Below, piece by piece: positions 1 through 64,000 of a DNA stretch of 64,000 nt. The notes under the pieces were generated by a model that saw only the letters and a list, made by a program, of their open reading frames with translations, did no database searches and had not been told where the DNA came from. The stretch covers positions 310,001 to 374,000 of the forward strand of contig JBDOQK010000030.1 in NCBI GenBank assembly GCA_040437565.1, in the 5' to 3' direction. This DNA is from Albugo candida (lineage: Eukaryota). The stretch's first letter is position 1; each line of letters starts with the position of its first letter. The position numbers were made by a program, and so were the translations under genes.

Positions 1-432
1 GTGTTTCGATGACTTTTGACTTTTGTATGACATAGAGCAGTGCAAATGACGATAGGAAACGAGCGAATGTTCTCTGAAAGTATCATTGAGATCATGAGGG
101 AAAGAAGAGCTTCCACCATCATCGCATTGAGTAATGTCGGATAAAAGTGATAAAAACGAGATTTCATCGACAAAATCGGGGCTCTCGTCACTGTCTCGAC
201 ATTGTATTGGACTGTCACGTCCGGACGTGAAAAAGGCGTTCAGCGATGTTACCGAATCCTTAGACGACGCTACTGTGGAAATAAACGAACTTTTGCTGTT
301 AAGTCGCTTTTCTAAGTACTTGTACTCGTCCAATTCCGAGTCGTGTGGCTCCAGTTCTTTTGTACACTCTTCTGACTTTAGTGTTCGCGCAACCTTGCGT
401 CTAAACGACTTTGTACGGTGGATGAAATCCAT
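1..432 (-). CDS. 5' part of an unidentified protein running off the window edge (MDFIHRTKSFRRKVARTLKSEECTKELEPHDSELDEY...)
   Basis: Manual translation: ATG at 432 and 144 open codons to position 1. It is absent from the ORF track because no stop lies in the window. The + strand ORF 134..538 looks like its antisense shadow. Confidence 0.65.
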   Translation of the reverse strand, partial: MDFIHRTKSFRRKVARTLKSEECTKELEPHDSELDEYKYLEKRLNSKSSFISTVASSKDSVTSLNAFFTSGRDSPIQCRDSDESPDFVDEISFLSLLSDITQCDDGGSSSFPHDLNDTFREHSLVSYRHLHCSMSYKSQKSSKH

Positions 433-837
433 ACTCTTTAAATGTACAATAAGAAGGTGGTTCTCAACACGGTGTAATAATTTGTATACTCTCAAACAGT
501 GTATTAGATACGCGCTGCGAATTAGATACGGCTGTTAGGTTCCGTGTCAGCCACGCACCTCTATTGTGACTGACGTGTATTGCTTACTGACACTTCTTCT
601 TTCTTCTCTATGTGAGAATTCAGCTCTAAAAGTAGACAGTGCGGACGCTAACCCTTTCAGCGTTGTACGCCACCAAAGTTTCGAGCCTCTTTTATTTTAG
701 AATTTGTATAAATAACCTCATTTCGCTCTGAGTTGACCTCTATCAACCAATCCAAACGCTTTCTTAGTCACTCTCTAAGAATAACGCTCGCACGTGGTAT
801 CAGAAATTTTGTGCTGTGAGTAATTACGACGAATTCT

Positions 838-2605
838 ATGAACGACAGCGAAAGCAGTCCGTTACTTTCACCACCACGTTTTAGTGAGTATGTAAAGGTG
901 TCTTCGATCGAGGAAGACAGGTCGACTCGTACTCAATCCGTTCCGGCACGCAAAAACGTCAGTTCTAATTGGTCAAATTGTTAGTATTTCATGTTGCCTT
1001 CATCGTGGCACTTGATCACCTTTCTATATTGATGTAGTATCTTTTCGACCGATTCAATTTATTTTTCTTGTAGCTATTCTCGTTGGCGTGTTTATCTTTG
1101 CGCTACTTCGGTACACAGATTACCAACGATCGATTGATCCGCTTAGGATCATTGCTTCCAATACGTATTTCGATACGTCCAAGCTAAATTGGAGCGAAGA
1201 ATGGATCACACAGCGTGTGGATCATTTCTCATGGCCATCCACCTACACTAGCTCTCAAGCTCCGTTATTTTATAAACAACGATACTTGATAAATAATCGA
1301 ACATGGGATCCCAATGACCCGAAAGCTCCTATTTTTTTCTACACTGGAAACGAGGCGTCCGATGTGACTCTGTATGCCAACCATACTGGACTCATGTGGG
1401 AGTATGCATCTCATTTTAAAGCGCTCATTGTTTTTGCCGAGCATCGATTCTATGGCCTCTCACAACCGTTTAACTCGTCACAATTAATACCCTCCCAATT
1501 ACGTTATCTATCTCACGAGCAAGCAGTTGCAGATTACGCTGTTCTCTTGAAACACATCCAAGACCGCTTCCATGGAGAACGACATCCTGTGATTGCGTTT
1601 GGTGGAAGCTACGGAGGGATGCTATCGGCCTGGTTTCGGATCAAATATCCGGGTATCGTCCATGGTGCAATAGCTTCCTCGGCCCCCATCTTTGGCTTCC
1701 CTGAAGGCTACCCCACTATCAATGTATCCGACTATTGGAAAATCGTGACACAAAATGCTCAAATCGCTGCTGGATCGGCTGCAAATTGCGTCGAAAATGT
1801 TCGTGAGGCCTGGAGTGTACTCTTTTCATTGGCGGAAACGGTATCTGGACGATCCCAATTGGCTAAAATATTCCATACATGTGGACCGCTTGAAAATATA
1901 TCGGACGTCCATCACCTTGCGCTCTGGTCATTGAATGCATTCAGTGTTTTGTCAATGGGAAATTATCCATACCCATCTGCCTACCTGAGCAACGGAAAAG
2001 CCGAGCTTCCAGCATGGCCCATGCACTCTGCTTGTTCCTTCCTCGCGGACCAGCATCCTGACCCAATTACGCTCGTCTCCTCGCTCTTCCGAGCTGTCAG
2101 TGTGCTGTACAATGCAACAAAGCAAATGGAATGTGTGAATGTCCCAAGAAACATGCAGTCGATCGATGGAATTTGGGACTTTCATTATTGTACGGAAATG
2201 CTACCACAGGAAACGTACTTTAGCTCCAACGGTATAACTGATATGTTTTGGAATCGCACTGTTACTATGACATTCGTGCGACAACACTGCGAGCGTGTAT
2301 GGGGCACAGTACCTGACCCGGAATTCATTCGGATTTTGTATGGCGATGCTTCAAGTCTTTTATCTGCGGCTTCCAACATTGTATTTACCAATGGAATGCT
2401 AGACCCATGGCGTTGTTGTGGGGTAAAGAAATCTCCAGCCAGAAATAAAAGGATCAAAGTATTGAATATCGAAAAAGCAGCTCACCATTTGGATCTCTTT
2501 TTTCATCATTCGGACGACCCGAAAGCCGTCATTGACGCGCGATACGTACAAGTAAGCAACATTCGGAGTTGGATTGAAGAATTCTACTACATAACCACAA
2601 AATGA
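838..2605 (+). CDS. PRCP: Lysosomal Pro-X carboxypeptidase (peptidase S28)
   Basis: QRVDHF, PIFFYTGNE, AEHRFYG, catalytic GGSYGG (Ser), DPW (Asp) and AAHHLDL (His). The main exon follows an acceptor at ~1073 (ttcttgtag). The first exon from ATG 838 is tentative. Confidence 0.92.
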
Positions 2606-3043
2606 GTTGATATTACTGCAAGAGTTTATTTTCTTTCGAGGCGTTGAAGTTGTAACCATGCCGTGATACTATAAGAATTTATATCGAAGGATTATTTTGC
2701 AGCAGACTTTATCTTGATATGCTTTATTTCCTCTAGTAAGAAGGTAAAAGTGTACACAACTCCGTCTGACATAAATAAAAGCATCCGACGTAACGTGTTG
2801 TCGGAACGGTTTCACAATGTCTTCCACATATCAAATTAATTTCTTATTCAATCAAACACTCAAGTGCCGCTGAGGGAGAATGGATTCCTCCGACATGTCA
2901 ATCGATCGCCATTTGAGTCTTCAAGACTCAATTGTAACGATCAATTCGAGTATACAAAAGCAGATACAACGTACCTTTTCCTCAAAATCTTCAAAAAACG
3001 AAATTGCTACAGTGTCGTATAGGTATTTAGCCAATCGTTTGCA

Positions 3044-6000
3044 TTGATTTCATTCACGAGCTTGCGTCGTTCGATTAGGAGAGCCAATAAGTGCGTCGCA
3101 AGTCCTCGTTCTCGACAAAGTGAGGGAATCGAGACAGTTGAAGTATTAAGTGAATCCTCACAACCACTTACGAATGCTGGCATAGTTCTTTACAGTCCTC
3201 AACGACTCTCTCGAGTGCATGAGGAATCATATCCCTTATTAGAGGATTTTTCGATTGATTCTTTCTGGAAAGATGAAAACGCATTCGACGAACTCATTGA
3301 TTGTACCAAGCCGTGTTTCGTTCTGGAACGTACGCAATCGTTTTCAGACCTTTCCAACATCTCCTTTTCCTCACTCGAGTCGATGTGGTCTATCTCCTCA
3401 CCTAGTGCCGCCTCACCTCGCGACACAAAGTGGTCCTCTGAGAATAAAACCAACTCAAATATCTCTGATAATCAGCACACTCACGACTTGGATCAGACTC
3501 AACATAACGAACCCGCNNNNNNNNNNNNNNNNNNNNNNNNNNNNNNNNNNNNNNNNNNNNNNNNNNNNNNNNNNNNNNNNNNNNNNNNNNNNNNNNNNNN
3601 NNNNNNNNNNNNNNNNGAGGGAATCGAGACAGTTGAAGTATTAAGTGAATCCTCACAACCACTTACGAATGCTGGCATAGTTCTTTACAGTCCTCAACGA
3701 CTCTCTCGAGTGCATGAGGAATCATATCCCTTATTAGAGGATTTTTCGATTGATTCTTTCTGGAAAGATGAAAACGCATTCGACGAACTCATTGATTGTA
3801 CCAAGCCGTGTTTCGTTCTGGAACGTACGCAATCGTTTTCAGACCTTTCCAACATCTCCTTTTCCTCACTCGAGTCGATGTGGTCTATCTCCTCACCTAG
3901 TGCCGCCTCACCTCGCGACACAAAGTGGTCCTCTGAGAATAAAACCAACTCAAATATCTCTGATAATCAGCACACTCACGACTTGGATCAGACTCAACAT
4001 AACGAACCCGCGAGTATCACTCCAGATTCGAGACGATCCAATCAAGATCCAGAAACAAATCAATTAGCCAATCGCATCCGCGATCAAGCGATCCAAGAGC
4101 TTTACGAGACGGAAGCGTCTTATATTCGAGATTTGTGCATGCTTCATGAATACTACATACTCCCACTCAGTGAAAACCGTCATTCAATTATGCAAAATCC
4201 ACAAATTGCAGTGTTATTCAATCACACACTTCAACTCATAACACTGCATCAAAAACTCCACAGCGATCTTCATGAGGTGATATCGAGTACGTGCAACTCG
4301 GTACCAGTGGAAGGCATAGGTGCGGTTTTTTGTCGGTATGTCGGCCTCTTCACGTTCCACGGCGCGTACGCGAAAGACTATGAACACGCACTGCATCTTT
4401 TCCAATCATATCGCAACGATCCAAAACTCGGATTCTCAGACTTCCTCAAAAGTTGCCGTGAGAGGATGAAATCCTCACAGGAGTTGGAGAGTCTCCTCAT
4501 CAAACCGATTCAGCGAGTACCGAGGTATAAACTCCTTTTAGAGCGTATCGCCAAGCACACAAATGCGCATCACGCCGATCATGCGTACCTGCAAGAAGCT
4601 GTCAATCGCGTCACTCAAGCAGCCATGCAAATGAACGCAACAGTAGCAGCTCAAGCTAATTTAGAGGCGATCTATGCGACACAACAGCGCTTTAAGGGAC
4701 ATATTTCCCTCATTCAACCAAATCGAAGACTCATAAAATCGGGTTACCTCATAAAAGTATCCACTCGCCGTAAAGAAAGCGTTTTCTTACATCTTTTCAA
4801 CGATTTATTACTTTACAGCGACCCGTTACTTACCGGCGATTTTCGTATCCGTCGAATTGTAGACCTCAATTCAAAAGCCGCTGGCGTCATTGCCACCGTC
4901 CCAGGGTCCCATCAAGCACTCTTATACTCCAAAACAAAATCCCTCACTCCGAATTGTGGTTTTGTCGTTACGAGTTTGAGTAAATCATTCCTTCTTTTCG
5001 CGCCAAATATCGCCCAACGATCCGAATGGGTCGAATGCATCCAATATGCGATACGAGAAGCTCAACGTCAAGCACACGGAGGAGCCGAAGGACCCAATGA
5101 CGCAGCAGCCCTATGGGTCCCTGATCGCGTCGCTGGATCCTGCACCGTATGCCACGCTCCATTCCGATTGTATTTCCGACGACATCACTGCCGAAGATGC
5201 GGCGTGGTCGTCTGTGGCAATTGCTCACGTCGAAAATCCATTCTGTTTGTCACACAGCCAACGATCACTCCACTTCAGGACCCAATGAACAATCCGATTC
5301 CGCGAAAAGAACGTGTCTGCAGTCGATGTTTCATTGTCCTCGATCTCGTGCGTCGTATCGCATTCCAATGGTACGAGAAAATCGTCCGATTCCGTGGAGT
5401 TCTCACGCGATACAAAGCTCAAAAATGGACATCGTATTCCATTGAAATCGCAGCCGATACGTTGAAACAGTACGCGCTGACGACACTTTTGATTTCGAAT
5501 GAAAGACAATTTTTGGATTCCATGTCGCTTCGAGGAGCAATTGCTCGGCATTCGCGTCACGCGGAAGTGCGTCGGGCGTATTGCTTCACAGTCGTTCCAT
5601 TGAAGACGGAAGAGCTTCCACAGAATGCGTGGATACTCGGCAGCAATTCGATCGACGAAACACGCGAATGGATGCACGCGCTTGAAAATGCGATTCTCAA
5701 AGCCTCACAGCGATTCGAATTGGCGCCGTTGTCGTCGAAATCGCTTGAAAATGGACGATTGAGTCAAGAGAATTCCGAGCTTCAGCGCTTACGTGTCGTT
5801 CGTAAAATCATCCGATCGGAAGAGTGCTATGTCACGTCTTTGAATGAATGCATTCGCCTCTTCATACAGCCTTTGCTTCTCCGTCGAATGGAAGGACAAA
5901 ATGTGCTTCAAAAGCGCCAAAAAGCCCGAAATCGATTGGGAACGAATGTCGCGACCACTTCTCACGACGCGGAACATAGCAACGTATCGATGGACCGGTA

Positions 6001-7880
6001 CAATCGATCGAGGCTTCGTGATGTCGGAGCTATGTTCACGTCACGCTCACGTACGTTCACAAGCGCTTGCGCGCATGACATCTCATGTTGGCTGTAGGAC
6101 ACTTTTCCTCACTCGATCGCGTGAAAAACAGCAGCAAAAGTCTTTTGACGCATTCCTTTTTCGAAAATGAATCCATTGGTCTTTTGGACGCCGAAATGGC
6201 TGTGTTCTTCAGCAGTATCGATCCTATTTGCACCTTGCATCAACAGCTCTTGGAACGACTTTCCTCGCACGTGAATGAGACCCAAGCGATGCCTCCACAG
6301 TTGCAGTCGTATTGCGTGGTAAGCGAATGACACGAACGATTCCATACGTTCTCATTTCGTTGTAGGGCGATATCCTCGTTGCGTATGCGCCTCTGTTTGA
6401 GCTGTACATTACATTTGCGTGTCGTCATGGCGCAGCGATGAAAACGATCGACTCGGCATCCTTTACCGCTTTTCTCAATGAGCTTTCGGCTGAAGCTTCG
6501 CTTCGAAGACTTGGAAGGTATCTCAGCATGCCGATGCATCAGCTTCCTCAGCTAAAGACACTTCTCCTCCAACTTTTGGACATCACGCCTCACGACCACG
6601 CGGACGCATCTTCGCTGAAGCTCGCATTACATCACGTCGACACCACCGCGAAAAAGATTGAAACCATTCTCTGTGAGTATGAGAATAAAGAAAAAGTGTC
6701 GGAATTCGCTGTGAAATTGGGCATCTCGCTCGGAAATCGCGTCTATGTGAAACACGGCCTTCTTCGCAAAGTATGTCGACGTCGCGTCAAGCAGTACACC
6801 TTCCTCTTACTTGGTGACGGTAATGTGCACTTTGTCATCGATTCTCTCATTCCCATGCCATTGTAGCGATTGTATTCATTCGCGATGGAGTGAGTTTGCG
6901 AAGAAAACCACATCTCATTGAGTTGTGGGAATGCAAAGTAGCGGACACGCCCGACGGCGTCACATCGATCCCTCCAATGCATCCAACGTGCGTGATGAGA
7001 TGTATCCATTCCAACATTCACGTCGTTTTCGTAGCGCGTTTTACTTTCTCTCCCCACAGAAATCGTTCATGGTGCTCGCCGAATCTGTTGCCAATAAAAA
7101 CGAATGGATCCAAGCAATTCGCAATTGTATCGCGAAAACCTTTGAAGCGCATCCTTCCGAGAATACGTGTCGAGAGCCAATGCGTCCATTGGAATGCATG
7201 TCGGATGTGCCTTTTGTGGTGAAAAACGGATGGCTCAATGTGACGGCGATGGGATGCCGAAAGGGACGACGACTTTGGATCACGTTGACGATGCAAACGT
7301 TTGCATTCTCAACTGCTTTCAAAGCCACACAACCGGATGAGAGTTTCGATATTGGATGTTGCATTGCATTGCCATTGAAATACGAGAAATTCTTTAGCGT
7401 TTCGGTGCATTTGGACGCAACCAAACAATCGGATGGGAAGCGTACATTCATTTTGGAGACACAATCGCTTGTCGATCGAAATGAATGGCTTCGGGCTTTG
7501 ATGCATTGTATTGGGAATATTGGAAGCTCGTCGACGTGCACGCGACATCACGCAATGGAATTGAGACGTCGAAGTGTGCATGTCGCTGTACTGGCGCCCA
7601 TTTTCATGTCCAATAAAGTGAGTAGTGTCTGTACGATTTGCAACCACACGTTCACAGTGTATCGGCCACGACACCATTGCCGGTACGTCCAGACGCTTTC
7701 CCATTCCATTCGATCGCTCATTCCATCGATAGATTCTGTGGGTGTCTCGTGTGTGGTCATTGCTCACGACAACGATGGAGTCTTGCGCGTAGTACGGCAT
7801 CGAAACCCTCGCGAATATGTGACGTCTGTGTGCACAATCTCACGGCTTCTAGCGCCCCGGTAATGGACGCACAACTGTGA
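3044..7880 (+). CDS. FGD-like multidomain protein: DH(RhoGEF)-PH-FYVE-PH-DH-PH-PH-FYVE
   Basis: DH1: ELYETEASYIRDL...LLIKPIQRVPRYKLLL. FYVE1: WVPD...CTVC...RRHHCRRCGVVVCGNCS...RVCSRC. DH2: IIRSEECYVTSL...YLSMPMHQLPQLKTLL. FYVE2: CTIC...PRHHCR|FCGCLVCGHCS...RICDVC. GT-AG introns at ~6051-6097, 6318-6366, 6820-6866, 6988-7034 and 7683-7732 join the ORF pieces. The start is uncertain, and 3122-3616 is a gap-associated duplication. Confidence 0.88.
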
Positions 7881-7947
7881 TCCTCGATTCGTCTCCGTGC
7901 AGTGGAAATGGCGCGTGAAAAACCACAAAAACGTCCAAAATCTTCAT

Positions 7948-9227
7948 TCAAAGCAGAATTTTGTACTTTTCGCTCGATGGAACCGTATGCATGTTCACAG
8001 ATCCATCGAACGACAACGACGCAAATCGCCACGAACCATTGGCAGCCCAATTGACACTGTACACACTTTGGCAGTGATCTTCGTACTGAGTGACTTTTGT
8101 GTCGGCGATATACGCTCCCGAAGCGGATTCATTCATAATGTCTTGTTCGTCCAAATCGATCAATGGAGCGGAAGATACCGACGGGATTCGCCATAGAGCA
8201 TACGATGCGTCCGTGCTGGAAGTGAGAAGCAATTGATCGTGGCAGCGATTGTACTGGACGCAGACAACCCAATGCGAATGTGCTGGTAGAGACAGTAGAG
8301 ATTGCTTGCATTGACGTAAATCCCAAAATTTAATCGTTCCGTCCTCGCCGCCACTCGCTAGACAATGCGCTTTGTTCGGATTGTAGTCAATGTCGTACAC
8401 TGTCGAAAGATGCGCGTTGGCGATTTTCATCGGTTTTCCATTCACACGGAAATCGATCGTTTCGATAGCACAGCCGCTTGCGTACGATATCACTTGTTCG
8501 TCGTGTGGATTCCAAGCAATGCTTTGGATCGGAGACTTGAGCGCATCGATGTCCACTTTGCAAGTCGATGAAAGCGTAAGATCCTCCGCGTCACGAATTG
8601 TCCATCTCTGAAGGGAATTCCCGCACACTACAGCAAGCGTCGACGGATCCACGACACTCCAAGCGACTCTGATGCAGAGATTCCGTCAACGACGCTCCTA
8701 CTATCGAGCTACGGACCTGGAAACGCCGACTGAATCGTGTTTTGAGAGAGAACAAAGGTGTGCGAGCGACGCGTTCTCGGAAGGGATATCCGTTGGAATC
8801 GCATTGTGTGACAAGTCCATTTTCCACAAATTCGCGTGTCGTTGCTTTCCGGACGGAAGAGCTACCGTAACGACCAAATTCGAGTCTTTTGGGTTTGCTG
8901 CGATTTGCGCCATAGGATCCGCGTGTTCGAACTGAGCGATGGGACGTATCGCATTGGATTCCTCATCGTATTCCACTACACAGAGCTGAGGGTTCACGTT
9001 GGATGCTGTCTGGAAGACGCGGAATAAGCTTTGTTTCCCTGACCTGGTTTTCGGTTTGTATCGTGCAAGTTCCAATCAAAAAGCGTACATGCTCGTTAGC
9101 ATCGGCAAGGGCATCCATACATCGCGCCTACAATCAATTTTCAGTGCAATCTGTCGACCCGTTGTGGAGATAAAAGCAAAAGAAATACTGCATTTCCAAC
9201 GGCAAAAAAGCAATCGTTTGGATCCAT
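7948..9227 (-). CDS. EIPR1: WD40 protein EIPR1/TSSC1 (EARP/GARP-interacting)
   Basis: C-terminus YEDHCQSVYSVNWA...FASLSFDG...VPSSEKYKILL and N-terminal ARCMDALAD..VRFLIGT..Q.ENQ|LCVVEYDEE match the TSSC1 family. Spliced model from ATG 9227 with about three short introns. Confidence 0.85.
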
Positions 9228-9267
9228 TTTCGACAGTCTTTTATTCGAGATATCACTGTACTATCAC

Positions 9268-10695
9268 ATGACGGAAGAGGTATCCATTTCGATCACTTTG
9301 GAGGCGATTGTACAAGCGGAAAACTTCAAAACGCAAGGAAATGAGTACCTCCAAAGTAAAGAGTACCTCCAAGCGATCGACTGCTATACAAACGCAATTG
9401 AATTGAATCCGGAAAATGCGATTTATTACAGTAATCGATCGGCGGCATTCCTCTCACTCGGAGACGCACGAAGCAAAGCGCTGCATGACGCGGAAAAATG
9501 CATACAATTAGATCCGATGTGGTGGAAAGGATACAGTCGAAAAGGAGCTGCGGAACACGCGCTCGGACGCTTTGACGACGCGCGCGCGACGTATTTGAAG
9601 GGATTACAAGTCGATCCCGAGAATGCATGCGGACTCGCGGAAGCTGCGGAACAAGTATACAAAGCGGGACAGGAACACCACAAGAGAATGAAGAAACTGC
9701 GTCCGCAACAACAGGAGAATGCGTGTTCTGTATCGACACAACCAATTGACACGGACGCTGTGATATCTCCGAAAAAAGACCCGGAAAATGATCTGATGAG
9801 CGAATTTATGTCGCAGGTTGAAGAGCTTGAAAATGGTAAACGGAGGAAAAAGCTGACAAGCAATACGGATTTTGGCACTTCAGAGGGGCAACTTGTGCGG
9901 CTTCTACAGCCACATTTTCAATGGATCAATTTGAATCCGTATCGGGTCCTCATGCTGGAGCCTGAGGCTACTGAAGACGATATCAAACAGCATTATCGAA
10001 AGGTAAGGCTCCGATATGCTGCGTCTTGTTTGGAAACTCATGCTTCACGATAGATCTCAACACTCGTTCATCCCGATAAATGTTTCCATCCTCAGGCTCG
10101 GGAAGCATTTGAAGGTTCGTACGACTCGAATTTCGCTATGGATTGACGCATTTTGTGTCGTTAGAAGTGAAGAAAGCGTACAACGTACTGCTCAACAACG
10201 ATCGACGTAAGACGTTTTCCCAATTGATTCAAACCACACGCACTCGAGTCGAGAAAGAGCATCGTCAAAAGCTTAAAAAAGGAGCTGTGGAGCTTGAGCC
10301 GTTGGATCAATCGATTGAAAAAGCTGTTCTGAAAGCATTTGCTGACATGGAAAAGAGAAGGTTAAACATACAAAAGCGGGAGGTTGCTCAACGTAGAAGA
10401 GAAGCGTTCCAGAATGAGGAGGAGGAACTCAAACTCACGGAAGGATTCAAACGAGAGAAATCTTGGGCGCAGGAAGATCGTCGTGAGAATCGTGTTGGAA
10501 ATTGGCGAGATTTCCAGAAAGTGAATAAACGTCGAAAGGAAGGCGATCTGCATTTCCGACAAGGCGATACTCGGGTACGTCAAAGACCAAACAGTGTGAT
10601 GAAAAGGATTGATGCTATAATGTGCGTGTTTCTAGGGCCATGATACGCAGAATGGAGTCGCAGATAATGAAGCGTACAAGAAAGCGTGGAGATAA
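9268..10695 (+). CDS. TPR domain fused to a DNAJC8/SPF31-like J-domain protein
   Basis: Three TPRs (FKTQGNE..YSNRSAA..KGYSRKG). These are followed by NLNPYRVL..IKQHYRK|ISTLVHPDK and the DNAJC8-like tail RENRVGNWRDF. Introns at ~10003-10053, 10114-10164 and 10576-10637; stop TAA at 10693-10695. Confidence 0.85.
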
Positions 10696-10718
10696 TAGCG
10701 TTGACAATCTTTCCGGTA

Positions 10719-12000
10719 TCACCAATCTTCCACTTCCATGCTTTCGCCTTGTTTGTTTTCCAGTTGATCTTGTATCGAGCGAGTAGAAGCATTATTCTCT
10801 GCTTGGAATGCGTCAAGAACTCTAACAGCATGTGCCCTCCCCATTCTGCTCCTTTCAAACAATCAACATTAGCGCGTAATCCCAAAACCAACAAATGCAC
10901 TGCACCCAAAAATCGATAAAATGGCCATTTCGGGCGCATTATCACAATGCTGAGAAGGTAAGACTATATATGTGTTTGTGAATTCTTGGAAATGCTTCAT
11001 TGTGTCCCCATTGTGTCCATGCATTTTTGACAGCAAGTACCGGGGAAGATGATAGTAACACACTTCAGAGAGATCGATATGACGCCTCATTACAAACTCT
11101 TGTTCCTTGTCTTCCACTTCCATATCGCTACAGTACATTTCCAGCGATTATATCACACACATCGCCTCAGCATTTCCAGTACCACTCTTGCTGAGTCTCT
11201 CTCTTCGACACATTGTCTGATTCCATCGCTTGACACTTGTGGAGACGTAATCTCTCCAATGCCAATGCATTCGGAAGGAATTCATTCCCGAGAAAGGAAT
11301 AGTCGATACAATGAGATCGAACCCATGCCGTTGTCAGCGTTTGACCTTGAAAAACTCGCTACTGCGGCACCTAAAGTGAGACTCCAACACACGATACAAC
11401 TGATAACGTACGCATTCGGCAATGTGATCGCGAAAGAGATCGTTTGTCACAATAAATCCATCATACTTGATCGCATAATCTATCACGTAATAGTCATCAT
11501 GTGCGTGCGAGGGCGTGAGCACTGCAGCGTCTTTGGCGATAAGCTGTTGGAGGAGCACGGCGTCGTTCCCACTCAAACTTGGCGATTTCGATGTGGAATG
11601 GAGCCAAAAATTGGGCGCAAAGGCCACACAGCGCGCAAAAGGGAAACGTTGCTGAAAAAAGTCTACGACACGTATTAGACGCGCGATAAGAATTCCTGTG
11701 GTGTGGAATGTGATGTTTGCAGCGTCCAATACGATCAAAAGCCCGTCACGTTTCTCTGGCGGAAATACTACCGACAGAGAGCTTTATGCGTTTGCGGAAA
11801 GTGTGAGGAAGGAAATTATGTGTTAGCGCGTTGCAGTGAAAGGAAACAACAAAGGAAACGCGTACCTGTTNNNNNNNNNNNNNNNNNNNNNNNNNNNNNN
11901 NNNNNNNNNNNNNNNNNNNNNNNNNNNNNNNNNNNNNNNNNNNNNNNNNNNNNNNNNNNNNNNNNNNNNNAAACAACAAAGGAAACGCGTACCTGTTCAT
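10719..12000 (-). CDS. Zc3h12a/Regnase-type NYN (PIN) ribonuclease with a C-terminal KH-like domain
   Basis: IVLDAANI, HDDYYVIDYA, IVTNDLFRD and YSFLGNEFLPN, with the catalytic Asp residues present. C-terminal LPRYLLSKMHGHNGDTMKHFQEFTNTYIVLP...LSIFG|SRMGRAHAVRVL is a GxxG KH pattern. The start at 12000 lies across a gap and is tentative. Confidence 0.8.
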
Positions 12001-15000
12001 TGTACTTAGTGACAGGGAAATGACACTTATTACCCAATCAGAGTGTGTGTCGTTTGTCAGACCGACAGTCAATGCACTTGACGACTTAAAGGTTCTATTA
12101 CGGCGACGCACTTAACCATTGCTTCATTCTCTTGCAAGAGTGACAATTAGGGGACCGATGGATCCGAATGATCTTGTTTGATATTGCTTGTCCAGCCTCT
12201 CGACAACAGGTAGAGCGGAATAGCATCAAATGCGCCACGGAGCGATGTATTTAGTCATTCATCGGCGCATTGTGAGATTTTTTTGTTCCACACTGTAGAG
12301 AAGTCATTTTTAATCACGCTCTAGCTAGCAGCTTCTCGAGGAATCGTGGTATGTTCATCCTAATTATGGTACTGACCTGAGGCACACGCTTTCGAATGTA
12401 CTGTATGAAGGAGAATCCGCCTTGTACTTGTCTCTCGATGTTGACTTACAGAGAGGATGTTGCGATGCGTGGTCTGTGGTGTTTTTCTCTTCGTCTGGAT
12501 TTGAACAAATTGTTGCTGCTTCCAGTATGCATTTCACACCATACTTCGAAGATGGGATGGCTCTCACGATTCGGTAAGGTAGATATTGAAATATCGCAAC
12601 ATTATCTCTGTACTGATTTACGTATAATTGACTGATAATGACATTATCCATAAGCAAAGTGGAATACCTTGTTTGATAATCATAGTCATTATCAGCACGT
12701 ACGGGTTGACTCGCAAAATCGTAAAGTTTCATTGTGAACGCAGTGATCTTCGCTTTTCCTCTGCTGCTACGTGCAAGATTGATGACATTGCTTGCCATCC
12801 AACTAGGTGAAAAGGTATGGTTTCAGTATACAATCAAACAGAGTATCTTATAATCGATTGTGTTGTGCAGAATAAACAGCTATGTAAGGGACAAAACTCG
12901 GAGTTGCGCTTGCGAGCTGCTCCAGCACCTTTGCAAACGGAACACTTTCGTCTTGATCATAACACTATAATCGAAAGTACTGAACGTGCGCAGTAAACGT
13001 GGTATTGATCATGGAACTTGCTATAATTGCCGGAGTTGCTTATGCTGATAGAAAAGACAAGAATTCCAACCGGTACAGATGAAGTGCAGCGTCACTGCCT
13101 GCAAGGCAGGTCATAATATAGATACAATTTACTGACAGCCTTTTGATTCCGTCCGTATCGTTGGCGGAATATCACACGAAAGGTTTGTTCAACGTGGAAA
13201 GAATATACAAGTTGATCCCGAGCTGGGAGTAGCGCCAGCGATTTTCTGCTGTATTCGCAATCGATAAAAATATGGTGATCTGAATTCAATGCTTCATACG
13301 AAGACAAAGTGCACAATTAAATGCCAGGCTGCTATCTTCTACATACCACAACCGAGATTTGACTGGTAGCATCCTGAAGGCCCACACGAAACTGCCGCTC
13401 TTCAAAAATCGGTGTTCACGTTTGAGAAGTTCCCTTGATGCAATTATATAATTTCGAATAAGTTATGTGTCTGTTAGTTCATCGCGCTCCCGGATGACCA
13501 ATGTATCAGCATGAAATGAATCTTGGTTGCCTCGGGAGGCTCACGGACGATACGGAGAGTTGAGAGCGTGGAAATGGAAGACATGCTCTCGTTTCTTGAT
13601 TTGTCAACCCGCGTAGAACGGTATTCACTCGAGCTCGGTTGGATCCAAGTGACGAGACCAATCGTCGGAAGGATAAGCTTCAATATTTGAGTGACTTCAT
13701 CGTACGTCGACTTCAGCGACTATTCTTTAGCCATATCTAAAATAGTGAGCTCTTGTCGTTGTAGCATAGATCGACTAAGGGTATCTTCGTAGGCTATGTG
13801 TCGTCATCATCGGATGTCGAAATCTGGCAAAATGATTACAGAATGTGCGAAGTGGTTCGTTAACCATGCCGAAATTGTATCAAATAATCTGCGTGCTCGG
13901 ATTACGACTAGCAGCTTCATGGTGCAGTAATTATTCGCAATAGAGCTACTTCGGTTGATACATGAAGTATTGACGGCGTTGCATACCATTCATATCTGGA
14001 ATGGTAACGCTACAATCCATCGCATGCCATTCTTGTTTCTATGCCGAAGATGGCTTTTCCCATTGNNNNNNNNNNNNNNNNNNNNNNNNNNNNNNNNNNN
14101 NNNNNNNNNNNNNNNNNNNNNNNNNNNNNNNNNNNNNNNNNNNNNNNNNNNNNNNNNNNNNNNNNAAGAGCGGCTAATTTGTGCGCATTGGCGCATTTTT
14201 GACGATGCGGTGATTGGTCGCACTAATGATGCATTCCGTTTAATAATACGACTTGGAGGTAGAGACTTCTCTGTCCCTACCTTAGTTTATTTCGAACATT
14301 TTTGACGACGTGAATGTTGCCTTCTATAGAATGCACTGAAAGCAATCGGATACACTTTTATATGGCAAACAGATGACATTACCATGCCACAAATCCTCTA
14401 CAAAAATTATATTTATTGCATTATATGATACATGTCACTGGGATAACACTCATGATGCAGCACAAATAGACGGATTAAGAATGGTTTGGCGATGTCATAC
14501 ACTTTAAACGTACGAAGAGAGAGATGTCTTCTAAGCAAAAATGGGTGCTAGAGACGAAATCAAGCGCATGTTTCTTCTCTTGGTGAAGAGATTACTTTCG
14601 AAACGAAAATCTTAAGCAATACCCGGTTTACACCTTCTTGCCATTGCGATCAAATAATATCTTAGTTGACGGCGTTCGAGGACACAAAATGCGAAATGCA
14701 GTCATTGAAACCATTGGATTATGACCCTACTTATGCCCTTATATGAGAATGGGGGAAAAAATCACATTTGGTCTTAGATCGGGGACCCAATCAATTGCCA
14801 AACCGGTCCAGAATTCGGTAGACAATTGGATGTGTACTTTCCACCAGCAAAAGTGTGATCACCAGATGCAATCAAATTCCGTTTCGGTGCGGCTAAAGGC
14901 TTAACACATTCTGACATTTTGAATATAAATCCTCGTTCGCACGATTCCGATTCCAATGTGAGCCGCATGTAAGTTTTCCCAAAACATCTGACGCTTACTG

Positions 15001-15199
15001 TATGAACTTCTTCCTTTGTATGAAGCAGTGATGTTTGTGATTGGTACGGGATCGTCGATGAACACAGCGCTGCAAAGCGCCATGGATCCTAGCAAAGAAC
15101 ATAAAGACACAGGCGCATAAATTGATCAGCCAACAAAGCTTTGAAGAGCTACAAATATGCTCCCGACAATAATGCAGCAAAAAGCAAACGGACATACTC

Positions 15200-17006
15200 A
15201 CAAACTTCTCAGATTTCCGAGATTATTATTTTAGATGTTTATAGCCCAAATGATGAGATTGAAATCGTTGCATTCGGCACAAAAGGTTTGTACAATCCAA
15301 TCTTTTATGCAAAGTTTGAGGAACATGGAGAAGGTCAGCATCGGTACACGTATACTCTGTTTTATCCGCAAATTCCGACGGTGGAAATGCATAATTTACT
15401 GGAGAGAGTGTCAGAACTTTGTGGGGATGATATGTTGATCATAGTGAATTTAGATTAGCTCCATCGAAGCGCTCTTGCAAAACAATTCAACGCAAGATCA
15501 TTCTTTATACAGACGCTCATAGCAAATTCGAGAGTGCTTCCGACCCGAAACCGGTTGTAGAGATGATAAATTCACTTGACGTAGCGCTAGAAATCATGTA
15601 GGGAACTTTTCTACGCCTGAAATACATAAGTGAGTCTTATTGTCGCGGATTCGACTTTACGAATTTACTAGTAAAAAAAGACATGGAAGAGATTGTCGAG
15701 CGCAAGATCAAGCAAGAACCTCGTCTGGAATTCGAAGGTTTTTTTTAAGAAGTGATGTAATTTACCATTTTACTGTGACACGTAGGAAGGAAATGAGAAA
15801 ATGCTTCAATCACTCGCTTAAGTTGTTGGAGGTCATGTCGTCTCTATACAAGAAAAGGTAGAGTTTTCGAGACATGGTATGAAGAAGAGCGTCATATAGG
15901 TCACGTAGTTCCGAAAAGATGTGGATATTGGCTCCTTCAAATTAGTACATTGCTTCATTAAAGTAAATATTAGTACGTTTCCTAGCCTTTTGAAGGAGTC
16001 GGCGCTGTCGCAGGATGAACACGAAGGAGTTCGACAAGATCGGCAACGACATGGACCCAGATACATCTGATGAAGAAAATTCACCAGATCAAAGGGTAAA
16101 AGCGTAAACATACGGTAATGAAAGCGTTCCTTTTCCTTCTGCCGACTTGGAGGATTTCAAATTGAACACAGAAAAAAGTCTGGAACTGCTGGAATTTGCG
16201 AATAAAAAAAGATTTAGCAGTTCAAGTATATGGTCAACACGAATGTCTTTGTACCAGACCCAACGAAGAAAAACTCTGCTAAATGCTTTGGAACGTTTTT
16301 GGGCGCAATGATAATGAAAGATCTCGTGGTAGTTGCTTGCTTTGTGCCGAGAAAAAATGCCGCCCCGAAGGTCATCGCGCTGATACCACAAACCCCAACA
16401 AACGAGTTTCCAAGTCACGTTTTCTGGTCTCAACAATTGCCCTTTGAAGAAGATTTGAGAGATTTCGAGTTTCCATCTATTTTACGTGGGAATTTGAGAA
16501 GTATTCCTTCANNNNNNNNNNNNNNNNNNNNNNNNNNNNNNNNNNNNNNNNNNNNNNNNNNNNNNNNNNNNNNNNNNNNNNNNNNNNNNNNNNNNNNNNN
16601 NNNNNNNNNNNAGTAGCGGATTCCAATGAGAAGTTGAGGTGAGAGGAGTTCAATCTATCGAAAGTTTGGATCCAATCGCAGCTCATTAAGCGTAAGTAAA
16701 TACATACAAATCGAAATAGTCACAAAACAATAAGAACGGGAAAATTATGAGGTCAATTAGTGAAATAGAGCCCCAGGTTGAGCATTCTACAAGTCACGGT
16801 CAATCGTCTCGATGCAGCGAATACAATACATGAGAAAGCGCAATATTGATCAGAAGTGTTCACTATATTACAATGCCATTTTGAGACAGGAGAAAAGATC
16901 AAAATGCTGGGTGGAATCCATGCGAGCTACAAGAATTAATCTTTTATCCACTGACGACTTTTTTATCTCACTAACAACACAGATTGCAGATATGCTTCCA
17001 TCGTAG
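15200..17006 (+). pseudogene. KU80: Disabled Ku80 (XRCC5) gene: vWA, beta-barrel and C-terminal domain remnants
   Basis: vWA: PNDEIEIVAFGTKGLYNP and RKIILYTDAHS. Middle: NEKMLQSLA*VVGG...KKSVI*VT*FRKDVDIG. Barrel: DQRVKA*TYGNESVPF..ADLEDFKLNTEKSLELL and VACFVPRKNAAPKVIALIP...QLPFEEDLRDFEFPS. C-terminal: WVESMRATRINLLSTDD. Stops at 15819, 15897, 15906 and 16105; frameshifts near 16050-16080 and 16203-16230. Confidence 0.88.
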
Positions 17007-17721
17007 ACGACATGGAGCCTGTCGAAAGGTGCTCGATGTGTTTTTCATGTTTGCTTCGTGGAACGGATACGTGGAGTACAAAATGATGTTGTAGCAGCAG
17101 CATCATGTCGTCCTTGAAATATCTTATTTTCACATCATCATTGAAGGCACCGTGACGTTTCATGTCTAAACTTCATCACATTCGTTATTCTGTGTAAATT
17201 GACAACAAGTATTAAACGAGTATGACAAGATGGATTTGACGTTCATAACTGCAGAGTTTTTCTCCTGATACTCTGTAATGATCAGGTATCTCGACCGACT
17301 GGCTCTAATTTGAGAAACCTTTTTTGTCGAAAGTAAGACATGTCCTCTTAATACTTGAATCAAGACAACATACTCGAGGATCATCTACTTTACCTCCTAT
17401 CTTGTACGGATGGGAAAAATCAATTTTAAAAGCAAAGATATTCGAAGAAAGGCACACGTCGTACGATTATCCTATCATATTCGTGGATGCAAAATACCAA
17501 GCAGCATACATCGGAGCTGGTTGGAAAACTCATAATAATCTTCTCTTATCCCGCTAGCCTACGTTCAATGATATCGTAAGTAGAACACTTGTGACACTCG
17601 ATAAGTTTTTATGGGGCGGGCNNNNNNNNNNNNNNNNNNNNNNNNNNNNNNNNNNNNNNNNNNNNNNNNNNNNNNNNNNNNNNNNNNNNNNNNNNNNNNN
17701 NNNNNNNNNNNNNNNNNNNNN

Positions 17722-18679
17722 TATCCTAAAAAATGTGATGGGAGCTCAGGTCGTGAAATTTTTGACACCTACGAATGCAATAATACTGATGGCTGCTTCA
17801 GATACTTTACAATTGGGGGCATTACGAAAGCGTGGATGTACACACGTGAAACTAGAAGAAGATGACTGCAAGATGTATCGTAGCAACCAAATAATGCACA
17901 CAGAAATGTACAAGATCCCACTAAGGGCGCAACTTAGCGATGAAAAGGCTGGCCTCTGCCACATATCGCATCATCATACTTCGAGCCAACAGAATTGTGC
18001 TGCAAGGCTGCGGACATTCTTTTCTTCGACTCCCCACCATAAAATGATTCACATACTTACAGCGAGATCGCTCTTAGTCGAAACTTCAGGGTCTAATTCG
18101 CAGAAAATAAGGGCGTTATATCCAAACTTCGAAAAGATAGTTAGTAAGCCTACGTGTCTTAGAATTCAGGAAGTCCCTCGTGAATTCTGCTCTGAGCACC
18201 TAGCCTTCTTATTGCCGGCTCCCATACATTCTCCCGACCAAGTCTTCATCCACGAATTTACTAAAAACCGCATTCCAGTAGGTTTATGGCCTCCTAAAAA
18301 TCACATCAACTATCGCAATGCGGATGGTGTAGCATCTCAAAGGCGCTATTCGCATCTTTTATCAAATATTGGCACAGAGCTCTGGCCTGCTGTGGATACT
18401 ATCGCGTTTGTGGAGTATGAATGTGAAAATTCAAAGCAGATATACTGTGTAAGCTGCCTTCTACAGCACACAGAAGTATACTTAGCTTACGGTCACGAAT
18501 CAAGCACGCGAGGTTATGTTTGGATGCGACCGGCACCCTCTGTAATTCTCAAGTCGTGTGTTGGAGATAAGATTTGCTCAAGCCTTACATATAATGCGGA
18601 CCGAGCTCAGATTGAACGGCCAGGTGATCTTCGGCAATGGACAGTAGAATCACTAGGTATATCGGAGAGTAAGAAATAA
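17722..18679 (+). CDS. Cys-containing lineage-specific protein, CCG/CHXC-effector-like (5' end lost in gap)
   Basis: About 320 open codons after the gap, starting ..ILKNVMGAQVVKFL and containing YCVSCLLQ. It is a clear paralogue of 22708-23797(-). The effector-family call rests on motif resemblance only. Confidence 0.6.
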
Positions 18680-21600
18680 GCTTGGTGTAATCGGAGGATA
18701 ACATAGCAGCGCATTCTCCTAATGAATACTATGTCCGATATGTTGGAAGCGTATTTCTAGTTACTATATATTAGAGAATGCTGTTGAACATGGATCCTTT
18801 CGAGCCTACCATACCTCTCTCTGTAGATATTTGGTCCGGTTTGAAATAGTGGACTATATTTTGGTGTCGCACGATACTTTATGATTCCTGTTATAACGTA
18901 AGCGGCAACATATCCCCTATTGTCCAAATGATAGTAACTTATTATGAGGAAAGAGCCAATTATGAGCCGTTGTTCTCATACATTTGCAAGCCAATCGCAA
19001 CACATCTCGTATCTGGTGATTTGATGACACCACTCGATCAAGATATCGATGCTACAAGTGCTACAATTCGACACGAATCGTGTCAAGCAGTGATATTGTA
19101 AAGGGCTTGGAAGCTGGGTAAGGTAGACGTCTGGATGATTTAACATTCGACTAATATCGTTGCACGGGTCCTCTACTACGCAATAATCGTCTGGATTAAA
19201 TCTTTCGGTCGGAAGACCTATCCAAAAGACTGTAGATATTTTCGACCACGACATGCAGGAGATCGTCTGACACAAAAACGTTTTTTGCCAATCCGGCATG
19301 ATTCCCGAAACAAGGCTTGTAAATTGTACATCATGGGGTTATTCGATTGTACTCCGCATGTATTACACAAACGGAATGCAAATTTGGTGGTCGGAAAATA
19401 AGGATAACTTCAAAGCCCGAAAGCAAAAGAACGAAAATAAAGAACCATATTCAGACGATGCTGTAAAAATTTTACAGGATAGGACGCATGGTGTTCAGTC
19501 TACTCAGCGTGTTATGGAAGCTGTAGCAGCTCAATAGCGTACTCAGGACACCAATAAGTCACGACATTTTTTAATCGAATTTCTTGAACTCAGATTATCG
19601 GTCGGAAAATAATTTCAGATACAACCAAGATGACTTCTTCGATCATCACGTAAGGCATCGATAGGATGATAAGGTGCCGTCATGCATGATACATGCGTGT
19701 TGAAGAAGGCATTCACACGATCAGCCAGCATTGACATTTCCCAAACGTCCATCCGTCCTGAGAGAACACGATCTTGAAAACTATTTCCGATATGTATCAT
19801 GTGGTTCGTCTACCATTTCAAGCGTTATCGAATTATGAGTAGCAGCTTCGTATTATGATTCTTGGTCGCAGTGGAGCCACATCGGCTGTTCCTGTAGTGT
19901 TGACGGCGTTGGAGAACACCAAGATTTAAAAGTTCAATGCTCGAATCAATCTGATAAAAAATATAAATGCATGATTCCACACCAAGATGTGCTCTTCCAT
20001 TCAACCATTTCGCCATGTCGATGTGGTGTCCAAAGAGAGCTAAATAAATTGTAATAATTTTCTCGAAGCAGTTCTCTACTGCGCAGAAATAATTTTCAGC
20101 GTATCGGATGCGAACGTTCAGAGAAATTGAATGCGCTGTAGATTCGTTTGACGCACTTCAAAAGCGGTTTTTAGTTTTTCATCCTGTCCCCAAAAATAGA
20201 AAAAATATTTTTCAATCAAGTGAACATCTTTCGGGTCTTTTGATGTTTCCGACCTAGCACAAATCGATTCAGTCTCGACTGCCTCAGTCGAAAGGTCTCT
20301 GCTGGTATGTCAACGCGCATAATGTAACGCCAATGACGTGACAAATCATCTTCTTTGCAACCAATAGTCGACCGCGTACAATTCATGCACGTCGAAACAG
20401 TAAACGAAAACCATCATCAAAACGCTATTCGAGAGCTTTTATAGCAATCGAAGGAGGAGGTATTTTTAATCAACAGAATTCGCAAATACCTGGTCGAATC
20501 CCCCCAACCCAATGTGGTCGATTGGGAATACGAATAAACGGCATGATTTGATTCAACGAGATTAAAGATGATATGCCATGTTGAAATTCGCAATAAATTT
20601 ATTGCAGAAAACTTGGAAGTGTCGAGTTGCGTCAAATCATCATACATTTTTTCTAAAAGCAATGTCAACTCGTCTACAAAACCAAGTCCAGTTGCGACAG
20701 TGTTGCCCCTGGTCTAAATGGCATGTTCTTCATGTTGACGAAGTAAATTCTCAAAGGGTTTGACCTGCATAAAATACGTAATTCTAAGAGTGCGTCGCCT
20801 TTTTGACTTCATGTAGTGATGTAATGGATGGTGTGATATTGCAATTAGAAATGAATTGTGCTTTCGTATCGGTTTAGGAAAGACGAAGTCAGTCGATACA
20901 CTTTTGTCAGGCGCCCGTTCTTACGAAAACATGCGATACGTATACGTCCAATTCACTCGGTCATAGGGGTTTTTCAAATTCAAGAAAGAGGCATACAATT
21001 CTTCCCATGATCAGTGAACAAGTCTTGTATGTCGGAGATATGTAGTTTGTGATGATGCAGCGTCCATCCTTGCGTAAATGGGTATTCATTATGATGATCA
21101 ATTTTGGAAAAACCGCTGTGATTGATGTGCCAATGCTTTGTAAAGCACTTTCACGTTTCCACAAAGCACTGCGCGCAAGCTGTAGTTGTCAGGATCACGT
21201 CATGATCCTTTCTTGTAAAAGAAGGTGATTGCTCAGTGACGTTTGGCACCTTTAACTAGCTGACATTCGAGCACTATCTTTATCACCTGATACTCTTCAT
21301 TTACTTTCGGCTGAAGCTTAGATAACGCAGCTGATACTCCATCCACAGCAGGAGAGAAAATACTTCGCATATCCTTCTCCGCTTCCTCTCTCTCTGTCGT
21401 AATCAAGCAAGTTGAGAGACGGTCTTCCCTTTAGAATCAACGGAAACTTGGATTGGTTCCACAATCTTTTCAGATTTCTTCAACATTGACCAACTAATCC
21501 GGTCTCTGCGCTATTGAGAGTACCCCTGAAACCACCCAGTGATCCCTGAATTCATCAACGCTATCAGTGGGGCTCGATTTCAGGGTTCTATATAGGCTGG

Positions 21601-23660
21601 TAATATAATTGACCGGCACACGACGACAGAAACTATCCGGAGAAGTGAAGCAGACTTTAGATCGTTTTCCATATGCTTCATGTGATGATCGAAGCATTCA
21701 TTATGGTTGTTTTGGCATTTTTATTGACTGGAAGTCGAGCTGTTTTTTTTTTGTGATTTGTTTCGAATAAATGCCGTGATTGATTGGTGTCCGGAGTCCG
21801 AAATTGAGCTGCTGGGGCTTCCTAAGACACGCTTATTAGAGCAAACACCACGCGGGTATCTTGTACAAACGTTTCTAATTCACTAGAAGATGGTTTTCAT
21901 GATCGTCTTCTAGCTTTCCAACACTTATCCGGATTCGAAGTTTCCTACTTGTTCGAGCACCAAATCTGCTTTTCGTTTGAATAATCCGACAAGTTGAGTA
22001 CAATAAAATAAAAACGATGTACAGTTTAATATCCCCGTCTTGGATTCAAGTCGGATTCGCAGAATAACATTTTGTGCCAGACGATCCCCTGCATGCCGTG
22101 GTCGAAAATATCTGTATTCTTTTATAAGTGCTCCGATGTAATTCAGGCGTTCGTTGCGTGGTGGAAGTCCTGTGTAATCTTTCAACCTCAAGTAGTCGAA
22201 TGTTGAATCCTCGAGACGTTTACCTTATCCAACTTTCAATCCCGTTACAAACACGCTAATCACACGATTCACGTCGAACTAGGATACATGAGCATCGATA
22301 GCTTGATAAATTGGTATCTTGATATCACCAAATACGAGACGTGCTGCGGTCGGCTCAAAATGTATCAGAGCAACGTCTCAAAAAAAGCACTCTTTACTCG
22401 TGATGAGTTGATATCCATTGGAAAAGTCGGGCGGGATATGTTGCCTCTTACGACAACATCGAAACGCTGAGTTGTGCAACGCTATGCTATAACAGGAATC
22501 ATATAGTATCTTGGGACATCAAAATATGGTCCGCTGTTTCAAATTAGACCAAATATCTAGAAGGAGAGGTATGTTTAGCTCGAAAGTAAGCATATTCGAC
22601 AGCCCTCCGCCTACTATGTAATTACTCGAAAAAGTCTTCTTGAAAGGGTGCACGGAGTATTCATTAATAAAAATGCACTTCTATATCATCCTTCAATAAG
22701 ACCAAGATTATTTATCACTCTCCAATAAACCTACTGTTTCTACTGTCCATTGACGAAGCTCATCTGGCCGTTCAAGTGGAGCTCGGTCCGCAGTATAGGT
22801 AAGACTTGAGCAGATCTTATCTCCAACACAAGAATTGAGAATTACCGAGGGTGCCGATCGCATCCAAACATATCCTCTCGTGGTTGATTTGTCATTGTAA
22901 GACAAGTACACTTCATTGTGTTGTAGAAAGCAACTTGTACAATATAGCTAGTTTGACGCTTTGCATTCATACTCCACGAACGCGATACTATCACCCGCAA
23001 GCCAGACTTCTGTGCCAGACTTTGATAGTAAACGCAAATAGATCTTTTGAGATGGTACATCATCCCCATTGTGTGTTGATATGAATATTAGGAGGCCATA
23101 CACCTACTGGGATGCGACTAGCAGTAAACTTGTGGATGGCACTTTGGTCGGGAGTATGTTTGGGATCCGGCAAAATGAAGGCTTGGTGCTCAGAGCAGAA
23201 TGCATGAGGGACCTCCTGAATTTTAAAACATGTCCATTTACTGCATTTTATTGGGTTATTTTGATTTAACGCCTTAAATTCTTTCGCATCAGGCCGTGAA
23301 GTGAGTACAACTAAAAGCGATGTATCTGTAAGCGTGTAAATTTCTTGTTGTTGGGAAGCTGAAGAAAAGAATATATTCATGTACAGAGCACAAGCATGTC
23401 GTTTCGACGGAGCATGATACGATTGGTGGCGGAAGCCAGCCTTTTCATCGATAGAGTGCGGCTTTAGTGGGATCTCGTACATTTCTGCGGGCATCATTTG
23501 GTTACCATGATACATCTTGCAGTCATCTTTTTCTAGCAGTACGGATTTACATTCTCGGTCCTTGTGTAATAAATTTTCTGAAGTACCCACCAATAGAATC
23601 GCATGCCTAAACGATAAAAATATCGTGACACGAGCTCCCACTACCTTTTTCAGGATACGA
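17722..23660. repeat. Diverged inverted duplication: arms ~17722-19300 and ~22040-23660, spacer ~2.7 kb
   Basis: Similarity continues ~600 nt beyond the stop codons. For example tatgattcctgttata and agatattttcgaccacg.catgcagg.gatcgtctg.cacaaaa occur on both arms in opposite orientation. Confidence 0.85.
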
Positions 23661-23797
23661 CCGATGCATTCCAAATTCTTGTTGATAACCGAGGTAATTT
23701 TGAGGCAGACGAGCTTGTCGGATTCGAATATCCCAAGGGTATTGGTGTATGTGAACGCTTGCAGTATAGCAGACCGTGGGGAAGAAGCTCTTGCCAT
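22708..23797 (-). pseudogene. Frameshifted paralogue of 17722-18679, CCG-effector-like
   Basis: ORF pieces 23060-23797 and 22708-22911 align to the + copy (DDCKMY, IQEVP..FCSEH, RIPVG.WPP, STTRGYVWMR.APSVIL.SCVGDKICSSLTY.ADRA) but are split by frameshifts around 22910-23070. The motif reads ECIGRILKKVVG, with CGT where Cys (TGT) is expected. Confidence 0.7.
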
Positions 23798-26700
23798 CCT
23801 TTTGTGGGCAAGAAACTTCAGGATCTATGTGATATCCTTCAAGCTCTTGTGTTTCTCATATGAAAATGCTGATTTATGGCTTCGGTTTGTCTCATCGTGC
23901 ATCTCATTTGCTTTTTCTGAATCTTGTTGCTGCATAGCTAAAATATTGACCGCTTTATTACATTCGCTTGATCCCAGCTATTCATTTTCGAGCAGAATAT
24001 TCTCTCACAGCTGTTGATGATTTTTTCTATTCATGAATGCTACGAAAGACGCAGAACGCAGCAGATGAAATGGGCGACCTTTTAATAAGAAATATGTTTG
24101 AATAGCTAATGAGTTGCTGTTCATAGCCAATTATTCTCGACAAACGGCGTCTTCACGAAAAGAATGGATGATGATGCAACGCATCGACGGGTGATCATTT
24201 TGTAGACCTTCAGTTCCCAAGCTGTTCTCATTTGTGATTTCTCGAGCTTGGTGCAACACTGGAGAAACTTTCGATTGTTGGTCAGTTACAACATCAAACA
24301 TCTTCATGTGCCTGGCTTTTAGATGACTTTCGAAAGATAGTGGGATTTCTGATACTTGTTTACGTATGCTTGATGAATTATCATAATTCTGTTGTCGAAA
24401 ATAAATGTGCTTCTTACCCTCTTTCATGTCGGATTTTGTCATTGATACTGTGAGAAGGTGAATGCTTTTCTCGATCAAAATGGGTCTCCTATAGTTGTTA
24501 TATGCTAATAGCCGCTTCGCGTTGGATCAGTCAAGATAGATAATTTGGTTGTGTGAGCTGATATGCGACATGTTCCCCTAGAATTGCAATATGATAAAAA
24601 CGCTTGTACCAGATCTGTATAACGTCCATAAACCCAGTAGAGTCTGTAGGTCTGGCTGGCTTGAATCAAATCAATTCTTTTGTTTCCGATGAACATGACG
24701 AGGCACCGGTGACACGGTAGGAAATCCCCCGCGCTACACTCGTCACATTAAAAATGCCCCTGCCACATCTTGAACATAGCTGGACTGTAGCTCCCCAAAC
24801 ACTGATACCAGCGCACCAAGAAGCAAGACATACAACGCGGTGCTCCACATTCTATTCTCTTGCCTTCGTGGAATTAATTGGGTACTTTTGACACTTGGCA
24901 TCGAATCAGCCAATCGTCATGCCTTGTTTATGCCTCGCTACATGTCATTATATAAACTAATCCGTACACGTTTTTTTAAGGCTCAGTTATGTCTCATAAC
25001 TCAAGTGCTCAATCCGAAAAGACACCCAGATCGACGCAGCAGTCATCTATTTCCGCACTGCCTTTGCACAATGCTAGCGTTTTTTTCCATATACTAGTGC
25101 AAGCAAATCCGCATTCCAAGTGGCTCGTACATGTGATATGTGATAGATATAATTCTTCTTTCCAAGGTCTTCACACTAGAGGATCGACTATTTGTGCGTA
25201 TTGACACTTTGTTGACGATGCCATCAAGTGCTCGCACCGATACTGCAATCCGTTTATGGATTCGACTGGAGGTCCAGACTTCTTTGATCCTACCTCCGCT
25301 TTGTTTCGATGAATTCTGACGCTCTGAATGAGGCCTTGATAGATCGCTCTATCGCGATCTAATACACTTGTATATGGCAAAGACATAACAATACCATGAC
25401 GGTAGTATACAAAACAAATCTTAATATCATAATATCACACATTCACTGTGATAACGCTCCTTGTGCACCACGAATAAGCCAGAGAAAGACATAATTTAGG
25501 AATGCTGAACGTATAATTGCCATTACACCGCTACTGCAATTTCATTTTGCAAGTAGAACACCGCTGTTGTATGGCCGCTAACAAACTTTTTGCGTTGCAT
25601 TTTTGAATGTGATAAAAACAGAAATGATTTCTGCTGATTGGGATCTTGAAAGTTGGTTATTTGAAGGCAACTAATGGAATTTAAATAGGAAGTGGTCGAT
25701 AAAAAGATGGCTATTCTCATGTACTCCATTGATATCACCGTGGGTGCTGCGGTGTTGTTTCTCGTCGGTATAAACAAGGAGGCCTTCGCATATATTGAAG
25801 TGACCGGGGATCATTTTCATTGCACCATCTTGAATTAAGGAAAAAGTGTTGCAAAGCATTCCCTAAGGCTGAACGGACAGCTCGTCAATATCACTTTGGG
25901 GAACTTCTCGCCGTACACCTTGAAACCATTAAGACCAGCACTTGATGCCCACCTTTGAGCTTGAATATAAATGGAGTAGCATATTTTGTAGACAATAATC
26001 AACAATGGTGACCGGGATCCAAATCACTACCCCTTTGTGAAATATTGGATCCATCAAACATTTTCTAAGAGGTGGGCAGCGCAAATGAGAAGCAATTTCT
26101 CCAACTTTAGAGCTATCGCTGCTCTTGTCAAACAAAAAACTAGTTCCAGCACAGATCTTTAACATGTAGCTACAGCTTGGTACATTACGTCACAATAGGG
26201 TGGAACGTTCTCATCAACATGCCGATTCCATCGCGTCGGAAACGTACCATCTTCACCGAGTTCTTGAGCAGAAGATCCTCAATAAATCATTAGTGGATGC
26301 GGTGCTTTGCCCACCGCACTCTCATTTGACTTTATACACGCTAGTAGCGCACGGTTCATAACGATCGGATATTGAGTGCCACTTGGATGAAGTTGAGGAT
26401 TCATGCAGAGTGGGACTAGCCTGACCGCATGTGTCATTTGTACGTCATCCCGGACCAGGTAGCCCGGGAGGATTGTGCGGAAAGCATTTTCGGATTTACT
26501 CTCCATCTGCTATCCAACCTCGCCAACTCTCATTGATCGCTCCGCTGTTTGAAAATTCGTTTGGTGTGCTTGTAAAAAATGGTCGTCCTCGTTTGATGCG
26601 GTCCCCGCATTTGGGATCCGTATTTTCACGGCAATAATTTGAAGTGTTGTCCGTGTATCAATTTGGCAACCGCTCTGCCTCCACCGACATTGATCGAGCA

Positions 26701-29700
26701 CAGATTATTAATCTTTGGTACCCATCACAAGTAGAGCACGATTTGTGCTTTCAAAACCATGTGTCGAAATGACTCTCTACACGGTGACGTTTATCGCATC
26801 AACAAACTAGGTGCAAGGTTATATCCCATGTCACTTCATTGGTTCTGATGGTACTGGTGAGCTTTTTGTCTTTCAGAGGAAGGAGTGGAGAGGTTGGTTG
26901 TGGCAATGAGCTTGCGTCAAGTAGTGTGATTTCGAGAGGAGGTTTGAGCTCCAACGATATCTAGTAGACTCGTTTCCGTTCTACTTTTTTGTCACCTCTT
27001 TTTGATTCGTAATCGGCATATCCATGGTTTTTGAGGCGACCACAGATGCCGGTTTTGTTGTAGTTTTCTTTGGGTTTGGAGCTGCCACGGCTCCTAAATC
27101 CAAACACTTGAGTTCACACGGACCGAAGCGTGGTCGCTCTGTCGGAATTGGGGCATTCTTACACCGCAAAGGGAAGATTTGTTGCCGAATGTGATTCGTT
27201 CGCATACCTTCCTAGCATGCACCAATTCTTCGCGGCCCGTGGATGACGCAAAGTAAATTCTCCACGTCGACATAATCACTCCTTGGTTAGAATTTGCGTC
27301 CCGAAAGGTATCGAGAGTGATTACGTGCCTCTTTTTGTGAAGGGATTCCAAAATACCCTCGCTTTCGACGTCAAGATCGACTTCAAACAGGTCTAGTTAT
27401 AGCGATGTTCCGAGTATCTTACTCTCCAAAATTCTTTTCACCAAGTACGGTGGCCGACTGGCGCTCCACTTGTTCGCAACTGTGCATGCATGCCATCATT
27501 GCTAGAAAATTCCTTTTTGGAAGCTTGAAATTCTGTTTTTCTTGTGACTATCCAAAAGAGATTCGAATACCGGGTTGCCGTGATCTCGGAGTAATTAGGT
27601 TAATAATTTCCCATTTCGAATGTTGCTGAATTCCTGATTCATCTTCTTCAAGATCGAGAAAACAATGTTCATGTTCCATGGTAAATCCCGTATAGCAAGT
27701 TCGCAATGCAATGCCGGATCAAATTAGCACATAAATGGTGGGGTTGTGCAAATGCTTTGAAGGACCATGATGCAATGTATGCAAAATGGTGATTCGGATT
27801 GTTGAGCAATCCGTAATTCGATAAATGAGGAGAAGAATATGAATATATGAAGTCCCGGAAGAAAGTATCAATCATATGAAATGTTCTATGACACATTTGA
27901 GAACAATTCATAGAAGTCGCAAACGTTGTCATTATTACCGGAAATATTACGTTTTGAGATGATACGTCGTCTTCATTAATGGAGAAAAATTGCGATTCGT
28001 TACGGTGCAAGAAAGTGATTTACGTAAATATGACCTCGACTACATTCTGCTAATTCCGTTTCCAGCGCATAAGTAATAGGCCGTATTGCCTGGATTTAAA
28101 AAATGACGACAGCCCAATTTGGGTCCTGTCCAGGATAAATTCAAATATGCTGCAATATCGGATGATTCAAGCTTTGGGAGCTCCACTCGATATCACGCTT
28201 CCGGTATAACCTTGTCCTTACGTAACGAGGTTTGCGACTTGGCGATGTCAGCCTAAATAGGACGTTTCGTTTTGTTCCCGCTTGCAGTAGCCTTCTGCTA
28301 CCCTGTATCGGGACAGTAGCAGTACCACACGTACCATCCTGTTCCGTGTGCTGGGGTGAGTGACGACTCATCGACAATCATGCAATCACCCAATGAAAAG
28401 TGACATTGCAGGGTTGCCACTTTAGACCAAGCCGACGCTAACGCTCTTGATTGTGTCGAATTGTAGACTTAAAGCAATGTTTCTGAGAAAGAATGGTTAA
28501 AAACATTCTTTCCAGGCTTGTAACTAAATTGACTTGTTTCGTAGTAGCTCGTAAATTGAGAACTTCACCGCAGCGCAGAAGATAGAGCCATCCTAGGTTT
28601 GAATCAATAGCCAAGTGATATTTACAAATTCGACTGCTGATTGAGCCAGATAAAGGATGTACTGAGTTCCTTCATACACACCAAAAGCCGTGGAAGCAAA
28701 TAAACGGACGTTTGAAGTCTGCAGTATAGCGGTGGAGCTTCCAAAGCCAAAGCTTCCGACATTTACAACATTCTACAACTAGAATCAGATGTAAGGCACT
28801 CGAAGTGGTCGGTTTTGGCTGAAACTTAGAATCAGGGAGGCCCTTCAAATATGTTAAAGGCCGCTTGCACAAGATATAAAGACGGATCAAGCATTCATAG
28901 CACTCCAATGGGATGATAATGTACTCTTTTATGGAAGACTATGGCGATCGTGTATTTAACATATAGCGCACTTTAGATTCAAATTATTGCCTAGTTGCAG
29001 TAAATGCCGGTAGAAACATCCGGGTGATGGTTTCAACGGAGGTTGCACAAAAGAAGTCACAGTGACGCCCACAAAATCATTCCGGAAGACGAAGAGGTTA
29101 AAATGTTGAGGAGCGGAACGAAAGGAATACAAAGACAAGATTCTTGAGCTCTACTCTCCACTCACTATAGTCCACCAGGACTCACAACGATTCTTCCTGG
29201 AGAAAATTGACTCGATAGTTGAAAGCAAGTATGAGATGACAAAGATCAACGACGGATATGTGAATATACGACTGTTTCTAACAAGAAACAACGTCACCGC
29301 ATCGGGGCATTTCATCATATGGTTTGAGAGGTGCAACCAGAATCCATTCTTGATTTCTTCATAATCTGCGTATGTAATTGTATCCAAGTTATCCAGTTGA
29401 ACCATAGAATTGGCTATGTCATAAGAAACGGTCAACCTTTATTGTTCGCAACACACGACAATCGCGAAAACTAATTGCCCCAAACGGTTTGGGGAAGTTG
29501 GGGAGCTTATGTAACTCGATTCCAAAAAGTTCGCTTCAACAACTTCAACCGAACAAACTGGTCCAAGAAGATGTACAAAAAGATATGTGCGTAAGCAAAT
29601 CCACATTTACAAAGCCTCGGTAGGCTTTTCTTAAGAAGAGACTGGATATCCCATTACTCGACAAGGGGTGCTATTAGAATGTATGGAATCAAATGACCTA

Positions 29701-30271
29701 GCTTCGGATAGGACGTCTCATCTCCTGTTCATCAATTAATCATTAGCCTACCACCTTTTTGGCAAAGACTTAACATTTGCAACTCGATGGAGACGTCATC
29801 TGGGACGAAACTCCCTAAGAAACGTGAAGTTTCGTTTCAAAATGTCAGTTCATGGTGAACATCAGCGACAGCATTCTAATTAAAATGACCCGAGCGACGA
29901 GAGCTACTGAGGTCATCGATTTGGCTCTCATATTTACGGCACCCACGTGATACACTAAATATCATGGTGTCCATTATAATACCGCCGCCCCGGTGATTTG
30001 GATTCCACTCACCACTGCAGATTAATGCAGATCAATTTGTTGCCTCGCTCAGTGATGGGAGTGAGGTTGATGCAAACAGTTTGATTATGTCGTTGACTTT
30101 GACCGTACGAAGAGAGCATTATCCCGTACGCACAAAAGGGTTGAGAAACGAAATGGAGCGCATGTTTGTTCCATTTACATGATGATCACACTTTTTGGTT
30201 TTCTTCCCATTCTCACACAAGAGCATACATAGGGCCATAATCCAATGATTTCAACGAATGCATTTCGCATT

Positions 30272-31372
30272 TGTATCCTCAAACGCCGTCAACTCAGATA
30301 TTATTTGATCGTAATAACAAGAAGGTGTACACTGGGCATTGCTTTCAATTTCGTAACTGGTTCGTTCGCGAGCGCTGGAAAAGTATCCAAAGAGCAAGTT
30401 GGTAGAAAGTCTAATTGCTGTGATTGCCGCAGTAATGACATATCCCTTACGTATCGATTCTATGAGCAAACTACTGAACAAATGCCACAAAACCGAGCGA
30501 ACTTCACGTGACACAGCCGTTTCTTTGTGCACAATAACGCAATGAGCAGATGAAAGTTGCCTTTCTCCCCATAGGACATANNNNNNNNNNNNNNNNNNNN
30601 NNNNNNNNNNNNNNNNNNNNNNNNNNNNNNNNNNNNNNNNNNNNNNNNNNNNNNNNNNNNNNNNNNNNNNNNNNNNNNNNGTATCCTCAAACGCCGTCAA
30701 CTCAGATATTATTTGATCGTAATAACAAGAAGGTGTACACTGGGCATTGCTTTCAATTTCGTAACTGGTTCGTTCGCGAGCGCTGGAAAAGTATCCAAAA
30801 GAGTAAGTTGGTAGAAAGTCAACATCAACAAAATGACGGTACTAATTGCTGTGATTGCCGCAGTATAACATATCCCTTACGTATCGATTCTATGAGCAAA
30901 CTGCTGAACAAATGCCACAAAACCGAGCGAACTTCACGTGACACAGCCGTTTCTTTGTGCACAATAACGCAATGAGCAGATGAAAGTTGCCTTTCTCCCC
31001 ATAGGACATATAAAGAAAGCTCCGAGATTGCATTTGATATTACACCAATTGGATCAGACTCAGGCAGCTGTACACTATCGAACTCGCANNNNNNNNNNNN
31101 NNNNNNNNNNNNNNNNNNNNNNNNNNNNNNNNNNNNNNNNNNNNNNNNNNNNNNNNNNNNNNNNNNNNNNNNNNNNNNNNNNNNNNNNCTGAACAAATGC
31201 CACAAAACCGAGCGAACTTCACGTGACACAGCCGTTTCTTTGTGCACAATAACGCAATGAGCAGATGAAAGTTGCCTTTCTCCCCATAGGACATAAAAAG
31301 AAAGCTTCGAGATTGCATTTGATATTACACCAATTGGATCAGACTCAGGCAGCTGTACACTATCGAACTCGC
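30272..31372. repeat. Three overlapping near-identical copies separated by gaps (probable uncollapsed haplotypes)
   Basis: 30272-30580, 30681-31088 and 31189-31372 share sequence. They differ by SNPs and a ~22 nt indel (caacatcaacaaaatgacggta). Confidence 0.85.
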
Positions 31373-31582
31373 AAGGCTTTCTATCCGCATTCACTCTCTT
31401 TGTAATGATAGGAAAAAAGTTGACATTCCGACTTTTTTGAAAAATGTCAAAGGAAATCGCAAAAGATCTCAAAATCAAAGAAATGGAAATGTTTACACTT
31501 ACGATCCCTTCTCTTCAAACTGCTACCTCACAACACGAACGGAACGGAGGAATCCCATAGAAATGTGATATAATGGAAAGCC

Positions 31583-33728
31583 TCAATGCTCCATAATACT
31601 CGTTGCTTCCGTTCGAAGTGCATCCAATTGCTTCATCGCGACATGAAATTCCGTCATTTTCCCTTGATTCACACAATCAGCCACCAATTGAGCTGCAACT
31701 CGTAGTCGTTCCTCTAACGGTACGTCCACGTCCGCGAGCTCCGTATTACTATTGCAGCTCGAACGTATATTTCCTGCTGCGGATCGCACGGATGTGAGCC
31801 CAATACCCAAAGAGCTCTGTATGATCTCTTCTTTGAATCGATTCTTATCCGCATTGCTGAGTGATCCCCTTCGCGCCATTTCCGCTACTTTTCGAAGTCG
31901 AACGCCATTGGGACTCATCATTGGCAATCCTTTACTGTCGAGACCACAGACGCCATCTACATCGCCATCAGAATCTTCCTCTTCGGGCGGCGGTGGAGGA
32001 ATGGAATGTTCGGATGGAATCTCTAAAGCACGCGATGTTTTGCTGCTCACAACAGCGTGATAGAACGGAATAAAATCACTCGAAGTATTGACATTTGCCA
32101 GTACACGATCATCGACACTTTGCTCAGTATTGCTCGATACAAACGCATTGAATCTGTGGTCTGACACCATCTGCTCATCGATTCCGGGCATTGATCCGTT
32201 CTTCACGTAATGTGCGCCATGAACCGCTTTGCTTTCGCTTATTTCACGCGCCAATTCCAAACGACTTTTACTTCGTCGACGAAATTTGAAAAATTCCGCA
32301 GCATTCCCAAAACTCGCGCGTTTGATCGAATGTGACGGAGAAAACATTGCCGTGTTTATTGGAGTGTTTGTAGAGTCTGTAGGGATACTTCGTTGCCGGA
32401 CAAGATGAGTCGAAAAGGAGCCCAATTGCGTCGCTGCTTCTGCGGCTGGGGATTTGAGATTGGAGCTGTTCCCTCGCGTGAGACTTACTTGCTGCATCCG
32501 TTTCGAATTGGATGTGAGATTTGGTGATAAAAGTGTCTTCCGGTTGGATGTCATTTGCGGAGTATTGAGAACTGCTTCTGCTACTTGCCACGGTACTGTC
32601 ATCGATGGACGTCGTACCAAACCTGGTGGAGGTGCAATGATAGCATTCTGATCGTTGGCTTCGTATTCTTTGTATGAAATATGTTGATGTGTGTAGAATG
32701 GGACCTATGAATCGATTCAGTTGGCAGGTATCGAATAAAAGTGATCCGATGAGAAAATACCGGCGGAGGAACGATCGTGTCGAGTGTCTTTGGGCGAGAC
32801 GGTGGCGGCGACCAGGAAGGAATGAAAGCAGTATTCTCCGATATTGGTGGAGGTGGGAATGCTTCATCGGGCAATCGGAAAGAATTCTTGTGCTGAAAAG
32901 GACGCGTCAGCTTAAATGCAGTCGCAAATCTCTCAATGACAAACCTGTTGTGCGTTCCCCTCGTTATCGTCACTTTCATCAGAGCTCAGCGGATTTAGAG
33001 CCTCGTTCTGATAATTGGAAGGATAGAAATGTGCAGGTCGAAATTCCTTCACATTTTCGAGTCGACGTACGTCGCTTGTGGACGTATTCCTCAAATTGTA
33101 CGAATAGCTGTCTATAAACGCTGGCGACGTCGTTGTATTTTGATACGTTGTGTCGGTAGCACTTGTCGAAGGCACTAAACACTGACGATAATGCGCTTTT
33201 GCGACATTCGAAAGCATTGTTTTCTCAGCAGATTTCAAATTCATTTGTTTTGATGGAATATTCATTTGAGTTGCAAGTCGAAGACTTGTGAGTTGTTTGA
33301 GTTCCTGTACGGACATTCCTTTCGTAAGCGCTCCTGCCGATGCGTTTCTCGCAATTGTGTTTGTCGAAGAGGCTGAAGCAGTGGGAAGCGGTTGGCTTTG
33401 CATGCGCTGTTGTGTCAATCGTTTGAGGTCCTACAAAGCACATTGAGAAAACATTTGCGTTGTAAATGCATTGTGATACCTCAACTGTCATTCCGCTTTT
33501 GATTCCCATTTTTGCCGGTGCATTTGTGCGCGTATTTTGAATGTGTTTGGACACTGTTTGATGGTACGATCGCGAAGGATACTTTTGACTTTTACCGCTC
33601 GTTTGTGATGGAATTTGCAGCAGAAATGAAGTGTTGGGCGTCGGGGCCGCAATATGTGTGGAATGTGAGTGCATTAGTTGTTGCGCGCTGCCATTACGAC
33701 GCCCATCCATAAAGGACGCATTGCGCAT
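31583..33728 (-). CDS. Uncharacterised low-complexity protein
   Basis: Four ORF pieces are joined in frame by GT-AG introns (33479-33431, ~32944-32911, 32760-32705). Repeated motif GMTVEDLKRLT / GMSVQELKQLT. Confidence 0.8.
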
Positions 33729-34145
33729 ATCACTCGACTCGAATTGGATCAGAAATAGCGTTTTCTGACACAAAAAAGGATCAATGGACTCGCAGTGAAC
33801 ACAGAGAAAACACAAATACGTTTTGCAGACACACTGTGTGTTTGCTGAGAGATTTTCGTCGGTAGCAATTCAGTCGCGTTTTTCCCCTTTGCGTATGTAA
33901 AAAAGCTGCGAGCACTCGCGTCACGAGATGTATGTGTTTGTAGAGAGATAAGCGTTTATAGAGGTAAAAGGATANNNNNNNNNNNNNNNNNNNNNNNNNN
34001 NNNNNNNNNNNNNNNNNNNNNNNNNNNNNNNNNNNNNNNNNNNNNNNNNNNNNNNNNNNNNNNNNNNNNNNNNNGTTTGTAGAGAGATAAGCGTTTATAG
34101 AGGTAAAAGGATATTGTAATATAAGGGGAATAGAGGATAAGAGGT

Positions 34146-35710
34146 ATGGGCGGAGGATTGAAGTTTCTGAATTTGAAAGGGTGGCATCCGTCGAACAAAG
34201 CGAATCAGAAGCGGATTTGGATTGCAGAACAAAAGGAGAAGGCGAAAGAGGAGAGAGAAAAAGAAGCGGCGTCTGAGTTACGTAAAAATGCGGAATTATA
34301 TCGGTTTCAGAAAATCGCTGCGGCGAAAGGCGACGAGCGTTCAGTGACGCAATTGGCGTCGCAATCGGTTGAATTTATGTACGCGCCACCGCCGGGTTTA
34401 CAGAAAATTGATAAATCAGTAGAAAGCGATATGCGGGAAGGTACATCGATGGGTGTTTTTTTGTGTGTGAGCATTTTTTTATTTCGCTTTTGTAAGATGA
34501 CGCGGTGCGTGAATTTCGACGTCGAATGGAAAAAAAGACAAAAACTCATAAAAACGAGCAAGCAAAAAAGACTCAACGAAAGTTAGAACGGTATGTCGGT
34601 CGTCGACCGGATGAAAGTCTCACTATCGACGAGCAAGTCGGTGGGTATTGTTTGTATTGCACAAGTGTATACCCGTTAATGGATCGCTATAGAGCGATTT
34701 CCGTTTCTCAAGGATGCTCCTGTGGAAGGAGATTACACTGGCAATGTCAAAGTGAATTTTAAACCGATGGGTGTACAACTACGTAATGTACGTTGTTTAC
34801 GTTGCGGTGAATGGGGTCATTTGTCTGGTGATCGTGAATGTGAATTACGCAACTTTAACCCGCATGGTAAGATCTTTGTCGTTTAGAGCTTAGTGACAGT
34901 CTAATGCGTCATTTCCAATAAATCAGATGCAGCTCGTCAGGCTCTGGAAGATCCTTTCTCGTACATGAATAAGGTATTTCCCAGTTTGTTAACGTGCGTT
35001 GACTGAGTAGACGGCGTTTTAGATGACACAAGTGAATAAACAAGAACTCGTGCTCCGTCGAGCGGCTATTCCTTTCGAAATGGTATGTCATTTAACGCGT
35101 ATTGTGTATCCTCACTTTTTCGTTGGGTGTAGCAAACCGAACACATTAGCAAAGACTACGAACTCATTTCATCTGAAGATGACAGCGATTGCGATTCTGA
35201 AAGTGCATTTTTACAAAAATTGACAACAAAAGAAAAAAAAATGCTTTTNNNNNNNNNNNNNNNNNNNNNNNNNNNNNNNNNNNNNNNNNNNNNNNNNNNN
35301 NNNNNNNNNNNNNNNNNNNNNNNNNNNNNNNNNNNNNNNNNNNNNNNNGTGTATCCTCACTTTTTCGTTGGGTGTAGCAAACCGAACACATTAGCAAAGA
35401 CTACGAACTCATTTCATCTGAAGATGACAGCGATTGCGATTCTGAAAGTGCATTTTTACAAAAATTGACAACAAAAGAAAAAAAAATGCTTTTGAAAAAA
35501 TTGAAAAAAGCATCAAAGAAAGAAAAGCAAGAGAAGAGCAAAGATGAAGATCGACCAGCACGCAAGCAAACAAAGTTTGATAGAGCGAAAGACTCTGGCG
35601 ATGCTACGAGAAGACATAGGAGACGATCTAGATCACCTTATGTCAGCAGGAAAAGGACCCGGCACCATCACTCTCGTTCAACAAGCCGACCTCGAAGCCG
35701 GCGTTTGTGA
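34146..35710 (+). CDS. CIR1: CIR1 (corepressor interacting with RBPJ; Cir_N/CWC25-related splicing factor)
   Basis: MGGGLKFLNLKGWHPSNKANQKRIWIAEQK; ERFPFLKDAP...GVQLRNVRCLRCGEWGHLSGDREC (zinc knuckle); RS-rich tail. Several short introns; 35105-35248 is repeated after the gap. Confidence 0.85.
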
Positions 35711-37116
35711 AACAATTCTCTTTGATTTACAGTCATATTGTGCACAGATGATTACCACATTTAAGCATTGCTAAAACATTGAGGCTACGCATCTTCCACT
35801 CGTAAATGAAATTCAATCTTATTGTACTTGGCGGTGATTCCATCTGAGGATCACGAGACACGGCGCTGAATGGAGTTGCACTTGACCGAAAGCCTTATCA
35901 ATTGCTCGGCTTAGTGTACATTTTTGGGAGAGTAAACTTCATATCATATCCAAATTTGGTGAAAGGAACAGAATGAGAGATGAGCCATAAGCACTACAGA
36001 AATCGATAGATACTGTTTTTGACACTGACATTGACAAGTACACACGCGCATGGAGTAAGGTACGATATGGATCCATCCACAAAGGTTTGATGAATGGAGT
36101 GTGTATGATTGTAATTTCGAATCTTAATTATGGAAACACATGGGAAGACGTCCACAAATTCGAACAGAAATCAAATTTCGTAATGTCTTTTGGTGTACAC
36201 TTTCGTAACTGTTAGATCCACTAGTGGCGACACACGGAAAGGGTCGCTATACAGATACATGTATACTGCGTTACACCTACAAACCCTATGTGTGGCTGGG
36301 TGAAGCTGTTTCACATAATGCAAACACTATTTACCGTAGACGTCTCACATTGAGTCATATTACTATTNNNNNNNNNNNNNNNNNNNNNNNNNNNNNNNNN
36401 NNNNNNNNNNNNNNNNNNNNNNNNNNNNNNNNNNNNNNNNNNNNNNNNNNNNNNNNNNNNNNNNNNNGTCCACAAATTCGAACAGAAATCAAATTTCGTA
36501 ATGTCTTTTGGTGTACACTTTCGTAACTGTTAGATCCACTAGTGGCGACACACGGAAAGGGTCGCTATACAGATACATGTATACTGCGTTACACCTACAA
36601 ACCCTATGTGTGGCTGGGTGAAGCTGTTTCACATAATGCAAACACTATTTACCGTAGACGTCTCACATTGAGTCATATTACTATTTGGCAACGTCACCTT
36701 CGTCCATTAGCAAATAGACTTACATTGAGATCACGTCATCGACCCAATAGGCTGCAAGCGTGTTCGATCTCAAGCTGCGATCTCTTCTTCCTCGAAGATA
36801 TTGCAACTGTCTGATTGCTTACCGTACCATTCTGAATAACATGTTATGGTAACATAAACTCCATTGGATGCTTTAAATAAAAGCCTCCTTTTTTCATGCA
36901 CGATTTCGAATGACCTCGTCATCTTGATATCTTATTCCCTTTACGAAACGATACGCATCGTCGCAGTCTCTGTTCTGGTGTGGAATTGAGAGAACAATGA
37001 AACGATCGAGAAAAGAGCTTAATAGAACGAGCAGGGATTGGTTACTAAAATAGCAGCTGTACTGTTGCTCTCAACGTGATCATTTCCGTATACACACAAA
37101 TGATGTCAAACCGCAC

Positions 37117-37779
37117 TTAAAATTTATTAAGTACCATGTTTTCCATAACTTGCTTGACAACTACATCACCTCTCAGAACTTTTAAGATCTCCAATCCAAA
37201 CAAAATTGCTGAAGCTGGTCCTTGACTCGTAATACACTTTCCTGATAAAACCACAGCATCGCTCCGATACAATTCTCCAGCTTGTTTTGCAACCGAAGGC
37301 GCGCACGTGAGTGGACCCTCTACGATACCGTGATGAAGTAACACGTCTATAGGTGCGGTCCCACTTGCGCCAAATAGACGCCCCGAGTGCTGTTGGTATT
37401 TAACAAACTCAAGTACCAGTTTAGAGGCAGCTAACGTGCTGGTTCCCTCTCCACCGACCAGAATGATTGCTTCGAAGTCTTTGTTTACGCAATGCTCCAA
37501 CAGCGTATCTGTTTGAATCTCCAAGCCGTGCATCAATTTTACAAAACGATCGGGAGGATCCGGATCGAGTTTAACTGAGGCGATAGTGAGACGCACGCCT
37601 CCTTCCGCCAAAACGGCGGACAGAGCTGCCAATTCAATCTCTTCCGTTCCATCCGCCTACAAAATAGAATTTGAGTATATCCACATTGCAAGCATAACAG
37701 ATAAGCCACGAACCACTGGGATCAAGACCGCTGGACGAGGGGTTACAATATCTGTAAGCGCGTGTACGACAGCACTCAT
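37117..37779 (-). CDS. DJ-1/PfpI (ThiJ) family protein lacking the catalytic Cys
   Basis: VLIPV|ADGTEEIE, IILVGG, FGASGTAP and ITSQGPASAILFGLEIL. Intron 37713-37657. Confidence 0.88.
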
Positions 37780-37911
37780 TCTTTGGGAATGAAAGAATAA
37801 ACTGGAACGCACACACAACGAACTTTGCAATGACACAGTTGACTAGTTTGCTTGTCGCAGGAAAGTGTCTCCAAATTTCTTCATTGTATCATTTCAATTT
37901 GAACGAAAGTA

Positions 37912-38632
37912 ATGGCAACACGAGTCATCAATCTAGCTCAAGTCCACGATGATTCGCCCGATCTCCACACGAAATTGGCAATGATTGCTGTGGTACGTTT
38001 TGTTATGTAACCGATCTGAGAGGAACACCGTTTTATTTGGATAAACTCGATAGTCAGACGGAAGTGACGAGCTGGAGACACTCATTCTTTACGACGTATT
38101 GAAGCGAGCCAATATACGAGTGATTCTAGCCGCATGTAGCACTAAAGACGGGAAAATCGTGCACACGTCTCATGGAATGAAATTAGTCACGACATCACCC
38201 GTAGAGGACTCTGTGGACTATAATATTGATTTGATTGCGCTTCCAGGGGTACGCGTGTACAATCGCTTGATAAAGTGTCTGATGAAATGACGTGGTTAGG
38301 GCGAGACATTGGATGGGTTACGAGACTGTGAGGTGTTGATCAAACTGTTGAAAAAGCAAGTGGAGAAGGGAAAATGGATTGCGGCGTTATCCAATGCGCC
38401 TGCAGAAATTTTGATGCCGCACTTACTGTTGGATGGGAAAGCTACGTGTCATCCATCCAAAGCTCGAGACATGACTGGATATTTTGTGGACCAGGATTTT
38501 GCCGTCACCAAGACTTGTATCACTAGCCAAGGTCAAGGCACCGCCATGCGTTGCGCACTTAAATTGGTGGAGATACTTTGTGGTCATGAAACCGCAAAAC
38601 GTGTGGCGAATGAGATATTATTCACGTTGTGA
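37912..38632 (+). CDS. DJ-1/PfpI (ThiJ) family protein lacking the catalytic Cys
   Basis: AMIAV|SDGSDELE, LIALPG|G, IAALSNAP, KATCHP and ITSQGQGTAMRCALKLVEILCG. Introns 37993-38053 and 38249-38299. Confidence 0.88.
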
Positions 38633-39415
38633 GAGTAAGGATTGCGTCATGAGTAACAGCGGTAGGGCTACCCACAAACGAGGCGACCGTATATGTAAAC
38701 AAGTTTTAAGACTCTCATGGAACGTTTCTCTTTGAGATGGGCAATTGCTTCATGACTGTTATACTTTATCAAACCGCACTTGAGCTCAAATTCTCGAACG
38801 TGAAGGATAGAAGATGCGCTGTCGACTACACACGAACATATGTACCGTACATATAGATGAACACGTTCGTAGATGCTTCCCCTCATAGAGAGAATATGGC
38901 GACAGGTGCACGCAACATGTACCAATTTGTGGTCGCGGCAAGATGAATTTATTACATACACACCCGTCTTGATTCAAAAATGCGATGGGTTACTTGAAGG
39001 TGATAGTGGACAAAAATTGCACGCTGTCAAACTAAAATTTGATAGATTCTTTGCACTCAACTTCAAGGCTACTAAATGCGCTCGTTTGTGTGTATTGCAT
39101 GGAGCATCATCGATTGCGAGTGAGTCCTTTAACTTTCCTAGCAAAAGAGCCAGTAGTAGGGGTAGGGGTCGCATATTCACACAAATTACAACTTGGGGTA
39201 GGGATGTCTTACAGTACGTGACTTTTTTTACTCAAAAGTTCATTTTTGTCGTCCTTCATTCTCGAAATTGCGTCACAAAGCGTACGTCAAAGGTCAAACT
39301 TTAGCCAATAATAGCACCTACAATACAAACGATCATCCGATCTCATCTCACTAACACTATTGTAGACACAATCACTTTATAATTAGACTCTGAACGGATA
39401 CATTGAATCGCTCCC

Positions 39416-40804
39416 ATGCTTGCGCTATTATATGAAAAATTTCATCGCACTGAAAGGCAAGTCATACATTCACTCTCGCCTTCAACCAAAATAAATTCGT
39501 GCGGTTCCACAATTCAAAGTACATGTCCAAAACAAGGGACAAAACGCACAATTCACGATCGATTACGCGAATTGATGGGCGACGAAATCACCGAAGAAGA
39601 GTTTTGGAACCGGTTTACCTTTGGTAAAATCCTCGGCACAGGCTCAACCTGTAAAGTGTATGAGGCTTTTGATACTGTCACCAATGAGACTGTTGCTGTC
39701 AAAGTGTTTGACAAGGTTGCGATGATCGAAACCCGGTGCTCTATGGCCGCGTCCGAAGACAAAATCGTAAAAGAACGCGCTGTTGATCGTGCACGTCGTC
39801 GACTCCTCAAGATCATTTCGGAACTGGAAATTGTGAAAACGCTGCATCATCCAAATATCATTCAATTTCGTGGCGCTTACGAAACCTCACATCGCATCTG
39901 TATTGTGTATGAAAGGACACAAGGATCGGATCTGTTAGAGTACCTCTTAGCGCATGGGAGGATGCAGGAACCGCAGGCCGCTTACGTCGCGAGACAATTG
40001 CTCTCTGCAGTGCGATATTGCCATGACAGGCGTTTGTATCATCGCGACTTGAAACTCGAAAAGTGAGTACATTTGATGTAATTTTTTATGTAGTATCCAC
40101 TCATTCTGTTGTTATGTAGCGTGTTAATTTCACCCGATTTGAAAGTGAAACTTATCGACTTTGGACTCTCCGAGTACGTTCCTGAGGGAAAACAACTTCA
40201 CTCTGTTTGTGGTACACCTTTGTATTGTAGCCCTGAAATACTGTTCATGAATACATCCAGCGAGTATACCCGTGACGGATTTGAGGGAGGTCCAGCAGAT
40301 GTTTGGAGTGTTGGTATATTTATCTTTGCAGTTTTGACCGGATGTGCTCCTTTTGATGACTCGACATTGATGCGTTTACGTGAAGACGTTTTCAAAAATT
40401 CCGTGTGTTTTCCGCCTTATTTATCATACGAAGTGAAAAGCATGTTAAAGGCCATTCTGGTGCAGGATCCCGCTTTACGCCCGACAGTACAAGAATTGAT
40501 GCAACACCGCTGGATCAAGGCGAAAGGACTTCACGAAACGCAACTGGTTGTCTCGCACTCTCCTCACACATATTGCAAGTTTTCTAGAAGTAAGACCGTA
40601 TCATTATCACCACGAAGCAAGGCCTCTGTACTCCATCGATTGCTTTTCCGGCCGAGTAGTGATGGAACAGAGAAAACAGCTCGATCCAGTCTCAGCTATG
40701 ATGAAATTAGTCATGAGCTATCAAAATGGAACTTGGGAAATGTCGATTCACTCGATAGGTCGGATACTCGACGCATCATGCACAATGCGTTCTCATTCAC
40801 CTGA
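39416..40804 (+). CDS. CAMK/CAMKL-group Ser/Thr protein kinase
   Basis: GTGSTCKV, VAVK, HRDLKLE|N, DFG, CGTPLYCSPE and DVWSVG. Intron ~40063-40119. Confidence 0.92.
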
Positions 40805-40899
40805 ATCGGTTCTCATGTATTTATTGTATTACCTGTGGATATTCAGTTATGGAGAATGCAGATATAGTAGTATTGATATATAACGATAGAGAAAGATAC

Positions 40900-41826
40900 T
40901 TAACTGGACATATCCTTTGCTCGAGCTTTCATCTTTAAGGCTGCATTGGCTTCATTTGCTTGTTGTATGAGCGCATCGGCACGCGCTTTTGCCTCTTGCG
41001 CTTTGAGTAACGCGAGCTCACGACGTTTTTTCGCCTCCTCTTTTGTCTGATCAATACGAGTCTTCTGCACTTGAAGCTCACGCAATCGACTCTCTTCCTC
41101 GACATTCAAACTGTGATCGATTTGTCGACGCGCCATATCTCGTACTGTTCTTGTCGCGTGGATGGCTTTCTCGCGCATTTCTTCGGCTCGTAATCGTGCT
41201 TCTTCAGCCCGGTTTTCTGCTTCCTTACGCCGAAGTACGGCTTCCTCTTTTTTCTTTTCTAACAGTGAAAGAGCATTTTCTTGCTCCACTCTCATACGGT
41301 TGTCTTCCCATTCGCTTATTTTAGCGACTCGCTCGGCGTTTTTCTCCTCAAACGTTACAGTCGCTTCTTTTACCTTTAAACACATTTCCTGCGCATGCGA
41401 CTTACTATCCAAAATACGTTGCATCGCGTCGCGTTTCTTGCCTGTGGCTTCATTGCGTTTCTGTTTGATTTCAGCGCTTCCTGCATTGAATACGAGGTCT
41501 TGCAAATCCGTACTTTGGTCATAGTCTTTCAGTATGCGTTCTCGTTCCTTGTATTCTGCCAGAGAAGCCGCACAAACCGCTTCAATCAGTTTCCGATCGG
41601 CTTCCTCTTCCGCTTGAGCGCGAGTTCGCCTTGTTTCTTCCCAATTTTGATGCGATGATCCTGATGTCGTCGACGAAGTAGGCGACTGCGTTCTGCTTTC
41701 TAGTTCAAGAAGCGAATTGGGTGACAACACTTGAGCCAATTCGCTCGGCTTTGATAAGGAGCTGGCGTAGGAGTGATGATCACTTTCCAAACTGGTTTGG
41801 TACGGTGCACTTGGATTCGTGTTCAT
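40900..41826 (-). CDS. Coiled-coil protein with a UIM-like motif
   Basis: Intronless 308-aa ORF with an E/K/R/A-rich helical C-terminal half. EEEADRKLIEAVCAASLAEY resembles a ubiquitin-interacting motif. Confidence 0.75.
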   Translation of the reverse strand: MNTNPSAPYQTSLESDHHSYASSLSKPSELAQVLSPNSLLELESRTQSPTSSTTSGSSHQNWEETRRTRAQAEEEADRKLIEAVCAASLAEYKERERILKDYDQSTDLQDLVFNAGSAEIKQKRNEATGKKRDAMQRILDSKSHAQEMCLKVKEATVTFEEKNAERVAKISEWEDNRMRVEQENALSLLEKKKEEAVLRRKEAENRAEEARLRAEEMREKAIHATRTVRDMARRQIDHSLNVEEESRLRELQVQKTRIDQTKEEAKKRRELALLKAQEAKARADALIQQANEANAALKMKARAKDMSS

Positions 41827-42890
41827 TACAATATGTTAAATGCGTCTTTCTCTCAAGTGCTCAATAAATGGTACCCATTCAAAGCCCTACCCGCCATGAC
41901 ACGACAGTTGGAAGTGTATCTCCTCTGCGGTAACCGATGGGAAAATGTTCCAAGGATAAACGAGTATGTCGTTTATGTGAAATGAATACTTGTCGCTTAC
42001 GTTTTCCTAGGACATATATTACCGTAAAGCCAAAGAAGCAAAGTACCGTGCACGTTCCGCGTTCAAATTAATTCAACTCGACGACACGTTTTCATTCTTA
42101 CAAGGTACCCTCACATTATAATATCCCTCCGAATTTGCTACAATTCAACACATTCATCTAGGTGCGACTCGAATTGTGGATCTTTGCGCTGCGCCTGGCG
42201 GCTGGAGTCAGGTGATCGTTGAACGCTTGCGACAGAGCCAGAAACGCACTGATGAAGCGAGAAAGATCATCGCGGTTGACTTGATGGAAATGGCACCTAT
42301 CGAAGGCGTACATCAGCTCAAAGGTGACATCACACACGCTGAAACCGCCAACGCAATTATTTCGTACTTTGGCGGATCAAAAGCGCATGTTATTGTTATG
42401 GACGGCGCACCAGATGTTATTGGATCATACGATTGGGATGAATATATACAGGCACAATTAGTTTTAGCAGGTCTACATTTGAGCCTATCCATCCTCGAGG
42501 AAAATGGGATATTTGTCGCCAAAATTTTCCGGGGTGCACAAGTCTCTCTACTGTTTACTCAACTAAATCAATATTTCAGCAAAGTCACGTGCGCAAAGCC
42601 AAAAGCGAGTCGAAATTCAAGTTTTGAAGCATTTGTTGTGTGCGAAGGTTTTGTATCACCAGAGAAGGTATATCAAATTGCACAGGAACCTTATTTGTTG
42701 GATTATCAAGATCTTAGAGTCAACGAATCCAATGCAATGGAAAGAGCTCGCTCCATATATGCGTCCGTTCAGTTCCGTGGGTGCGGAGACGTGTGTGGTG
42801 ACGATGCAGACCAGTCGTATCCTTTGGAAGACTTGACAGAAGCTCCCAGTACGCACACTTACCGGCACCAAGAACCGCTTCAGAAACCCA

Positions 42891-43696
<806 letters not shown>

Positions 43697-43796
43697 ATCA
43701 AATTATACCGACACTGTATAGCTCTAGTAACACTAATTTCTACAATGTATTAATTGTCAGCAACATACCTTTCCCAATGAATTGCAATGAATTGTC

Positions 43797-45954
43797 TCAG
43801 TCGCTGTCGCTGTCCAAAAGACAAATAACGGATTGCGGTATCGAATTTCCATTCGACTGACATACCATCGACTGCGAATGACTCCCATTTGCCACCGGCA
43901 GCGCGTTTCGATGCGAATTTGATGTCAATGCCGAAAACACATTCTGTACCAGAAAATTGGTTCCATTGCAACGGTTGGCTTCTGTGAGCGCGTCGTTCCT
44001 GTCCGTAAATGTCGAAATGGATGGAAGAACGTTCTCATCGGGCTTTGTCGACTCGATTCCTAAAGGATCGACGGAAGCCGAGGAAAGCGCTGGAAACAAA
44101 TGCGGCCAAGAATCTTCCGAACTCAATGCGCCCGCTACCTCGTTTTCATTTGTTCGACACGCACTCCATTGTTTACTTTTGTAAAATGAATTCGTCGCAT
44201 TGGAAGTATTCAACTGCGCCATTGTCGCAGAAGACGCTAAACTTTCCCATAATTCGCTTTCTGACAATAAAATGTCTTGATTCTCGACTTCATTTTCGTG
44301 CATATTTGTACCCGTTTTGCTCTCAGTGTCATTTTCTTCGTCGCTCGAAAGCAAATCGATGGCAATTGTCTCTTTGGACTTTTTCGTGAGATCGGTTTCA
44401 TTCTCTAATTTCGCGATCTTCAGCTTTTTGATAGATGGCGAGCAGCTCCCATTTTCTTCCTCCGTCAAACGCACTTTCCACGTCCCATCCGGAAATATCT
44501 CAACATGTTCGACGCCTTCCAGTTGCCCGTTTTCTTTCAATAATTTGCTCAGGAAAGGATCCACTCGAAGATCTGCAAGTCGGATAAACTACTCGAATTA
44601 GCAATTATTGCACAATTGTTTGAATGTGATGACTTACCTTGTGGCAGATCACGCACATCCAAGGCTTCGATCGTGCTTTACGACTGTATAGTAGAAACGT
44701 CTTGAGATCAAAACACTGCAAATGTTTACAATTTGTTCCACGAGCAGGTCGATTGATCATACAAAGTCCGAGCGGACATCGAAGTGATAAGAGTGTGCAT
44801 GTTGTCTCGACGCCGTCGTTGCTCTTGTCAAACGAACCTTCGACTTGTTCTTTTGCTTCCACAAATGTCATTTGACTCGAATTCTTTTCTACCAAACTGA
44901 TTATTGAATCTATAGTTTGCGTTTGTACGATTTGAATCATAAATGCAAAAATCGACGGATTTTCTTTACATCGAATTTCAATGATATTGAGTCCTTTTCG
45001 ACTTACTGCAATTAAATTGAGCGGAATTTCACGGAGCACCTTGGACGGATTTGTATGACCGGGTGGTGATCGCTGTGTGATGGATGTCGGCATTCCGTTG
45101 ACAATAATGAACGTGCAAGTCGGCCAGCAATGTCCTCTTCTGAGATCGTCTTTGACGTCAAAACATCGCAATTGAAGCTCCAGCGGGCAATTTGTGTTCT
45201 GCTGAAATTGCAAATTGGCAAAATCCGAGTCGCCCAAAACATATTCCAATTGAAACGCTCTGGAAGAGTTGATAAATCGTACAAAAAAAGGTTTGACAAT
45301 TGTTTTCTTCAATCGAAAAAACGGATCCAATTGTTCTGAACGACAAAACTCGCAAATATATTGATTGGATTGATCGATATTTTGGGCGTTGAGATCCAAT
45401 TGATGGCATTTCGTGTGCACTTTGAGACTGCATGCAATGCAGCTGACGATACGATGAACAAGCGGAGGTCCTAGCCGCGGATTGCAGAAACAACGCGCAT
45501 GATCCATGGAAGGATAGGAATTTAATTGCAATATCTCGACATTAGATATGGAAGGAGATGGATTTTGTAAAGGTCCGGTATAAAATGACGGAGGTAAAGT
45601 TTCATTGGGGTACCTTCTTGCAGGAGGTATACTCGTCGTATACGTCTGGGGTACGGAAGTGGCTGGAGGGTAGACATGCTGCTGAACATTTGCGTACGTT
45701 TGCATTTCGATGCACTTGAGCGCGACATCAATTTGACCGACGTAAAATGCAGAGGTGATGGCGTTGGACGTGTGATATTCGACTGCTTTTTTATCGAATT
45801 GTTCTAGTGCTGCTGCGATTCGTTCGACCAGCTCGCATTTCTTACCAGAGCGCGTTAAATTCATTGCAATTAATACATGACGCAATTCATTCATGCGCAA
45901 TTCTTTGAGTTTAGTACGAATTTGAAGTAGTCGTAAATCACGTACTTGTGACAT
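43797..45954 (-). CDS. SIZ1: SIZ/PIAS SUMO E3 ligase (SAP-PHD-PINIT-like-SP-RING)
   Basis: SAP: LRMNELRHVL..MNLTRSGKKCELVERI. PHD: CFC..CIAC..VHTKC..CEFC. SP-RING: SLRCPLG..PARGTNCKHLQCFD..WMCVICHK. Intron ~44638-44590. Confidence 0.9.
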
Positions 45955-46304
45955 TCTGAATTTTACACGGAAGGATCACACTCGAAGGGAGAACGATTCA
46001 AATCTGTCGCTTTTTGTAATTCACGTTAAATCACCGTGTTGCGTTACAGCGAGTTTCAATCTGTACAATGCACAAACTATTTGTTCGATTGCATCAGGAC
46101 ACCTTACAGCATCACAATCATCTCACCCGCTTTTGTAATAAAAACCGTTCTCACCAACCGACTCACACTGTAGAAACAACGACCTACCACACTTTGTAAT
46201 TATTGTAAATTCGCATCTTATTCTGTAAATCATCCGCTTTCCTTTTTCGCGCGCGCAAATAAAAGGAATGCACATTGTACAAAAGCATCTACTTTTTCTT
46301 CTCT

Positions 46305-48228
46305 CTACGTTTGTTTGCTGTCGGTGAATCCCAAACCTTTATCCAAATCACTATGCGTTGGCAAATGATACGCAAACCAGCGGTGTCGTCGGATGGCGCC
46401 CAGTGTCAGCCGATCGTGTGGTTCTTTTTGTAATATATGTTGAATCAAATCGCGTGCAGCAGGCGACACAAACGTCGGAATACGTACCGGACACTGGATG
46501 ATTTGATTCACAGTTTTATTTTGATCCTTAGATGCGAGAAGTAATGTTACTTTCACAAGACAACAAATGGACATGCAAACTTACATGCGCTTCGAATGGC
46601 GGCTTACCACACAAAAACTCGTACAATGTCACTCCAATTGCCCAAATATCAACAGATGTGTCGTACGGAGTGCCTCGTACCATTTCGGGCGATAGATAAT
46701 CTAACGTCCCACAAAGCGTCTCGCGACGATTGTGATTGGTGACGTTATGACTCGACCACCCAAAATCAGCCAACAGTAGCTGATCTTCGCTAGATAGCAA
46801 CAAGTTTTCGGGTTTGATATCGCGATGTATCACATTTTGTGTGTGGCACGTTTGTATAGCACTATATATTGGAATCGATATGATTTCTATAATTTCGAAT
46901 AGAGCCACATACCTCACAAGTTGCGCGATATAACGAGCTGATTGGCGCTCACTAAATCTTCGTCTGGGTGCGTTCTGCAACTTCCTATAGAGATCACCAC
47001 CCGAGGCATGCTGTAACACCAAGTAGACACGTCGAGAGTCCTGAAAGGTAGCGTATAGCTGCAGAATATTCGGATGTCGTATGCGTGAATGGATTTCAAC
47101 CTCTTTCTTCAATTGANNNNNNNNNNNNNNNNNNNNNNNNNNNNNNNNNNNNNNNNNNNNNNNNNNNNNNNNNNNNNNNNNNNNNNNNNNNNNNNNNNNN
47201 NNNNNNNNNNNNNNNNCTCGATGATTTGATTCACAGTTTTATTTTGATCCTTAAATGCGAGAAGTAATGTTACTTTCACAAGACAACAAATGGATATGCA
47301 AACTTACATGCGCTTCGAATGGCGGCTTACCACATAAAAACTCGTACAATGTCACTCCAATTGCCCAAATATCAACAGATGTGTCGTACGGAGTGCCTCG
47401 TACCATTTCGGGCGATAAATAATCTAACGTCCCACAGAGCGTCTCGCGACGATTGTGATTGGTGACATTATGACTCGACCACCCAAAATCAGCCAACAGT
47501 AGCTGATCTTCATTAGATAGCAACAAGTTTTCGGGTTTGATATCGCGATGTATCACATTTTGTGTGTGGCACGTTTGTATAGCACTACATATTGGAATCG
47601 ATATGATTTCTATAATTTCAAATATAGCCACATACCTCACAAGTTGTGCGATATAACGAGCTGATTGGCGCTCACTAAATCTTCGTCCGGGTGCGTTCTG
47701 CAACTTCCTATAGAGATCACCACCCGAGGCATACTGTAACACCAAATAGACACGTCGAGAGTCCTGAAAGGTGGCGTATAGCTGCAGAATATTCGGATGT
47801 CGTATGCGTGAATGGATTTCAACCTCTTTCTTCAATTGATGGACAACACCTGCGTTACGTAATTGGTCCTTTAGCAAGATTTTTAAAGCGACGATTTTTT
47901 TGGATTTCTTTTCGCGGGCGAGATACACACGACCAAATTTACCACGGCCCAGTATTCGACCTATTTCGAAATCCTGTATACTCCACGATTTCTTGGTCGA
48001 TGCATCGTTATAATCGGATTGTGACCTGTTCCATTGCATTACCTCTTTTGTAGTAGCTGAATGCGCCGGAATTGTCAAGGTATTTCGGCATGTAACGGTC
48101 AAGTCTCTCAGAGGGTAGCGAGGATTCGATTTTGTGCTTGTTTGTGAATCGTACTCTCTCTTCTTTTCCGCTACAGTAGAGCCATTGAGCTTACGACAAA
48201 ATGTCGCCTCCGACTGATTCAAAGGCAT
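46305..48228 (-). CDS. Aurora kinase (central part present twice across a gap)
   Basis: [57 protein letters not shown] and [16 protein letters not shown]. The 5' end is found only in the right copy and the last exon only in the left copy. Confidence 0.92.
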
Positions 48229-48925
48229 TCGAATCACCTTGTACCCAGATTGGTGCAAATTACGGTAACAGTGACCAATCAAATACCGTTATTGTATTTG
48301 TGCAAATTGGCATCATTCAATCAATTTTCTGCATCGGAACACAGAGATAGCGTCGATGCCTTTCAAGTTTATAGTATATATCAATTAATGCTTACACTCG
48401 CTGAAAGCATCAACTAACTTATGAATTGACCCCATGTCCAAAGTACGCATCGAACTTAACCTNNNNNNNNNNNNNNNNNNNNNNNNNNNNNNNNNNNNNN
48501 NNNNNNNNNNNNNNNNNNNNNNNNNNNNNNNNNNNNNNNNNNNNNNNNNNNNNNNNNNNNNNTTGTGCTTGTTTGTGAATCGTACTCTCTCTTCTTTTCC
48601 GCTACAGTAGAGCCATTGAGCTTACGACTAAATGTCGCCTCCGACTGATGCAAAGGCATTCGAATCACCTTGTACCCAGATTGGCGCAAATTACGGCAAC
48701 AGTGACCAATCAAATACCGTTATTGTATTTGTGCAAATTGGCATCATTCAATCAATTTTCTGCATGGGAACACAGAGATAGCGTCGATGCCCTTCAAGTT
48801 TATAGTATATATCAATTGATGCTTATATTCGCTGAAAGCATCAACTAACTTATGAATTGACCCCATGTCCAAAGTACGCATCGAACTTAACCTATGTCTT
48901 GTTCAATTTCATCAGTTGGACTCCA

Positions 48926-49525
48926 ATGAATACCGACAATTCCGCAAATATTTTCCACCAAATAGCGCAAGTGGACGCCCGCGCATTCCATGAAAATCAA
49001 TTTCAATCCCAATGGCAATATTTTGAGTACAGTGTCAAAATTCTATTAGCTCGTTGGACCGCACTTCGAATGGCAATTGAAGGAAAATGGGGTGGAGGCG
49101 ATATGCAACGCAAATCCGAGATTTTGTTGGAAGAAATTCTCAATGTATTCAAATATAGCAAAAATGTCCAGTACGTCGATATGGTTATAAATATTACAGA
49201 ATACGTCGATGTGCAATTTGGTTTGGTTTGTGAGGATGGCAGCATCGAAGAAATCGTAGAGTTGATGCTTACAATCGCTGAGGAATGCAAAAAAGGTGAC
49301 TACAATCGTATCCGCGTACTTCATGAAAAGATGCAAGCGCTTATACCAATTGATTTGAAGAATTCAAAATTTGAACAGGCAATCACAAGGAAACAGGAGG
49401 AAAGTCTGGAGGATGATAAATGCTTAGTTGACGATGAAGGATGGGCGACAATTCGGCGATCGTCTCGTATAAAAAGACCAGTCAAGATGTATGATCCAGC
49501 TGCTGAATTCCCTGGAGCCCAATGA
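48926..49525 (+). CDS. TSR2: Pre-rRNA-processing protein TSR2 (WGG domain)
   Basis: WTALRMAIEGKWGG, EDGSIEEI and C-terminal VDDEGWATI. Confidence 0.88.
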   Translation: MNTDNSANIFHQIAQVDARAFHENQFQSQWQYFEYSVKILLARWTALRMAIEGKWGGGDMQRKSEILLEEILNVFKYSKNVQYVDMVINITEYVDVQFGLVCEDGSIEEIVELMLTIAEECKKGDYNRIRVLHEKMQALIPIDLKNSKFEQAITRKQEESLEDDKCLVDDEGWATIRRSSRIKRPVKMYDPAAEFPGAQ

Positions 49526-49667
49526 GATTTGGGTTCGATGTCTAACGATCGAGTGAACTTTGTAGGCGATTGGTGGGCAAACATTAACAGTACATTTGTG
49601 AGCCACTCGAAAGATTTAATTTGAATAAGATAGAGACAGAAATTTCGTCTTCAAATTTCAATTCTTG

Positions 49668-50440
49668 GGTATTGATATCCCGACAACAATTTTTTCAAAT
49701 TACAACATGTCTAGGTAAATTATTACTATCACAACTCTTTTTTTTAACAAATGCATAAACGTTTTTATATTTCTAACCAATTACAACCATACACACCCAA
49801 ATTGTTGCTCCAACAACTTCAATCGAGAATTAGTTGTGATTGGCTAATACACAGAGCATTCCAGCTGTGATAGGCTAATACACAGAATGATCCAGCTGTG
49901 ATCGGCTGGTACATATGACAATTTCCATTTGACACCCACCATTTGAGCATCAGGCACAGGGAAAATGCAGGTGCAGCAATTGCGGAAAATTGGCCAAAAC
50001 AAGCGGTCTTGCAGACTTCCGGTTACAAGCTTAGAGTTAGGAAAAAACTTTGGTAAAAAATTTAGATATTTTTCCTTCACAGAATTTTTTCATAATACAT
50101 TTTATTTTCGGCCGTAAGTGTATAATAACTTTGCACCTTTACGACGCATTATAGCTCAACAAACGAGGAATGAACCGTCTATTTATGATAAGTGTTTAGC
50201 TCAGCTTAAGGTATCTATATTACTAGATTAGCGTTAGGCGTAAATGACTTTTATTAGTTAGAAATGTAAACATAGTTGTGGGAGTAATAATTCAAGTGGA
50301 TCTATCTAAATCTAATTTAGAAAAATAAATGTAATTTAAAAAGAAAGTTGTCGGGATATCAATACCACTAATTCTTGTTTTAAAAAAGTTGTGGGAGTAA
50401 TATTTAAGTAGGCATGGTGTAATTTGATACTAACATTGTA
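49668..50440. mobile_element. AT-rich non-coding element with inverted termini (MITE/foldback-like)
   Basis: ggtattgatatcccgacaac (49668) is the perfect reverse complement of gttgtcgggatatcaatacc (ending 50366). Imperfect inverted similarity continues inward and recurs at 50375-50430. There is no ORF, and no clear TSD was identified. Confidence 0.55.
49835..49913. repeat. 31-bp tandem repeat, ~2.5 copies
   Basis: tgtgattggctaatacacagagcattccagc / tgtgataggctaatacacagaatgatccagc / tgtgatcggctggtaca start at 49835, 49866 and 49897. Confidence 0.85.
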
Positions 50441-51244
50441 ATTNNNNNNNNNNNNNNNNNNNNNNNNNNNNNNNNNNNNNNNNNNNNNNNNNNNNNNNNN
50501 NNNNNNNNNNNNNNNNNNNNNNNNNNNNNNNNNNNNNNNNNNNCATCCAACTGGAACATTTAGTGAAAGATATTGCTTTTGTAGCAATCCTCGAGCTTCC
50601 ATGTCTGTGTTGTCGGTTCCAGTGCTGCGGTGTAACTCGTATTGCTTCTATCGAGTGTTGTAAGCCACCGCGCTATTGACCAAATGCACTGAAGACTACT
50701 ACATAGTTTACGGCTTGCGCAATCGACTTGTTCTGTTAGATGCTGATAATGAGATGTCTGAATGTGACTTTCGGTCACCACAAATTTGTTTGGTCCATAT
50801 CTTATGCCTGTGAAGATCCTCGAGGCCTTGAGGTATCAAACTTGTCAGCTTCTACACCTAAGGCCCTCGCTTTTACCTGGTGATCTGCCAGTACAGACCA
50901 ATCGTAGATGACAGAGATGCAAAAGCGATTGCCTATTCGAAGTCTATGCTGAATTCTGTTTCTATTTCTCCGTTATTGAATTCAAAACGAGAAAGAAAGC
51001 AATGGAATGGATGGTGGCCGGCCATCAGCTGAGCCGCAAGTCTGTTTATGCATACTGATTGGGTTGATATACAAAATTAATCCAGATGATCTGCTATAGC
51101 TTCTTACTACCATCACCTACTACTTCCATAATCCACAGCTGACGTCTCAACCACAGGAAGCCCCATTCCAGAGTGTGCATGATCGTACTTACTACAAAAC
51201 AACAAACAATGAGACACTTTGTATAATCTATGTAATATTGCACG

Positions 51245-52060
51245 TTACCGATCCGTAAACATCATAATAAGAGCGGAGATCACTAAGAGCCCGGCAATGA
51301 CTTCGACTCCTTCCGCAGCACAAGATTTAACGCTAGCATCCAGCGTTTTGAATTCATTCGGGAACGAATCGTGTTTTGTGGCAATTGCAGACAGAAACCA
51401 GATAATCACCAAAGAGAAGATAGGATCGTGAGCGTAATGGAGTGTCACCAATGCCATGATGATGAGTATGGATAGATGAAGTACGTAGACCGCAATTGGT
51501 AAAAACGTCTGACGATGTTGCTGTAACGAGATCGCCACATGTGACAATGTCAATGCTGTAACCCATGAAAAGTATAACGCAAACGGAAGCTCGGAGCAAA
51601 TGTACTGCCACCAATCGATCTGAGATCCAACTTGGAAGATTGAGCTGGAACGCCCTGAGCGCAACTGTCGGTCGTTGACGGTGTAAATGTACAGCACGAG
51701 CAACGCTAGCCATAAAAGGAACATTGAAAATGTTGCAAGATGCACATGGCCTTTCACATAGAGCAATACCCAAGCAATGTTTGCGACACATGAAAATCCA
51801 AAACAAGTCCTCAGCTGTGAGGGCTGACTCGCGTCTGCGTAGACAGAGTACTGCGGAGAAACCAAGTCAATGACGACGACGACCGCTTCCAATATATAAA
51901 TCAGTATCCAAATCAGAAAAGCAAACGACTCGGGCGTAATCATAGTTTCATATTGGCGAGGAGTTTTCAGAAGAGACTTTGCGTAGACCACATTCACGAC
52001 AGCTTGAAGTGCAAATAAAACCGCATTCGTAGTGGAGAGCCACGCTGTGTTCGACTGCAT
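51245..52060 (-). CDS. Multi-pass membrane protein (TspO-like 'ITPxxxAFxIW' family)
   Basis: About 7-8 hydrophobic segments; motifs YETMITPESFAFLIWILIY, NIAW and PFALYFSWVTA. Confidence 0.75.
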   Translation of the reverse strand: MQSNTAWLSTTNAVLFALQAVVNVVYAKSLLKTPRQYETMITPESFAFLIWILIYILEAVVVVIDLVSPQYSVYADASQPSQLRTCFGFSCVANIAWVLLYVKGHVHLATFSMFLLWLALLVLYIYTVNDRQLRSGRSSSIFQVGSQIDWWQYICSELPFALYFSWVTALTLSHVAISLQQHRQTFLPIAVYVLHLSILIIMALVTLHYAHDPIFSLVIIWFLSAIATKHDSFPNEFKTLDASVKSCAAEGVEVIAGLLVISALIMMFTDR

Positions 52061-52538
52061 TTGTTTGCGACGAATTCTCAAATGAAACGATTTGTGCTAC
52101 AGTTGTTGCGAGATATGACAGTTGACGAATAACGGGCATCAATCAGTAGAGATATCTACATTTGTAACTCGAGTAGCTATCGCTTAATCAGTGTAGACGA
52201 GACATACGGAGCTGACGGATCAAAGTGACATCGTGAAAGAGGTCGGATGACTCGGAGACTGTAACTCTGACGTTTTAAGGTTAAGCGATGGCTCAAGAGG
52301 TACGATATGTCTGTTCTCTTGCTCCATGTCTTCAAATGCGACAATATCAACGATTATTGCTGTCATATGAACATTCACAATTTTTCTACAAGATCTTGCT
52401 CCCACTACACCTAGAATCAATCCCATACACTTATAAAAATGCGAAAGGTAGAAAAGCGCTCAAAGCATAATTTCGATGTGTCCATGCGATCATTAATGTA
52501 TGTGGTCACATCAATTTAGGTAATACCTGATTTTGTGA

Positions 52539-54671
52539 ATGGCAACGAACTTGTTACCTCAGCGATCTGAGGATTTCCGTTTGAAAGAGTATTGGGATCG
52601 ATTCTTTGATCAACGCGACACACAGTCATTTGAATGGTACGGAAGCTATGCAAATCTCAAAGAGAATTTGTATCACGAGCTCGATTTCTCTCTTAATCCA
52701 TCGGATATAAATGTACTAATACACCAGCAAAAAATCAAACACTCCTTACGTGTACTTGTGATCGGTTGTGGTAATTCAGAACTAAGCTTTGAATTGTTTT
52801 GCGATGGTTTTCTCAATGTAACGAGCATCGATTTCTCAGAACTTGTGATACAAAAGATGACAAAAAAGTATCCGTTTATGAAGTGGCACGTACAAGACAT
52901 GACCGATATGACCGACTTCAGTCAGCAGTCTTTCGATATTGTTATCGACAAAGGCGCTTTCGATGCACTTTTGTCGGCCAATACAGACGCGATACTCGCT
53001 TCAGCGAGTAAAATGCTGCAACAAGTGGATAGAGTGCTTGACACTAATAAAGGACTGTATTGCTGTGTCACAATGGCCGAAAGCTTTGTCATCAAACATC
53101 TGCTCCAATTCTTCACAGAAGGGAATTGGAGTGTTTCAGTATGTCCAATGACCGCTTCCTCGCAGCAAATGGTTCCATTTATCGTTTTGCCGAAAAGAAC
53201 GAATTCCAAGTCGGAAATTGTCCATTTCGATCGATGCACATTCACATCGCCGGATGGCGAGAAACGGAAGCTTTGGCTGTTGGATAACATTGAGACATCA
53301 CAGTATCTGTCGGGGCTCAACAATTCACTGCGTCATGTCCAAGTCGGACGACAAGAAGTGATACATCTGCTCTCCAGCCATTCGAATCAGATTCCTCAGC
53401 AAAGTGAGATCGATCAGTCTGAACCGGAGCCCAGATTCACACTTCGTGTGGTTGATCATTGCACGAAGGAACATGACACGTGTGGAATCGTACTTATCCC
53501 TCAAGGTAGGGAACATGAATGGCTGTTTGCAACCGAGCAGGGAGCGGCTGAAATTGCGGAAAGTGCGGGTTTCAGTCGATTGATATTGGTGAGTTTTGGA
53601 CGAAAGTACGAATTTGGAGATCAGCAACAAGTTCAAGAAGAACTGAATGGCATCGTGTTACAATTTCTTCCTCAAAATGTCTCTGCGGATGACAAAATCC
53701 CTTTTCTGAGTATCAGCGACGGTATTGGAAGTCGAACGATTGTCGAAGAAGGAATTTTGCCAACAAGTGGCAAATATTTCATCGAGCAAGTCGTGGACAA
53801 CCAGAGCGGAGTCGACGTACAATTGCGAAGACTTGTGTTTGCAAGCAATGTGAATATCATTCAGAGCGAAGTTCGAATCGTCGAAGATGTAGCAGGAAAG
53901 ACCTCCAATGCAAAGACATCTGCGTCCAAGAAAAAGAAAAAGAAAAATCGCTCGAAAACGCGACGTGAAATCGTCGACACCTCTTTCTTGTCGTTTGCGT
54001 ACCACAAAGGAATCATTGCTGCATTATTAGCGTGCTCATCGACCGAACACACAAGCAATCGACAAAGCGGTCTTATCATCGGTCTTGGTGGCGGATGTCT
54101 CGCTCAATTCATCCACGATCATGTCGCTAGTGTGACTTCCATCACAGTCAGCGAGCTCGATGGTGCGGTATTACAAATCGCCGAGAAACATTTCGGATTT
54201 ACACCGAGCGATCGCATGCGCGTTGTTATCGAAGATGGACTTGAGTACGTCGCACGACTCGCTGTTGAGGACCCTGCTTCTACTGATTTCATCGTCGTGG
54301 ATGTCGATGCCAAAGACACCACCCAAGCGATGAGCTGTCCTCCGATAGAATTCACATCAGAGCGCTTCTTACGCCACTGTCACGCCGTATTGAGCTGTCA
54401 CGGTATTCTGATACTTAATATCTCATGTCGAGCCGACGATTTGTATCAGGAAATTCTTCTCCGATTGCAAGCAATCTTTCAATCCGAAGAAAAGCCTCAG
54501 AGAAAAGCTGTGTTTGACGTACAGCCTTCCAAAGACGATGTGAATCGCGTGGTTTTCTGTGTGAAAACTGCGCCAAGTCAAAGCAAAAGCGCGTCGACAG
54601 CGAACAGAAACGTTGCCGACATCAAAGACGAAGAAATATTGGAATTAATGCGAGAAATCAAAGTCGAATGA
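52539..54671 (+). CDS. METTL13: eEF1A lysine and N-terminal methyltransferase (METTL13)
   Basis: NLLP..SEDF..KEYWDRFF..FEWYG, LVIGCGNSELS, DKGAFDAL, IPQGREHEWLFATEQG, RRLVF..N.NIIQSE, IIGLGGG and MSCPP. Two methyltransferase domains. Confidence 0.93.
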   Translation: MATNLLPQRSEDFRLKEYWDRFFDQRDTQSFEWYGSYANLKENLYHELDFSLNPSDINVLIHQQKIKHSLRVLVIGCGNSELSFELFCDGFLNVTSIDFSELVIQKMTKKYPFMKWHVQDMTDMTDFSQQSFDIVIDKGAFDALLSANTDAILASASKMLQQVDRVLDTNKGLYCCVTMAESFVIKHLLQFFTEGNWSVSVCPMTASSQQMVPFIVLPKRTNSKSEIVHFDRCTFTSPDGEKRKLWLLDNIETSQYLSGLNNSLRHVQVGRQEVIHLLSSHSNQIPQQSEIDQSEPEPRFTLRVVDHCTKEHDTCGIVLIPQGREHEWLFATEQGAAEIAESAGFSRLILVSFGRKYEFGDQQQVQEELNGIVLQFLPQNVSADDKIPFLSISDGIGSRTIVEEGILPTSGKYFIEQVVDNQSGVDVQLRRLVFASNVNIIQSEVRIVEDVAGKTSNAKTSASKKKKKKNRSKTRREIVDTSFLSFAYHKGIIAALLACSSTEHTSNRQSGLIIGLGGGCLAQFIHDHVASVTSITVSELDGAVLQIAEKHFGFTPSDRMRVVIEDGLEYVARLAVEDPASTDFIVVDVDAKDTTQAMSCPPIEFTSERFLRHCHAVLSCHGILILNISCRADDLYQEILLRLQAIFQSEEKPQRKAVFDVQPSKDDVNRVVFCVKTAPSQSKSASTANRNVADIKDEEILELMREIKVE

Positions 54672-54758
54672 GTATTTATACTGTTGTAACGACTTTGGAA
54701 CCGACACACGCGCTTTTGTTTCTTACTTTTCAGAAAACGCAAAAAACGTTCAAACGCA

Positions 54759-57510
54759 ATGAACGCTTCCAACAAACTCTCTGCGTTTTTGGCGACAGTA
54801 CCTTCCAATGCAAAGCAAATTCCCGACACGTTTGACTCTGTTCAGGAGCTACACACAAGTGATAACGATATCGATGACAAAGTTTGTGCTGTTTCAGACG
54901 CCACGCACGTGGACACGATCCCTCAAGTCGATGCGATCGATCTGAAGACTTTAAAATTGGATTCCACTGACAGATTATCACATTTTATCTCTGCAACGTG
55001 CCGTACTGCCAGTTTCTCGCAAGCGGAAAAAAGAATCGAAGACGACGATCCGACTGCAACTATTTCCGCACCCACTCGACACATTACATCGAAAGCTGAC
55101 AATGAAGCAGAAGGAGATGCTATGCTTCGAGTTCCCAACATGAATCCTGTCTTATCAGGCAATCATCATCGTCGAATCTCCACGAAATGCGGGTCCGCAT
55201 ACGCATTCTCTCGTAAAACGCATGACAAAATCACTGACAAAATCGTTCAGCACTTTGTATCTGATGTCCCAATTGTCGCGATTTCTCGATCTTCCAATGA
55301 GACGTTGCAAGCGCCGTCTGCTCTCTGCGTCGAAGACATTGCGCTTCTCTTGCAAAGTGGAAAAACGCTGCCACTACACACAGTCCTCGACGTTGTACGC
55401 AACGCCACAAATCACATGACTGCAGAGCCAAATGTCGTGGAGGTGCAAGCACCGTGCATTGTTGTGGGCGATCTTCATGGCCAATATCAAGATCTTCTTT
55501 CCATTTTCAACAGCAACGGCTTTCCTTCCGCAGAGAATCGGTATGTATTCCTCGGAGATTATGTGGATCGCGGAGTTTCTTCGTGTGAGATCTTATTGCT
55601 GCTTCTTGCGATCCGAGTCGAGCGTCCGGAATCGATTCATTTGTTACGTGGCAATCACGAAAGCAGAAGTCTGAGCACATTTTACGGCTTCCGGAAGGAA
55701 TGCTGGATCAAGTACGGTGGAATTGTGTACCAGAGATTTCTCAAATGCTTTCAGAGTTTGCCGCTAGCTGCTCGGATCCACACAGAGTTTGGGACATTCT
55801 TGGCGCTGCATGGCGGTCTCTCACCAGACATTCGATACGTCGAGGATATCCAGAATAATGTGAATCGATTCCAAGATCCAGAACCTCAAGGTGCTTTGTG
55901 TGATTTATTGTGGTCTGATCCAGAAAAGTTGGGTTCCAACGACAAGAACAAGGACAATTGTACCGATTGGGCTGTCAATCGAGCCCGAGGCTGCTCGTAT
56001 ACGTTTAGCGAGAGAGCATTACAAGTGTTTCTTGAGGAGAATCAGCTTTTGGCACTTATTCGAGCGCATGAGGTAAGCATGGTACCTTTCCTGAGAAGGA
56101 TTTACGAATGTGTACGATAGCTGGAAGAGAATGGCTTTCGCGAGTATTACCCGACGCAGGAGACCAGCAGCCTTCGACTCCCGTGCATGATAACTGTATT
56201 CTCCGCTCCGCAGTACTGCAATCGGAACTCCAATATGGTAATGTCTCTTGTCGTAGAATCTCATTTGTATCGTTTGTATTGAATTGTGTTGTTAGGGCGC
56301 CACACTGCTGATACCATTTCAGTTGCCATCTGCGGATCCAAAGAGTCGATTGCTGCAGTTCAAACAATATACGCGAAGCAGTACGCGAGAGACTGAATAC
56401 ACTGAACGATCCGAATACGACGCGATGCGTGAGTTCATAGAAGAACAGATTCCATTTGTTCCATTGGATTTCCATCGACTTGTCAAATTATGCAAAACGC
56501 AGAAATATATGTCAGCAATGGAGTCGGATGGCTCGTTTGTGATGTCAGCGCCTATGAACGACACACGCTCCAGTCGTACGGAAGGATGCTCTTCCGATCA
56601 GCAGATGGAGATACTTGCCAAGGATTCGACAGAGTCGAGTCTGATTCAGGTGAACATTGGCGCGGATATCGATGATTCAGTCATTCGTATCGATGAGGAG
56701 ACTTTTCTTCACTCCAAATGGGAGAGTCCAAAAGCTCTCCCGCACGATCGAAAATGTGATCTTGAAGACCACACAATAGCAACGAGAGGCACGAAGAGCT
56801 CCAAAAGGCAAAGAAATAAAGGTTGGAATCCTGTCAAGACAATTCGCACATTGTTTGGCACAACTTTGACAAAAAAAGAAAAAACGAAGAAAAAAACAGA
56901 GACTTCGAGACGGTATTCCTCCATGTCTGCAAACGCATCGGAGCATATATCGACGCCTAAATCGAGTTTTGTATGGCCTTGGAAAGCCAAAAAGGAGAGA
57001 AAAGCATCTGTGATATCACCTGTTTCGTCACCATTATCCATGTCGGCTCCAGCTTTGGCTCCGACTCGCTCAGCTTCATTTCCAGTTCGACCGACTTCCT
57101 TTACTGTCGTATCGACCACTGCTGCGTCAGGATCTGAAATGGTGTCTCCGCGTGCGTCTGAGATGGTTGGCAAGATCACAAGCAAAGAAAAGCATTTGGA
57201 TTCAATTACGACATCAAGCGATGACATCAGTTCCACTCTGGAGGATCCATTCGATGCAAGCAAAAAACTATTCACGAATTCGCAGTGGATGGCTTTAAAA
57301 CTGTTTTTCAACTACCTCGACATCAACGGACATGGTATTATAACGGAAGAAGGTCTGGTCGCACTTTTGGCGGATCAAGACTTTGACGCGTATGCCACAG
57401 AAGAAGACCTCAGCGTTATTATGGATGGGTTGGATCAAGATCAGGATGGTCTTGTCACAGCTCATGACTTTCTTTTCTTTGCGTATCGTGCTTCTCTATC
57501 ACAGACATGA
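54759..57510 (+). CDS. Calcineurin-A-like PPP Ser/Thr phosphatase with a C-terminal EF-hand pair
   Basis: GDLHG, GDYVDRG, RGNHE, HGGLSP, CDLLWSDP, RGCSY, IRAHE and ITVFSAPQY. Introns 56073-56120 and 56238-56295 join in frame to the 56323-57510 ORF, which ends in DINGHGIITEEG and DQDQDGLVTAHD loops. Confidence 0.88.
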
Positions 57511-57834
57511 GCTGTTCCACACACCAGTCGACCGGGTTCATGCATTGGCACACTTTGCATTCCTTTTAATACATTGGGTATCACCATTCCCTCTCAGCCA
57601 CACATTGCCCGTACAGTATTTGGGCCAACTGTTAATCATTCTTTATTAGCTGCGCGTCCAATCAACAACTTGGCTTTTCTGTCGCGTTCGAAATTCGAAA
57701 TATCGAATGCAAATGAACTTGTACACTGTATCTTTGGACCAGATGACGATATTCGGTACGATGTCAAAAGTAGTACGATGGATAGGTCATCAAATCCATG
57801 GCACAGAATGTGCACAATCAAATATTTCGGGTCG

Positions 57835-58902
57835 ATGATTAACGCTTTCGTGCCATTTATTCTCCTCCAATTATCCGAGATTGGGAACGCGCGTCAATTT
57901 CTGGTCGCGGAGGTTCATCGAATCCCAAACGAAGAGCCTACACTTACGGCGATACGCTTACCTATACATCGTTCGAATTGTGACTTTTATTGGAAAGTAT
58001 TCACTAATGACATACCGGCAAGATCCCAGTCTCTACTAATTTATGCTCGAGTCACCGCATTTACCGGTGGTTGTACACAATATCTAGACAGGCCAGCAAA
58101 ACGCAGATACACCGTACCAACACAACGTGGCATTACCCATCATCTGTCATCACCGCATCACGAAGAAGTGGTTGTTATAGGGGAAGTGTATGCTTTTTCA
58201 TATGTCAAAGAGCAAACTCTAGAAAACTGTCAAGTCGTATATGAAGTCCTCTCTTTTTCAGTCATTACCAGACTGCTAAAACTGAATGCTATGGTGAGTG
58301 TGGAATGGGATGGTAACAAGAATTGGAACGTGTACCTTACAGAGAAGGAAAGTTTTGCTGCCCAAAATCATTTTCCACGCCTGACTGTATCTGACAGTAC
58401 TAAGGGTCTGGTGATCGGTCCGATAGAAGGTATAGTTGTATGTAATGAACAAGCTGGTCCTTTCTCAGCGCCCGATGCGGGAATAGCAACCGTGAGCTTC
58501 GATCATAGCGATCGGTGGACCCATGTTCCATCTGAGGTGTATAAGAAGATTATGGACCGCTTGCGAGATTTCCATATTCAAGAAAAGACTGCTCCATCGC
58601 TTTCAAAGCTTCTCTTTCCGAATGATCCTATGTATTCCTGTAAGGAGCTGGTGAATATGGTCATGCCATCCTTCAAAATCACGTTCGGAGGAACGACAGT
58701 GTTACAATTCACAATGGATCATTTTATTGTGAAAGAGCCATCGCAGCCAATTAATTGCTACATCGCGATCAAGACAAGTCACACACTAGATTCGCCAAAC
58801 TGGACATTTGGCGGGCAATTTCTCCGGTTTCACGCAATGAAATTCGCGAAAACTGGGCGTCACGGCGAAAATATCGGTTTTACTGTGGACCGATTGAACT
58901 GA
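57835..58902 (+). CDS. Putatively secreted pepsin-fold (A1 aspartic protease-like) protein with degenerate active sites
   Basis: C-lobe pattern: HVPSEVYKKI..YSC..MPSFKITFGG..NCYIAI..NWTFGGQFLR..NIGF. Signal-like start MINAFVPFILLQLSEIGNA. No DTG/DSG motif. The ORF is open from 57574, so the true start is inferred. Confidence 0.65.
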   Translation: MINAFVPFILLQLSEIGNARQFLVAEVHRIPNEEPTLTAIRLPIHRSNCDFYWKVFTNDIPARSQSLLIYARVTAFTGGCTQYLDRPAKRRYTVPTQRGITHHLSSPHHEEVVVIGEVYAFSYVKEQTLENCQVVYEVLSFSVITRLLKLNAMVSVEWDGNKNWNVYLTEKESFAAQNHFPRLTVSDSTKGLVIGPIEGIVVCNEQAGPFSAPDAGIATVSFDHSDRWTHVPSEVYKKIMDRLRDFHIQEKTAPSLSKLLFPNDPMYSCKELVNMVMPSFKITFGGTTVLQFTMDHFIVKEPSQPINCYIAIKTSHTLDSPNWTFGGQFLRFHAMKFAKTGRHGENIGFTVDRLN

Positions 58903-60538
58903 AATGCTTTGTCTAATCAACGCCTTGAATAACAACATGCTTTTCTTTTATTGTCTTGTTATCATTCTTGCAAGTGTTAGCGTATACGTGCGCGAGCATG
59001 ACTTTGCGAATGTAGCCAGAGCTTTAGTCTGTATTAATTATGCATTGCGCTTTTCGTGATCAAAGGACGTAAAGTCTCAATACCAAATATGCTTCGCACT
59101 CGAGTACCAAAGGGCTCGCTACGTTGAGAATGATTGATCGCAATAGAAGCCACCTGCAGATGCTTTCGAAACTGATTGCAGGAATCTTTAAAACTATTTG
59201 TTCTGAAGCTATCAGCGAAGCCATTCGCACAGAGTTTGTATCAGCTCAGCGTACAACGACTCGTACATTGGCGTAATGCCACAATGTTTCGCATCGTGGC
59301 GAGTTGCCGAGGCTTTGTCGATTTCGATCACCCTACTGCGATCATTCACCATGCAAATCTTCAAGTTTGTCGATTGATAGTATTGTAATCGGTGTAAGAG
59401 AGAAAGCGAGTGGTTACTCCCAACGCATGGACGTGCTTGGATGAACGACAGGGCAACGCCAAAGAACTTGTGACGTTATAGGAATCGCCAGTGATGCGAC
59501 GAAGTGAATGAGATTGCGCACAAATAGAGTATCTTTGAGAAAATCTTCATCAAGATTATCATTTATTGCGATCGACAACAAACCATACCGAGAAAACCAG
59601 CGCTATTTCTATATCCTCACACCACGTCCATAGCACATGAATGGACAGATAATATTCTTGCCGACTTGGTAAGAATAATTGAAGTCGGCAAGCTGAAAAA
59701 CTTGAACTGACGCGCCGGATCATGTGAATTTATTGTCGACTCTGATTCTCGGGACTTCTTACGCTCCCTCCACCACGAGCTTTACCGTCACACATGCATC
59801 CACTTATCACAATGAACTTTGATAGAAAAAATCTGTACGATTGCGAAATGATGTATCACTGAGTTGAAGTGGAACGGGTATGGAGAGAGTTGGCTTACGT
59901 TGCCCTGGTAATGTAAAGCCTCTCACCCGAACCAACTCAATTTTCATACGCTACTATGTCGATCTTTCTATGAAAGAGTGTGATCAGCGAGGAAACATCA
60001 TGTCGAAGCATGTCTGAGAGCCATGTAGCAATATGCCAGAACGTTTATAAGGTCAACAGAAACAGAGAGCGGTACCACCACCCATTCACTCTACACATCA
60101 AAGAACGGATCAAAGGTTGCTTTCCACTTTATTTATGCTTGCACGATACACTTCTAATTAGACGCATACTATCAGCAGCGCAGATTTTAGGTACACAGCG
60201 CCAATGGAAGAATATCGCCGGAGTCTGATTCGTTACACCGAATATTTGTGTAGCTTCCTAGTCGGTGCGAACAGGTCATGGGATGGGTATGGATGGAATC
60301 TTTGGAGCAGAGATATTCCTGATCTTCGACGATGCAATTTGCACCCACTCTAAGCACAAAGAAATGTCCTCTTTCAATGACAGCAGTGACATAGCAACAA
60401 AATCAATTCCCACACATGCACATGTGAATATGGCTGGTCGAGCTATCATACATACCATTATATGAAGAATTGGAGCCTGAAACTTCATTGCAGAGAGATC
60501 GCTTTCCATGCCGCTTGACCAAATGCTCGTCGAGAAGG

Positions 60539-63500
60539 CGACGATTCGTAGGAAGTTATGAACAGAAGGAATTGAGTCAGAACCTCGGTGTTGTATGGAT
60601 GCTTCCAACAGGCTTCAATCTGCAGAACACTCAACTATTGTGTTAGTGGTCAAGCTACACTGAGATGTATTGTGTCGACGGTAGTTTACGATTGCAGTGC
60701 TAAAAGGATTTTTTTATATTTTGGCAAGTCGGTTGAGCAATGCGTCCTTGGTTTTCGAGAATGCAGTCATGTCTTCGTCGCGATGAGTAAACTCTTCTTG
60801 GATCTATTCTCTTGTACCATACACTGTTTTGATGAAGCCCCGAAAGAACCTCTTAAACGATAAACAATGTTGATCACGAAGCCCGAATGCTTTCCACTGA
60901 TTTTATGCATAAGGAGCATGGGGACGCAAATGTATTGGCGAGCTAAGCGATGTCTGATGGAAGCGGTCGGCTGAAAGATCCGTATCACATGGACATATGG
61001 AATGTGTAGTGAGCACGGTTAACGCTCGTTAGGAAGCTGGACGCACACTTTATGGACGATAGCACGATTAGTACAAGTCCAATTCGTTTAGTTTAAAATT
61101 CTGAAAAGCCGAGTAATAGAATGGACAATGGACGCTGGATTAGAGTCGAAAGGGCTGATGCAGCTTTTTTGGCTCTTCGCTTTGCTAAAAGCTTTGAAAC
61201 ACACAAGCTTAGGCACAACTTGCTCCTTGTTGAACGTTTTATTAAGCAAGTTGAACTCGTTTAACTCGAAAAAAACGCATGCTACGTGTATACCATTTCT
61301 TTTGAAGTCAGCACTGGATAAACGAACGGGTACACTTTATGCAGAGTGCTTATCAATCTATGTGACAGATGATACAAATACACTAAAGCCAATCAATTGT
61401 GTAAACGACATCGCAAGAACCATCGCAGCTTTTCAGAAAGGATGATGGACTCGAGACCGTGAGACTTGGATATTTGGTCCGCATTTATCAGGATGAAACT
61501 AACATGGTTACAATCAGAGTACCCTTGTCAGCACAAGGAATCATGTAGTCGGATCTCTTCCGCAAACGTGCGCCTGATGGGACCATAGAATCTGGATCGT
61601 GCACACAAAGTGTATGGCTTCATGACGACATCCAATTTACTGAAAGATACTATTTTAGAATTCCAGTCACAAAAGCCCATTTCTGCACACTCATATGCAG
61701 CGAATCTATGCCGTGCATACCGCCTCGAAACAAGTACCACATCTTATCACGATCTACTTCAATTCGCTTATGGCAAGCGATATACGGTCAAGGATCCAAA
61801 CGATTTATTGGGCTGTATATACTGCAAAGGCTTGTAACGGATTGAAATATGCAGAAGACAGATGATAGAACACGTAATTTATTGTTTGTGGGCGACGTTT
61901 TACAGGGGATAGCATAAGAAATTGGGCAGATTTGAAGCTGAGCTGAGTTGAGTTGAATTTGTCGGTGAGGTGTGCAGGTAAATGTATGTAACTATGAAAT
62001 GTGGTAACTATGCTGAGCATACACGACTGCAATTTTACAAAAGTACATAGAATCCTGGATTTGGAGACATAGAAAAACCCCACGCTCAGGTGTTTTCGCT
62101 TGGAGGTCTAGGCGGCTGTACTTTATACGATCTTATAAAAGTACTTGGAATCAGTTGATACTTTGCGAATAGAATATATCAATGTGAAATGGTTTTCTAC
62201 ATACATGTCAAACAGCATAGTATACAAGCATGGTGGAAGCCTGCATNNNNNNNNNNNNNNNNNNNNNNNNNNNNNNNNNNNNNNNNNNNNNNNNNNNNNN
62301 NNNNNNNNNNNNNNNNNNNNNNNNNNNNNNNNNNNNNNNNNNNNNNCGACGATTCGTAGGAAGTTATGAACAGAAGGAATTGAGTCAGAACCTCGGTGTT
62401 GTATGGATGCTTCCAACAGGCTTCAATCTGCAGAACACTCAACTATTGTGTTAGTGGTCAAGCTACACTGAGATGTATTGTGTCGACGGTAGTTTACGAT
62501 TGCAGTGCTAAAAGGATTTTTTTATATTTTGGCAAGTCGGTTGAGCAATGCGTCCTTGGTTTTCGAGAATGCAGTCATGTCTTCGTCGCGATGAGTAAAC
62601 TCTTCTTGGATCTATTCTCTTGTACCATACACTGTTTTGATGAAGCCCCGAAAGAACCTCTTAAACGATAAACAATGTTGATCACGAAGCCCGAATGCTT
62701 TCCACTGATTTTATGCATAAGGAGCATGGGGACGCAAATGTATTGGCGAGCTAAGCGATGTCTGATGGAAGCGGTCGGCTGAAAGATCCGTATCACATGG
62801 ACATATGGAATGTGTAGTGAGCACGGTTAACGCTCGTTAGGAAGCTGGACGCACACTTTATGGACGATAGCACGATTAGTACAAGTCCAATTCGTTTAGT
62901 TTAAAATTCTGAAAAGCCGAGTAATAGAATGGACAATGGACGCTGGATTAGAGTCGAAAGGGCTGATGCAGCTTTTTTGGCTCTTCGCTTTGCTAAAAGC
63001 TTTGAAACACACAAGCTTAGGCACAACTTGCTCCTTGTTGAACGTTTTATTAAGCAAGTTGAACTCGTTTAACTCGAAAAAAACGCATGCTACGTGTATA
63101 CCATTTCTTTTGAAGTCAGCACTGGATAAACGAACGGGTACACTTTATGCAGAGTGCTTATCAATCTATGTGACAGATGATACAAATACACTAAAGCCAA
63201 TCAATTGTGTAAACGACATCGCAAGAACCATCGCAGCTTTTCAGAAAGGATGATGGACTCGAGACCGTGAGACTTGGATATTTGGTCCGCATTTATCAGG
63301 ATGAAACTAACATGGTTACAATCAGAGTACCCTTGTCAGCACAAGGAATCATGTAGTCGGATCTCTTCCGCAAACGTGCGCCTGATGGGACCATAGAATC
63401 TGGATCGTGCACACAAAGTGTATGGCTTCATGACGACATCCAATTTACTGAAAGATACTATTTTAGAATTCCAGTCACAAAAGCCCATTTCTGCACACTC

Positions 63501-64000
63501 ATATGCAGCGAATCTATGCCGTGCATACCGCCTCGAAACAAGTACCACATCTTATCACGATCTACTTCAATTCGCTTATGGCAAGCGATATACGGTCAAG
63601 GATCCAAACGATTTATTGGGCTGTATATACTGCAAAGGCTTGTAACGGATTGAAATATGCAGAAGACAGATGATAGAACACGTAATTTATTGTTTGTGGG
63701 CGACGTTTTACAGGGGATAGCATAAGAAATTGGGCAGATTTGAAGCTGAGCTGAGTTGAGTTGAATTTGTCGGTGAGGTGTGCAGGTAAATGTATGTAAC
63801 TATGAAATGTGGTAACTATGCTGAGCATACACGACTGCAATTTTACAAAAGTACATAGAATCCTGGATTTGGAGACATAGAAAAACCCCACGCTCAGGTG
63901 TTTTCGCTTGGAGGTCTAGGCGGCTGTACTTTATACGATCTTATAAAAGTACTTGGAATCAGTTGATACTTTGCGAATAGAATATATCAATGTGAAATGG
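60539..64000. repeat. ~1.65-1.7 kb direct duplication across a gap (offset 1808)
   Basis: 60539-62192 and 62347-64000 look identical and give identical ORF sets. This is probably an assembly overlap. Confidence 0.9.

What the first reader, a model, noticed from the sequence alone, without database searches (positions are those of the whole stretch)
15200..17006. Near full-length fossil of Ku80: possible loss of classical NHEJ caught in progress
Seen: vWA, beta-barrel and C-terminal Ku80 segments lie in the correct order. They carry at least four in-frame stops (15819, 15897, 15906, 16105) and at least two frameshifts, while flanking housekeeping genes are clean, so sequencing error is unlikely. 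Known: Ku70/Ku80 with Lig4 is the core of classical NHEJ, and several parasite lineages (e.g. microsporidia, Plasmodium) have lost it. Inferred: if this is the only Ku80 locus, the organism repairs breaks by HR/MMEJ. The relic would then date the loss and bear on genome compaction, effector-region plasticity and CRISPR editing outcomes. Gene predictors would see only 100-130 aa fragments.
Basis: partly seen in the sequence, partly recalled or inferred. Interest (0 to 1): 0.85.

Follow-up and report, generated by a model that had tools for sequence, protein, structure and literature searches.

The report
Dead Ku80 copy, better twin elsewhere
This stretch is a badly decayed, non-working copy of the DNA-repair gene Ku80 in an oomycete, but the same genomes hold at least one better-preserved Ku80 copy, so it does not show that the repair pathway is lost.

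Summary
Window 15022-17006 (+) is a near full-length remnant of Ku80/XRCC5 with its vWA, beta-barrel and C-terminal parts in order. The barrel matches Pfam Ku at E=1.1e-14. The region is 54% identical over 243 aa to an intact 531-aa relative, P0001. On the homology path I count 12-13 premature stops (TAA, TAG and TGA) and 4-6 frameshifts. Window-identical contigs occur in independent public runs, so the lesions are not assembly errors.

In those runs the segment from about 15730 to 17250 exists in two or three diverged versions. In run X1 the middle has twice the depth of the flanks. One version ("alt", about 10% different) has none of the window's indels between 15820 and 16511. It carries the ancestral residue at 6 of 6 informative barrel sites.

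The relic is therefore most likely a dead duplicate. Every version seen has a broken C-terminal domain, and alt's stops could not be read. Whether a working Ku80 remains, or NHEJ is lost, stays open. No genome was held to search for Ku70 or Lig4.

The parts
15022..15177 (+). Start of the Ku80 remnant (first residues of the vWA domain), frame 1. It has stops at 15118 (TAA) and 15142 (TGA) and no in-frame ATG.
   Evidence: The frameshift-aware alignment to P0021 starts at its residue 6 here. The piece is not significant alone in the custom profile (score -3.1, E 0.26). It is colinear with the rest. Stops.
15186..15685 (+). vWA-domain remnant in two frames: frame 3 to about 15487, then frame 2. 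It has stops at 15456 (TAG) and 15599 (TAG) and a frameshift at about 15488.
   Evidence: The custom oomycete Ku80 profile matches positions 33-140 (frame 3) and 131-191 (frame 2). Shuffle z=17-23. Pfam's general models found nothing on these pieces. The stretch is identical apart from 1-2 letters, with no gaps, in contigs of X1, X17 and X18, and in part in X20.
15686..15779 (+). Linker between the vWA and barrel parts, with a change of frame. It may hold a former intron or a further frameshift.
   Evidence: Profile positions 191 to 198 lie on either side of it. I found no GT-AG pair in a consistent phase on reading the sequence. This is inference.
15780..16511 (+). Ku core beta-barrel remnant. 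It has stops at 15819, 15897, 15906 and 16105 and frameshifts at 16047 (+1) and 16224 (-1). The last 95 codons (16227-16511) are open and the best preserved part.
   Evidence: Pfam PF02735 at E=1.1e-14. Custom profile 193 bits and 57.7 bits. Identity to P0001 is 61%, 62% and 73% in the three sub-segments. 16339-16511 is one contig at double depth (127 against about 60) in X1.
16512..16611 (.). Assembly gap of 100 N. It hides roughly 430 nt, which is profile positions 438-581 (the Ku arm and the start of the C-terminal domain).
   Evidence: N run. Missing profile positions. Loose ends of contigs at 16511, 16612 and 16616 run on for 24 to 255 letters and read as Ku80-like peptide (table 7).
16612..17006 (+). 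Remnant of the Ku80-specific C-terminal domain. It has stops at 16627, 16687, 16693 and 16717. All three frames are closed within 16627-16642. A 10-nt deletion at 16804-16808 shifts the frame. The end at TAG 17004 is close to the relative's own end.
   Evidence: tblastn E=2e-10 and 7e-07. Profile positions 582-630 (frame 1) and 636-698 (frame 3). Identity to P0001 is 42-43%. Stops. Sequence.
14177..14753 (.). Dispersed repeat just upstream of the relic, with copies at 25190-25476 and 30079-30344 / 30681-30752.
   Evidence: blastn of 12800-23000 against the window gave 72-87% identity.
17722..23657 (.). Pair of inverted repeats, 17722-19572 against 21766-23657 (about 1.9 kb, 72% identical), just downstream of the relic. 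Each arm holds a long ORF without a Pfam match.
   Evidence: The Atlas gave no hit of 0.9 or more.

Best explanation
Window 15022-17006 is a non-functional, heavily decayed copy (pseudogene) of Ku80/XRCC5 in an oomycete. It lies at the edge of a repeat-rich stretch where none of the long ORFs I scanned has a Pfam match. It is not the genome's only Ku80-derived sequence. At least one further copy ("alt") shares the stretch from about 15450/15730 to about 17250. Alt is identical to the relic over 16339-16511, most simply through gene conversion, and 7-14% different elsewhere. Alt keeps the ancestral reading frame and residues through the beta-barrel.

The window's copy is therefore the dead member of a duplicated Ku80 pair or small family. 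It has no function of its own.

Shown: homology, the lesions, their presence in independent runs, the existence of alt, and alt's frame-preserving indel pattern.

Inferred: that alt lies at another locus rather than being an allele, that gene conversion explains the identical tract, and that alt is or recently was under selection. The C-terminal domain is broken in every version seen. If alt works, it works as a Ku80 core without that domain.
For: Homology and lesions.

Reality of the lesions: window-identical contigs (0 other letters) cover 15827-16008, 15983-16252, 16339-16511 and 16651-16835 in X1, and 15708-15849, 15827-16008 and 16651-16835 in X17. 14900-15731 has 1-2 other letters and 0 gaps. 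17 of 24 listed runs hold at least half of the sampled words, and the 20 holders come from 14 studies.

Second copy:
- In X1, paired contigs over the same spans have equal depth: 62.1 against 68.2, 59.5 against 63.8, and 58.5 against 60.6.
- The shared tract has 127.1, and both flanks have 63-74. That pattern fits two loci.
- Alt's gap letters in 15820-16511 (5+2 in X1 contigs 3 and 4, 7 in X18 contig 19) are fully accounted for by five events.
- Those events are +C at 15866 with -1 at 15871, +ACC at 15943, -1 at 16046 and +A at 16203.
- Together they remove both of the window's frameshifts there and restore the codon missing relative to P0001.
- X18 also has a 14%-diverged version of 15450-15595, so alt reaches into the vWA part.

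Polarity (on the differences that one search listed): in 16011-16338 there are 9 non-synonymous differences. In 6 alt matches P0001, in 0 the window does, and in 3 neither does. A further 3 differences are synonymous.

The relative P0001 shows the lineage had an open Ku80 reading frame of 531 aa.
Against: - Alt's substitutions at the window's stop positions 15819, 15897, 15906 and 16105 were not shown (81 differences were cut, table 3). Alt may carry stops of its own or the same ones.
- Alt's C-terminal domain is broken. Contig 8 has 0 gaps against the window, so it shares the 10-nt frameshifting deletion at 16804.
- +T at 16867 breaks the frame that is colinear with the profile. It is in all of the depth in X17, X18 and X20, and in 49.6 of 102.2 in X1.
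- C>T at 16887 would be TAG in the window's frame.
- A further version is closed in all three frames within 30 letters before 16659 in X17 and X18 (table 7).
- No protein closer than P0001 was found. Among proteins of 292-930 aa, 64 hits were at most 49% identical apart from P0001 itself. Among proteins over 173 aa there were 2 hits. Among 1.84 billion representatives the best was P0001 at 72%.
- The two-loci reading rests on contig depths in one run. An allelic pair with very diverged flanks is not excluded.
- The polarity count uses only the differences that the tool chose to list.
Confidence: 0.6

Rival explanations
1. Loss of the gene: every Ku80-derived copy in this organism is dead. The alt copy is only a younger or less decayed pseudogene, patched by gene conversion. 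The lineage has lost Ku80, and with it classical NHEJ, fairly recently.
For: - All versions laid have an unreadable C-terminal domain. The evidence is the shared 10-nt deletion, +T at 16867, and stretches closed in all three frames.
- A third version skips or replaces 16043-16204, 16267-16618 and 16703-17206 and has -1 at 16269 (tables 4 and 5).
- No Ku80 protein of this organism appears in three protein searches.
- The nearest relative's Ku80 sits on a branch of 1.05 against a median of 0.18, which hints at relaxed constraint in the lineage.
Against: - Alt keeps the frame over 692 nt where the window copy acquired two frameshifts and a codon loss.
- Alt holds the ancestral residue at 6 of 6 informative barrel sites. 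That asymmetry is what selection on alt would give.
- A Ku80 without its C-terminal domain can still bind Ku70 and DNA ends (recalled knowledge, not tested here).
- The protein databases may simply lack this organism's fragmented locus. Even the window's own pieces were not found.
Confidence: 0.3
2. Heterozygous null: the window version and alt are two very diverged alleles of one locus (a dead allele and a conserved allele) in a clonal diploid.
For: The two versions have 1:1 depth in X1, and shared tracts have double depth. Both versions recur in runs of different years (X1 and X17).
Against: Both flanks (14244-15731 and 17168-17248) have the same depth as one version, not double. The other haplotype's flanks would then have to be over 15% different too. 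A 10-14% divergence between alleles is unusual (inference). The third version does not fit two alleles.
Confidence: 0.08
3. Not a pseudogene at all: the breaks are assembly or sequencing errors, introns, or stop codons that this organism reads as amino acids.
For: An intron between the vWA and barrel parts is plausible in oomycete Ku80.
Against: TGA also interrupts the path, at 15142 and 16627. Neighbouring genes give standard-code ORFs of 313 to 1024 aa. The frame changes inside conserved blocks that are uninterrupted ORF in P0001. The lesions recur letter for letter in contigs of other runs.
Confidence: 0.02

Closest known systems
Ku80 / XRCC5 of oomycetes (P0001, unnamed relative; named examples include Phytophthora ramorum 'X-ray repair cross-complementing protein 5', about 770 aa)
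   Same: The domain order is the same (vWA, beta-barrel, arm, Ku80 C-terminal domain). The remnant is colinear over profile positions 6-698 of 737. The barrel is 61-73% identical to P0001.
   Different: It has 12-13 premature stops, 4-6 frameshifts and no in-frame start. The C-terminal domain is only 42-43% identical. It cannot encode the protein.
Duplicated (non-processed) pseudogenes kept partly alike by gene conversion with a paralog
   Same: A second copy has equal depth in the same runs. A 173-nt identical tract lies inside 10% divergence. The decay is asymmetric: the window copy is derived and alt is ancestral.
   Different: The partner copy has not been shown to be intact, and its C-terminal domain is broken too. 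The locus of the partner is unknown.
Loss of classical NHEJ (Ku70, Ku80, Lig4) in parasitic eukaryotes, as reviewed in PMC6635534 (I saw the abstract in the search listing and a term search of the main text)
   Same: The organism appears to be a plant-associated oomycete with contig sets of about 34-38 Mb, and one Ku80 gene has decayed.
   Different: Pathway loss is not shown here. That paper's main text holds none of the terms oomycete, Albugo, Phytophthora or stramenopile. Its supplements could not be opened and may list such taxa.

Membership tests
Ku80 (XRCC5) gene family | Ku70/Ku80 core beta-barrel domain (Pfam PF02735) | tested here: met
   16218-16511 scored E=1.1e-14 and 55.3 bits against a cut-off of 25. 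16108-16311 scored 19.3 bits, below the cut-off.
Ku80 (XRCC5) gene family | N-terminal vWA-like domain upstream of the barrel | tested here: met
   Pfam found nothing on the pieces. A profile of 48 oomycete Ku80s matches positions 33-191. Frameshift-aware alignments to three full-length Ku80s give z=17-23. It survives only as a remnant.
Ku80 (XRCC5) gene family | Ku80-specific C-terminal domain (PF08785), which tells Ku80 from Ku70 | tested here: met
   Pfam gave no hit on 16782-17006. tblastn to P0001, which carries PF08785, gave E=2e-10 and 7e-07. Profile positions 582-698 match. The nearest named hits are KU80/XRCC5. It survives only as a remnant.
Ku80 (XRCC5) gene family | Uninterrupted reading frame that can give the protein | tested here: not met
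   12-13 premature stops and 4-6 frameshifts, repeated in contigs of other runs.
Ku80 (XRCC5) gene family | Transcribed, and paired with a Ku70 in the same genome | not testable with these tools
   No genome is held. No listed holder run is on record as RNA.
Unitary pseudogene (sole remaining copy, meaning gene loss) | No other copy of the gene in the genome | tested here: not met
   Two to three diverged versions of about 15730-17250 occur in the same runs. The middle has twice the depth of the flanks in X1.
Duplicated pseudogene with a functional parent | An intact parent copy elsewhere | tested here: inconclusive
   Alt is frame-continuous over 15820-16511 and ancestral at 6 of 6 informative sites. 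Its stops were not visible and its C-terminal domain is broken.

The most novel reading that the evidence does not exclude
All Ku80 copies of this plant-parasitic oomycete lineage are dead. The C-terminal domain died first, before the duplications, because its lesions are shared. The cores are now following, so classical NHEJ is being or has just been lost. A small family of relics remains, homogenised by gene conversion. The sister species still has an open but fast-evolving Ku80. This would be a datable loss of NHEJ in an oomycete.
Probability: 0.3. Interest if true: 0.7.

Novelty: new member of a known kind. Interest (0 to 1): 0.4.

Why it matters
If all copies prove dead, this would be an NHEJ loss in an oomycete. 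My four literature searches found no report of one. It would bear on genome compaction and on what genome editing would produce in this group.

As the evidence stands, the finding is mainly a caution. A well-marked pseudogene in a draft assembly does not show pathway loss when near-identical paralogs collapse or break the assembly, as the N gap inside the relic suggests. The pattern of a conserved core with a C-terminal domain dead in all copies also raises a testable idea: this lineage may use a Ku80 without its DNA-PKcs-binding part.

Tried and rejected
- Whole-genome search for Ku70, Ku80 and Lig4: no genome is held.
- RNA evidence: no RNA holder is listed. X18 and X20 are only guessed to be RNA, and I treated them as DNA.
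- Fishing for the second copy's protein:
  - P0001 residues 33-275 against proteins under 292 aa gave 0 hits among 101 candidates.
  - The 98-aa piece against 1.84 billion representatives gave 55 hits, none closer than P0001 at 72%.
  - Neither search found even the window's own fragments, so these blanks say little.
- Metagenome contigs: P0001 patterns gave 171 pattern matches with none confirmed. A 29-nt exact pattern gave 0.
- Earlier notes of this scan: nothing for this genome or these sequences.
- Literature:
  - Albugo + Ku80 gave 1 paper, unrelated.
  - Albugo + non-homologous end joining gave 4 papers, none on the subject by title or abstract.
  - Oomycete + Ku70 + Ku80 gave 40 papers, 15 listed.
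  - Term searches in PMC9779921, PMC8021618, PMC6635534 and PMC11936186 found no statement on Ku80 loss in oomycetes. Supplements are closed.
- Ciliate-type code: considered because the four reported stops are TAA or TAG. Rejected because TGA stops lie on the path, the frame shifts, and neighbours have standard-code ORFs.
- Introns at 15599-15646 and 15738-15785: I found no GT-AG pair in phase (my reading). They could explain two breaks at most.
- Atlas search of the neighbouring 318-aa ORF: best score 0.84, so no lead.
- One search was an empty script.
- In one search one segment was read in the wrong frame. This is corrected in the report.

Full report
WHAT THE WINDOW IS. The window is a eukaryotic draft with about 42-43% G+C and 14 runs of exactly 100 N. 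One of those runs (16512-16611) lies inside the finding. Neighbouring genes give long ORFs under the standard code. Examples are an S28 peptidase, a 1024-aa RhoGEF-PH-FYVE protein, a WD40 protein, a TPR/DnaJ protein, DJ-1, a kinase, FtsJ and a MIZ-finger protein. Of the long ORFs between about 10.1 and 34 kb, the 9 that I scanned have no Pfam match. The relic lies between repeats: 14177-14753 has copies near 25.2 and 30.1-30.7 kb, and 17722-19572 is an inverted copy of 21766-23657 at 72% identity. No whole genome is held for the window.

THE OBSERVATION. Ten stop-to-stop pieces of 14992-17006 were scanned against Pfam.
- Two matched the Ku beta-barrel. 16218-16511 scored E=1.1e-14 and 55.3 bits. 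16108-16311 scored E=0.0011 and 19.3 bits, below the cut-off. The other eight matched no Ku family.
- The 98-aa piece found two longer proteins. P0001 (531 aa, 73% identical, Ku plus the Ku80 C-terminal domain) comes from an unnamed source. P0002 is 47% identical.
- tblastn of P0001 on the window gave one locus only: 238 bits, E=2e-70, 131/243 identical with stops inside the alignment. Two C-terminal HSPs scored E=2e-10 and 7e-07.

My frameshift-aware alignment and a profile of 48 oomycete Ku80 proteins run on the three forward frames agree on one path:
- frame 1, 15022-15177 (not significant alone)
- frame 3, 15186-15509 (profile positions 33-140)
- frame 2, 15479-15685 (positions 131-191)
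- frame 3, 15780-16487 (positions 198-437, 193 bits), interrupted by frame 1 at 16051-16230 (positions 292-351, 57.7 bits)
- the N gap, where positions 438-581 are missing
- frame 1, 16639-16803 (positions 582-630)
- frame 3, 16809-16982 (positions 636-698)

The N-terminal part is real. Three full-length Ku80s aligned with z=17-23, and 0 of 60 shuffles each reached the real score.

LESIONS. On this path there are premature stops at 15118 TAA, 15142 TGA, 15456 TAG, 15599 TAG, 15783 TAG (in the linker), 15819 TAA, 15897 TAG, 15906 TAG, 16105 TAA, 16627 TGA, 16687 TAA, 16693 TAA and 16717 TAG. In that call I read 16225-16509 in the wrong frame, so its seven printed stops are my error. In the right frame that stretch is open. 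That makes 12-13 stops in about 590 codons, against about 40 expected for random sequence of this composition.

Frame changes lie at about 15180, about 15488, 16047, 16224 and 16804. The last is a 10-nt deletion: five profile positions are replaced by five bases. One more change at 15685-15780 could be a former intron. There is no in-frame ATG before 15022.

Identity to P0001 is 61%, 62% and 73% across the barrel and 42-43% in the C-terminal domain.

NOT AN ARTEFACT. The stretch 15000-16511 is held by 20 of 24 listed public runs. Seventeen hold at least half of its sampled words, and the holders come from 14 studies. I laid the contigs of four runs, X1, X17, X18 and X20, on 14900-17300.
- The N-terminal part (14900-15731) appears with 1-2 other letters and no gaps in X1, X17 and X18 (the last to 15657), and in part in X20.
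- None of the listed differences touches a stop.
- Window-identical contigs cover 15827-16008, 15983-16252, 16339-16511 and 16651-16835 in X1. In X17 they cover 15708-15849, 15827-16008 and 16651-16835.

X1 may be the window's source, though it differs from the window at 15001 and at 17178-17215. X17 is from another study and year. Error, introns and a variant code are therefore rejected. TGA stops also lie on the path, and the frame changes inside blocks that are uninterrupted in P0001.

THE N GAP is an assembly gap. Contigs run past 16511 for 24 to 236 letters, reading E-K-Q-Q-Q-I-A-D where P0001 has K-E-Q-Q-Q-I-A-N. They also run for 25 to 255 letters before 16612 and 16616, reading K-I-K-K-E-N-P where P0001 has K-K-E-Y-P (table 7; translated by hand).

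MORE THAN ONE COPY. In X1 each span from 15827 to 16835 is covered by two contigs of equal depth. One is identical to the window. The other ("alt") has 18-25 other letters per 185-270 nt. The depth pairs are 62.1 against 68.2, 59.5 against 63.8, and 58.5 against 60.6. The tract 16339-16511 is a single contig at 127.1. The flanks (14900-15709 and 17168-17248) are at 63-74. This fits two loci, with a recently homogenised tract between them. At 10% divergence, 173 identical bases by chance would have a probability of about 1e-8 (my arithmetic).

X18 shows only alt over 15820-16511. X18 also has a 14%-diverged version of 15450-15595, so alt extends into the vWA part. Further upstream it would fall below the 85% threshold I set.

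A third, more rearranged version is visible. It appears as joints that skip 16043-16204/16229, 16267-16618 and 16703-17206. It also shows -1 at 16269 and loose ends into unrelated sequence at 16223 (tables 4, 5 and 7).

HOW GOOD IS ALT?
For alt:
- Its gap letters (5 and 2 in X1 contigs 3 and 4, and 7 in X18 contig 19) are fully accounted for by five events: +C at 15866 with -1 at 15871, +ACC at 15943, -1 at 16046 and +A at 16203.
- These remove both window frameshifts in this span and restore the codon that the window lacks relative to P0001.
- Alt is therefore frame-continuous over 15820-16511.
- Of the differences that one search listed in 16011-16338, 3 are synonymous and 9 are not. In 6 of the 9 alt has P0001's residue, in 0 the window does, and in 3 neither does.
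- Alt also lacks the stop at 16687, where it has CAA.

Against alt:
- 81 differences were not shown, so its state at 15819, 15897, 15906 and 16105 is unknown.
- In the C-terminal domain it shares the 10-nt deletion, because contig 8 has 0 gaps.
- It has +T at 16867, inside a block that the profile reads colinearly in the window. That change is in all of the depth in X17, X18 and X20 and in half of it in X1.
- It has C>T at 16887.
- Derived changes in the C-terminal domain are split 3 to 3 between the copies.
- The window is closed in all three frames at 16627-16642. From the contig layout I infer that alt shares 16616-16680. This was not seen directly.
- Another version is closed in all three frames in the 30 letters before 16659 in X17 and X18.

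So the core of alt looks constrained, and the C-terminal domain looks dead in every copy.

WHO IS IT. Ku80 relatives of P0001 are all oomycete at the top of the list. Pythium, Phytophthora, Peronospora, Bremia and Globisporangium are 44-49% identical. Saprolegnia and Achlya are 41%, and Aphanomyces and Thraustotheca 37-40%. Plant KU80s follow. In a tree of 17 rows P0001 is sister to the Pythium-to-Peronospora group (support 99/99) on a branch of 1.05 against a median of 0.18. The tool flags such a placement as unsure. Together with contig sets of 34-38 Mb and plant-metagenome holders, this suggests a white-rust-like (Albuginales) lineage. That name is my inference and was not tested.

No protein of the window's own species closer than P0001 appeared in three searches. 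Even the window's own fragments were absent from the short-protein search, so this is weak evidence.

VERDICT. The locus is a genuine, old Ku80 pseudogene (confidence about 0.95). It is most likely the dead member of a duplicated pair or small family whose better copy keeps the Ku core (0.6). The alternative that all copies are dead and classical NHEJ is being lost keeps about 0.3. Four literature searches and term searches in four papers found no statement on Ku80 or NHEJ loss in oomycetes. Supplements could not be opened. The kind of thing is known (a pseudogene of a known gene), so I rate the interest as moderate.

Noticed in passing
P0001 (relative): The only close intact relative sits on a branch about 5 times the median (1.05 against 0.18). 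It ends without the acidic tail (...DDMFA-D/E-FE) that closes the six other oomycete Ku80s I printed. In animals that tail is recalled to bind DNA-PKcs, so the lineage may have lost that contact before the C-terminal domain decayed here.
   Followed up: partly
window 17722-19572 and 21766-23657: An inverted pair of about 1.9-kb repeats, 72% identical. Each arm has a long ORF (17558-18679, 373 aa including the N gap; 23060-23824, 254 aa) with no Pfam match and no Atlas hit of 0.9 or more. It may be a lineage-specific mobile element or gene family.
   Followed up: partly
window about 10100-34000: Among the long ORFs of this stretch, none of the 9 that I scanned against Pfam has a match. The stretch holds dispersed repeats (14177-14753 against 25190-25476 and 30079-30752) and 9 of the window's 14 N gaps. 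It looks like a repeat-rich island between ordinary genes.
   Followed up: partly
window 17178-17215: In X1 and X17 the only version replaces these 36 bases with 4 letters, and contigs leave the window's sequence at 17256. The window's isolate or assembly differs here from both runs.
   Followed up: no
window 16043-17206 (table 5): A third Ku80-derived version has skipped or replaced blocks (16043-16204/16229, 16267-16618, 16703-17206). Depth reaches 413 at 16265 in X1, so a short piece around 16253-16276 may be present in more copies.
   Followed up: no
window 39407-40804: A protein kinase domain is split over two adjacent ORFs (39407-40066 and 40094-40804, profile positions 2-127 and 129-263). 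This is most simply a short intron, or else a break.
   Followed up: no
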